A stretch of 63,878 nt of DNA, filler included, from Stramenopiles sp. TOSAG23-2 (Eukaryota), in the NCBI GenBank assembly GCA_900128395.1. It is 16 parts of 16 records of this genome, joined end to end, with 100 filler letters (N's around TTAATTAATTAA, not from the genome) between each part and the next. Parts side by side here need not be neighbours in the genome. Positions count along the whole stretch, not along the records: positions 4,201 to 8,299 come from LT650994.1; 15 more parts are not named here. One strand, given 5' to 3'. Position 1 is the first letter of the stretch. Each line of letters opens with the position of its first letter. Below the pieces are notes generated by a model. That model did no database searches and was not told the DNA's origin. It saw only the letters and a program-made list of their open reading frames with translations. The position numbers and the translations under genes are program-made. Shown in pieces: positions 1 through 63,878 of this stretch.

Positions 1-196
1 GTACGAGTTACAGGGCAAACTGGCCAGTTTTCCGATTAGAGGCCGAGCAAGCAGTATACATACCTGGTATATAGGTAGAGCGAAAATTAGTAGTAGTAGT
101 AATAAATATATATATATATATAAGATCCAAGATAAAATTAATATAACAACAACAAATAAGAAAGAGAAACAACAACAGCAAACAGACATATTCAAT

Positions 197-1954
197 ATGA
201 ATAATATGGAAGGAATTGGATTAGTTGTTGATAAAGAAGACAAAAATAGAAATTCATGGTTTGAAATACCAAATATAAGCTCAAGTCAAACATCCTCCTT
301 GTCAATCAACAACCCAACATGCAAAGAAGTTATTAAAAAGGGTTGTTTTAAAAAAAAATTAATATGTAACAATGTATTGACCCTTATCACGCAAGATAAT
401 AGTATTGGTTGGTATAAAAAATATCCATGGATATGTGAAAATTGTTATGAATTCCATAAAGGGAATCGATGGCATTGTGAAGTATGCAAGGCCGACATAT
501 GCCCGAAATGTTCATCAGCAGATGCGTCATTACTACAAAATAGTAAAGATGAAAATAAAAGTGGTAATGATGATAATGATGAATTATCTTCAAACATTAG
601 AAAATTTAATCAATCCAATAATCTTCGTAATATCATCAATAAATCTATTGAGGAGGATAAAACGTTTACAATATTGTCTTTTCATTTCAAAATTTCACAC
701 AAAAAGTTATCTTGTAGTAAAAAAATTATGATGCATTTATTTGATATTGGATTAATCATGTTTCCACTTTTCAGTTATATATATCGATTATTACAACATG
801 AAATACGATATTTTGATGGTTGTTGTTATGATATAAAAAAAGATTTTAAAAATGAAAGCATAACAGAGCAGGATGTTGTAAGTGAATTAGATCCTCTTCC
901 GTTGCAACCATGTAGTTTTGGGCCAAAAATAACAATGGATCAGTGCATAGCTTATAACGGTGGGACAAATGAAGTTAAATATTTAAAATATGAGATTTTC
1001 AAAGGCGCAGAAGACTCAGGACTGTTGGTCTCTTGTTTTAGTTTCGCGGTTGTTGTTATTGTGAGTTTTTATAAGTTGGAATCACTGCGTAATTTCAATT
1101 CGATTAATCAGTATCTGATTACACATGGCATATACATTTCCAAAACTGCAAGAAGTAATAGATTTACAATTATGATAATTTTAGCTTGTGGTTTGTTAAT
1201 ATCAAGCATATCTTTACTTCGCGGTATTCGTTACGAACTGCAAACTATGAAATTGCCTCTTAAAAACAATCCAAATGTATTTGCAACATTCAAGATGAAA
1301 AATTCTTCGACAAAATATACCAATTTAGATTATTTACCGCTAATTATATTTGTTTTTACCGAAGTATTTGTTTATTTTGCCCCATTGCTTTTACGTTTGT
1401 GGAAGTATGAAAAAAGTCGGTATTTAGATTTTAATTTAAAAAATATTCTCCTTGGAAATGATGAAGAAAATGATTTTAATACAAAACCTTTATTTCAATT
1501 TGATGGAAAATATGCAATATCAAAAATTCGAGTAGAAGATCTATCGTTTGGGAGGAACATATTAAATTACAAAACGAAACCAAAAAGTCGTGTTTCCTAT
1601 CGAAAAATAAAAACAAAATCAATAGAGGAGAAAAAGTTAATACAGTCTGATTTACAATTTTTAAATTTAAGACCTTCTCAATTTATAGGTATGAAAACAA
1701 AAAGCAGTGGAGATTTTGGTGTTGGTATACGTGGATACAAGATACCAGGAGCAATGGAAATAATTAATGAAAATAATAATAATAATAACCGTATGAAATC
1801 TTGTATGAAATCTTGTATTGATATACCCTTTAAATGTATTTGTGGAAAGTTAACACTTATTGTAATGACATTATCTTGTTTGTTACTATTTGCTATTTTG
1901 CAATGGTTAAATGATGGTTACATACAAGATACCAGGAGCAATGGAAATAATTAA
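197..1954 (+). CDS. Multi-pass membrane protein with an N-terminal ZZ-like zinc finger; probably the 5' part of one gene with 1911..3266
   Basis: 585-aa ORF with Cys pattern WICENC...RWHCEVCKADICPKC and several hydrophobic segments. Its C-terminus repeats the N-terminus of the next ORF through a tandem duplication. Confidence 0.65.
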   Translation: MNNMEGIGLVVDKEDKNRNSWFEIPNISSSQTSSLSINNPTCKEVIKKGCFKKKLICNNVLTLITQDNSIGWYKKYPWICENCYEFHKGNRWHCEVCKADICPKCSSADASLLQNSKDENKSGNDDNDELSSNIRKFNQSNNLRNIINKSIEEDKTFTILSFHFKISHKKLSCSKKIMMHLFDIGLIMFPLFSYIYRLLQHEIRYFDGCCYDIKKDFKNESITEQDVVSELDPLPLQPCSFGPKITMDQCIAYNGGTNEVKYLKYEIFKGAEDSGLLVSCFSFAVVVIVSFYKLESLRNFNSINQYLITHGIYISKTARSNRFTIMIILACGLLISSISLLRGIRYELQTMKLPLKNNPNVFATFKMKNSSTKYTNLDYLPLIIFVFTEVFVYFAPLLLRLWKYEKSRYLDFNLKNILLGNDEENDFNTKPLFQFDGKYAISKIRVEDLSFGRNILNYKTKPKSRVSYRKIKTKSIEEKKLIQSDLQFLNLRPSQFIGMKTKSSGDFGVGIRGYKIPGAMEIINENNNNNNRMKSCMKSCIDIPFKCICGKLTLIVMTLSCLLLFAILQWLNDGYIQDTRSNGNN

Positions 1955-2097
1955 TGAAAATAATAATAATAATAACTGTATGGAATCTTGTATTGGTATA
2001 TCCTTTAAATGGATTTGTGGAAAGTTAACATTTATTGTTATAACATTATCTTCTTTGTTAGTGTTTGTTATTTTGCAATGGTTAAATGATGGTTATA
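1735..2097 (+). repeat. Imperfect tandem duplication, period about 187 nt, that shifts the reading frame
   Basis: ATACAAGATACCAGGAGCAATGG...GCAATGGTTAAATGATGGTTA occurs at about 1735 and about 1922 with several substitutions. Confidence 0.95.
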
Positions 2098-3266
2098 GTG
2101 AAAGCAAGGATATTGCAAAGCTTTTAGCATCAGATAATGCATTCAAAATTGAAGAAAATCATGATAAAGCTTTGATCTACAGTGATGAGATATATCGCGT
2201 CGTTGTGTATTTTTTATTTCCATATTTCATATTTTGGATGGTATACCCCAACTGTATTTTTAAACAGTATGAATTCCCAAGTAAACTTCTACCAAGACGC
2301 ATGAAACCTCGTTGGTTCCGTTTTTTTTTTTGTAATTGTTGTTCGGTTTTCATATTAGTTGGAGGTGCTATTTTGTTTTTCTTATTAGTTCCACCAATAA
2401 TCGATTTTGGATATGAAAGACATAATCTAATAATATATAGCAATACTTCAGATGGAAAAACTATTGGTAAAAAAATGTGTATCTCTCAACAAGCAGGGAC
2501 AAATCCATTGCAACAAAAAAGTATTTTACAAGCATGTGATATGAATAATTTTGCGCAAAATTATGAAATGGATAGAGACACAAGTAAAATCAAAAATTTT
2601 TATCACCAAAGCCGTTGTTTAGGTGTAAATATTACTTCTGGGTATGTTAGTTTTTTTCCTTGTACTAAAACGACAACAGACGAACTTCCCATAGATTATT
2701 TTGAAAATATACATTTAGAATGGGATATAGATAAAAAAAAACCATACAATATATATCTGAAACAGAATAGTCCTGAGAAAATATGTTTAGGAGTTGATAA
2801 GAATGCGACAAATTCTTTATATGTATCGCCTAAATTATGTAAGGGTAATCATTTTTTGGAAACACAAGATAATTACCGACGTGATTCGATGATTGGTAGA
2901 TATGTTGCATACACATTAATTTTAATGATCATATTTCAAAGACTCTCATTTGAAGAAGTTTTTTATATCATGAAAAATGGTGGAATCACTGTTGATTCTG
3001 TTCGAAAGTATCAAGATTTACAAATGAAATCGTCAAAGTATAAAGCTAATTTCGAAAAGGATAAACACACATTTGCATACATTTTTGAATGGGTTATGTA
3101 CAGGGTTATTGTTTTAGTTTTTTGTGTTTTGTTTTTGATGTTGCTAGATAGTTTGGTTGTGGGTATTATTCTGTTTGCTATTGGTGTGGGTATTTGGTAT
3201 TGTTGTTGTAATTCTTGTTGTAATACGAAGCCTAAAAAAAAATATGTAGAAAATAGAAAAATATAG
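1911..3266 (+). CDS. Membrane protein with a possible ricin-B/beta-trefoil-like extracellular domain; probably the 3' part of the same gene
   Basis: TM segments flank a region containing KMCISQ..LQACD, RCLGV..FPC and ICLGV..KLC repeats. Confidence 0.6.
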   Translation: MMVTYKIPGAMEIINENNNNNNCMESCIGISFKWICGKLTFIVITLSSLLVFVILQWLNDGYSESKDIAKLLASDNAFKIEENHDKALIYSDEIYRVVVYFLFPYFIFWMVYPNCIFKQYEFPSKLLPRRMKPRWFRFFFCNCCSVFILVGGAILFFLLVPPIIDFGYERHNLIIYSNTSDGKTIGKKMCISQQAGTNPLQQKSILQACDMNNFAQNYEMDRDTSKIKNFYHQSRCLGVNITSGYVSFFPCTKTTTDELPIDYFENIHLEWDIDKKKPYNIYLKQNSPEKICLGVDKNATNSLYVSPKLCKGNHFLETQDNYRRDSMIGRYVAYTLILMIIFQRLSFEEVFYIMKNGGITVDSVRKYQDLQMKSSKYKANFEKDKHTFAYIFEWVMYRVIVLVFCVLFLMLLDSLVVGIILFAIGVGIWYCCCNSCCNTKPKKKYVENRKI

Positions 3267-3382
3267 AAATTTCTAGAGGGACATTAAATTTAAATTGTCT
3301 GGATTTCCTGTATCTATTTTAGTGAAATTTTTGTGTGTGTGGTGGCGAAAAAACAGGGCTTTAGTACAATATTAGATTACTG

Positions 3383-3913
3383 TCAAGGTGGGCTATTAAA
3401 AATTATAAAAATTAAAAATTATAAAAATTAAAAATATGATAGGAGATCTGAGGAGAAAATAGTGTAGTGTAATAGTGTATTTAATTGTGTTGAAAATATA
3501 CCTTAAGTTGCTAAAAAAAAATCGACGACGACTTTTCTAGTCGTTAGAAAAGTGATGATGAAACACAACCAAAAATATAAATATAAAAATATTAATAAAA
3601 TAGAAAAGAGATCATGTAAACATATATATGAAAAGAAATTTGTCAATTAGTCAAGGTGGGCTATTAAAAATTATAAAAATTATAAAAAATATGATAGGAG
3701 AGATCTGAGGATAAAATAATGTAGTGTAATAGTGTATGTAATTTTTGTTGAGGAAAATATACCTTAAGTTGCTAAAAAAAATATCGACGACTTTTGCACT
3801 TTTCTAGTCGTTAGAAAAGTGATGATGAAAAACAACCAAAAATATTAAATAAAAATAGAATAAAATAGAAAAGAGATCATGTAAACATATATATGAAAAG
3901 AAATTTGTCAATT
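3383..3913. repeat. Imperfect tandem duplication of about 265 nt, intergenic
   Basis: TCAAGGTGGGCTATTAAAAATTATA...GAAATTTGTCAATTA is present twice, with indels. Confidence 0.9.
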
Positions 3914-4100
3914 AAGTAATACCAACAGAGTGAGAAAGAAAATCATATCTAAGAACTGTTTGTGTTGAGGCTTTTTTCCGTTTTATCTTTCGTTTTATTA
4001 TTTGAATATACAAATATAATATATATACACCACCACAATATAAAGATAAAGATAAATCATCAACATGGAGCGAGATGAAGATGGACGGTTGGTTTTAACG

Positions 4101-4200
4101 NNNNNNNNNNNNNNNNNNNNNNNNNNNNNNNNNNNNNNNNNNNNTTAATTAATTAANNNNNNNNNNNNNNNNNNNNNNNNNNNNNNNNNNNNNNNNNNNN
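4101..4200. other. Artificial contig spacer N44-TTAATTAATTAA-N44. First of 15; the others start at 8300, 12496, 16692, 20883, 25071, 29258, 33440, 37619, 41797, 45972, 50146, 54318, 58490 and 62662.
   Basis: Identical 100-nt block with stop codons in all six frames. Lengths of the intervening segments decrease steadily (4099, 4096, 4096, 4091 ... 4072). Confidence 0.99.
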
Positions 4201-5165
4201 TGTACATCAGTAATATTATTATTATCTAGGTCCAATGTCTTTAATGTATTGTTTGCTTTCAATGCTTCACCAATACTTTGTACATCAGTAATATTGTTAT
4301 TACTTAGGGACAAGTACGTTAATGTATTGTTTGCTTTCAATGCTTCACCAATACTTTGTACATCAGTAATATTGTTATTACTTAGGGACAAGTACGTTAA
4401 TGTATTGTTTGCTTTCAATGCTTCACCAATACTTTGTACATCAGTAATATTGTTATTACTTAGGGACAAGTACGTTAATGTATTGTTTGCTTTCAATGCT
4501 TCACCAATACTTTGTACATCAGTAATATTATTATTATCTAGGTCCAATCTCGTTAATGTATTGTTTGATCGTAGACCGTCACCAATACTTTGTACATTAA
4601 CAATATTATTATTAGTTAGGCGCAATGTTTTTAATTTAGTGTTTGTTTTTAACAATTTAGCAATACTTTGTACATGAATAATCTTGTTGTTATCTAGGTC
4701 CAAGTATGTCAATATATTATTTGCTGTCAACGCGTAACCTATATTTGGTATATCCTCATCATGGATGGTTTTTCCATCCAAAATTACTTTACTGGCCTGA
4801 AAATTGACTCCATATTTTTTTGTCAATACAACTCTAAAATAATACCAACGCAAGGGATCATACGCAAGAAAGGTTTTGCATGTTTTCGCAAACATATTTA
4901 TCATTGCAAGTATATCATCATCAAAATATGCTATAAGACCTGGTGTTGTAGCAGTGCCGATACATATTTGTAATAAACCAGGTAAATGTTCAAAATGTGT
5001 TTTTCTGGTTGCTATGGTTGTTGTTCTTTTTTTTGTTGTTGTCGTCGTCGTCGGCGTTGTTGTTGTTGGTGTCTGGTTATCGTTCGTAACTAAAGATGGA
5101 TTTGTATTTATAGTGATATGAGTTCTCGTAGGTGTATGGTTGTCATCAGTAAGTAGAAATGCCAT
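4201..5165 (-). CDS. Leucine-rich repeat protein (RI/NLRC3-like, 26-aa repeats), 3'-truncated by the contig end
   Basis: Repeat NNNITDVQSIGEALKANNTLTYLSLS; Thr-rich N-terminus. Confidence 0.9.
4243..4554 (-). repeat. Coding minisatellite with a 78-nt unit; three identical copies plus partly diverged flanking copies
   Basis: AATGTATTGTTTGCTTTCAATGCTTCACC starts at 4243, 4321, 4399 and 4477. Confidence 0.95.
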
Positions 5166-6239
5166 TTTATTTACACTGATATTAGTTTATATATATCGAT
5201 ATATATATGATTGTGTCTTTTCTTGTATCTTTAAGTATTTATGTGGTGCTATGTATCTTTTAGAATATATATATGTATGTATAATATCTGTGTAGACTTG
5301 TATATATTAGGTACCAGTCTAGTTTAATATCATTGGAGAATATATATACTAGCTCGAAAACTCACACAACAACACTTTCTTCGAAAAAATATAATAATAA
5401 TACCTGGTAATAGTCTAATAAATATATTATTATTTATTTAGAACCTGAAAACCGATTAATTTGTGTATTTGATAGGTAATATAGTGTGTAAGTACACTAA
5501 AATTGTATCGAACCCGAGGGTTACAATGGGAATAGCAGGGACGAGATACAGAAGACATTAGTTGGGGTGTTTGATAGGTAATATAGGGTGTAAGTATACT
5601 AACCTTGTACCGAACGCGAGGTTTACAATCGGAATAGCATGGATGAGATACAGAAGAAATTCAAGGAAGACGGTAAACATGTAAATGCTGTATAGTAAAT
5701 AATCATAGTAAAAAAAAAAACGTTTTTTATTGTTTATATGATGTGAATATTGTATCAGTGAGCTAATATCGTATATATTAATCACGTGACAATAAGTTTG
5801 GGTGATAAATGTTTTATTATGATATGCGGTCTATTTTAAGTATAGCTGCAGGCATCGTGCTGTTCCACGATTATTGTATTAATTTGGAATATAAATTGTG
5901 ATATAATCCCATATATATATTCTTTTATTATGTGTATCAATAAAGATGTTTTATAATAAAGACAAGTATTTTGTGTATAATTGTATATAAATATTTATCT
6001 ATGTATGTTTATATATTTGTATCAATAAAGATGTTTTATAATAAAGACAAGTATTTTGTGTATATATGTATATAAATATTTATCTCTGTATCTTTATATA
6101 TATATTGTGTTGTATAGTAGTACTATTGTATGATAACAGGACAGAGTATATAAACGGAAGAAGCCTTTTGATGTTCAATCGATGCTGTGGCCATCGTATT
6201 CTACAGTTGACGGGCACAAAGAAAAGGCGTAAACACTGA

Positions 6240-6690
6240 TTATCATTAATTTCCGCAATTTTTTTATTTGGATTTACACGAAAAAAAGCGTGCGAGTTCA
6301 ATTTCAAATACCATTTGTAACGACCATATTAACGTAGTTTTAAGGGTGCTATCGGTTTAGGCAAGACTTAAGGTGAATTCTCCTAAAAACCCTACTATAC
6401 TTGATAGGGTTTGCAACCGATGCAGGCTCCTAGCTCTATATTACTATTCCACACCTTAAGTATGGGGAAAAGCGTAAAAAGGAATTATCAGGAATTTCCG
6501 CAATTTTTTCATTTGGATTTACACGAAAAAAAGCGTGCGAATTCAATTTGAAATACTATTTTGTAACGACCATATCAGAGGTTTAAGGGAAAAATAGGTT
6601 TATGGAAGAGACTTAGGTGAATTCTCACAAAAACACTACTGCACTACTATACTTGATAGGGTTTGCAACCGAGGCAGGCTAATAGCTCTA
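6240..6690. repeat. Imperfect tandem repeat, about 245-nt unit x2
   Basis: ATTTCCGCAATTTTTT..ATTTGGATTTACACGAAAAAAAGCGTGCGA and CTATACTTGATAGGGTTTGCAACCGA each occur twice. Confidence 0.85.
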
Positions 6691-6890
6691 TATGAATATT
6701 GAGACGACTCACAGTGTAGCAGTATATATAGGTTATTTTTTTATAATATTAATATAAACAGTTATTATACATCAATATTACATACAAACGTGAAAGGAAA
6801 TATACTAATTATATAAAATAAAAAAACGAAAAAGTATTTAATACATAAGAAAATTTATATATTGTTGAAAAAAAGAAAGATATATTATTT

Positions 6891-6957
6891 ATGGCACGAA
6901 CAAAGCAAACCGCCAGGAATCCAATTGGCTAGACGTATCCGTGGGGAGCGTGCTTAA
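6891..6957 (+). pseudogene. H3: Internally deleted histone H3 fragment (N-terminal 9 codons joined out of frame to the C-terminal 12 codons)
   Basis: ATG GCA CGA ACA AAG CAA ACC GCC AGG (MARTKQTAR), one extra A, then ATC CAA TTG GCT AGA CGT ATC CGT GGG GAG CGT GCT TAA (IQLARRIRGERA*). Both parts match canonical H3 termini exactly. Confidence 0.92.
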
Positions 6958-7749
6958 CCAATGGAAGGATGCTTTGGTCGTGTTTGCATGTTTCAAAAAA
7001 TTCAAAAGAAAAATTGACCTTGTTGAAACTGTAAACCTATATATATATATATATCTTATGCTTGCGTGTTTATCAACGAATTATTCTTGAACGGGTTGTA
7101 TACTCTATTAATCAATAACTTGATTCGGTATTTAATTGTCAGTAGGTTATTCTTGAACGGGTTCTATACTTTATTAATCGATAATTTGATTATAGATTTA
7201 TTTCGCAATTAAATATATGTAATTCTTGAGCGAAATACTTTATTAATCGATAACAGGAAAAGGCATATCAATGAATTATTCCATTATCCTTGAACGAGTT
7301 CTATAGTTCAAATAGTTTATGATGCTAAAATATAAAATCATCGCCATTTCTGTCACATTTTTGTAATGATTTTTTTGAAATGGTTGTCACAAGCATAAAA
7401 ATCAAATATCGAGTATTCGTCACATGGTATAACAAGTGAAGAGTAAATCAATTATTTATGTAATAACAAACGTAATGGGCATATGATAGAATACGTAGTA
7501 TATTCGTGGACACTTTATTTTCATTAGGTCGTGGTGGAGGAGACATGTATTGGTGGTAATATTTGGTTGAATGGTATTGATTTTTATGAATGAATGCAAT
7601 ATTTGTATTCACGTGGTAATTATATGTAATATAATACGTTGTATGTGTTTGTATTGTATGTAATACAAAGTATATATATATATATATTGTTTGTAAATTT
7701 ATATTATTATTTGTAAAAAGAGAACTAGTTTGTTGAAAAACAGAGTTTG

Positions 7750-8299
7750 TCTTGGATGAGGAGACGGTAATGGTGCTGTGTGCCTGTTAACCATGAGCAA
7801 CGTTGTAGGTACACGCAATGGTATGGCCATGTAAATTCAATACATAGAATGTTCCACTAATAGATTGTTTTTGTCGGAACATTTAGGGCCATATAACAGA
7901 CATAATATATAAACCGTTTTAGCACTTAGCACGGTGGTAGCAGAAGAAAAACCTTAACGATACAAAAATTCATTATTTCGAGTTAGTTTAATTTGAAATG
8001 GCATACGTATATATATAAATATTACATATGTGCACTTCTGTATCGAACGTTGCATCAATTACGCTGTCCACAAACGTAGTAATCTTATCACGCTTAGCAT
8101 CATCATGCAAATAATATCTTATTGCGGCGACATGGAGAAACGACCACAATATTAAATGACAGTGCAACAATCCACTACCCGTTGCCTCAATAACCCCGAC
8201 AAATCCTCTAGGTGTTCCCCATAATCCGCGGTTGACACGATGATGGCTGAATATTTTAATAAATACAGTGTTTACAACCATAAAAGTCACTTTTACCAA
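7750..8299 (-). mobile_element. Degenerate Helitron-type Rep (HUH endonuclease) fragment, truncated at the contig end
   Basis: GLWGTPRGFVGVIEATGSGLLHCHLILW resembles Helitron Rep motif 2 (ExQxRGxLHxHxLxW). A downstream broken frame gives LNLHGHTIAC, resembling the HxHxxxC motif. Confidence 0.7.
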
Positions 8300-8835
8300 N
8301 NNNNNNNNNNNNNNNNNNNNNNNNNNNNNNNNNNNNNNNNNNNTTAATTAATTAANNNNNNNNNNNNNNNNNNNNNNNNNNNNNNNNNNNNNNNNNNNNA
8401 ACACTCTCCTGTTGCTCCGCGTGTGTCGTGTGTATTAATATAAAAATACTTTTTATTTAAATTATGACATATAAATTATGATATTGTACTTGTTATGATA
8501 TACGAACATTCGTATAAAAATTTTCTCTTACTCATGTATTATATATATTTATATGAATATTATTTATACATGCATATGTGTAGAATAATTATCATATATC
8601 GATATTATTATATTATATTTTTAAATAAAATTAATTAAAGTTAAAAGAGAAATTTAATATTACGTACTCGTATTAATAATATACGAACCCGTATTTTTTT
8701 CAGATCTAGCGCTCTTCAGCTCTTTATTTTTTTTTACGTACGTGGTAGAATTATTGTCCATAAAATGTTCGTCTCGGTACATTTTAAATGTACACGGTAT
8801 GTAATTGTCAGCCTCTTTCTCAAGTATCATAGCCA

Positions 8836-9771
8836 TCAAGGTTTGTCTTCCTCACTTGTACTTGTATTATTTTCATCCCATTTTGTTTCTTTTGTCACTG
8901 GATTATGTAGATAAAATTGCTGATGCTCCGGTGAAAAATGCTTTGTCCATCTTCGTTTTTTCTCAGCAACTGCTGCTTCTTTCACTAGATTCTGAAAAAT
9001 ATCGGCATCTTCCTCTTCCTCTTCTTCTTCTTCTTTTTCAGCAACATCTTCCTGGGTAGGCGTAGTATTATCCCCTTCTTTCTCTACACCATCATCGTCA
9101 CTTGCCCATGTGGTTTCATTTGTTTCTTCGTCATGTATATAATATTTCTGATGGACAACGCTAAAATGTCTAGTTTTTTTCGATTTCTTGTGTTTCATCG
9201 TTTCTGCCCCTGATCCCTTTTCATTCGTAGCCATTCCACTATTTCCTGCTTCTGTATCCCAATATGTTTCCCCAGTTACATGATTCACAAAATAATACGT
9301 CTTGTGTTTCTCACTAAAATACCGCCTTGTATTCCTTGAATCTTTATCAGATAAATTCTTTGATTTAGAATTTAATGATACGGTTGCACGTCGTTTACTA
9401 CTATTGCTATCATATTTTTTCTTATTACTATTATTTTTACCATTGCTGATTTCTAATATGTTTAAATCAAGTCGTTTTCTACCGTTTTTATCATTATTAT
9501 TATTTAATGCTGGTGAAAACGATACTCGACGAGCAACTTTTCTTGTTGTTGTTGTTGTTGATGATGCTGCTGCTGATGTTTTGTTAAATTGATTTTGATG
9601 GTGCATTTTTTTTGCAAAGCACAATGCATTCATGATATATTTTAAACGTTTTGTTGATACAGTTTCTTGTAAACACATTAAATCATCTTCAATTTTTGTA
9701 ATGTCATCTTTATGAAAGTTATCTTCATCATAGATTATTCCATAATGCATTCTCACCAGCATTTGGATCAT
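8836..9771 (-). CDS. Protein with three WW-like domains; true start uncertain, possibly 9811
   Basis: YYFVNHVTGETYWD, YYIHDEETNETTWA and WTKHFS..FYLHNPVTKETKWD. Confidence 0.75.
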   Translation of the reverse strand: MIQMLVRMHYGIIYDEDNFHKDDITKIEDDLMCLQETVSTKRLKYIMNALCFAKKMHHQNQFNKTSAAASSTTTTTRKVARRVSFSPALNNNNDKNGRKRLDLNILEISNGKNNSNKKKYDSNSSKRRATVSLNSKSKNLSDKDSRNTRRYFSEKHKTYYFVNHVTGETYWDTEAGNSGMATNEKGSGAETMKHKKSKKTRHFSVVHQKYYIHDEETNETTWASDDDGVEKEGDNTTPTQEDVAEKEEEEEEEEDADIFQNLVKEAAVAEKKRRWTKHFSPEHQQFYLHNPVTKETKWDENNTSTSEEDKP

Positions 9772-10522
9772 GATATGCTAAATCTTCGATGGATACTGGA
9801 CTATGTTCCATATTATAATCCCAATGTATATATATATATATATGAGTTACAAATATAGATATCTTCACATACAATATACTATTAAAACTAATAATATTTA
9901 ATACATAAAAGATGAGACGAATTGAAATACAATCTTTCCACTTTTACACATGTACTAATGCACTTCATGCATATGTACATAAGAAATCTTCTATATACTA
10001 TATTAAATAAGATTATATTAATTTAATATTCATATAAATGTGTGTACATTTAATATATCGTTTATTGTTGGATGATCTTTTGGATAGTTTAGAGAGAGAG
10101 ATCCTCCATAGAAATACCATTGAAATATGGATTTGATCAGGAAATATGGATTTGTTCAGCTATACAGCTACCACCAATATTCACGTGTGTCGTGTGTGCT
10201 GGTGTGCAATTATGTATTTACACAAAATCTAAATCTTAAATCTTATATTAGAGATAAAACCTTAACAACCTGGATCTTCTCATCTTCTCTCATCGTGATG
10301 TTGTAAATAGCCGTGCCAACTTCAACATTGGATTGCCTTCTTTTCTATTAACGACAAAATATATATTTTCAAAACACAAAGTCACCGAACTTATATATAT
10401 GGCCCATGATATCTTTAGTATAAATAGATTAAAAAAAAAAACAGACATATCAACATTAAAAAACAAGAAATAGATAACCATGATGACGCAAATAATAATG
10501 TACATACTACTACATTGAAGCC

Positions 10523-11458
10523 ATGCGTAGAGATATCAAGGAACTAGTTGCTGGAGGATTTGGCGGGACGTTGCAATGCATAGTAGGACATCCATTTGAC
10601 TTGATGAAAGTACGTTTACAATCACAAAGTCAATTAGGCACAAATTATACTAATATGTTTGATATGATCAAAGTAACAGCACGTCATGAAGGTTTTCGTG
10701 GCTTTTTTGCTGGCATGAGTTTGCCATTTTATTGTTCAGGCGGCTTGAATGCAGCTTTATTTAGTATCAATGGAACAATGAAACGATTAGTTTGCAAACA
10801 AATTGGCGCTGATAAAGTTTCTGATTTGAAATTAAAGCATATTATTTTTTCTGCATTATTAACTGCACCTATATACGCTTTATTTGTTGCGCCTATTGAG
10901 TTGGTAAAGAATCGATTACAAATTCAAAGCTATAGCTTAAAAAAAGTTTACAACGGACCTGCTGATTGTATTTTTAAAACCGTAAGACATGGAGGATTAA
11001 CTGCACTTTTTGCAGGATATAGTGCCACTGTTATTATGCGAACGTTGGGATTACCAGCATATTTATCAACATTTAATGTTACAAAAAGACATTTAATAGA
11101 AGAGCATGAGATGAGTTCACAAACATCAGCGTTGATTGGTGGCTGTACTGCTGGGGCAAGTTTTTGGCTGGTTTGTTTTCCGGCAGATAGTATCAAAACC
11201 GTGATGCAAAATCATGGAGCCGCATTATTACATAACAAAAAGGAAAAAACATGTGGCATTCCTCAACAAAAATTTAATATATTGACAGCTATAAAAGAAA
11301 TATATGTAAATAAAAACACATATGGCCGTGCATCAATAAGAAATTTTTATCGTGGTTTACAACCATGTCTTATTCGATCTATACCTGCAAATGGCGTTGT
11401 ATTTTTAGGCGTTGATCTCGCCTTGCAAATGCTTGGTGATGATGAAGGGTTTTTATAG
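10523..11458 (+). CDS. Mitochondrial carrier (SLC25), carnitine/acylcarnitine or basic amino acid carrier-like
   Basis: Three Px[DE]xx[KR] signatures (PFDLMK, PIELVK, PADSIK); 311 aa. Confidence 0.93.
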   Translation: MRRDIKELVAGGFGGTLQCIVGHPFDLMKVRLQSQSQLGTNYTNMFDMIKVTARHEGFRGFFAGMSLPFYCSGGLNAALFSINGTMKRLVCKQIGADKVSDLKLKHIIFSALLTAPIYALFVAPIELVKNRLQIQSYSLKKVYNGPADCIFKTVRHGGLTALFAGYSATVIMRTLGLPAYLSTFNVTKRHLIEEHEMSSQTSALIGGCTAGASFWLVCFPADSIKTVMQNHGAALLHNKKEKTCGIPQQKFNILTAIKEIYVNKNTYGRASIRNFYRGLQPCLIRSIPANGVVFLGVDLALQMLGDDEGFL

Positions 11459-11728
11459 ATCGAAAAGGAGCGAGATAAAAATGTACACAACAAATTATGG
11501 TGTACTTCGTATGTATTTTTTTGAATTATATATACGATTCGTATTAATATATTAAGAATATGCACATATAAATATATTTAAAATACGTGTATCAATAGAA
11601 ACTAAATTATCATACGCAAAAAAAAATGTAAAACAGTTATTCCGTATTCACAATGATATTATAATATTGAGAGATACTTAAAACAAAAAATAAAAAAATT
11701 ATTTTTTAATAAAATGACACAATTATTT

Positions 11729-12495
11729 TTACACCAAGCCCAATTTTTGCAGTGCTAAATGTTCCTTCCAAATTTCATCTTCTAATATTTCCAACGGCAC
11801 CGTCATGCCAGTCGTAAAACTAGTATCACCATCATTTACTTTAAAGGGACTCCTGCTGGTATTGGTGGTAGATCTATCATCGTTATTATTATTACCATCC
11901 TCATCAATACTATTCAATTCTACTGTCACAATACTATTATTATTTTTATCATTCTCGTTGTTATTATTATTTAATGGTTGTTTCGTGCCCAAATACAATG
12001 AATCCATTTCAGCAGTAGTAGTTACATCCAACAAAGCCTCTTTTTGGCTACTGGATACCCCACGCCTTACAACTGGCAATGGCGAGATGCCATATGCTGC
12101 ATCATTAGTAGCAATAATGGATGCCATTGCATTTTCCAATGCAGCTGTCCCAAGGGAAATATTCGATGAATTCATTGGATCCTCATTAGAAATATTCGAT
12201 GCATTCATAGGATCTATCTCGTCTTCCTCTTCAGCTGCATCTCCTATTAAAACATCATCTTTCGCCACGCCTTACAACTGGCAATGGCGAGATGCCATAT
12301 GCTGCATCATTAGTAGCAATAATGGATGCCATTGCATTTTCCAATGCAGCTGTCCCAAGGGAAATATTCGATGAATTCATTGGATCCTCATTAGAAATAT
12401 TCGATGCATTCATAGGATCTATCTCGTCTTCCTCTTCAGCTGCATCTCCTATTAAAACATCATCTTTCGCTTCTTCTATTTCCACTAAGGTACTC
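11729..12495 (-). CDS. C-terminal part of an acidic low-complexity protein, 5'-truncated and split by a 205-nt duplication
   Basis: ORFs 12255..12485 and 11729..12268 share the identical peptide AKDDVLIG...PVVRRG; the DNA repeats at 12061 and 12266. Confidence 0.6.
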
Positions 12496-12872
12496 NNNNN
12501 NNNNNNNNNNNNNNNNNNNNNNNNNNNNNNNNNNNNNNNTTAATTAATTAANNNNNNNNNNNNNNNNNNNNNNNNNNNNNNNNNNNNNNNNNNNNTATTA
12601 TTTAATACTTATTAGTATATTATATTAATAAGAGATACGCCTATTATTAGGACAGAGGTCCATTTTTTTACAACACACAACAACACATATTACTAATTAC
12701 ATTCACACAGTTAAATAACCAGTGTAGTACAAAATTCAAAACAAAGTTTATATTCCATAGAAACATTGAACAAAATAACAAAGAACAACAAGATAAACTA
12801 TTAATATAAACAATACATATAGTATACAGATATATTAATAATTGTAAATCTATTATATATAAACATATATAG

Positions 12873-15356
<2,484 letters not shown>

Positions 15357-15404
15357 ATATACTGTATATCTATAATGATATACGTGTATATAAATTACGC
15401 GAGA

Positions 15405-16065
15405 TTATATTTTATATAGTAGCGTTTATTCACTGTGTGTGTATATATATATATATTATATATATATACATTATTAGTGAGGTATGAATATATAAATGAA
15501 ACCGTCTTGCATTTTATAATAGGAATAGTAATAATATATATTAATAAAAAAAAGAAAACAGCTTTTTATTATATTTTATATAGTAGCGTTTATTCACTGT
15601 GTGTGTATATATATATATATTATATATATATACATTATTAGTGAGGTATGAATATATAAATGAAACCGTCTTGCATTTTATAATAGGAATAGTAATAATA
15701 TATATTAATAAAAAAAAGAAAACAGCTTTTTATTATTTTTATATATAATAAATGTTTTATTTTTTGTAAAAAGTTACAATGTGGTACCGTATCATATTAT
15801 GTGGACTAGAGAGAGTGAAATATATAACATTATAGAGCGAGGAATTTCAATTTTCATGATGCATCATGTATTGTGCTTTTTATTTTATATAGAAAACAGC
15901 TTTTTATTATTTTTATATATAATAAATGTTTTATTTTTTGTAAAAAGTTACAATGTGGTACCGTATCATATTATGTGGACTAGAGAGAGTGAAATATATA
16001 ACATTATAGAGCGAGGAATTTCAATTTTCATGATGCATCATGTATTGTGCTTTTTATTTTATATA
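15405..16065. repeat. Two consecutive near-exact tandem duplications (about 165-nt and 174-nt units) downstream of CDC48
   Basis: TAGTAGCGTTTATTCACTGTGTG.. occurs twice; GTGGTACCGTATCATATTATGTGGACTAG.. occurs at 15781 and 15955. Confidence 0.9.
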
Positions 16066-16366
16066 AAAAAAAAAATAATTTTATAGAGAAAGAGAGACAA
16101 AAAATATAATTTATACTCGTATATATATATATGTGTGGTACGACGGTTCGTAATAAAGTTCGTAGTGTTTGTTATGAATACGCGTAGTAGTTACTCGTGT
16201 AGGATGTACATTATATAATATTAAAATATAAAATGTGTGTGTAGAAGAAAAAAATATATAGAAAATTCGTACGAATGAATCAATTAACTTCCCTCTCTCT
16301 CAGCCCAGCTCTCGCAATAATAAATTGAATTCTTTTTTTTATTTATTTTTTCAAAAATATTTAAAA

Positions 16367-16691
16367 TCAAGTTTTTTTCGGCTTACCCTCTTTGTCCAAT
16401 TTATCACCTTCCCAATTTCTCCATTCCATACCATCTGGTGCTATTTTTTCTTTCTCATAATCTTTCTCAGATACTTCACCCCAATTGGTGGATAAGACAG
16501 TACCTCCACTTGTTTGAAAGGATTTGTTCATAGCACGCCTAGTATCTTCATTTGCTTTTGAATAAATATCTCTAAATAATTTATTCAATGCATCTTCACC
16601 TTCCAATTTCTCATCTTCCTCCTCTTTCTTTAAATCTTGGCCTATTTTGTCCCAATCACGATTTGAAGCATAAGCTTTCGTCGATTCATTT
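16367..16691 (-). CDS. SGT1: SGT1 co-chaperone, C-terminal SGS domain, 5'-truncated
   Basis: [37 protein letters not shown] is the SGS hallmark; the frame stays open upstream ([11 protein letters not shown]). Confidence 0.95.
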
Positions 16692-16982
16692 NNNNNNNNN
16701 NNNNNNNNNNNNNNNNNNNNNNNNNNNNNNNNNNNTTAATTAATTAANNNNNNNNNNNNNNNNNNNNNNNNNNNNNNNNNNNNNNNNNNNNCTGCGTGTT
16801 CATCCCGAATGGATATATAGTTGGTGATGGTGAACGATCTCCGTTGGTGTAATTATCTTTCCTAGCCTTGGCATAACGCCTGTTCTTGATATATATATAT
16901 ATATATATGATATATTACTTAACACGAGAAGTATAAAATTATTGTTAACTTTAGATTTTAACCATCACATTTAAACTCTTTT

Positions 16983-19900
16983 TTAATACATCCTTCTACT
17001 GCTAACAGGTCTTAACTCTCGTTGTATATTTACTTTATTACCTCTACTACTACTTCCACCAGTTGGAGCTGTACTTGGTGGCGGTGGATTATCTTTAATA
17101 CTTATTAAATCTAATCGTTTTAAAACTTGAATTGGCAATTCTGCTTCTTGAATTTCTGGAATACCAATATCAGCATTATTTGTTTTCATCCAACCATTAT
17201 CCGTACGTGGAGATTTTCGTTTGATTTTACGAGCTTTTTGTTTTAAATTTTTTTCTTTCATATATTTCTTTTTCATCCATTCAGCAGCCTCTTTCCTACG
17301 TTTTATTTTCATTTCTTCTTCTGATTCTAGATCTGCTTTTAATTTGATGGCACTTTTATTATATGTGCTTACTAATAATTTATGCAATGCTTCTTTTTCT
17401 TTCCTACGTGCTCTTGCTTGCTCTAAACGTTCTAATCTCATTCTCTCTGCTATTTCCTCTCGTTTCTTCACTGCATTTTCCAAATCTTGCCTTTGTTCTT
17501 GATCATAAAGCATTTTTGCTTTTTTTTGTTCTAATTTCTTTTTTTTCATTGCTGCAGCAGCTTTTCTACGCCGTTCTTTTTCTTTCAATTCTTTCTCACG
17601 CATTTCATCTTCACGTTTTTTACGATATGCTTCATCTTCTATTGCTTTTTGTTGCTCTGCAAGCCGTCGTTCCTTTTCCTTTAATTTCCTAGCAGCAGTC
17701 AATTTAGCCCTTCGTTCTTTCTCTTTCATTTCTGCTTCAGCTTGTCTTTTCAACCGCTCTGCCTTTTCCAATCGTGTTTTTGCTTCTTTTTCTTTGGCCT
17801 CTCGCCTTCGTTTTGCTTGTTGCTCTTTTAAATCTTTTTCTCTTTTTAATCGCATTTGCTCCAATTTGCGCCTTTTCTCCTCTTTCTTTCGTTGCTCTTC
17901 TTTTTCTTCTTCCAATTTGCGTAAACGCTCTCTTTCTTTCTTTGCTTTGCGCTCCTCTTCTTTTTTTTTACGTTTCAATGCTTTTTCTTTTTCTATTTCT
18001 AATTGTCTCCTTAGTAGCTCTTCTTCTTCTTGTTCCTTTCGCCTTTTCTCTTCCTCTATTTTTTGTAAACGATCTAATTCATCTCTTTCTTTTTTTCGTT
18101 GTATTCTTAATTCTTCATCACGTTTTTCTTTTTCGATTCGTAATCGTTCTTTCTCTATAGCTTCTTGTTCCATACGAATACGGCGTGCCTCCGCTTCCGC
18201 TTTTTGTTTCTCTAAACGTTCTTGTCGTTGCTGTTCTGCAAATTCCCTTTCCGCTTTTAAACGTTCTTGTCTTACTTTTTCTTGAAACAACCTATCCTCC
18301 TTTGCTTTTTGTTCTTTAGCTAATTTTTCTTTCATTTGTTTTTCAAGTTCTAATTTACGCAATGTTTCTTGGCGTTTTTCTTCTTCTTCCTCTTTTTCTT
18401 TTAGTAATTGCAATCGTTCTGCTTCTTGCTTCTTTCGCAATTCTTCCATACGTTTAGCTTCTTCTATTTTACGTAAAGCTTCTTGCTCTGCTAATTTCTT
18501 CTTTTTCTTTTCTAATTTTGCCCGTTTACGTGCTTTCTTTGCTTCTAATTTTCGTGCTTTTTCTTCCCTCATCTGTGCAATAGGATCGATTTTCTTTTTA
18601 TTAGTAGATTTAATACCACTTGATGCATTCAATGCATCAACTGAATGACCTGGTCGCTGCTCAACAATGATGGACGTATGTGCACGTCCTAGTGACACAC
18701 CTATTGACTTAACGCAATTCATAATTTCTAATAAAGTTGGTTCATATCGACTAATTTCATCGCCTAAACCAAGCTGTCCTTGTTCATTCCATCCCCATAC
18801 ATATATATAATTATTTGAAGTAATAGCACTGGAATGTGCAAATCCACATGAAATGGATGTTAATTTTACGTTGGAATCATTTCCAACTTGAATTGGGCTA
18901 GGTTTTAATACTATTGAAGCTCCATCCTTATCATGTGTTACATATGAAGAATGAACGCCTACTTGACCAAATTCATTATTACCCCAACCCATGACAGTGC
19001 CACTACTTGTCAATGCAATTGTATGGGATGAACCTGCAGCTACATCTAAAATGGATATATTATCATTTGCTATGTTTTGTACCAATGTTGGCACTTCACA
19101 ACATGAATTCATTTCTTCTTTTAATATACCATTGCCCAACCTGCCATGTTCACCATATCCCCATGTATATAATTCCGTAATTATCGAATCGGAAGTTATT
19201 AAATCATCCATTACACCATCAAAATTATTCATATTTATAATATCGGCTAAAATTTCTTCAGATGCATTGCAAGTTATTGCACAGGAGTGATTCATACCCG
19301 ACGCAATTTTTAAGACGTGTAAATTTTTCTTTACAAATGTATCAATTAATGTTGGGATCGTTGTTATTTCCAAAGATCCTTTTTTACTATTATTATTATT
19401 ATTATCATCATTATTATTATCACCATGTCCTAATTGACCAGCTTTTGACGAGCCCCAACTATATAATTTCCCATCTTTCGTCAATGCCATACTATGCTGT
19501 TCTCCACATGCTATTGATATTATATTTGTTTGGAACTTTTTATGTATAATTTGCTTTGGATATCTTTGATTGATTTCATTTCCATGTCCTAATTTACCGT
19601 TTATACCTTCTCCCCAACTATATACTAAACCACTTTCAGACAATACCATACAGTGATCGTTGTATCCTGCTGCAACCATTTTTATTTTCACATCATTTAA
19701 TTTATTGATACACCTTGGAATTCTAGTTTTTGATGTAGCTCGTGGTGTCTTATCGTTTGCATATCCTAAATATCCACTACCCCATATAAATATTTTACCA
19801 TCCTCCATAACTGCTAATGTTAATTGGCTACCGGAAGCAATTTGTTGCGGTGTACGAAATGCATCATATGCCCCTTCTGCAGCTTCTAAGGATACCCAAC

Positions 19901-20144
19901 ATGGTGTTTTTAAACATGAAATTTTAGAATTATCTAATAATGCACTGCTTCCTAGTTGTCCATCGGAGCCACCACCAAATGATAACAATCGTTTTTTCCA
20001 ATTTGTTGGTGCCAAATCGTGACCTGCTAGCATTGACCTGTCTGATTTTCCAGAGGAAAAAGATGTTGCATTGCGTTGTTTTGAATATTTATCCCGTAAA
20101 GCAGCAAGCCGTTGCCTCGATTGTTTCTCTAATTCCGCTTCCAT
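16983..20144 (-). CDS. RCC1-repeat beta-propeller protein with a long K/E/R-rich coiled-coil tail
   Basis: Repeated IACGEQHSMAL / YSWG..GQLGHG motifs, followed by about 480 charged helical residues. Confidence 0.92.
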   Translation of the reverse strand: MEAELEKQSRQRLAALRDKYSKQRNATSFSSGKSDRSMLAGHDLAPTNWKKRLLSFGGGSDGQLGSSALLDNSKISCLKTPCWVSLEAAEGAYDAFRTPQQIASGSQLTLAVMEDGKIFIWGSGYLGYANDKTPRATSKTRIPRCINKLNDVKIKMVAAGYNDHCMVLSESGLVYSWGEGINGKLGHGNEINQRYPKQIIHKKFQTNIISIACGEQHSMALTKDGKLYSWGSSKAGQLGHGDNNNDDNNNNNSKKGSLEITTIPTLIDTFVKKNLHVLKIASGMNHSCAITCNASEEILADIINMNNFDGVMDDLITSDSIITELYTWGYGEHGRLGNGILKEEMNSCCEVPTLVQNIANDNISILDVAAGSSHTIALTSSGTVMGWGNNEFGQVGVHSSYVTHDKDGASIVLKPSPIQVGNDSNVKLTSISCGFAHSSAITSNNYIYVWGWNEQGQLGLGDEISRYEPTLLEIMNCVKSIGVSLGRAHTSIIVEQRPGHSVDALNASSGIKSTNKKKIDPIAQMREEKARKLEAKKARKRAKLEKKKKKLAEQEALRKIEEAKRMEELRKKQEAERLQLLKEKEEEEEKRQETLRKLELEKQMKEKLAKEQKAKEDRLFQEKVRQERLKAEREFAEQQRQERLEKQKAEAEARRIRMEQEAIEKERLRIEKEKRDEELRIQRKKERDELDRLQKIEEEKRRKEQEEEELLRRQLEIEKEKALKRKKKEEERKAKKERERLRKLEEEKEEQRKKEEKRRKLEQMRLKREKDLKEQQAKRRREAKEKEAKTRLEKAERLKRQAEAEMKEKERRAKLTAARKLKEKERRLAEQQKAIEDEAYRKKREDEMREKELKEKERRRKAAAAMKKKKLEQKKAKMLYDQEQRQDLENAVKKREEIAERMRLERLEQARARRKEKEALHKLLVSTYNKSAIKLKADLESEEEMKIKRRKEAAEWMKKKYMKEKNLKQKARKIKRKSPRTDNGWMKTNNADIGIPEIQEAELPIQVLKRLDLISIKDNPPPPSTAPTGGSSSRGNKVNIQRELRPVSSRRMY

Positions 20145-21516
20145 CTTTTTCTTCAGAAGATGATATTATTATTAACAACAATAAAAATAATAATAATAAT
20201 AATAACAATTCCCCACGGTTGATTCTTATTTTTTGGGGGGGGGACAAAACTTCNNNNNNNNNNNNNNNNNNNNNNNNNNNNNNNNNNNNNNNNNNNNNNN
20301 NNNNNNNNNNNNNNNNNNNNNNNNNNNNNNNNNNNNNGGGGGGGGGGGGGGACAAAATTTCTCTCACGTTATATGAGTAAAAAATGTATTGTATTTGTGT
20401 TCAGTACTTGGTGTTTTGATTCGTCGTTCACATATCCCGCTTTTTTGAAGGATACATACACTATCTATCTCTCTGTCTATTATGCACTTATATGTAAGTA
20501 TATAGTAATTAAAATTGGATATACTATTTGTTGTATAATTTAGAATAATAATAGAAGAAAGTTGGTAACGTCTTTCTCTTTCTTCTTCTGTGTGTCTGTG
20601 TGGCGGCTTTTTCAAACAAGTGAGGCTGCGGTAGGTGGTAGTCTGGTATGGGCCTCGTAGTCTAGCTGGATAGGCACGTAGCACTAGCTCGAGCTAGTAT
20701 AGCTATAGGCTTGGAAGCTGATAGCTATAATATGCAGCAGCTATGCATTTTCCAATGATGTGTATAGTGTTATTATAATTGAGTGCTATGTACCACTTTA
20801 ACTTGTATGTATATAGAAAAATAGATTTATATACTTCTTCTACTTCTCCGTATACAAAATCATATTCGTAAATAAACATACANNNNNNNNNNNNNNNNNN
20901 NNNNNNNNNNNNNNNNNNNNNNNNNNTTAATTAATTAANNNNNNNNNNNNNNNNNNNNNNNNNNNNNNNNNNNNNNNNNNNNAATATATATATATGTTTC
21001 TCTCTGTATCTGTCTGTAAATGTAATACACGAACTTGTTATAATTAAAATAAATGTAAAAAAATATATCTTTTTTTCAGATAAGACAGAGATTATAGTGT
21101 GTGTGGATGCCTCGGCTATAGTGTGAGCGTAGCATTGTGATTCATAATTAGCATGGACACAACATTAAAATTAAAAATGTGGTGAATTCCTTAAAAGCAC
21201 TTTAACTTCTCTTGTAATTGTATTGCTATGCGGTGAATAGCATTGTTATAGGCATTTATCCAAAAAATTTGAGGATACTGTAAGGATAAAAAAAAGATTT
21301 TGATTTGGAAGGTAAAAACTGTAAAGGACGCATATGCTTGCCTGGCTTGTTAGACGACTACAAAAAAATCTTATACGTTTTAAACCAACTCGGCATTATG
21401 ATTTACCAATTTTTCATTTGTTTGTTTCGATTGATATAAATATCCCCACGCTCACTACTTAATTTTCTGCAGGTTTGTTGGCATTGATTCACAAGTACAT
21501 TATACATCAATGGACT

Positions 21517-22224
21517 TTACCAATCTCCCATTTGTTTGTTTCGATTGATTAATTTTCTGCAGGTTTGTTGGCATTGATTCACAAGTACATTATACATCAA
21601 TGGACTCAAGCGCTTATTTATAGCTGCGGTGCAACTTGAATAGCAACTATTGCTGTTGCTGCCAATTTCCTCATCATCTTCATCTGCAATTAGGTATCGT
21701 CTGTGCCACGTTCTTCCAATTTCGTTCTGTTTGTAAAAATCGAAACTGTCTCTTCGTTCTTTTTGTTGCTGCCTCTTTTCCCTTTGCTGTTGTTTCATCC
21801 TTTTGTTACTGGCTCTTTCTTCAATAATTATGGCAGATAAAGGGTTTCCTTTACCCTTTGCATGTGTGCATGACTCTTGACCCATACTTGCACATGACGT
21901 TCCTGCTTTCCACCAAAATGCTAAGCGTAATTTTGTTGGATTTGAATACCACGGATCATAACAACAAACTGGAAATCCTTGGTTAGCGCATCTACCTGAA
22001 GCTTCCCCGTCACAATTGTCCCAGCTCATCATTGATTCAGTAAAGACAGCATCCTCATGACAGTAATTACATTGTTCCCCTACGTTCGTTGGCCAGCAAT
22101 CCTGGACGTTGTGTTTTAGCGTGTGACAAATTTCGTTGTAGGCAGGTTTTTGGGCAACAGCTAGATTCCCATGAAACATAAAAACCAAACCACATAAACA
22201 AAGCAATAAGGTTGTAGATCTCAT
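21517..22224 (-). CDS. Small secreted cysteine-rich protein
   Basis: Signal peptide MRSTTLLLCLCGLVFMFHGNLAVA, a Cys-rich domain, dibasic sites and a C-terminal pair of CxxxC motifs. Confidence 0.75.
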   Translation of the reverse strand: MRSTTLLLCLCGLVFMFHGNLAVAQKPAYNEICHTLKHNVQDCWPTNVGEQCNYCHEDAVFTESMMSWDNCDGEASGRCANQGFPVCCYDPWYSNPTKLRLAFWWKAGTSCASMGQESCTHAKGKGNPLSAIIIEERASNKRMKQQQREKRQQQKERRDSFDFYKQNEIGRTWHRRYLIADEDDEEIGSNSNSCYSSCTAAINKRLSPLMYNVLVNQCQQTCRKLINRNKQMGDW

Positions 22225-22968
22225 AGTTTCTTTTTTCTTGTTTGTAATTGTATATACTTTTCTTAAATTTTCTTTTATATATATATATATATATATACAG
22301 ATATATTCTTGTTAAATGTTGTTTTCTTCTTCTATCTTTTTTTTTGTCCCTTCTTTGATCTTTGTCTGTATGTCTTATCTACCTCTATATTAATGTTGCT
22401 AATGTGTACACATTATAATAGATATATGTGCATATACTGGTTATAGTATCACGTGCCGTGTGGTGCACTGTACTGGTGCTGTGCTGAAACAATATAATAA
22501 ATAAAAAACCTTTATTACCTTAACCTTGTCAAGAAGTAGAATAAGAAGAGGGAAATGATGCCTCGAAAAAGTGTTGCAGTGGTTGGGATAGGAGTAGGGT
22601 TTTATTTAAGTGATAATTTAGTATACTAATATATGCATATTTGATAGAGAGTTACTGGATATTGCAAAAAATCGGATATTCTCAGTATATGTGCGTACTG
22701 TATGTACATTCGAGTTACGTATTATTACTAGTTTAGTAATATAAATATTACGAGTGATTTTACTTTATTTTTTATTATGCGGGAATTCAAAAATAGAAAA
22801 TTTAAAACTGGGAAATTTGGTATTAAAAATAATAATAAGACGTCTGAAAGTAATTATAATATAATAATAATTAAGATATACACATACATTATATTAATAA
22901 CATATAGATATCAAACATAATGTCAAAGTGACAGCAAAGAATTTAAGCAAATACCATCAATACAATAA

Positions 22969-24414
22969 ATGATTATAAAACGTAACAACAAAATGAACAA
23001 TTCGTGGAAACAATATTATAATCAATATCTTTCACATATCGTAAAAGTAGATGATGAAAACGATAGGAACAATATTAATCAATGGCTTGTTATGCTATTA
23101 AATGTAATTAAAAATGATCAAAATGTAATAAATGAAATATATCAAATTGAAAATATAGTTTCTAAATTAATATTAATAACTACTTCATGTCTTGATCAAG
23201 ATATATTGCCTGTAACAATCGTAACGAATGTATATAATATATATAAAATCATGCTACGAAAATATGAAAGCAATAATAGTAATAATGCACTTTATACTGA
23301 ACAATTTGTAAAGTTGGCAATAACTATATTAAATCAATTATTTTCAAAGAATTTTACAAATGATAATATTGATACTTGCAAAATTGCAATAATTTCATCC
23401 ATTAATAATTCATTAATATCGTATCAAAATATTAGTTTACAAGATGAGAAGCATTATGTTTGTACAAACAATTTCACACTTATTCATACTTTATTGAATA
23501 CGATGAAATATAAAGCATCTGCGAAATATTTAACTATTCTATCTAATATTATTTATAGATGTACTGCATTAAATAAACAATGTTTTCAAATATTATATGA
23601 TGATATCATTTTAATTATTGTACCAACACTTGCTTCATCGTTATATTTATTGAAACATGCACAACAACAACAAGAGGATGGAATTATTCCAAAAGATTGT
23701 GTAGATTTAATGCTTGCAGTATTAAGAATAGTTTCTTTATATGGTCCAAGTTTTTTAAAAAATCAGAATAATAATATGGATGAACAAACGATGAAATTAA
23801 TATCATCAACTGGGATCATATTATTAAATATATTATCATTAAAATTTGATTTATTTCATACAATTTATCCATTAAAATTAAGTGTGATTCGAATATTAAT
23901 TGATGTACCGGAAACATATTTAATATTTATAATAATGAAAAACGGTTTAAAAGATATTCTTAATATGTTAAACATGGAAAGTGAAAAAATAATGATTGAT
24001 AATATTAAAGATAATAATATTGTTACAAACAATTTTGTACCGATTTTACTTGTTGTAATACGTATATTGAAAATAAAGAAATTTAATAATGATGCATTTA
24101 ATATGGTGAAGACGTTTATTTTTCCAAATAACTTACCACAAGACAAAGATATTGCAACAACAAATGGTAAAAGAAATATGGAACCAATTGATGCACCAAA
24201 CTTTACATTACGTAGGTATTTAATAAATATGTTGTTGGAATTTTCATCTAGTACAAATGTAATCATACCATTAGGTGATTTATTGTACATTTTATGTAAA
24301 CAAGATGGTGACGAATTAATCAAACGATGTGGTTTAGGATATAGTGCCGGTATCTTACAACGTCAAGGTGCATTAGGACAATTTATGAAAGGTGTTCCAT
24401 CTAATTTTGGGTAA
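22969..24414 (+). CDS. RIC8: Ric8/synembryn-like G-alpha GEF/chaperone (ARM-repeat)
   Basis: C-terminal GDLLYILCKQDGDELIKRCGLGYSAGILQRQG matches the Ric8 conserved block (LLFxLC...GxGxAAGLL). Confidence 0.72.
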   Translation: MIIKRNNKMNNSWKQYYNQYLSHIVKVDDENDRNNINQWLVMLLNVIKNDQNVINEIYQIENIVSKLILITTSCLDQDILPVTIVTNVYNIYKIMLRKYESNNSNNALYTEQFVKLAITILNQLFSKNFTNDNIDTCKIAIISSINNSLISYQNISLQDEKHYVCTNNFTLIHTLLNTMKYKASAKYLTILSNIIYRCTALNKQCFQILYDDIILIIVPTLASSLYLLKHAQQQQEDGIIPKDCVDLMLAVLRIVSLYGPSFLKNQNNNMDEQTMKLISSTGIILLNILSLKFDLFHTIYPLKLSVIRILIDVPETYLIFIIMKNGLKDILNMLNMESEKIMIDNIKDNNIVTNNFVPILLVVIRILKIKKFNNDAFNMVKTFIFPNNLPQDKDIATTNGKRNMEPIDAPNFTLRRYLINMLLEFSSSTNVIIPLGDLLYILCKQDGDELIKRCGLGYSAGILQRQGALGQFMKGVPSNFG

Positions 24415-25170
24415 AAGACGGGAAATATAGAGTGTACAATCGAGGTTCTACTTCCTATACAAATATAAAAGATGATAACAAAAGAAAAGTTGGTTTTACT
24501 GACGAATGTACTTGATCTGTATACAATATGTATAAAAAAGTTATAAAATTAAAAGTTTAACAAGCCAGCAAGTATTGTATGATGAGTATAAGTATATTAA
24601 TATTTAGTAAAAAGCAGCTTATTATTGAAATTATATAGCTTAACAACAACTTCTTCTATAAATCTACCGTTCATTTTTGGATTTTTGGATAATTTAATGC
24701 TTTGTTCTAAAAATAACAATTGTAATGCTATTTCCGTATTAAATATTATTTTTCAGAACTACTCAGCATAACCTCTGTTCTGTTAATTTAAATTCCTTAG
24801 AGCCAATAGTGACGTATAATATATTGTACAACTGTACTGTACTGTATATTGTGCTATTGTATATATAAATGTAGTAAAAATATAATACAGAAGAAGTAAA
24901 TGCATTAACAACCATTTCTTCATCAAATATTATTATTGTACCGTGGATGTAGAATAAATTTTCTATTCTTTTTTATTTATTTTTTAAAAAAAGGTAATAG
25001 AATTCCATAATGAATAATTTAATCATAATAATATACGTCATCGTAATAGCTTTTTATTCTGGGAATATTANNNNNNNNNNNNNNNNNNNNNNNNNNNNNN
25101 NNNNNNNNNNNNNNTTAATTAATTAANNNNNNNNNNNNNNNNNNNNNNNNNNNNNNNNNNNNNNNNNNNN

Positions 25171-36772: not shown

Positions 36773-36995
36773 ATGATTTATTGATTTTAGTTAAATTTTC
36801 ATCTAACTTCTTTAACATATCTACTGTAATATTTTTAGAACCTTTTGATAATATTACCTCGTTTTCTTCTAATAATTTCTGGGTGTCAATAATTGCAGTA
36901 GGTATATTATCTGCTATGCAAAATGTATTCAAAGCGTTTTTAGCCGTCCCAATGTAGTCAATAACTTTTTGTTCTGGTTGTGGGGAGGAAGACAT
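36747..36995 (-). CDS. Small 82-aa helical ORF overlapping the start of the nuclease gene by 26 nt
   Basis: ATG preceded by a (TA)n tract like other gene starts in this window; protein-like composition; no recognised domain. Confidence 0.45.
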   Translation of the reverse strand: MSSSPQPEQKVIDYIGTAKNALNTFCIADNIPTAIIDTQKLLEENEVILSKGSKNITVDMLKKLDENLTKINKSYATVSKEF

Positions 36996-37718
36996 ATATC
37001 TATATATCTATATATATATATATATCTATTTATTTATGTCTGTATTAATGTGTATACGTTTTTGTGTTATAGATGGTAGTGATGCTATGAGAACATTTGA
37101 TTTTATTTATGTATGTATTAAATATGTTATTCATACATACAAAGACTTTTGATATTATATATATTTATACATCTTCTTTTTTTGTCTGTATATATATTAA
37201 ATTATATGATGATATGTGCCAGTCTGGCAGTGTGATATGGCTGCATGCAGTACTTACAGTATACTATCTATAGCACTATATCCCCTAACCGGACAAGTGC
37301 CGCGTAGGCGGCTGTTATCTGGTCTTTTCAAAAAAAATTATGTTTTTCATGAAAATCCCAAAATTCCATAAAATAAAGTTGAGGAATGCAATCTACACGT
37401 CAAACTGATATCAAAACATCCCTCATATGCAAGATAATTCCATCTAGAATTCAAATTACAGAGTGTTGATGTGTATCTATTTGCAGTAAATATTGCATTT
37501 TTAACGTTAATATTTGTGTAACATATATATATCATGTGTTTACTGAATCATTTTTGTGTATGTATTTTTGTTAAATTTATGAGATATATATTTCATTATA
37601 ATATGTGTTATTTTAATGNNNNNNNNNNNNNNNNNNNNNNNNNNNNNNNNNNNNNNNNNNNNTTAATTAATTAANNNNNNNNNNNNNNNNNNNNNNNNNN
37701 NNNNNNNNNNNNNNNNNN

Positions 37719-39454
37719 GCCCAATTGGTTTTTACAAAGAATCTGCACAGCTAGGCTGCACATCGTGTTTAAAAGGGGTCTCTACAACAAGGCAACGAGG
37801 ATCTGAGCGAAAATCTGATTGTGACATTTGTGAAAAACACAAAGATAGTGAAGGTGTTTGTGCTCTTGAAGAATCTAACGACATGAAAAGTGATACAAAA
37901 CAGGTATGGAGTTGTTTTTCAGGAGTTTGGGGAGATAAATGTCAATATCGTTGTCCTGGGCACGAAGAAAGCAAAGCAGGAGGAAAACAAAAAAATGTAT
38001 GTGGCAACAAATTTTCAGGTGTATGTTCAGAAGGTCCAAAGGGTACAGGAAAATGTACATGTAGTTTGGGATATAGTAATATTTTCTCAAAAGATGCAGA
38101 TTGTGTTTTTCCAATGGGGTACATTTTATGTATCATTGTCCTATGTTTGATTATTGCGTCATGTTGCCAAATAGTTAGTTATCGTAAAAAGCAAAAAAAG
38201 ATTCTTTTAGAATTAAATGAGAAGGAAAATTTGTTGTTGCAAAAAGATATTGAATTACGGGAAGAAAAAATTTCGGTGCAAAAAGCGCAAGAAGGATGGA
38301 AAATTCAAGAGGGAGAAATAAGTATTTCAAAAAAGATCGGTAAAGGATCATTTAGTAATGTCTACATCGGAACATGGTCTCCATTAAAAAACGTGCCAGT
38401 CGCTATAAAAGTAATTAATGCCCAAAATGCCACTATATTTGATGATACTGAAACTTTATTGTTACAACGATTGCGTCATCCACGCTTGGTCTTATTTTTC
38501 GGTACAGGAATTTTCAAAAAGAAAGAAGGAAATTTTTTATTTTTAGTAAGTGAACATATGTCCGGTGGCGATTTAATGAATTTTATAAAAAAAGCAGCAT
38601 CTTCTGGTGATTATAAATCAATGTATCCCTGGAAAAAAAGGGTAAAAGATGCTATGGACATTGCAGAAGGGATGAATTTTTTACATTCCCAAGAATGGGT
38701 TCATCGAGACTTAAAATCTGCAAATGTTTTGATACATTCTAATGGTCAGTGTAAAATTACTGACTTTGGACTTTCAAAATCTTTACAAGAAATTAATAAG
38801 GAAAAACAAACTGTGTATAATAATAATAATAATAAGAAGAAGAAGAAAAAAAAGGAAGTGGTCATATCTATTATTAAAGATGATGAAAAACTTCTTCGTT
38901 CAGCAAGTTCTTCTTTTAGTACAGAAGATGAATATAAAAGTATTGAAATGACCTCATTTACTGGCTCTGCTCCGTGGTTAGCACCAGAATTGATTACAAA
39001 AAGACTTAAAGATATAGCAACCGGTGGTAAACCAGTTGATGTTTATTCATTTGCTTGTGTTTTATATGAACTTGTTGAGGGGCATATTCCATGGAGCACG
39101 GCATCATCGCAGGAAGATATCTTTCAACGAGTTGAAATTGGATTTCGACCAACTTTAACCCCGATAAAAAATGATAACCTTACGAGGCATGATGTCATAG
39201 GAACTCATGTTAATAAAAACATTCATCGTTTAATGATTTCATGCTGGGACCATATTCCATCAAAAAGACCAACATTTAGTAACATTATTGAAGAATTAGC
39301 AACCATTTATCATGATAATTTTATCGAGAAGCAGCAGACGACGACAAACGACATTCGTAGAAAGGGACATTCTAACCTCGATGGCAAATCATTCTCAACA
39401 GATTCGTTGTCTACTCCATTGTTGACGATGTCGATGTCCGAGATGGAGAAATAA
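37719..39454 (+). CDS. Receptor-like TKL protein kinase (Cys-rich/EGF-like ectodomain, TM, kinase), 5'-truncated
   Basis: Frame open from the contig start (PIGFYK..GCTSC..DCDIC), TM ILCIIVLCLIIA, GKGSFS, VAIK, HRDLKSAN, DFG and WLAPE. Confidence 0.92.
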
Positions 39455-39878
39455 ATACACAAGGAGTGTACCAGGTCTCACATACTATTGGCATTTTTCT
39501 GGTGTGGATGCGCCTTTATACGTATACGGTCGTTGTATATTATCATTTTAATTTATATATATATTAATATTATGCATATCATTTGAGTAAGAGAACAATA
39601 TATATATGATATAATATATGTAGACGTATTATATATAATATATATATAAAAATAATTCTCTTATCATATCATATTTATATCATAATTTTATATATATATA
39701 TTTTATATATCATATTTTATGCGTAAATTTTAAATTATATTAAAATATTTAACACACATTGTAAGAGTGTACCACCACATATGCATACAAGCAAAACTGA
39801 TTTTTTACACAAATTAAAAAAGATATTAAACAATCGCTTTTTTAATATTTTTTTACGAGCCGCGTATATTTAATAATT

Positions 39879-40437
39879 CTAATTAAACTCTTCGATACCA
39901 TTTACATCCGTTTCAAATACACCTAGTACGGTTTTTGGACCTAATTTAATTCGATGACCTTCCAACAATGGTTTTGGATAACGTTTGCCTTCCTCTACTT
40001 GAACATCATTTACCCATGACCCATGGTTTTGGATAACGTTTGCCTTCCTCTACTTGAACATCATTTACCCATGACCCATTTGTACTTTCTAAATCATAAT
40101 AATAAACATGCCCTGCACCATTAAAAACAATTTTCCCATGTTCCCCAGAGACTTCATCATCTTTCGATAATAATAAATTAATTTTATCTTCTTCATCATC
40201 TGATGTACCAATTTTATAAATCTTATGACCTTGATGAAAGGTAAACGTATGTTCTTCACCTTTATGTGGACCTTCTACAATTTCAAGTTTCAATGTAAAA
40301 TGTGCACCATCTTCCGTATTTGCCATGAATTTAGCAACTTCCTCATTTACTTCTTCTTTGTTTTCATCATCCACTTGCTCTTTATTTAAATCTTCAATTT
40401 TAGATGATGGTTTTAATGCAGATCCACATGCACCCAT
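39879..40437 (-). CDS. FHA domain protein with an N-terminal myristoylation/palmitoylation motif; interrupted by a 55-nt duplication
   Basis: MGACGS; VSGEHGKI..YDLESTNGSWVN. Removing one copy of the repeat (39968/40023) restores PLLEGHRIKLGPKTVL..FN*, the expected end of an FHA domain. Confidence 0.85.
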
Positions 40438-41009
40438 GATGATTTGTTTTTTATATACTTCTATTTTTTAATTATCACAAGTTGTATTTTAATTGTATAT
40501 ATATATATATGCAAAATATATGTTAGTAGATACTATGTTTAATCACAACAATAATAAATTGTCTCTTCTATTTTTTAATTATCACAAGTTGTATTTTAAT
40601 TATACCGGGGAAATAATGGAAATGGAAATCTACAATGTAGATTAAATTATTCTCATTAAACACGGTATCCATGTATATAGAGTATATTTTTTCAACATAG
40701 TGCCATATGATATGAGTTTTGTTCTAAAAAAGTGAAACTGTCACAGCATTTTTTCTCGTAATGCTATTCACCTGCTAGCATACATTGTATATGTTTGATA
40801 GAATATATTATAATATTTAGTATAATAAGTGGAATAAGTACGAATAGTTTGTAATAAGTACGAAGTGAACCACGGCCAATATTTGCAATACTAATATATC
40901 AGAAATTACGCGTTGTACTTTTTTCCTGACTCTCTCTCTCTCTCATCCATAAAACCCCCTGCCTCCCCTTCCATTCTCCACGAAAAAAAAATAAAATTCA
41001 TTTCATCCT

Positions 41010-41796
41010 CTAATCATTACGTCCTTGAAATGCTTGGCCACCATATACACCTGAAAGTATTGAAGAAAATATTCCAACAATAGATATAATAATTTGATAT
41101 GTACCCATCGTTCCAGTATTACGTTCATATTGACTTTGTAAATATGTTGCATTTGGATAATATTTTTGTTCTATAGATGTAAAGGTATTAAATGCTGTTG
41201 TTGCATAATCTTTCGATTTACCACTTGCTTTATCACCTAAGTCACCTAATTCAACACCATATACTAACATTACAATACTATAAGTAAATGCTAACAAAGC
41301 ATATACAAATAAATTTTTATACGATTCAGACATAGCTGCACCATATGCCCAAAACGAAAATAAAATACCAAAGATCATAAATGGTATAAACCTATCAGTA
41401 TGTATTTGTGGTACAGCTGGATCTACATTATTCATACAAATACGATATACCATGCATAAATGATAATAACCAGTAAAACATCCAATAAAGATTAATAAGG
41501 CAAAAACACTACTTCCTCTTTTCCATACAAGGTATGTACTATCATTCTTCGCTTCACGTAACTTTGCACGTCTGGATTTAAAATTACCTGCAGGTGCATC
41601 TTTTTCTTGTGCTGCTGCTTTCTCTCTTTTTTTACGATCCCGCCTTTTTCTAACGTTCTTTCCACCTTTCAAAGCTTTAATTGTTTCATCTACGTCTTTA
41701 CTATTATCATTATATAATTTAATTGCTTCATCCCTATCACATAATTCCAATTGAAGTATTTTATTAATATCTGCTTCTTCTGTTTCAGTAAGACCA
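41010..41796 (-). CDS. Four-TM membrane protein preceded by a UBA-like segment, 5'-truncated
   Basis: CDRDEAIKLYNDNSKDVDETIKAL, then four hydrophobic helices; the frame is open to the contig end. Confidence 0.65.
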
Positions 41797-42191
41797 NNNN
41801 NNNNNNNNNNNNNNNNNNNNNNNNNNNNNNNNNNNNNNNNTTAATTAATTAANNNNNNNNNNNNNNNNNNNNNNNNNNNNNNNNNNNNNNNNNNNNACAG
41901 AACGATACATTATTTTGGACCTCAATGCTATTCCATGCTAACGTATCGTTCTCTAAAAAAAATTGACTGGGCTGGCCCAGCTGGATGATAGTGCGATACA
42001 GACGACTACTGGGTGCATTTTTATTAGAATTTCATATATATATGATAGTGCGATACATGTATATGGTGCTATGTCAAAATAAACTAGACGACTAGATTAT
42101 ATATATATATATATCTATAGACGACGACGACGACGACGACAAATAGATTATGTGGTGAGATCAAAATAGATAGATATCATCAATAGAAACC

Positions 42192-43637
42192 ATGACATCA
42201 TCAAATACCAACTATACACAACTACGACTAGATGGTAGTAGTGACCCGTATGGAAAAATTAGAACACAAGAGGAAGAAAAAATTAAAGCTAGGAAAAGTT
42301 CATTTGTAAAAAACCCTTTTAAAAAGAAATACATTCCAATGCCTCCTGATAATAATGATAGTGGCAAACATGATAGAAGCTTTGGCAATAGGGATTACTC
42401 TTATGGTTATAATAGTAGTTCAAATAATACTCGTCGTTATTATTCACAAAGTAACCAACCAAATATATGTTATTTACTATGCTGTAATAGTCGTACTTTA
42501 ATATTTTTCATATATCTAGTAACTTTATTTGCAGCATATACATTGCAGCCAGTTACGTTAAAATTAATGGTAGACAATATGATACCATATCGGTATCCGT
42601 TGATCATCATGTTTTCGTTTACACATTGTTTAATATGTTTTTTTGTATCAATATGGAATTATTGTTTTTCAAGTGAAAATGTACCGCCAGAAATGTCTAA
42701 ATTCAAACGTAGTAATATTTTCTTTGCTGCTGTATTAGATGCAATACAATTAACATTATTAATAATTTCAGCAGGAGTCGTTCGTGGTACTTTGGTTGTC
42801 GTTTTGTTACAAAGTATTATACCATTGCGAAGTTTAGCACTTGCAATTTACAATAGCTCCGACAATTTAATATTACATGTAATTAGTGGTTTATCGGGTT
42901 TACTTGCAATCTTATTATCGTTTTACCCATTTGTACATGAAGCGTTCTTTTCTACAAGCACTACGCGTGGTGGTGTGACAAATGCACGTATCGTTTTTTG
43001 GAATGCTATTTTATTGTTGATAAGTGGTATCTTATCAGCTTTATCGGATATATATAAAAAAACTATATTATGTACCCAGCCTATTGATGTATATTATTTC
43101 AATGGATGGGTTTCGTTTTACCAAACTTTAATTTGTATTCCATTGTCACCAATTATGTTTACAATACAAACATGGTCGTGTACTGGTAATGGTCTTGGTA
43201 ATAGCAAAAAATGGGGTGTAGATAAAATTTTACCAAATTTACATGATGGGGCACAATGCATGATATTTGGCAAATCCTCCGAAGGGGAGACGTGTAGGAT
43301 AGGAGATCATTTAGTCGATGCACATTGCAGTGTTAGCCTACCAATTGCTATTTTTTTCCTTGTCATTAATATGACAATATTGTTTTTATTACCAACAATT
43401 ATCCAATTGAAAAGCAGTACGACGCCGATATATGTGGTAAATATCTTAGCTGTACCATTAAGTTATGTTCTATTTGAACTTTATGAAAATCTTGACAAGA
43501 ATCCAGATTTATTGAATAGTGCTAATGATTTTACGTGGTGGGATGTTCCTAGTATATTAATGTTAACAATTAGCTTGGTTTTAAATGGTTATTTATTTAA
43601 AACACCTGAGGATGAGATTGAAACGAGCGTTCCATGA
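42192..43637 (+). CDS. CRT-like (chloroquine resistance transporter family, DMT superfamily) transporter
   Basis: About 10 TMs; AVLDAIQ, LLQSIIP, ALSDIYKK, NGWVSFYQ and a Cys-containing loop (DGAQC..C..C). Confidence 0.8.
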   Translation: MTSSNTNYTQLRLDGSSDPYGKIRTQEEEKIKARKSSFVKNPFKKKYIPMPPDNNDSGKHDRSFGNRDYSYGYNSSSNNTRRYYSQSNQPNICYLLCCNSRTLIFFIYLVTLFAAYTLQPVTLKLMVDNMIPYRYPLIIMFSFTHCLICFFVSIWNYCFSSENVPPEMSKFKRSNIFFAAVLDAIQLTLLIISAGVVRGTLVVVLLQSIIPLRSLALAIYNSSDNLILHVISGLSGLLAILLSFYPFVHEAFFSTSTTRGGVTNARIVFWNAILLLISGILSALSDIYKKTILCTQPIDVYYFNGWVSFYQTLICIPLSPIMFTIQTWSCTGNGLGNSKKWGVDKILPNLHDGAQCMIFGKSSEGETCRIGDHLVDAHCSVSLPIAIFFLVINMTILFLLPTIIQLKSSTTPIYVVNILAVPLSYVLFELYENLDKNPDLLNSANDFTWWDVPSILMLTISLVLNGYLFKTPEDEIETSVP

Positions 43638-44048
43638 GTAAGAGTATGTTTTGTATTATGATACTAATATAGTACGACTTTGTATCCTATTTTGAAATAT
43701 CGTATGCATACGAACTCGTATAATTATATTATAATATAGTGTACGAAGCTGCGTACATGCGTGTACATACTGGTGCTTTAAAATATTTGATTTAATCATA
43801 TATGTGTAGCTGTTTTATATTTAAAATATATTAAATGTATATATATATATATTATACGTTTTTAAAAAACACACATCATTTTTGATTTTTCTTTTAAACT
43901 ACGCCGAATATCCAGGTATTACGCACTCAAAATCTCTTCGAAAATTTAAAAAAAATTGAGACAAAAGTGCCCTCTTCTTTGACCTGTTTTTGTTGCACCA
44001 TATTATTTGTAAAATATATAGAGATTACAACTTCTGTACTTATATTAT

Positions 44049-45971
44049 TTACCGTTTTAATTCCATACCCTTGAATAATTCATCTTCATCCCTTTTCTTC
44101 TTTAAAACTTTGAAAAATCCTAATGGTCCTCCCCAAGCACTATTTAAACTTTTTCCAATTTCCATTTTACCTTCATTGTTGTAATAACCAGGTGTACATT
44201 GTTGTAAAAACTTTTGTCCACGACCAGATTTACGATAAATTTCTGCACAATAAGCATCTTCCGCTTCTTTTGTAGGGTCAAATGTACGGTAGCCGGCAGC
44301 TTTTAATCTCATGATCATATGTGCAGCATGCAATGCTTCCTCGTCTAACTTTTGTACAAAATTTGTTGTGAATGTTCCTTGCGGTGAATTCTGCATGAAT
44401 AAGTTTGGGAATCCACTGGTATTAAAGGACCAGAAAGTACGAGGGCCATCTTTCCATTTCTCACTTAAACTTTGGCCATTTTTACCAATGATATCGTAAC
44501 CTACCTTTTGTGGGCCTAATTTTGCAGCATTGTAACCAGTTTCAAACCCTGTGGAGAAAACAATACAATCTACTTCATATTCTTTGCCTTTTGCTACTAC
44601 ACCCTTTTCTGTAATAGCTTCGATTCCACCAACATCGTGTACAAGTTCGACATTTGGACGGTTGAACGTTGGCAAGTAATCATCATGGAAACATGGACGC
44701 TTACAGAATTGCTGATACCATGGTTGCAAAGCTTCAGCAGTTGCTTGGTCTTTAACAATCTCTGCTGCACGCATGCGGACATCATGCATTTGTTTCATAT
44801 CGGCTAATGCCATATCCCCATTTAAACTTTTCATTTCTTCCCTGCTTGCACCAGCGGCCATCATTCTGTACCTTTTTTTCAAGAAATCTTGTTGTAAATT
44901 TTTCATGATTTTCGTCCAACCATCGTTTATCAAGTCAATATCTGTTGGTTTATTTGTTTGCGTTAACATTGTAAAGTTATTCATACGCTCTCTTTGCCAA
45001 CCTGGCTTACTCATGAACTCTTTGGTAAACTCAGGTGTAGTAAATCGATTGTTTCGCTCATCAACACTTGAAGGTGTACGTTGGAAAACATATAATTGCT
45101 TTGAATGCTCTCCTAAATGTGGCACAACTTGTACTGCGGTTGCACCAGTACCAATGATCGCAACACGTTTGTCATGCAATTTTGTCAATCCACCAGTGCT
45201 ATCACCTCCAGTATATTCATAGTCCCATCTACTTGTATGGAATTTATGACCTTTAAATTTATCCTCTCCAGGTACTCCAGGCAACTTTGGTTGTGTCAAT
45301 GTACCGAAGTTCATAATGACAAATTTTGCACCGAAACGATCACCCCTATCCGTTTCAATCATCCACTTACTCTGTTCCTCATTCCAAGTAACACCGGAAC
45401 ATTTTGTGTTGAACATTGAATTTTTGTATAGTCCATATTTCTGTGCAATCATTTGGGAGTGCCTCCAAAGTTCTGGTTGATGTGCGTATTTTTCACTTGG
45501 TATATAGTCTAAATCTTCCAACAAGGGCATATATGTATAACTTTCGACATCACACATAGCACCCGGGTATCTATTCCAGTACCACGTACCACCCACGTCA
45601 CCTGCACTATCCATTAGTCTTATACCATCAGGGTTCATACCTTGTTGTACAAGTCTAGCTCCCGCACACAGTCCACCATATCCAGCGCCAATAATTACGA
45701 CTTCAACTGTGTCAAACTTAGGAGCTCGTTCAACCACTTTAGTCCATGGATCATCTAGCATTCTTTTGAATTGTGAATCGTTCTTAGCAAGATCAATTAA
45801 TCGTTTGTATTGCTCATTTCCTTCTGGGCGACGATTAACGCGTGCATCTCTTTCTTCAATATAACGCTTCATTACTTCCTCACGTTCAAAACCAAGGTCT
45901 TCGTCAACCTCATTGAACTTAATATCAAGTTCTTTTGGAGCACCAGCTGTTTTATTTAATTTTAAATATGC
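44049..45971 (-). CDS. Type I Baeyer-Villiger monooxygenase (FAD/NADPH), 5'-truncated
   Basis: GAGYGG, GGTWYWNRYPG, fingerprint FKGHKFHTSRWD and GTGATA; the frame is open upstream of 45872. Confidence 0.95.
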   Translation of the reverse strand, partial: AYLKLNKTAGAPKELDIKFNEVDEDLGFEREEVMKRYIEERDARVNRRPEGNEQYKRLIDLAKNDSQFKRMLDDPWTKVVERAPKFDTVEVVIIGAGYGGLCAGARLVQQGMNPDGIRLMDSAGDVGGTWYWNRYPGAMCDVESYTYMPLLEDLDYIPSEKYAHQPELWRHSQMIAQKYGLYKNSMFNTKCSGVTWNEEQSKWMIETDRGDRFGAKFVIMNFGTLTQPKLPGVPGEDKFKGHKFHTSRWDYEYTGGDSTGGLTKLHDKRVAIIGTGATAVQVVPHLGEHSKQLYVFQRTPSSVDERNNRFTTPEFTKEFMSKPGWQRERMNNFTMLTQTNKPTDIDLINDGWTKIMKNLQQDFLKKRYRMMAAGASREEMKSLNGDMALADMKQMHDVRMRAAEIVKDQATAEALQPWYQQFCKRPCFHDDYLPTFNRPNVELVHDVGGIEAITEKGVVAKGKEYEVDCIVFSTGFETGYNAAKLGPQKVGYDIIGKNGQSLSEKWKDGPRTFWSFNTSGFPNLFMQNSPQGTFTTNFVQKLDEEALHAAHMIMRLKAAGYRTFDPTKEAEDAYCAEIYRKSGRGQKFLQQCTPGYYNNEGKMEIGKSLNSAWGGPLGFFKVLKKKRDEDELFKGMELKR

Positions 45972-46492
45972 NNNNNNNNNNNNNNNNNNNNNNNNNNNNN
46001 NNNNNNNNNNNNNNNTTAATTAATTAANNNNNNNNNNNNNNNNNNNNNNNNNNNNNNNNNNNNNNNNNNNNCTGGAGGAGGAAAAATATTATATTATTAT
46101 AGGCAATTCATCTAAAAATAGTTATTATAACCATAGTAGTACTAGTATTAATAATATTATATGAACCAATCACAACTATTCACATTTATATAACACTACA
46201 GCAATCCAGGCAAGAATATGGTGGTATAGTAATGATGTTGGTTTTGCCAGCAGTTGTTTTTTTGCAGCTTTTTTTTTTTTTTGAAAATTTTGTAGCTGTA
46301 GTCCAGCAAAACCATAATAAAATATTACCAGGATTACAGTATAAGTATTATAATAAATAAAATATGATTTATTATAACCTGTATAGTAATATAATAATCA
46401 ATACATGACGATCAATAATAATAATAACAGCATATTACAGAATAATTATGAACTTTTATGCAACTCGTTTCAATTAAAATTTCTTTTTAGAA

Positions 46493-49400
46493 TTGCTTGA
46501 AATGGCATGTCATATATATATATATTTACACGTTGCCACACTTCTATATGGAATTTTTTTGTTTTTTGAAACAGACAAGGTTTTGTCAGCCAATTGGGCC
46601 CAAATTAGTGGTAAACCGTATATGGATATAAATTCTGTTCAGTTGACTGGATGGAGTGAAAGGTGGGGACATAGCGCAACAAATTTTCAGTCGCAGCGTC
46701 CTGTACCTTGTGAATATGTAGAAGGGGTAGATGATAACATTGAATCACTTATCGATTCTGGATCTACTGTTGCTGCAACTAGTGATGACCAGCTTATATT
46801 AGTAGTAGGAGGAGATTCGTATGTACAAAAAATCGGTGTTGGCTATTACCTGAACGACGTATGGTCAGCACCAGGTGTTAAATGGGCAACATTTACATCA
46901 ACAGTTGAGAAAGATAAGTGGGGAAGGCCGCGACCGAGGAGACGCTCAAAAGTAGTCTGGAAACAAGAATCCCCCCATAAAACACCCCCAGCCGGTGTTG
47001 ATTATTACGAATGGATTGCTTGTCCGGCATCGCACGTAAACTATCCCGGTATTCAATGCGATAAAAGTTTATATGATATAGAGGAGTCTGGAGGCGTTAC
47101 GTTAGAATATTGGCATCAGGGTATGGAGTGTCAATGCGAGCCATCAAAAGATCCATACCCTGGCCGAGTGTTTTCCCCAAGGCGTAATCACGCATCCCTT
47201 GCATTTAGGCGCAAAGCTTATATATTTGGTGGCCGTGCAAGGAATATTATGGATATACCCTATGATGAATCGGTTGGGGGAATTCCCACAGATGACCATG
47301 TTCTTCAACAAAAAAATGAAAGTCAAAGGGCAACTTATCGGGAAAAAACGGTGTTAATGAATGATATATGGGAAACCTCAAATGGGGATGAATGGTTTAT
47401 CACAACACCAGGATGTCGCGAAGTCGTGCTTCAAGCGTCCCATACCCAAGATAATGGACATGAACGGTCAACATGTAACACTGATGCTGATTGTTATGGT
47501 AATGAAAAGTGCATTGATGGAGGTTGTGTATGCCAAATGTGGTCTCCTAGAGAACAATTTGCTATAGAAGTTTTTCCACCGCAACCAACATTTACTTTAA
47601 AAACATGTGGGCAACAGGAAGAGGGTTTAGAATGTTGCGAACCAACTGGACCGGAAGCTAGAATGTATGTCTTTGGTGGTTTCGGCAGTCGATATGTTCA
47701 AAAGTGTGCAGGAAACGCTTGTAATTTAGATTATAGAGAATTTTATAACGATGTGTGGAGATCAAAAAAAGAATGTGTACAACGGGAGAGGGAACTAGAT
47801 CCTACTGGATGTAGAGACAAGAACAAATTAGTGGGGGAGGAATGGGAAATGGTAACTCCAGCAGCACCATGGCGGGGACGTGGTGGCCATCAAGTTGTTA
47901 TTCATCAAAGAAAAATATTTTTATTAGGAGGGCAAGGAGGGGTAATAGATGATCCTTGGGACGAACCACTTTTGAACGATGTATGGGAAAGCAATGATGG
48001 ACAAAATTGGTTAAATACGATGCCAGAAGCTGAATGGTCTCCAAGAAAAAATTTCAACGCGCAAGTTGTATTATCGATGAAAAAAAAGCGGTATGGACCC
48101 TCTCGAGGGAAGAAAGAGTCTGAAAATTTTGAATATATATATGTTTTCGGTGGATGGGATGGTGAATCCCGATTGGATGATTGTTATGAATCCTTAAATG
48201 GTACTGCGTGGTTACAAGATTTTAGTGGCTCAGGTCAATATTTAGATGGAAGTGTGCATGATGGCACGATATCTCAAAATTATGTTAGACCATCGTCGGA
48301 TATTAGCAAACTTGGAATGATGACAGGGGCTGAATTACAATTAATATACGATGAAGGGATTACAACCATCGACGAACTAGCAAATGCAGAAAGGCCTATA
48401 ATTATGAAATTGCGTGGGGGCTCATATGAGCCAGATCCATTGGATGGACCCGATCAGTATCGTGGTGGTGATTTCAGATTTATTTGCCCTCTTAAAAAAC
48501 GTGCTGAATCAGTTGTACAATTTTGCCAACCACCAAGAATACGAATAGATGGTATTAACGATCCTTGCCCTTCATGTGCTGGTAGTTTTGAATGGGATGA
48601 TACAACTGGTTTGGATCTAAATCCGAATGTAGAATATGGAGGCGCAACTTGGGAAGCGTTAATAGCTGACGCAAAAAGCCCGGATGACGAAGATGTAGAT
48701 GGTTGCAATCCACCTAAATGGATAACGGAAAAGGATCCAGTAACAGGTGAAGTACTGCCAAGAGATGAGGATGATCTAATAGAGGAAGACATGGAATTTG
48801 ACCTTAATTTCGAGATTGGTGGATATCAATGTGTTGAGAACACGACAGCAAGAGGTACGAAATATTTCGTATGTAGGCAAGGCAAAGTAAATTTAACTTG
48901 TATAAATCTATGGTCACCAAGAGATTTTGCTGCATCAGTTGTCGTTGCTGGCAATATGTATATATTAGGTGGTCGCATTGATGACAATAAATTCGAAAAT
49001 GATGTGTGGTATCGTGACGGGGCGTCCCCACAAACTCAGATAGTAACTCGGCCAAAACCTCCCATGGAAGTTCACAATAGTGACATGATGGAATTTCAAG
49101 CAGATGAAGCAGATTGTATATACGAGTATAGAGTATTTGATTCGAATAATGAGTCCCAATTGACGTTGATTTTAAAAAGAAATTGGACATACTCTCTGCA
49201 ACGTTTATCGTTGCATGAATTTCTACCTGAATGGTACCCGAATGACACAGGCTGGCGAAGATTAGAAGTACGGGGTGTAGACCCTGCTGGAAATGTTGAT
49301 ATGTATTTAAAAGAAGACGTCAATACTTGGTTTGATATGTACGATGCTCCAAAACCATGGGGCCTTATAATAACGGGTATCATAGGTATAGTTGCCTTTA

Positions 49401-49618
49401 TCATTGGTGGATTTCTCGAAATACGAAGACGTCAACGGAAAAAAGCAATGGAACGCTATGCTATTAAACGTATGCGAAGAAAATTCAAAGGTGCACAACG
49501 TGCTGCTGGGAGGTCTGGCAAGAAAGGAGCACCGGCAGCTGGTGCCGGTGCTGCTCCAGGAGGTGGCAAAGACGAGAATATTGATTGGAAGAAATATTAC
49601 AATGAAAATAAAAAATAG
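46493..49618 (+). CDS. Type I membrane protein with Kelch-like repeats, Cys-rich/EGF-like inserts and an Ig-like juxtamembrane domain
   Basis: Repeated W.PR..H / YIFGG / NDVW motifs; LEVRGVDPAGNVD; TM LIITGIIGIVAFIIGGFL followed by a basic stop-transfer segment. Confidence 0.85.
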   Translation: MLEMACHIYIYLHVATLLYGIFLFFETDKVLSANWAQISGKPYMDINSVQLTGWSERWGHSATNFQSQRPVPCEYVEGVDDNIESLIDSGSTVAATSDDQLILVVGGDSYVQKIGVGYYLNDVWSAPGVKWATFTSTVEKDKWGRPRPRRRSKVVWKQESPHKTPPAGVDYYEWIACPASHVNYPGIQCDKSLYDIEESGGVTLEYWHQGMECQCEPSKDPYPGRVFSPRRNHASLAFRRKAYIFGGRARNIMDIPYDESVGGIPTDDHVLQQKNESQRATYREKTVLMNDIWETSNGDEWFITTPGCREVVLQASHTQDNGHERSTCNTDADCYGNEKCIDGGCVCQMWSPREQFAIEVFPPQPTFTLKTCGQQEEGLECCEPTGPEARMYVFGGFGSRYVQKCAGNACNLDYREFYNDVWRSKKECVQRERELDPTGCRDKNKLVGEEWEMVTPAAPWRGRGGHQVVIHQRKIFLLGGQGGVIDDPWDEPLLNDVWESNDGQNWLNTMPEAEWSPRKNFNAQVVLSMKKKRYGPSRGKKESENFEYIYVFGGWDGESRLDDCYESLNGTAWLQDFSGSGQYLDGSVHDGTISQNYVRPSSDISKLGMMTGAELQLIYDEGITTIDELANAERPIIMKLRGGSYEPDPLDGPDQYRGGDFRFICPLKKRAESVVQFCQPPRIRIDGINDPCPSCAGSFEWDDTTGLDLNPNVEYGGATWEALIADAKSPDDEDVDGCNPPKWITEKDPVTGEVLPRDEDDLIEEDMEFDLNFEIGGYQCVENTTARGTKYFVCRQGKVNLTCINLWSPRDFAASVVVAGNMYILGGRIDDNKFENDVWYRDGASPQTQIVTRPKPPMEVHNSDMMEFQADEADCIYEYRVFDSNNESQLTLILKRNWTYSLQRLSLHEFLPEWYPNDTGWRRLEVRGVDPAGNVDMYLKEDVNTWFDMYDAPKPWGLIITGIIGIVAFIIGGFLEIRRRQRKKAMERYAIKRMRRKFKGAQRAAGRSGKKGAPAAGAGAAPGGGKDENIDWKKYYNENKK

Positions 49619-50245
49619 CGCATCATTGTCTGCGTGTTTGTTTTAAATGATATGCATATATATATATATGATAATCTGAATGTTGTATCTGGTATTTTGA
49701 CATAGAAAATAAGGTTTTGTCCTGATTTGGGACATTCTACGTTTGAAAGAGTCTGACGACGCAGACTAATTCTCGATAACTCCTGTAACAGAAATTACCG
49801 ATGAGGTTCTGTTGATATAAAATATGAAGAGGGCGGGGAATAAATTTTACCAGGGTATTAATTCATTGTAATCCTCGCGAGATGCACATTTTATTGCAGA
49901 ACGATTAGCATATATTTATATTCGTACGTATCATATATATACAAAGAAGTATATATATGTGTTTTTCTCTTACTTACAAAGAAGTATATATATATTTTAA
50001 TATATCTATTTACCTCATCGTTAATTCATGTGCCGGGAGTTATTGACACATATTGTGAGATAGACATTAATATATATATATATTACATACATATATATAT
50101 ACAGTATGAGTAAATAAAATCTTTAACTTATAAATAAGAGAATTTNNNNNNNNNNNNNNNNNNNNNNNNNNNNNNNNNNNNNNNNNNNNTTAATTAATTA
50201 ANNNNNNNNNNNNNNNNNNNNNNNNNNNNNNNNNNNNNNNNNNNN

Positions 50246-53200
50246 CAAAAAAACCAAAAAAGGGTAAGGAAAAAGAAGAAGAGGATGAAGAAAAACAAAA
50301 GCAAAAAGAAGAAGAAGCTGAGGAAGTCCTTGGAGACATGAAAGCTGACGGATTACCTTCGCTACCCGATCCAGACGACAAAGACTTAAAAGTTGAAGAA
50401 GACAAAGCTGCAAAAGACGTGGAAGACAAAATAGCTACGTTTGAAAAGGCGAAGGAAGACGTAGACAAAAAAAACGTTGCATTGCTGAATGCAAATCTGA
50501 AATTGAAAGAAACCCAAGTGCAAGCTGAACGAATGAAGAAAAAGACAGCAGCCGCAGTCGAGAAAGCAAGGATAATGACACTTAAATTAAACAATGCAAC
50601 AGATAAGGATCCAGAAACCAGGAAAGTACTTCGCATGAAGGCGGAAACAGCATCAGAAGCATCTGGTACTCAAATTCGTTTGTCAGCCACATTTGCTGAT
50701 GCTGTGGCATTAATGGCCAAAAAAGCAAAGGAAGCATCGGTAGCATTAGCTGATGCAACATTCAAGAAAAAGCAAGCGAAAGACGAATTGATAGCAGCTG
50801 AAAAGAAAAAGGAAGTTGAGGAAGAATTCGATAGCGAAAGTAGTAAGGCATTGGGTGTGGAGAACGAAGATGACGAAGATGACGACGATAAAGATGATGC
50901 TGATGATGACGAGGGAGACGATAAGGATGAGGACATTGATAAGATGGATGAGAAAAATATTAGTGATGAAGATGCATATGGATGGTTACGCGATGACAAT
51001 TGGATCAAGGAGAATCAAGATGAAAATTCAAAAAAAACAAAGCTAAATCTAACTCATATCAATTTAAATTTAGCAAAACTAAAAACATTGCATTGTAAAT
51101 CTGCATATAATTTAGTCTTTGTGACAGACAATGAAATGAGTGATATTTTTGAATTTTTACAACGTACAGATACTTTGAAGATGGAACAGGCAATGCAAAA
51201 AATGTCACAAGCTATCAAATATATCGTTTTGACGGTATTTGAATACCGATCGTGCTCGCATTATATGAAACAGATGAAAATCGAAAATGATTTTGAATTT
51301 TACGATTTGTTACAACATGTTAAACCAAGAAGTCAACGGCCTATTTGGGCTAGGAAATATACAAAACCAAAAGTAAATAAATTGTTTTTGCAATCAAATC
51401 GGACATTGCAACGTATCCTTTTCATCGAATCAGAGGCAAAACAATTAGAGAATATGCGTGATCAAATGGCTAAGAAATATAAATGCGTATTGCCTGGTGG
51501 GGATCAGGTAGATGATCAGAAAACATATAAAAAATTAGAGGAAAATTTAATTCCCAGAGAAATTTCAAAAGGTATTGTGAATAAGGCGTTACCTGGTAAA
51601 AATTCAGACAATAGCAAAAACCTACTAAATAGAAATACAGATAGTTATAGTAAAAACATCTTTCAAAAGCCAAAAATACTTAAGTTTGATCCACAGTATG
51701 ATCAGAAGATTCCATACAATTTACAACACAAAACGGAAAAAGTCAGTGATGATATTGAAAAAGCTGAGAAACTAGCTGCTGATAATGTAATACAAAGCGC
51801 ATCTAGATCCATGTTGGTTCCATTATTGAACATGAAACAATATTTAAGAAACAACGTATCAGTACAGATGGAACGGGAGCAACGCCTTAACTCAGATGGA
51901 ACCTTAAGAAAACTACCGCTTGACAACAATGGTGGTAAAGAAAATGACGACAAAAAGTCCACAGATTCCAGTTTGAAATATGTATCAAAAGAAGTCAAAC
52001 CTCGGAAAAATGTACCTGGCATAAGGATAGTTGATGCAGAGGAAGATCCTAGGGATAAATTGAAGATCCGATCTAGCGAATATAAGCCAGAGACAAGCAA
52101 AACGTCTGAGGATGAATCTGCGTCACTGTTAGAAATCCACAATGAGGCTGACAGTAGGCATGGCGAGCCCGTACAACAGCCTTTTTCACAAGATTTATTT
52201 GACGCACATGCAATATCAGATCGATTAGGCAATGCAGGTATCATATCATCAACTGGACAGGCACATATTGCTTTAAGTAAACCAGGGGTATCATGCGCTG
52301 TAACGTGTTTAAAGGTAACAGATAATTTACAAGTTTCATATCCAACGAAACTACAGTGTAATGCCAAAGAGACAAGGCGGTTGAATAATTGCAACGAAAT
52401 GACAAATAGTGTTCTTTGTAGAAAAGGGTGTAGATATATTGATGAAATAAAATATCCAGGAGTAGTAGCTAGTACATTTTATTATTTTTATCGAAACAGA
52501 GATGGTAAATTAATCCGAACCAGTGCTGGCAAAGGAACGTGTTTAATCTACAAAGGAAGTGCAAGTGCTATTAGTTGTGATGGTCAGCATCGTAATGTTC
52601 AGCGAATATGCGCATGTGGGTTTGATCGAAAAAATCCTGCCATGGTACCACCAAAAAAAGCGAAAGATGCAAAGAAAAGCAATGTTGTTAACAGGGGGGG
52701 ACAACCACCAGCAAAACCATCAATAATAGCACCATCAAAGGCAACAGCAAAAAGATCAAAGAACGTTAAACAGAACACTGTTAACAAACAAAAGGCAAAG
52801 GCTGTAAACAAAAAAGTTCATTCCAAGAAAAATATTCAAAACGTGATACATAAACAAGCCGGTAAAGACTCCAACATGCATTACCTACATGATAACATAG
52901 CGAGTCAATGTCCAGATTATTTAATTCGGCTGGATGCAAAAGTAAAACAAATTACCCATTCACAGCACGAGCTAAGCCTTGCAATGCAAGAACGTGCTGT
53001 GTTTTTACGAAAAAAAGCAAATTACCTACTAGATCGAGCACGTTCTGTTGAAGAAATTTATTTAAAAACAAAAGGAAACAATAAAGGTTTATATTCAAAA
53101 GAATTAAATGCTGCTGATATGGCTTTAAAGTTTGATCAAGATGCAGCGAAAAAGGCACGATCACGACAAGCTGAAGCGGAGAAAGCATTACAGACAATCG

Positions 53201-54317
53201 GTAAAAAAGTACAAGAAATTCACAAAGAGCGAGAGGAAATGTTAATCGCATCAAATCCATTGGTGTCTTTCATACAAATTAAAACAGAGGAAAAAATTAC
53301 GCAAAGAATGAATTCATTACTACAAATGCAAAGCAAAGAGAAAGCTGTTCGAGAAGGGAAAAAGTCAGATCCAGTCAGGATAGAATCAGATGAAATAAGA
53401 GATTTTCAAAACCCAGATGCTGGCGTCAAGTCTGGTAAGGGGGGGAATGGGGGTGTAGGGCTACCATCCCCCGGCAAATGTCAAAAGGGGTATTTTGCTC
53501 GTGTCATAACACAAGAATTAATACATACGCTGACAACATTCTTCGTCGGGGCATTTTCTCGCCACATACCTGAAGCGGTGACTGGACCAACAGTTGATGC
53601 CGTTAGTGCACAAATACAGGATCAATTAGCAACAGGGACTGCGGAACGGTTAGAGAAAACCTTGAGTGATGCGCAGCGAGATTTGCTTTCATTCACCGTA
53701 CCAACTGCAATAGAAGCAGTAGCTACTCGGCCATGCGCAGTTATGGCAGTGTACACAATAGCACATCTTTTAACACGTGGTTTAACGCATACGTTAACTC
53801 CAACGTTGGTGCATTCATTAGCCTACGGGGACCATGAAGAAACATATTGTTATAATTGCCATACATATGGAGAACAATGCAATTTATGCTTTCACAGTGA
53901 CGAATCGACATATTATGCAAGTCATTATAGTGATTATTACCAATCTTATTATTCTGATTATTATGCAGATTTTTACATTGAAAAATTCATACGCGATTTA
54001 CCACCATTACCACAGCCTCCAGGATTACCAAAGGAAGATGGCACGGAGGTCGGTGAAGAAGAACCTCCACCTAAACCGGGTGGAGGTAAGGAGGAATGTA
54101 AAGCATATTTGTCAGAACATCAAGGAGGTAAATTTTATGATTGTAATGATAATGGGCGTGCTAGAGATGCTGGAAATGACCAAGGCTGCATTGATAATGT
54201 TTTAGGAAAGCCAGATCCATTTGGTGATGGCAGAAAAGTAAAAGTTGTAAAAAATTGGGGTGCAGATGGACATTGTGGTGCGAAAAAGGAGGAAAGGAGG
54301 TATGTAAAGTATATTTG
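50246..54317 (+). CDS. Large uncharacterised protein (coiled coils, Cys-rich module, Thr/His-rich helical region, Tyr-rich motif); truncated at both ends
   Basis: The open frame spans the whole contig. GVSCAVTC...SCDGQHRNVQRICAC; LTRGLTHTLTPTL; YYASHYSDYYQSYYSDYY. Confidence 0.85.
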
Positions 54318-54687
54318 NNNNNNNNNNNNNNNNNNNNNNNNNNNNNNNNNNNNNNNNNNNNTTAATTAATTAANNNNNNNNNNNNNNNNNNNNNNNNNNN
54401 NNNNNNNNNNNNNNNNNGGGCATCATAGGAAGGCGGAGAATAAATTGTACCAGGGTACAAATCATTATACGATTCACCAAATGCACATTTTAAAGCAAAA
54501 CGATTATTATAGGCGCAAGTGCAAGATGGGTAAAAATATAAAAACTCTTATCATAAACTTTTGATACTTTTATTCCAGAAATTAATTAATTTTTACGAAG
54601 TATACGCGTATAAAATATATTTTTATATATTTTAAACACTATTAATTTAGTATGATGTACTTTTTATAATATTATTACTACCTTCTC

Positions 54688-57600
54688 TCAAATTAAAACC
54701 TCAGCATCCATGCCACTTTCACTCAATTTTTTCTCCCGCTTCAATCTACGTACCAAATGGCCGCGAACAATACGTTGGCAATCAATAGATGCTTTATTCA
54801 CAATTAACTCCTGTAAACGCTGTAGCTCGCGTTCTTGATCCGAACGATACAATACCATAGTGGAACCGATTACTACTGGGTCTTCTTTCAAGACATCAGA
54901 TACGTGACTAATTTCTTTCACAAATGCCTTACAAAATTGAGTATCATCCATTGCCTCTATTTCGTTTGCTTCTGTTACGTTTAATTTAAGACCAACTTCT
55001 TTGGAATACGATTTGGATACAATACATTTATACATTGTACGAAAGTCTTTGTGCTTTTCCCGGAAAGGAAATCCAGTCTCGCGTATGCGCGCAACATCAA
55101 ATACACCACTATATTGTAATTGGTCCAATATCATCTTGCTCTCGAATATACCTGCTTTTTTTTTATTATTGGATTTAATACAACGTATAAAATGCGATTT
55201 AGTGGAAACCAACATTTTAGACAAACTGTTTAAGCTACTTGAAAAACGTTTTCCAATAGTTTTTACTTTTTTTAAGCGCCCGTGTTTATCTTTTTCTGCT
55301 TTGTGTGATTCGAATAATCCTTTGATAAATTCATTTTTGGATCCCAACATCACTTTTTTCAAGTCTTCATGTAATTCATCCTTATTTTTCTCTACAAAAT
55401 TATTGCTATCATATTCGACATTTCCAGCATAATGACTTATGACAAACGCTTCTGATCCTGGGCGTACAGATATGCAATATTGTTTTCCATTTTTACTACC
55501 ACGACCATCAAAGCCAGCCGTTTGATGTTTAACAATTTTATTGAAAAAACCAAGCGAACTTCCACCTGGTCTAGCACCCTCTAGGTCTAATAATTCAAAG
55601 AGACTATGTTTATCTTTTGATGATGCTATTGCATCTATGATCGGTTGATTGTCTTGAAACTTCACCTCCCCGACGATATCTGCCACACCTTCGTCATTAT
55701 ACAATGACATTTCATTTTTGAAAGTCGTTCGATTGAAATGTTGTTGTAACTTTTCATTTGCCAAGTTAATACATAATTGCTCAAAGCTATTTGTTTCAAA
55801 TATTTCAAAGCCAAAGATATCCAAAATACCGATGAAACTTTTACTATCTTCCTTATCTTCTTCCGATACAGCAGCTGCTTTGTTGATGCGTTCGATTAGC
55901 CAATCAAACATATATCCATAAATTGCTTTTACAACTGCATCGCGTTCAACACTTGCTTCTTCTACATCCATATTCCTTATAACCATCGATCCACCAGCTT
56001 TAATCTGACATTTTGTCAACCACATGCTAAATTCTTCTTCATCGATTTGAAGTAATTTACTTGTACTTCCAACCCATGTTTTGGTTTTTGCATCAATTTC
56101 ACACGCATCATCTCTACTGTCTGCTTTTGGTGTGAATGAGATATTGCCAAAATGTAAAATACCAGCAACAATACGAAATAAAGAATAAATTTCATTTTCA
56201 TCCAGTTGTAAACGATGCAATGCCTCTTGAAGTTCTAGGAAATTATTTCTTTCATCGCTATGACCACCAACTGTGCAACAGCCACTTTGATTTAAATAAT
56301 GATATGGTTGACAGCGTTCTTCTGGCGATTGAAAATGATCGTCTCCATCATGATCTTCCCCAATATTTAATTCCTCTTGTAATTTTTCTGGTGCACCTAA
56401 TAATAGTTGGTAAAATACATGGAAATTTCTTTCTCCTTTAATTTGAGATACAACACGTGAACGTTCCAACAAATAGCTTGTATTTGAACATCCTAAAATT
56501 GCATGCCTTTCATCAAAATGAACCACTAGGAATTTACCAAATCTCGATGAATTATTATTTCTTAACGTTCTTGCATTTCCAAACGCTTCTAATACTGGCG
56601 ATGCGGACATAATTTTATCAACGACACTAGAATTCACGCCCGGTGCATAACCCATCATTAATAAACTGCGATTGGAACGTGCTAATTTTTTCTTGGATTT
56701 AGCAAAACTAGCCTGTTTATCTACTCCTTCAGGCGCATTTTGTTTCTGCTTATTTTTTTTGGATCGGGACATCGAAACTGCTGCTAAGTAACCAATGCAT
56801 TGTTTAGCCGCTTCCGTTTTACCGGCTCCACTTTCGCCACTAATAATGATAGATTGATTCATTTTAATTCCTTTTTTCCCTGCCAACGCAACAAATGCAC
56901 GTTCTGCAATTCCGTATACATGTGGCGCAGTGATTGCACTACGATTGTTCACTTGGTCATATTTCAATCGAGAATCGACATAATATTGTATTACATCCGG
57001 CGTATACAGCTCCTTGATCCAATGAAATGGATTTACAGATATTAAAATATCACCAATATTTGTATAAACCCTGTCCTTCAAAAATCGCATTTTCAAATGA
57101 TACAATATCGTAGCTGGATTGATATTTTCAGCTTGCATCAAATCATTTGGCACAATTGCTAAGGATTTTGGATGGAACAAAGGATATGCATAATTTGCCC
57201 AATCGTCTCCTGAAGATTTTTTCTTTGCCCCTCGATTCTTACGTATACCTTTTGTTTTTTTTTTCGTTGGCATTCCATCATTTCGCAAGACTTTGTAATT
57301 TGAACTTACAATTGCTTGATTGTTTGAACTAGTTTGGCAATCCCATTTTTCCTCACCTTTGTATTCATCCATTTCATAACCAATAACTTTTGCAGGAACA
57401 AAACCATCTTTAGCATCTGGTACAAACAACCATTGTTTTTCTTTTAATCCTTTTATTTCACTGGAACGGTACATGACTGATTGTGGTACCATTTCTTGTA
57501 ATTCTTTTACTAATTTACGCGATTCTCGAGTCCAATGTAAACATTCAGGCATGCCCCTTGCAGCTGCAGCGGCTTCTGCTTCTGCACGAGCTTCTTCTGA

Positions 57601-58455
57601 GACTAATGCATCATGGGCGTGTTCAATTTCTGCATCCAAACGCTCACATAAATTTTCTGCATCGCGATAAATACTTTGTCCTTTTAAATAAAATAAAAAC
57701 CCCGTTGCTTTTGGTACAACTACATCTACAGCTTCTATCGCCTGTTCTAAACGCTGTAGCAATATTTGTGCTTCTTCAACATCATGCATTTGTGAAGTAG
57801 CCTTTGCAGCAGCATTTGTACCACCATTTTCACTTCCATCCTTCTCTGTGATTGGTTTTAGCAATGATGATGAAGAACATGCTTGTATTTCTAATAGCAA
57901 CGCGTCAACTACTTTTTTCTCTTTTGCAACATTACGTTCATGCTCTTCTTTCTTTTTCCGTGCTTCTTCTTTTTTCCGTGCTGCTTCTTCTTTTTTTTGT
58001 GCTGCTTCTTTTTTTCTCCGTGCCTTTTCTTCTGGTGTTTTGCTTTTTCGCCTCTTCTTTTTTGGCGAAGAGGAAGGAGTGCTAGCAATACCATTCGCAG
58101 CTTTTGCTTTCTTTGGCGATGATAAACTTTTTTTGCTAAAATGACTATCATCAATTTCAGGTGCAAATTTAACCTTTTTTTTCACAATTGCTGCGTTTTC
58201 TTTTGCTTTTTCTGTTGCTTTTAACACGTCATTTAATTGTTTCTTCAACTCATACAATTCACGTGCATATAATGCCTCTGTTTGTGCATGTTTAGCAGCT
58301 CTTTCCATTGCTTCTTTGTATTCGATATATGAGACAACAAGCGGCATGCCACCTTTCGTATATACGTATGTCGTATCTTGTTTGGTCTCATCATTTGACG
58401 TTGTTTTCCTAGTATACCATAGAACAGGTGTTTTAGAATATGTTTTCCACTCCAT
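54688..58455 (-). CDS. Myosin heavy chain with a long N-terminal extension, one IQ-like motif and almost no tail
   Basis: P-loop GESGAGKT, switch I NNNSSRFG, switch II DIFGFE, FIRCIK and IQ-like CQRIVRGHLVR. Confidence 0.95.
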   Translation of the reverse strand: MEWKTYSKTPVLWYTRKTTSNDETKQDTTYVYTKGGMPLVVSYIEYKEAMERAAKHAQTEALYARELYELKKQLNDVLKATEKAKENAAIVKKKVKFAPEIDDSHFSKKSLSSPKKAKAANGIASTPSSSPKKKRRKSKTPEEKARRKKEAAQKKEEAARKKEEARKKKEEHERNVAKEKKVVDALLLEIQACSSSSLLKPITEKDGSENGGTNAAAKATSQMHDVEEAQILLQRLEQAIEAVDVVVPKATGFLFYLKGQSIYRDAENLCERLDAEIEHAHDALVSEEARAEAEAAAAARGMPECLHWTRESRKLVKELQEMVPQSVMYRSSEIKGLKEKQWLFVPDAKDGFVPAKVIGYEMDEYKGEEKWDCQTSSNNQAIVSSNYKVLRNDGMPTKKKTKGIRKNRGAKKKSSGDDWANYAYPLFHPKSLAIVPNDLMQAENINPATILYHLKMRFLKDRVYTNIGDILISVNPFHWIKELYTPDVIQYYVDSRLKYDQVNNRSAITAPHVYGIAERAFVALAGKKGIKMNQSIIISGESGAGKTEAAKQCIGYLAAVSMSRSKKNKQKQNAPEGVDKQASFAKSKKKLARSNRSLLMMGYAPGVNSSVVDKIMSASPVLEAFGNARTLRNNNSSRFGKFLVVHFDERHAILGCSNTSYLLERSRVVSQIKGERNFHVFYQLLLGAPEKLQEELNIGEDHDGDDHFQSPEERCQPYHYLNQSGCCTVGGHSDERNNFLELQEALHRLQLDENEIYSLFRIVAGILHFGNISFTPKADSRDDACEIDAKTKTWVGSTSKLLQIDEEEFSMWLTKCQIKAGGSMVIRNMDVEEASVERDAVVKAIYGYMFDWLIERINKAAAVSEEDKEDSKSFIGILDIFGFEIFETNSFEQLCINLANEKLQQHFNRTTFKNEMSLYNDEGVADIVGEVKFQDNQPIIDAIASSKDKHSLFELLDLEGARPGGSSLGFFNKIVKHQTAGFDGRGSKNGKQYCISVRPGSEAFVISHYAGNVEYDSNNFVEKNKDELHEDLKKVMLGSKNEFIKGLFESHKAEKDKHGRLKKVKTIGKRFSSSLNSLSKMLVSTKSHFIRCIKSNNKKKAGIFESKMILDQLQYSGVFDVARIRETGFPFREKHKDFRTMYKCIVSKSYSKEVGLKLNVTEANEIEAMDDTQFCKAFVKEISHVSDVLKEDPVVIGSTMVLYRSDQERELQRLQELIVNKASIDCQRIVRGHLVRRLKREKKLSESGMDAEVLI

Positions 58456-58589
58456 AATATTATAGCAATGTGTTTAAAAATTTATATATNNNNNNNNNNN
58501 NNNNNNNNNNNNNNNNNNNNNNNNNNNNNNNNNTTAATTAATTAANNNNNNNNNNNNNNNNNNNNNNNNNNNNNNNNNNNNNNNNNNNN

Positions 58590-59140
58590 TTCTTTTAAAA
58601 ATATGAATGGAACAGAAATAAGCATAGCAACACCTAATAATTTTGACAATGTTTTCCCTGGTAATTTATGATTCAATCTGGCGCCAAACTTGGATGCAGC
58701 AACGGCAGATATAGATAAAAGGATACCAATTGGTATATTAGCGTATCCTTGCGATGAATAACTCACAGCTGCTACTGCTGTAGACACAGACACGGCGCAT
58801 AAAGACGTAGCTGTAATTTGATGCATATTTAATTTCGTAAATTGTTTTAATACTGGCATTATAATTAAGCCACCACCGACACCACACAAAGCGCCTGAAA
58901 ATATTATTGAAGAATGAGAAAATGAAAAAGAGAAAGCAAATGTTAGATTGGATTACTAAATAGCAGAATATATATATTCATCATTACGTGTAACTTACCA
59001 CACAACCCAGCAAATGAGCCAGTAGGGAGGCCAATTGCAGCCAATTTAAAATAATTTTCACCAGAATTGGTATTTGCACTGCTGCTACCAAATGCACGTT
59101 TTAAAAATGGCGTTCTTTTTAATATCGTTCTTGTCAACAT
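58590..59140 (-). CDS. TauE/SafE (sulfite exporter family) membrane protein with a presequence-like N-terminus; two exons (59140-58999 and 58894-58590), 3'-truncated
   Basis: GVGGGLIIMP and ATSL motifs; the exons join in frame across intron 58895-58998. Confidence 0.85.
58895..58998 (-). other. Spliceosomal intron, 104 nt
   Basis: GTAAGT donor, CTAAC branch point, pyrimidine tract and TTTCAG acceptor; removal preserves the frame. Confidence 0.85.
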
Positions 59141-59464
59141 GTCTTCTTTTCTCTTTGTTTTTTAAAATGTTTTGTATATCTATATCTATATATGAAGATG
59201 ACGCGACGACTTATATTGACAACTATAACTTAAACATCTTTATTTCTTAACTTGAAAAATTAAATTATTTTAATCTCTAATAATTATATATATATTATTA
59301 TCCGAAAAAAATACGCATGTGCGCATCATCTTCTCGTAATATATAATAAATAAAAAAAAAAAAAAAAATGTTCAAGCCATAGTGCCTTTCGTTTACTGTA
59401 TCAGGTACGCCAGTACGCACGTACGCACGTATATAGAAATAACAACAATATAATAGAAAACATA

Positions 59465-60535
59465 TTGGACATTATGAACATGTTTCCTAATAGAAAGTTT
59501 CCTTTATTTCGATTCTCTACTAGTTATCGTTTCTTTAGTAACAGTAGTTGTAGAACGCAACGTACATTAAAAAAATCTATATATTTTAGTGGCATAAGTT
59601 TGCATAATGGGAAACAAGTTAATTTAAGTATTCATCCGTCAACACATGTAAATAATAGTACAGGAATACTTTTTCAAACTCCAAACGGCATGATACCAGC
59701 ATCATACGAGAATGTATCTAGCACTAATTTTTGCACAACGCTTTGCGGTTTTAAAACGAGTAATGAGGCAGGTTCATTATCAAATATATATTTTGTACAC
59801 ACGGTTGAACATCTTCTAGCTGCATTTTATATTTGTAACATTCAAAATGCAATTGTTGAAATAGATGGAGAAGAGTTACCGATATTAGATGGAAGTTCTC
59901 AACCTTATTGTGATGCATTTGAAGGCAATGTTGCCCCAATACAAAATAACAAAGCCTTGAAAACACTAAAAATTTTAAAACCAATTAAAGTTCAATCTGG
60001 TGATAGTCATGCAACATTTTTCCCTAACAATGTGGAGAACGAAAATGATAATACGAATAACAATATATCATCACGTGGTGGTAGTAGTGGTACTTTAAGT
60101 ATATCTGTAGATGTTGATTTTGAACCATTTTCATTACCACGTGATCAAATAGAAGTAAATGATTTAGAATTTTTAAAAGAAATAAGTTCCGCACGTACAT
60201 TTACATTTGAACATGTTATTTCAAAATTAAAAGAAGATGGATTAATTAAAGGCGGTAGTATGGAAAATGCAATTGTATATGATAAAAATGGTATTCCTTT
60301 GAATAAGGAACCATTGCGTTTTGAAAATGAATTTTCAAGGCATAAAATTTTAGATTGTATTGGTGATTTGTCTTTATTAGGCAATGATAGGAAATCCATT
60401 GATAAAATTGATGGTAGATATGTTGTATATAAACCTGGTCATACTATCAATAATAAAATGGTAAACAAATTGATGAAAATATTAGAAGAAGAAGAACAGG
60501 AATTGATTGAAAATAGATCAGTTGTTATAGTGTGA
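59465..60535 (+). CDS. lpxC: UDP-3-O-acyl-N-acetylglucosamine deacetylase with a putative mitochondrial presequence; probable start ATG at 59474 or 59480
   Basis: QRTL, GISLHNG, TVEHLLAA, ELPILDGSS, SARTF, RHKILDCIGDL and KPGH. Confidence 0.95.
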   Translation: MDIMNMFPNRKFPLFRFSTSYRFFSNSSCRTQRTLKKSIYFSGISLHNGKQVNLSIHPSTHVNNSTGILFQTPNGMIPASYENVSSTNFCTTLCGFKTSNEAGSLSNIYFVHTVEHLLAAFYICNIQNAIVEIDGEELPILDGSSQPYCDAFEGNVAPIQNNKALKTLKILKPIKVQSGDSHATFFPNNVENENDNTNNNISSRGGSSGTLSISVDVDFEPFSLPRDQIEVNDLEFLKEISSARTFTFEHVISKLKEDGLIKGGSMENAIVYDKNGIPLNKEPLRFENEFSRHKILDCIGDLSLLGNDRKSIDKIDGRYVVYKPGHTINNKMVNKLMKILEEEEQELIENRSVVIV

Positions 60536-60639
60536 TATCGATATAAGTTAGCAAATGCCTTTTAAAATATAAAGTTCAAATAGATTTTAAAGAAATTTTA
60601 CACATGATATTATCATGTATATTAATATAAACTGAATAG

Positions 60640-60828
60640 TTAAGTACTTATACCTTCCCTACTTTTTCTTACATCTTCAGGCATTTCATTATCAAAATAA
60701 CCATGTCCTTGTTTTTTATTACTTTCCATTATAAATTTTGGTACACAAACAACACCAATAACAATCATTGATGCTAAAAATGCGCTCTTGTATTTTGAAT
60801 TTCCTGGCAATTTATTTACCCACCCCCA
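60640..60828 (-). CDS. Exon of a small single-TM protein missing from the ORF track (no in-frame ATG at its 5' end)
   Basis: WGWVNKLPGNSKYKSAFLASMIVIGVVCVPKFIMESNKKQGHGYFDNEMPEDVRKSREGIST*, preceded by TAG (possible splice acceptor). Confidence 0.55.
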   Translation of the reverse strand, partial: WGWVNKLPGNSKYKSAFLASMIVIGVVCVPKFIMESNKKQGHGYFDNEMPEDVRKSREGIST

Positions 60829-61063
60829 CTACCCACATAGGTCATTTTATCTGAACCATTCCTTTTTTCCTATTTTTGTGTTATTATAAGGTTATATATA
60901 TATATAAACACCAATAACAATCATTGATGCTAAAAATGCGCTCTTGTATTTTGAATTTCCTGGCAATTTATTTACCCACCCCCACTACCCACATAGGTCA
61001 TTTTATCTGAACCATTCCTTTTTTCCTATTTTTGTGTTATTATAAGGTTATATATATATATAT
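60751..61063. repeat. Near-exact tandem duplication, about 157-nt unit
   Basis: AACACCAATAACAATCATTGATGCT...GGTTATATATA occurs at 60751 and 60908. Confidence 0.92.
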
Positions 61064-61325
61064 AATATATGTTAATAAATGTACACCTTCTTGTCTATTC
61101 GTATTTTTGCTTTTGATTTCGTTGTTTGTCTTTATTTTCAACGAATGAATTTTCTTATCAATTATTAGTTTTTTATTTTAATATATGATGAGTTTAATAT
61201 CATATCATATTATTATTTTACATTTTTTTTTATTTTTTGTTTTTTATTTCATTTATAAATATAAAATAGAAAAATTCTTTTATTCACGTATACACATGTT
61301 TGATGTACATAATATTATTGTATTA

Positions 61326-62276
61326 CTATGACACTTTAGCATTTATTATTAATGATCCAATTGGTGTAAAATTTGGAACAGTTATCAATCTTACTTGTCC
61401 ACGTTGTATATCACCCGTGCCTGGAATATCCATTAATAGATTATTATTATTATTTGTATCAATGGATAAATTTGGTATTTCAAGTTTAAAGCCATTTAAA
61501 ACATAATCTAATGGAACATCAACATTGTAGACTAAATCATTATCATTTTCTGTTGCTATTAAAAAATGTGGGTGATGGTTTGGAATAACTTGAAATACGT
61601 AATCACCAGGGCGTTTATTTATATCAGCATCGCCTTCGCCTACCATTATATTTTTAAATCCAATTGTACCTGTTGGGATCCCAATATTATATGATAAATC
61701 TTTTTCTACATATCCTGCACCATTGCAATTTCGACAGTAATTTCCAATATAGCCAGTTCCACCACAATGATTACATGGGCCATTCATTGTTATCGTAGCA
61801 CCACCAAATGCAAATGATTGTCTAACATGGCCTCTACCGCGACAAACATTGCAAACATGTGGTGGTGGACTCCCTTCTGGAACACCTGTGCCTTTACATA
61901 TTTCGCATACACATTTTTTTTTCCGATTATGTGTATACTTTATATTTTTACCACTGAAAAAATACGCTAGATCCAATTTTAGCGTCTCAATTGTATCAGC
62001 GTTACGTTCTTTATTATTTAACATTTCAAATGCATTTGTGATTTCCAAAAATTTTGCATTGATATCATCTACATTATCATTTTTACTATTTTTATATTTA
62101 TCTGGATGATACTTTCTTGCTAATTTACGATACTTTTGTTTCAACTCACTATTTGTTATGTATGTACTTGTTATATTTAAAATTTTATAAGGGTTATTTG
62201 TATTATTTGCATTTATAATTCTAAATATGATTAAGAAAAAAAATAGAATATAAATACTAGTATTCAATATGAACAT
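61326..62276 (-). CDS. Type I DnaJ/Hsp40 with a signal peptide (ER-luminal type)
   Basis: Hydrophobic N-terminus, J-domain with HPD, and four CxxCxGxG repeats. Confidence 0.92.
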   Translation of the reverse strand: MFILNTSIYILFFFLIIFRIINANNTNNPYKILNITSTYITNSELKQKYRKLARKYHPDKYKNSKNDNVDDINAKFLEITNAFEMLNNKERNADTIETLKLDLAYFFSGKNIKYTHNRKKKCVCEICKGTGVPEGSPPPHVCNVCRGRGHVRQSFAFGGATITMNGPCNHCGGTGYIGNYCRNCNGAGYVEKDLSYNIGIPTGTIGFKNIMVGEGDADINKRPGDYVFQVIPNHHPHFLIATENDNDLVYNVDVPLDYVLNGFKLEIPNLSIDTNNNNNLLMDIPGTGDIQRGQVRLITVPNFTPIGSLIINAKVS

Positions 62277-62761
62277 GTTGAGAGGTGATGCTCTTTTTAT
62301 TTAATTACCAATTGTAAAGTCACTAATGATTATGATTTTACAATTCTATTATTTATCAATTAATATAATAATATTCTAAATTATAATAGAGAATATTACA
62401 TATTTAACAAATCTTTTATATAAACAGTATATATTTTATATAATTATTACACATGTATTATAAGAAATCCTGGAAATCCAAACCAGCAAAGTTAAAGTAA
62501 TAATACCTAGCCAGGCTAGGTAAGTATAACAACCAATTAAAAATGCCAAAAAGCCATCTCAATGATGATACGGGATTGATGTGGGTACAAAATTATAAAA
62601 TATAAAAATATAAATACTAGTATTCAATATGAACATGTTGAGAGGTGATGCTCTTTTTATTNNNNNNNNNNNNNNNNNNNNNNNNNNNNNNNNNNNNNNN
62701 NNNNNTTAATTAATTAANNNNNNNNNNNNNNNNNNNNNNNNNNNNNNNNNNNNNNNNNNNN

Positions 62762-63877
62762 ACGGATGATACGCGTGTACGTTCAATAATACCAACGATT
62801 AAACACTTGCAAGAATGCGGTGCAAGGGTCATTTTAGCATCCCATGCTGGTAGGCCAAAAGGAAAAATAAATGAAGATATGCGATTGAAACCTATGGGAG
62901 ATCGCTTATCGGAACTATTAGGAGATACTGAAGTACAAGTTTTAAATGATTGCATTGGGGATGATGTCAAAAGTGCAACAGATTTTATGTTACCAAAAGA
63001 TATTGTTTTATTAGAAAATTTAAGATTTTATCCAGGGGAGGAAAAGAATGAGGAAGATTTTGCTGAAAATTTAGCAAAAAGTACAGGGGCTGAAATTTAT
63101 GTTAATGATGCATTTGGAACTGCACATCGTGCACATGCATCTACTGCTGGTATTACACAACATGTTGATACATGTGTTGCTGGATTTTTAATGGAAAAAG
63201 AATTAAAATTTTTATACGGTGCATTGGATAATAATCCAAAAAGACCATTTACTGCAGTTGTTGGTGGTGCAAAAGTTAGCACGAAAATTACTGTATTGGA
63301 AAAATTATTAGATAAATGCGATAATATTATTTTAGGTGGTGGGATGATATTTACATTTTATAAAGCAAAAGGTTTAACAGAACTTGGTAGTTCATTAATT
63401 GAAAATGATTATGTGGATACAGCTAAGCAAATTTTTGAAAAAGCAAATGAAAAAAATGTAAATTTATTATTACCAAATGATATTGTCTTAGGTGATGCAT
63501 TTGATGCAAATGCAAATTCAAAAATAATTAATGTTGGTGAAGCAATTCCTGAAAATTGGATGGGATTAGATATTGGACCAGAAAGTATTACTACGTTTAA
63601 TGATTGTTTGGCAAATTCAGAAACCGTTGTATGGAATGGACCTATGGGAGTTTTTGAATTTGAACAATTTTCAAAAGGTACATATGCAATGGCAGATGCA
63701 TTAGCAAAAGTAACAGATAATGGTGGTATAACTGTAATAGGTGGTGGCGATTCTGTCGCAGCAGTGGAACAAAGTGGATTAGCATCACGTATGTCACATA
63801 TAAGCACAGGTGGTGGTGCAAGTTTGGAATTGTTAGAAGGGAAAGTATTGCCTGGTGTTGATGCATTGGATGATTAA
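62762..63877 (+). CDS. PGK: Phosphoglycerate kinase, 5'-truncated
   Basis: [46 protein letters not shown] and [13 protein letters not shown]. Confidence 0.98.
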
Positions 63878-63878
63878 A

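Follow-up and report, generated by a model that had tools for sequence, protein, structure and literature searches.

The locus

The window (the whole stretch of DNA that was analysed, 63,878 bases) is a chain of contigs of about 4.1 kb in order of descending length, joined by 15 spacers that consist of runs of N around TTAATTAATTAA, so that contigs lying side by side in the window are not neighbours in the genome. Each spacer is 100 nt long (4101-4200, 8300-8399 and 13 more places), TTAATTAATTAA being a six-frame stop linker, and there is in addition a plain N gap at 20254-20337. Other contigs of the window carry long uninterrupted frames for ordinary eukaryotic proteins (CDC48, a Kelch-repeat protein, LpxC), and the assembly as a whole is AT-rich and eukaryote-like. 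The LpxC frame (UDP-3-O-acyl-GlcNAc deacetylase; 59354-60535, plus strand; Pfam E 3e-74) is full-length, and the contig that holds it could be read either as carrying a eukaryotic lipid-A-pathway gene or as a bacterial contig in the bin.

The object of this study is a 67-nt remnant of a histone H3 gene, called here the stub, on the contig at 4201-8299. The features of this contig that matter for the argument are given below, with the comparison sequences that bear on each of them in brackets: L001 is a metagenome contig, and X1, X3, X4 and X20 are public sequencing runs, all introduced in the following sections.

4201-5186, minus strand: frame with LRR repeats, cut by the left end of the contig (LRR_4, E 4e-19)
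6091-6890, plus strand: native H3 5' flank (promoter region and leader), including part of a 245-nt repeat pair (L001 1-841; X20 record 8)
6891-6917, plus strand: H3 start codon and the codons for ARTKQTAR, tail residues 1-8 (identical to L001 813-839)
6918-6919, plus strand: deletion joint (X3, X4 and X20 contigs and the L001 homology all end at 6919)
6919-6957, plus strand: last 12 H3 codons (IQLARRIRGERA) and TAA, shifted by one base relative to the frame of the start (in X3 and X4 in frame behind AKRVTIMPSD and AKRVTIMPKD, respectively)
6891-6932, plus strand: residual frame from the ATG, 13 residues and TAG, predicted only (ORF 6849-6932)
6958-7418, plus strand: native H3 3' flank, with 66-nt repeats at 7081-7203 (X3 records 10 and 11; X4 records 16 and 18; X1 record 1)
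7419-7505, no strand assigned: stretch whose links to both neighbours are unsupported by any compared run (X1, X3 and X4 contigs)
7506-7563, minus strand: start of an unnamed gene ("gene X"), of which the first 13 codons (MSPPPRPNENKVS) and some 18 nt of leader remain (L001 1680-1734)
7988-8299, minus strand: frame resembling a Helitron Rep protein, plausibly a relic, truncated where the contig ends (Pfam match to Helitron_like_N at E 0.0044, which is under the cut-off; Atlas score 0.96)

Tandem or near-tandem repeats with units of 102, 85, about 245 and 66 nt lie around the H3 locus (5455-5658, 5929-6098, 6223-6700 and 7081-7203). A search of the whole stub contig against Rfam gave no match at E up to 1, and hence no match to the histone 3' stem-loop.

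Two ends of an H3 gene in 67 nucleotides

The stub begins at 6891-6917 with ATG GCA CGA ACA AAG CAA ACC GCC AGG, which encodes MARTKQTAR. After a single further base, the A at 6918, positions 6919-6957 read ATC CAA TTG GCT AGA CGT ATC CGT GGG GAG CGT GCT TAA, that is, IQLARRIRGERA and a stop codon. Direct reading of 6891-6957 thus bears out the sequence-only reading, in which the first 9 and the last 12 codons of H3 were said to be fused with one extra base between them. It had also been stated that the amino acids show no decay; this holds, and the nucleotides show none either when they are compared with the coding parts of X20, X4 and X3. Each half of the stub occurs once in the 63,878-base window when up to 3 mismatches are allowed, and the number expected from 100 shuffles is 0, so that the two halves are not there by chance. 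A six-frame scan of the window for H3 motifs found no other piece of H3. The G+C content of the stub is 52%, against 28-31% in its flanks.

Translated from its ATG, the stub gives a 13-residue peptide that ends at a TAG at 6930-6932, within an ORF that runs from 6849 to 6932; the product proposed from the sequence alone, a peptide of 13 residues without K9, therefore stands as far as the frame is concerned. Beyond R8 this frame reads NPIG. What is left of the H3 N-terminal tail is the initiator methionine and ARTKQTAR, and the histone fold, with its three helices and about 70 residues, is missing altogether. The stub is thus derived from H3 but is not itself an H3 (the histone fold of Pfam PF00125 is absent and the N-terminal tail is incomplete).

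Comparison with public sequencing runs

Public runs were screened for positions 6700-7200 by means of 51 sampled 31-mers, and 21 runs are listed. Two of them, X1 and X2 ("organism A", samples S1 and S2 of one study), contain 1.00 of the sampled words each; both are small runs (16-21 million letters of contigs) and both are flagged as possible sources. Seventeen DNA runs, mostly marine metagenomes of other studies, contain 0.22-0.43 of the words, and one further run contains none. The polyA metatranscriptome X20 contains 0.06, a share that is uninformative on habitat or on expression level; DNA can occur in an RNA library.

The contigs of X1, X3, X4 and X20 were aligned to 6560-8290, and the loose ends of the run contigs were read for 30 letters each. 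These are Logan contigs and not raw reads, and Logan contigs drop rare variants. The three non-source runs of this set comprise a marine metagenome, "organism B" and the polyA metatranscriptome (X20). The fused joint is bridged in one of the four compared runs, namely X1, whose record 1 (754 nt, word depth 7) matches 6560-7311 throughout, with neither a difference nor a gap. None of the listed X1 contigs and loose ends breaks at 6919 or enters an intact H3.

In all three non-source runs, normal H3 codons adjoin the same flanks exactly at 6919. On the 5' side, X20 record 8 matches 6848-6919 with 0 other letters (the leader at 6848-6890, found here in a polyA RNA library, has 0 differences) and continues for 79 letters behind 6919 which, counting the AA at 6918-6919, translate as (K)STGGKAPRK; X4 record 14 matches 6885-6919 and continues for 177 letters. 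On the 3' side, X3 record 10 matches 6919-7146, with AKRVTIMPSD in frame in the 81 letters that precede 6919, and its coding part is identical to the stub, two differences lying further on at 7041 and 7138; X4 record 15 matches 6919-6963 with 0 other letters and has AKRVTIMPKD in frame in the 250 letters before 6919. The 3' flank is continued by X3 records 10 and 11, which together cover 6919-7418 with 6 other letters, and by X4 records 16 and 18, which cover 6958-7417. The gaps in cover (X3 and X4 at 6560-6850, X1 at 7546-8007) prove nothing by themselves. Among the listed runs the deleted allele appears in the source study only, and the other 18 runs with part of the stretch contain at most 0.43 of the words.

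The relatives hold several H3 copies with identical last codons, as can be seen from the residues before IQLARR (...MPSD in X3, ...MPKD in X4). The agreement between two X4 contigs before 6919 is only 0.9, and one X4 contig departs from the common 3' flank after 7016.

A further comparison comes from L001, the one metagenome contig that was found by an exact scan with a 29-mer of the stub start (the corresponding scan of metagenome contigs with a 26-mer from the stop and 3'-UTR gave 0 matches, and a scan of viral contigs with the two H3 halves gave 0 matches for each). Positions 6091-6919 of the window and 1-841 of L001 are 96.9% identical over 841 columns, which means that 829 nt of 5' flank are common to both, and the likeness ends at 6919. 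Past the joint, L001 reads AAA TCA ACG ..., normal H3 tail codons, and in X20, X4 and L001 alike the 5' leader and start are continued by H3 codons 9-19. L001 itself holds at 813-875 a second and different truncation of the same H3, with a TAA after codon 20 followed by unrelated sequence. A donor-like site at this point (...AAA CA|GTAAGT) was considered as the beginning of an intron and rejected, there being no H3 exon motif in the 10.9 kb of L001 and a TAA following at once; the same motif scan found no further H3 piece in this contig. The likeness between L001 842-1000 and the 3' flank in the window is at chance level only.

Nature of the joint

The alignments that come from the two sides both include base 6919 (A), so that the two ends overlap by 1 nt, which serves as the second base of the K9 codon on one side and as the first base of the Ile codon on the other; the "extra base" at 6918 is then the first base of the K9 codon. 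The canonical H3 gene has 136 codons and is intron-less. The simplest reading would be that an ordinary H3 gene lost about 344 nt from its interior, with a frameshift as a result, where 344 is the difference between 411 and 67 and presumes a canonical intron-less parent of 136 codons. As such a loss is not a multiple of three, the C-terminal codons come to lie out of frame.

The proposal that the stub is a recent deletion derivative of H3 fits these data well, since its flanks adjoin normal H3 codons in X20, X4, X3 and L001 and the stub and the wild forms do not differ by a single substitution, which points to an event of little or no evolutionary age. The accompanying suggestion of an ATCCA microhomology at the junction has to be given up: the parental K-S-T codons read AAA TCA ACG in L001 and X20, and not AAA TCC A as had been supposed. 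Two other views of the joint were also discarded. A 3-nt ATC microhomology leaves one A more than is observed and needs a second loss of 1 nt, so that the 1-nt overlap is simpler. A splice-like excision does not fit the ends of the deleted stretch, which starts with AA or AT and ends with AT or TA and does not have the form GT...AG.

We think that the 67-nt stub is probably a very young unprocessed pseudogene that arose by a real deletion, private to its lineage. The lesion that disables it, relative to a parent of presumed length, is the loss of everything from within K9 to the Ile of IQLARR, with a frameshift and the TAG at 6930-6932. The flanks on both sides are native and common to wild contigs (on the 5' side with L001 at 96.9% and, for the leader, with X20; on the 3' side with X3 and X4 up to 7418). 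A processed pseudogene (retrocopy) was rejected on the same ground, both flanks being the gene's own, and there is no A-tract after the stop. In its native promoter, leader and 3' flank, in its frameshift and early stop, and in the existence of non-deleted sister or orthologous copies, the stub resembles the unprocessed pseudogenes that arise by internal deletion in multi-copy histone families. It differs from the usual representatives of this class in being very clean (exactly the first 9 and the last 12 codons, with no substitution) and in being seen so far in the source runs only.

The course of events may have been as follows. One member of a small, ordinary H3 gene family, in its native place and with its own promoter, leader and 3' flank, would have lost its interior in one direct deletion, with one breakpoint within the K9 codon and the other where the Ile codon of ...D-IQLARRIRGERA begins. 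The ends would have been joined at the single shared base, presumably by end-joining repair or replication slippage. The remaining frame of 13 residues, devoid of the histone fold, would do nothing, and the cell would rely on its other H3 copies; the loss of one copy was presumably tolerable, as the relatives hold several. The deletion would be private to the sequenced cell lineage, that is, to X1 and very probably X2.

Could the joint be an amplification artefact?

The most serious objection to a real deletion is that the joint could have been made in vitro, by a strand-switch during whole-genome amplification or as a library chimera, the genome of the cell containing an intact H3. Several observations speak in this sense. 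The joint is present only in the runs flagged as possible sources (shown for X1, inferred for X2), and all 3 independent runs that were compared contain only non-deleted forms. The source runs have the small size expected of single-cell data, and the same contig has other unsupported joints between 7418 and 7506. Finally, the complete lack of sequence decay also fits an event without any evolutionary age.

Against this, the form of the joint would be atypical for an amplification chimera, since it is direct, connects ends less than 10 kb apart and has an overlap of 1 nt. According to the chimera counts given by Lasken and Stockwell 2007 (PMC1855051), 406 of 475 amplification chimeras were inverted, and direct joins of points less than 10 kb apart made up 11 of the 475, 90.9% of these having at least 2 bp of complementarity. 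The stub does resemble the chimeras formed by multiple displacement amplification (MDA) in that work inasmuch as it joins two nearby points and is private to small, seemingly single-cell data; it departs from them in being direct and not inverted, and in its overlap of 1 nt, to be compared with the 2-21 nt given there. Inverted orientation and an overlap of at least 2 bp are typical and not strict features of MDA chimeras, so their absence lowers the likelihood of this explanation to a limited extent.

A chimera is, moreover, normally a minority form beside the true sequence, whereas the joint is the only path in the X1 contigs, where the contig is unbranched at this point and none enters an intact H3 (an intact form of low depth in X1 could be hidden in contigs). 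The joint also appears to be present under two sample codes. X2, which has another sample code in the same study, contains 51 of the 51 sampled 31-mers of 6700-7200, and the chance that at least one of these 51 words is specific to the joint is 0.97 under random sampling; its joint is inferred in this way from the word share and not from aligned contigs. In X1 the depth at 7546-8007 is zero and 7419-7505 is present in another version, from which it follows that the window contig was not built from X1 alone, and hence that the runs of at least two samples appear to carry the joint. It is possible that X1 and X2 are aliquots of a single amplified DNA, and they would then not be independent. A misjoin in a 31-mer graph can be excluded, as the two sides share only 1 nt; this overlap being far below a 31-mer, the words across the junction must exist in reads.

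Two further points call for some reserve. A full parent gene with both of its flanks on one molecule was not recovered, and the contigs on the 5' side (X20, X4 record 14) could in principle come from a truncated copy similar to that in L001. In addition, the joints 7418/7419 and 7505/7506, unsupported by the compared runs, lower the trust that can be placed in this stretch of the assembly. Taking both sides together, we consider an origin in vitro unlikely, though it deserves to be kept in mind beside the private deletion that we favour.

Is the stub carried by a mobile element?

Beyond 7418, and relative to all four compared runs, the contig is a mosaic. X4 record 18 departs from the window past 7417, and X3 record 11 comes to its end at 7418; for X1 record 5, 10 differences are listed within 7419-7475, and it is unlike the window after 7505; X4 record 19 matches only 7451-7505; and X4 record 20 and X20 record 9 join the window no earlier than 7506/7507. 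Every compared run thus leaves the window at the two joints 7418/7419 and 7505/7506, which are private to the stub contig. Wild contigs do contain the H3 3' flank as far as 7418 and, as a separate piece, the stretch 7506-7949.

This has consequences for the Helitron relic that had been reported near the stub. A frame of 103 codons resembling a Helitron Rep protein does lie 1,031 nt downstream of the stub on the same contig, and its language-model neighbours (score 0.96) are clusters in which 21-40% of the members have Helitron_like_N. It is therefore plausible that the frame at 7988-8299 is a Helitron relic. The Pfam match to Helitron_like_N itself (E 0.0044, 17.7 bits) remains below the cut-off of 28.9 bits, and the contig path from 7418 to 7506 that connects the frame to the stub is supported in none of the four compared runs, so that the presence of the frame stands and its proximity to the stub in the genome does not gain support.

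The further suggestion was that the stub is Helitron-borne. More broadly, H3, its flanks and gene X could all lie inside a Helitron or another mobile element, the stub being one internally deleted copy, or else the two H3 ends could have been stitched together during capture. The Rep-like frame on the same contig is one argument for such a view, and L001 furnishes others. In L001 the H3 5' region lies 92 nt from the end of gene X, a frame of 256 codons at 962-1732 on the minus strand (7506-7563 of the window is 87% identical to L001 1680-1734), and about 5.6 kb beyond gene X there is a frame with a PIF1-like helicase domain (E 3.3e-10), the second of two large frames, of 858 and 830 codons, at 4501-9807 on the minus strand. 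The H3 5' flank and start, gene X and the helicase frame thus follow one another in L001 with the same relative order and orientation, and L001 holds its own, different truncation of the same H3. Parts of the region are also repeated (the diverged 7419-7505 in X1, several variants of the flank in X4). An arrangement of 5' flank, H3, 3' flank, gene X and mobile-element genes that had been eroded differently in each copy would fit both contigs.

Gene X adds a little to this. Its full form of 256 codons has no Pfam match, and its language-model neighbours are hypothetical proteins, mostly of phages and bacteria, with a recognition value of 2022, below the mark of 2300; in a cluster of lower rank (score 0.93), 43% of the members are AEP-like, mostly from giant viruses. 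A leaning of gene X towards viruses would be a weak lead at this recognition value.

Other results stand against carriage by a mobile element. Helitron ends would be recognised by a 5' TC, by a 3' hairpin followed by CTRR, and by insertion at A|T; a crude scan of 4201-8299 on both strands for 3' ends (hairpin, CTRR and T, with perfect stems of at least 6) found 0, the mean in shuffled sequence being 0.2. This is a weak negative, and the connecting path is, as stated above, supported by none of the four runs. In L001, Pfam found no Rep domain in the frames, and Helitron_like_N is absent there even at E up to 1; at the protein level, no likeness was found between the Rep-like relic and L001. No second copy of the contig's sequence exists elsewhere in the window, and a stitching of the ends during capture is unnecessary, both flanks being the gene's own.

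The case is similar to known captures of gene fragments by Helitrons in that a fragment of a host gene lies about 1 kb from a Rep-like relic and that L001 has a second truncated H3 copy in the vicinity of a PIF1-like helicase frame. It differs from them in that the H3 fragment sits between the gene's own flanks and in that the scan revealed no ends of an element. Nothing specific to this case appeared among the literature listed by our searches on Helitron capture of H3. On the whole, we find it quite improbable that the stub is mobile-element cargo, and such carriage would leave its identity as an H3-derived remnant unchanged.

A function for the remnant?

One may finally ask whether the stub is a functional mini-gene, in which the promoter still present would drive a peptide of 13 residues from the H3 tail, or an RNA, that acts as a decoy for the readers or writers of the histone tail. 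Promoter region and leader are both intact, this leader is also found in a contig of a polyA RNA library (X20 record 8), and the second stub, in L001, likewise retains promoter and tail. This single RNA-library contig on the leader is, however, of the non-deleted form, and DNA can be its source as noted above. The residues that follow R8 (NPIG) are an accident of the frameshift, K9 is lost, and none of the listed runs from other studies contains the allele. The two stubs, moreover, break at different points, as random decay would give. We can lend hardly any credence to a functional mini-gene.

A bolder version would have both stubs (of 13 residues here and of 20 residues in L001) as cargo of mobile elements that express H3-tail peptides or RNAs and so blunt the host's silencing by way of H3K4 and H3K9. 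It is suggested by the position of both stubs beside genes that resemble those of mobile elements, namely the Rep-like relic, the PIF1-like helicase and the virus-leaning gene X, and it strikes us as extremely improbable. Mimics of histone tails are reportedly found in viruses, for example influenza NS1 and SARS-CoV-2 ORF8. The likeness is that a short ARTK-type H3-tail sequence exists outside a nucleosomal histone. The viral motifs are part of folded, conserved proteins whose binding has been shown, while the stub offers an accidental frame of 13 residues. Our literature searches on H3-tail mimics in transposable elements and on internally deleted H3 pseudogenes listed nothing specific to this case.

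Implications

We do not wish to overstate the importance of the stub, whose biological weight is small: it is one more dead copy of a histone family, or else an artefact of amplification. It also carries a caution, in that structural oddities in this assembly need checks at the level of the reads before they are interpreted, the window being made of short contigs from small data sets and the stub contig having at least three joints absent from wild contigs. Should the deletion prove real, it would document that an uncultured marine eukaryote of AT-rich composition has very recently lost a gene through end joining at minimal homology, in a lineage in which several near-identical copies of H3 exist.
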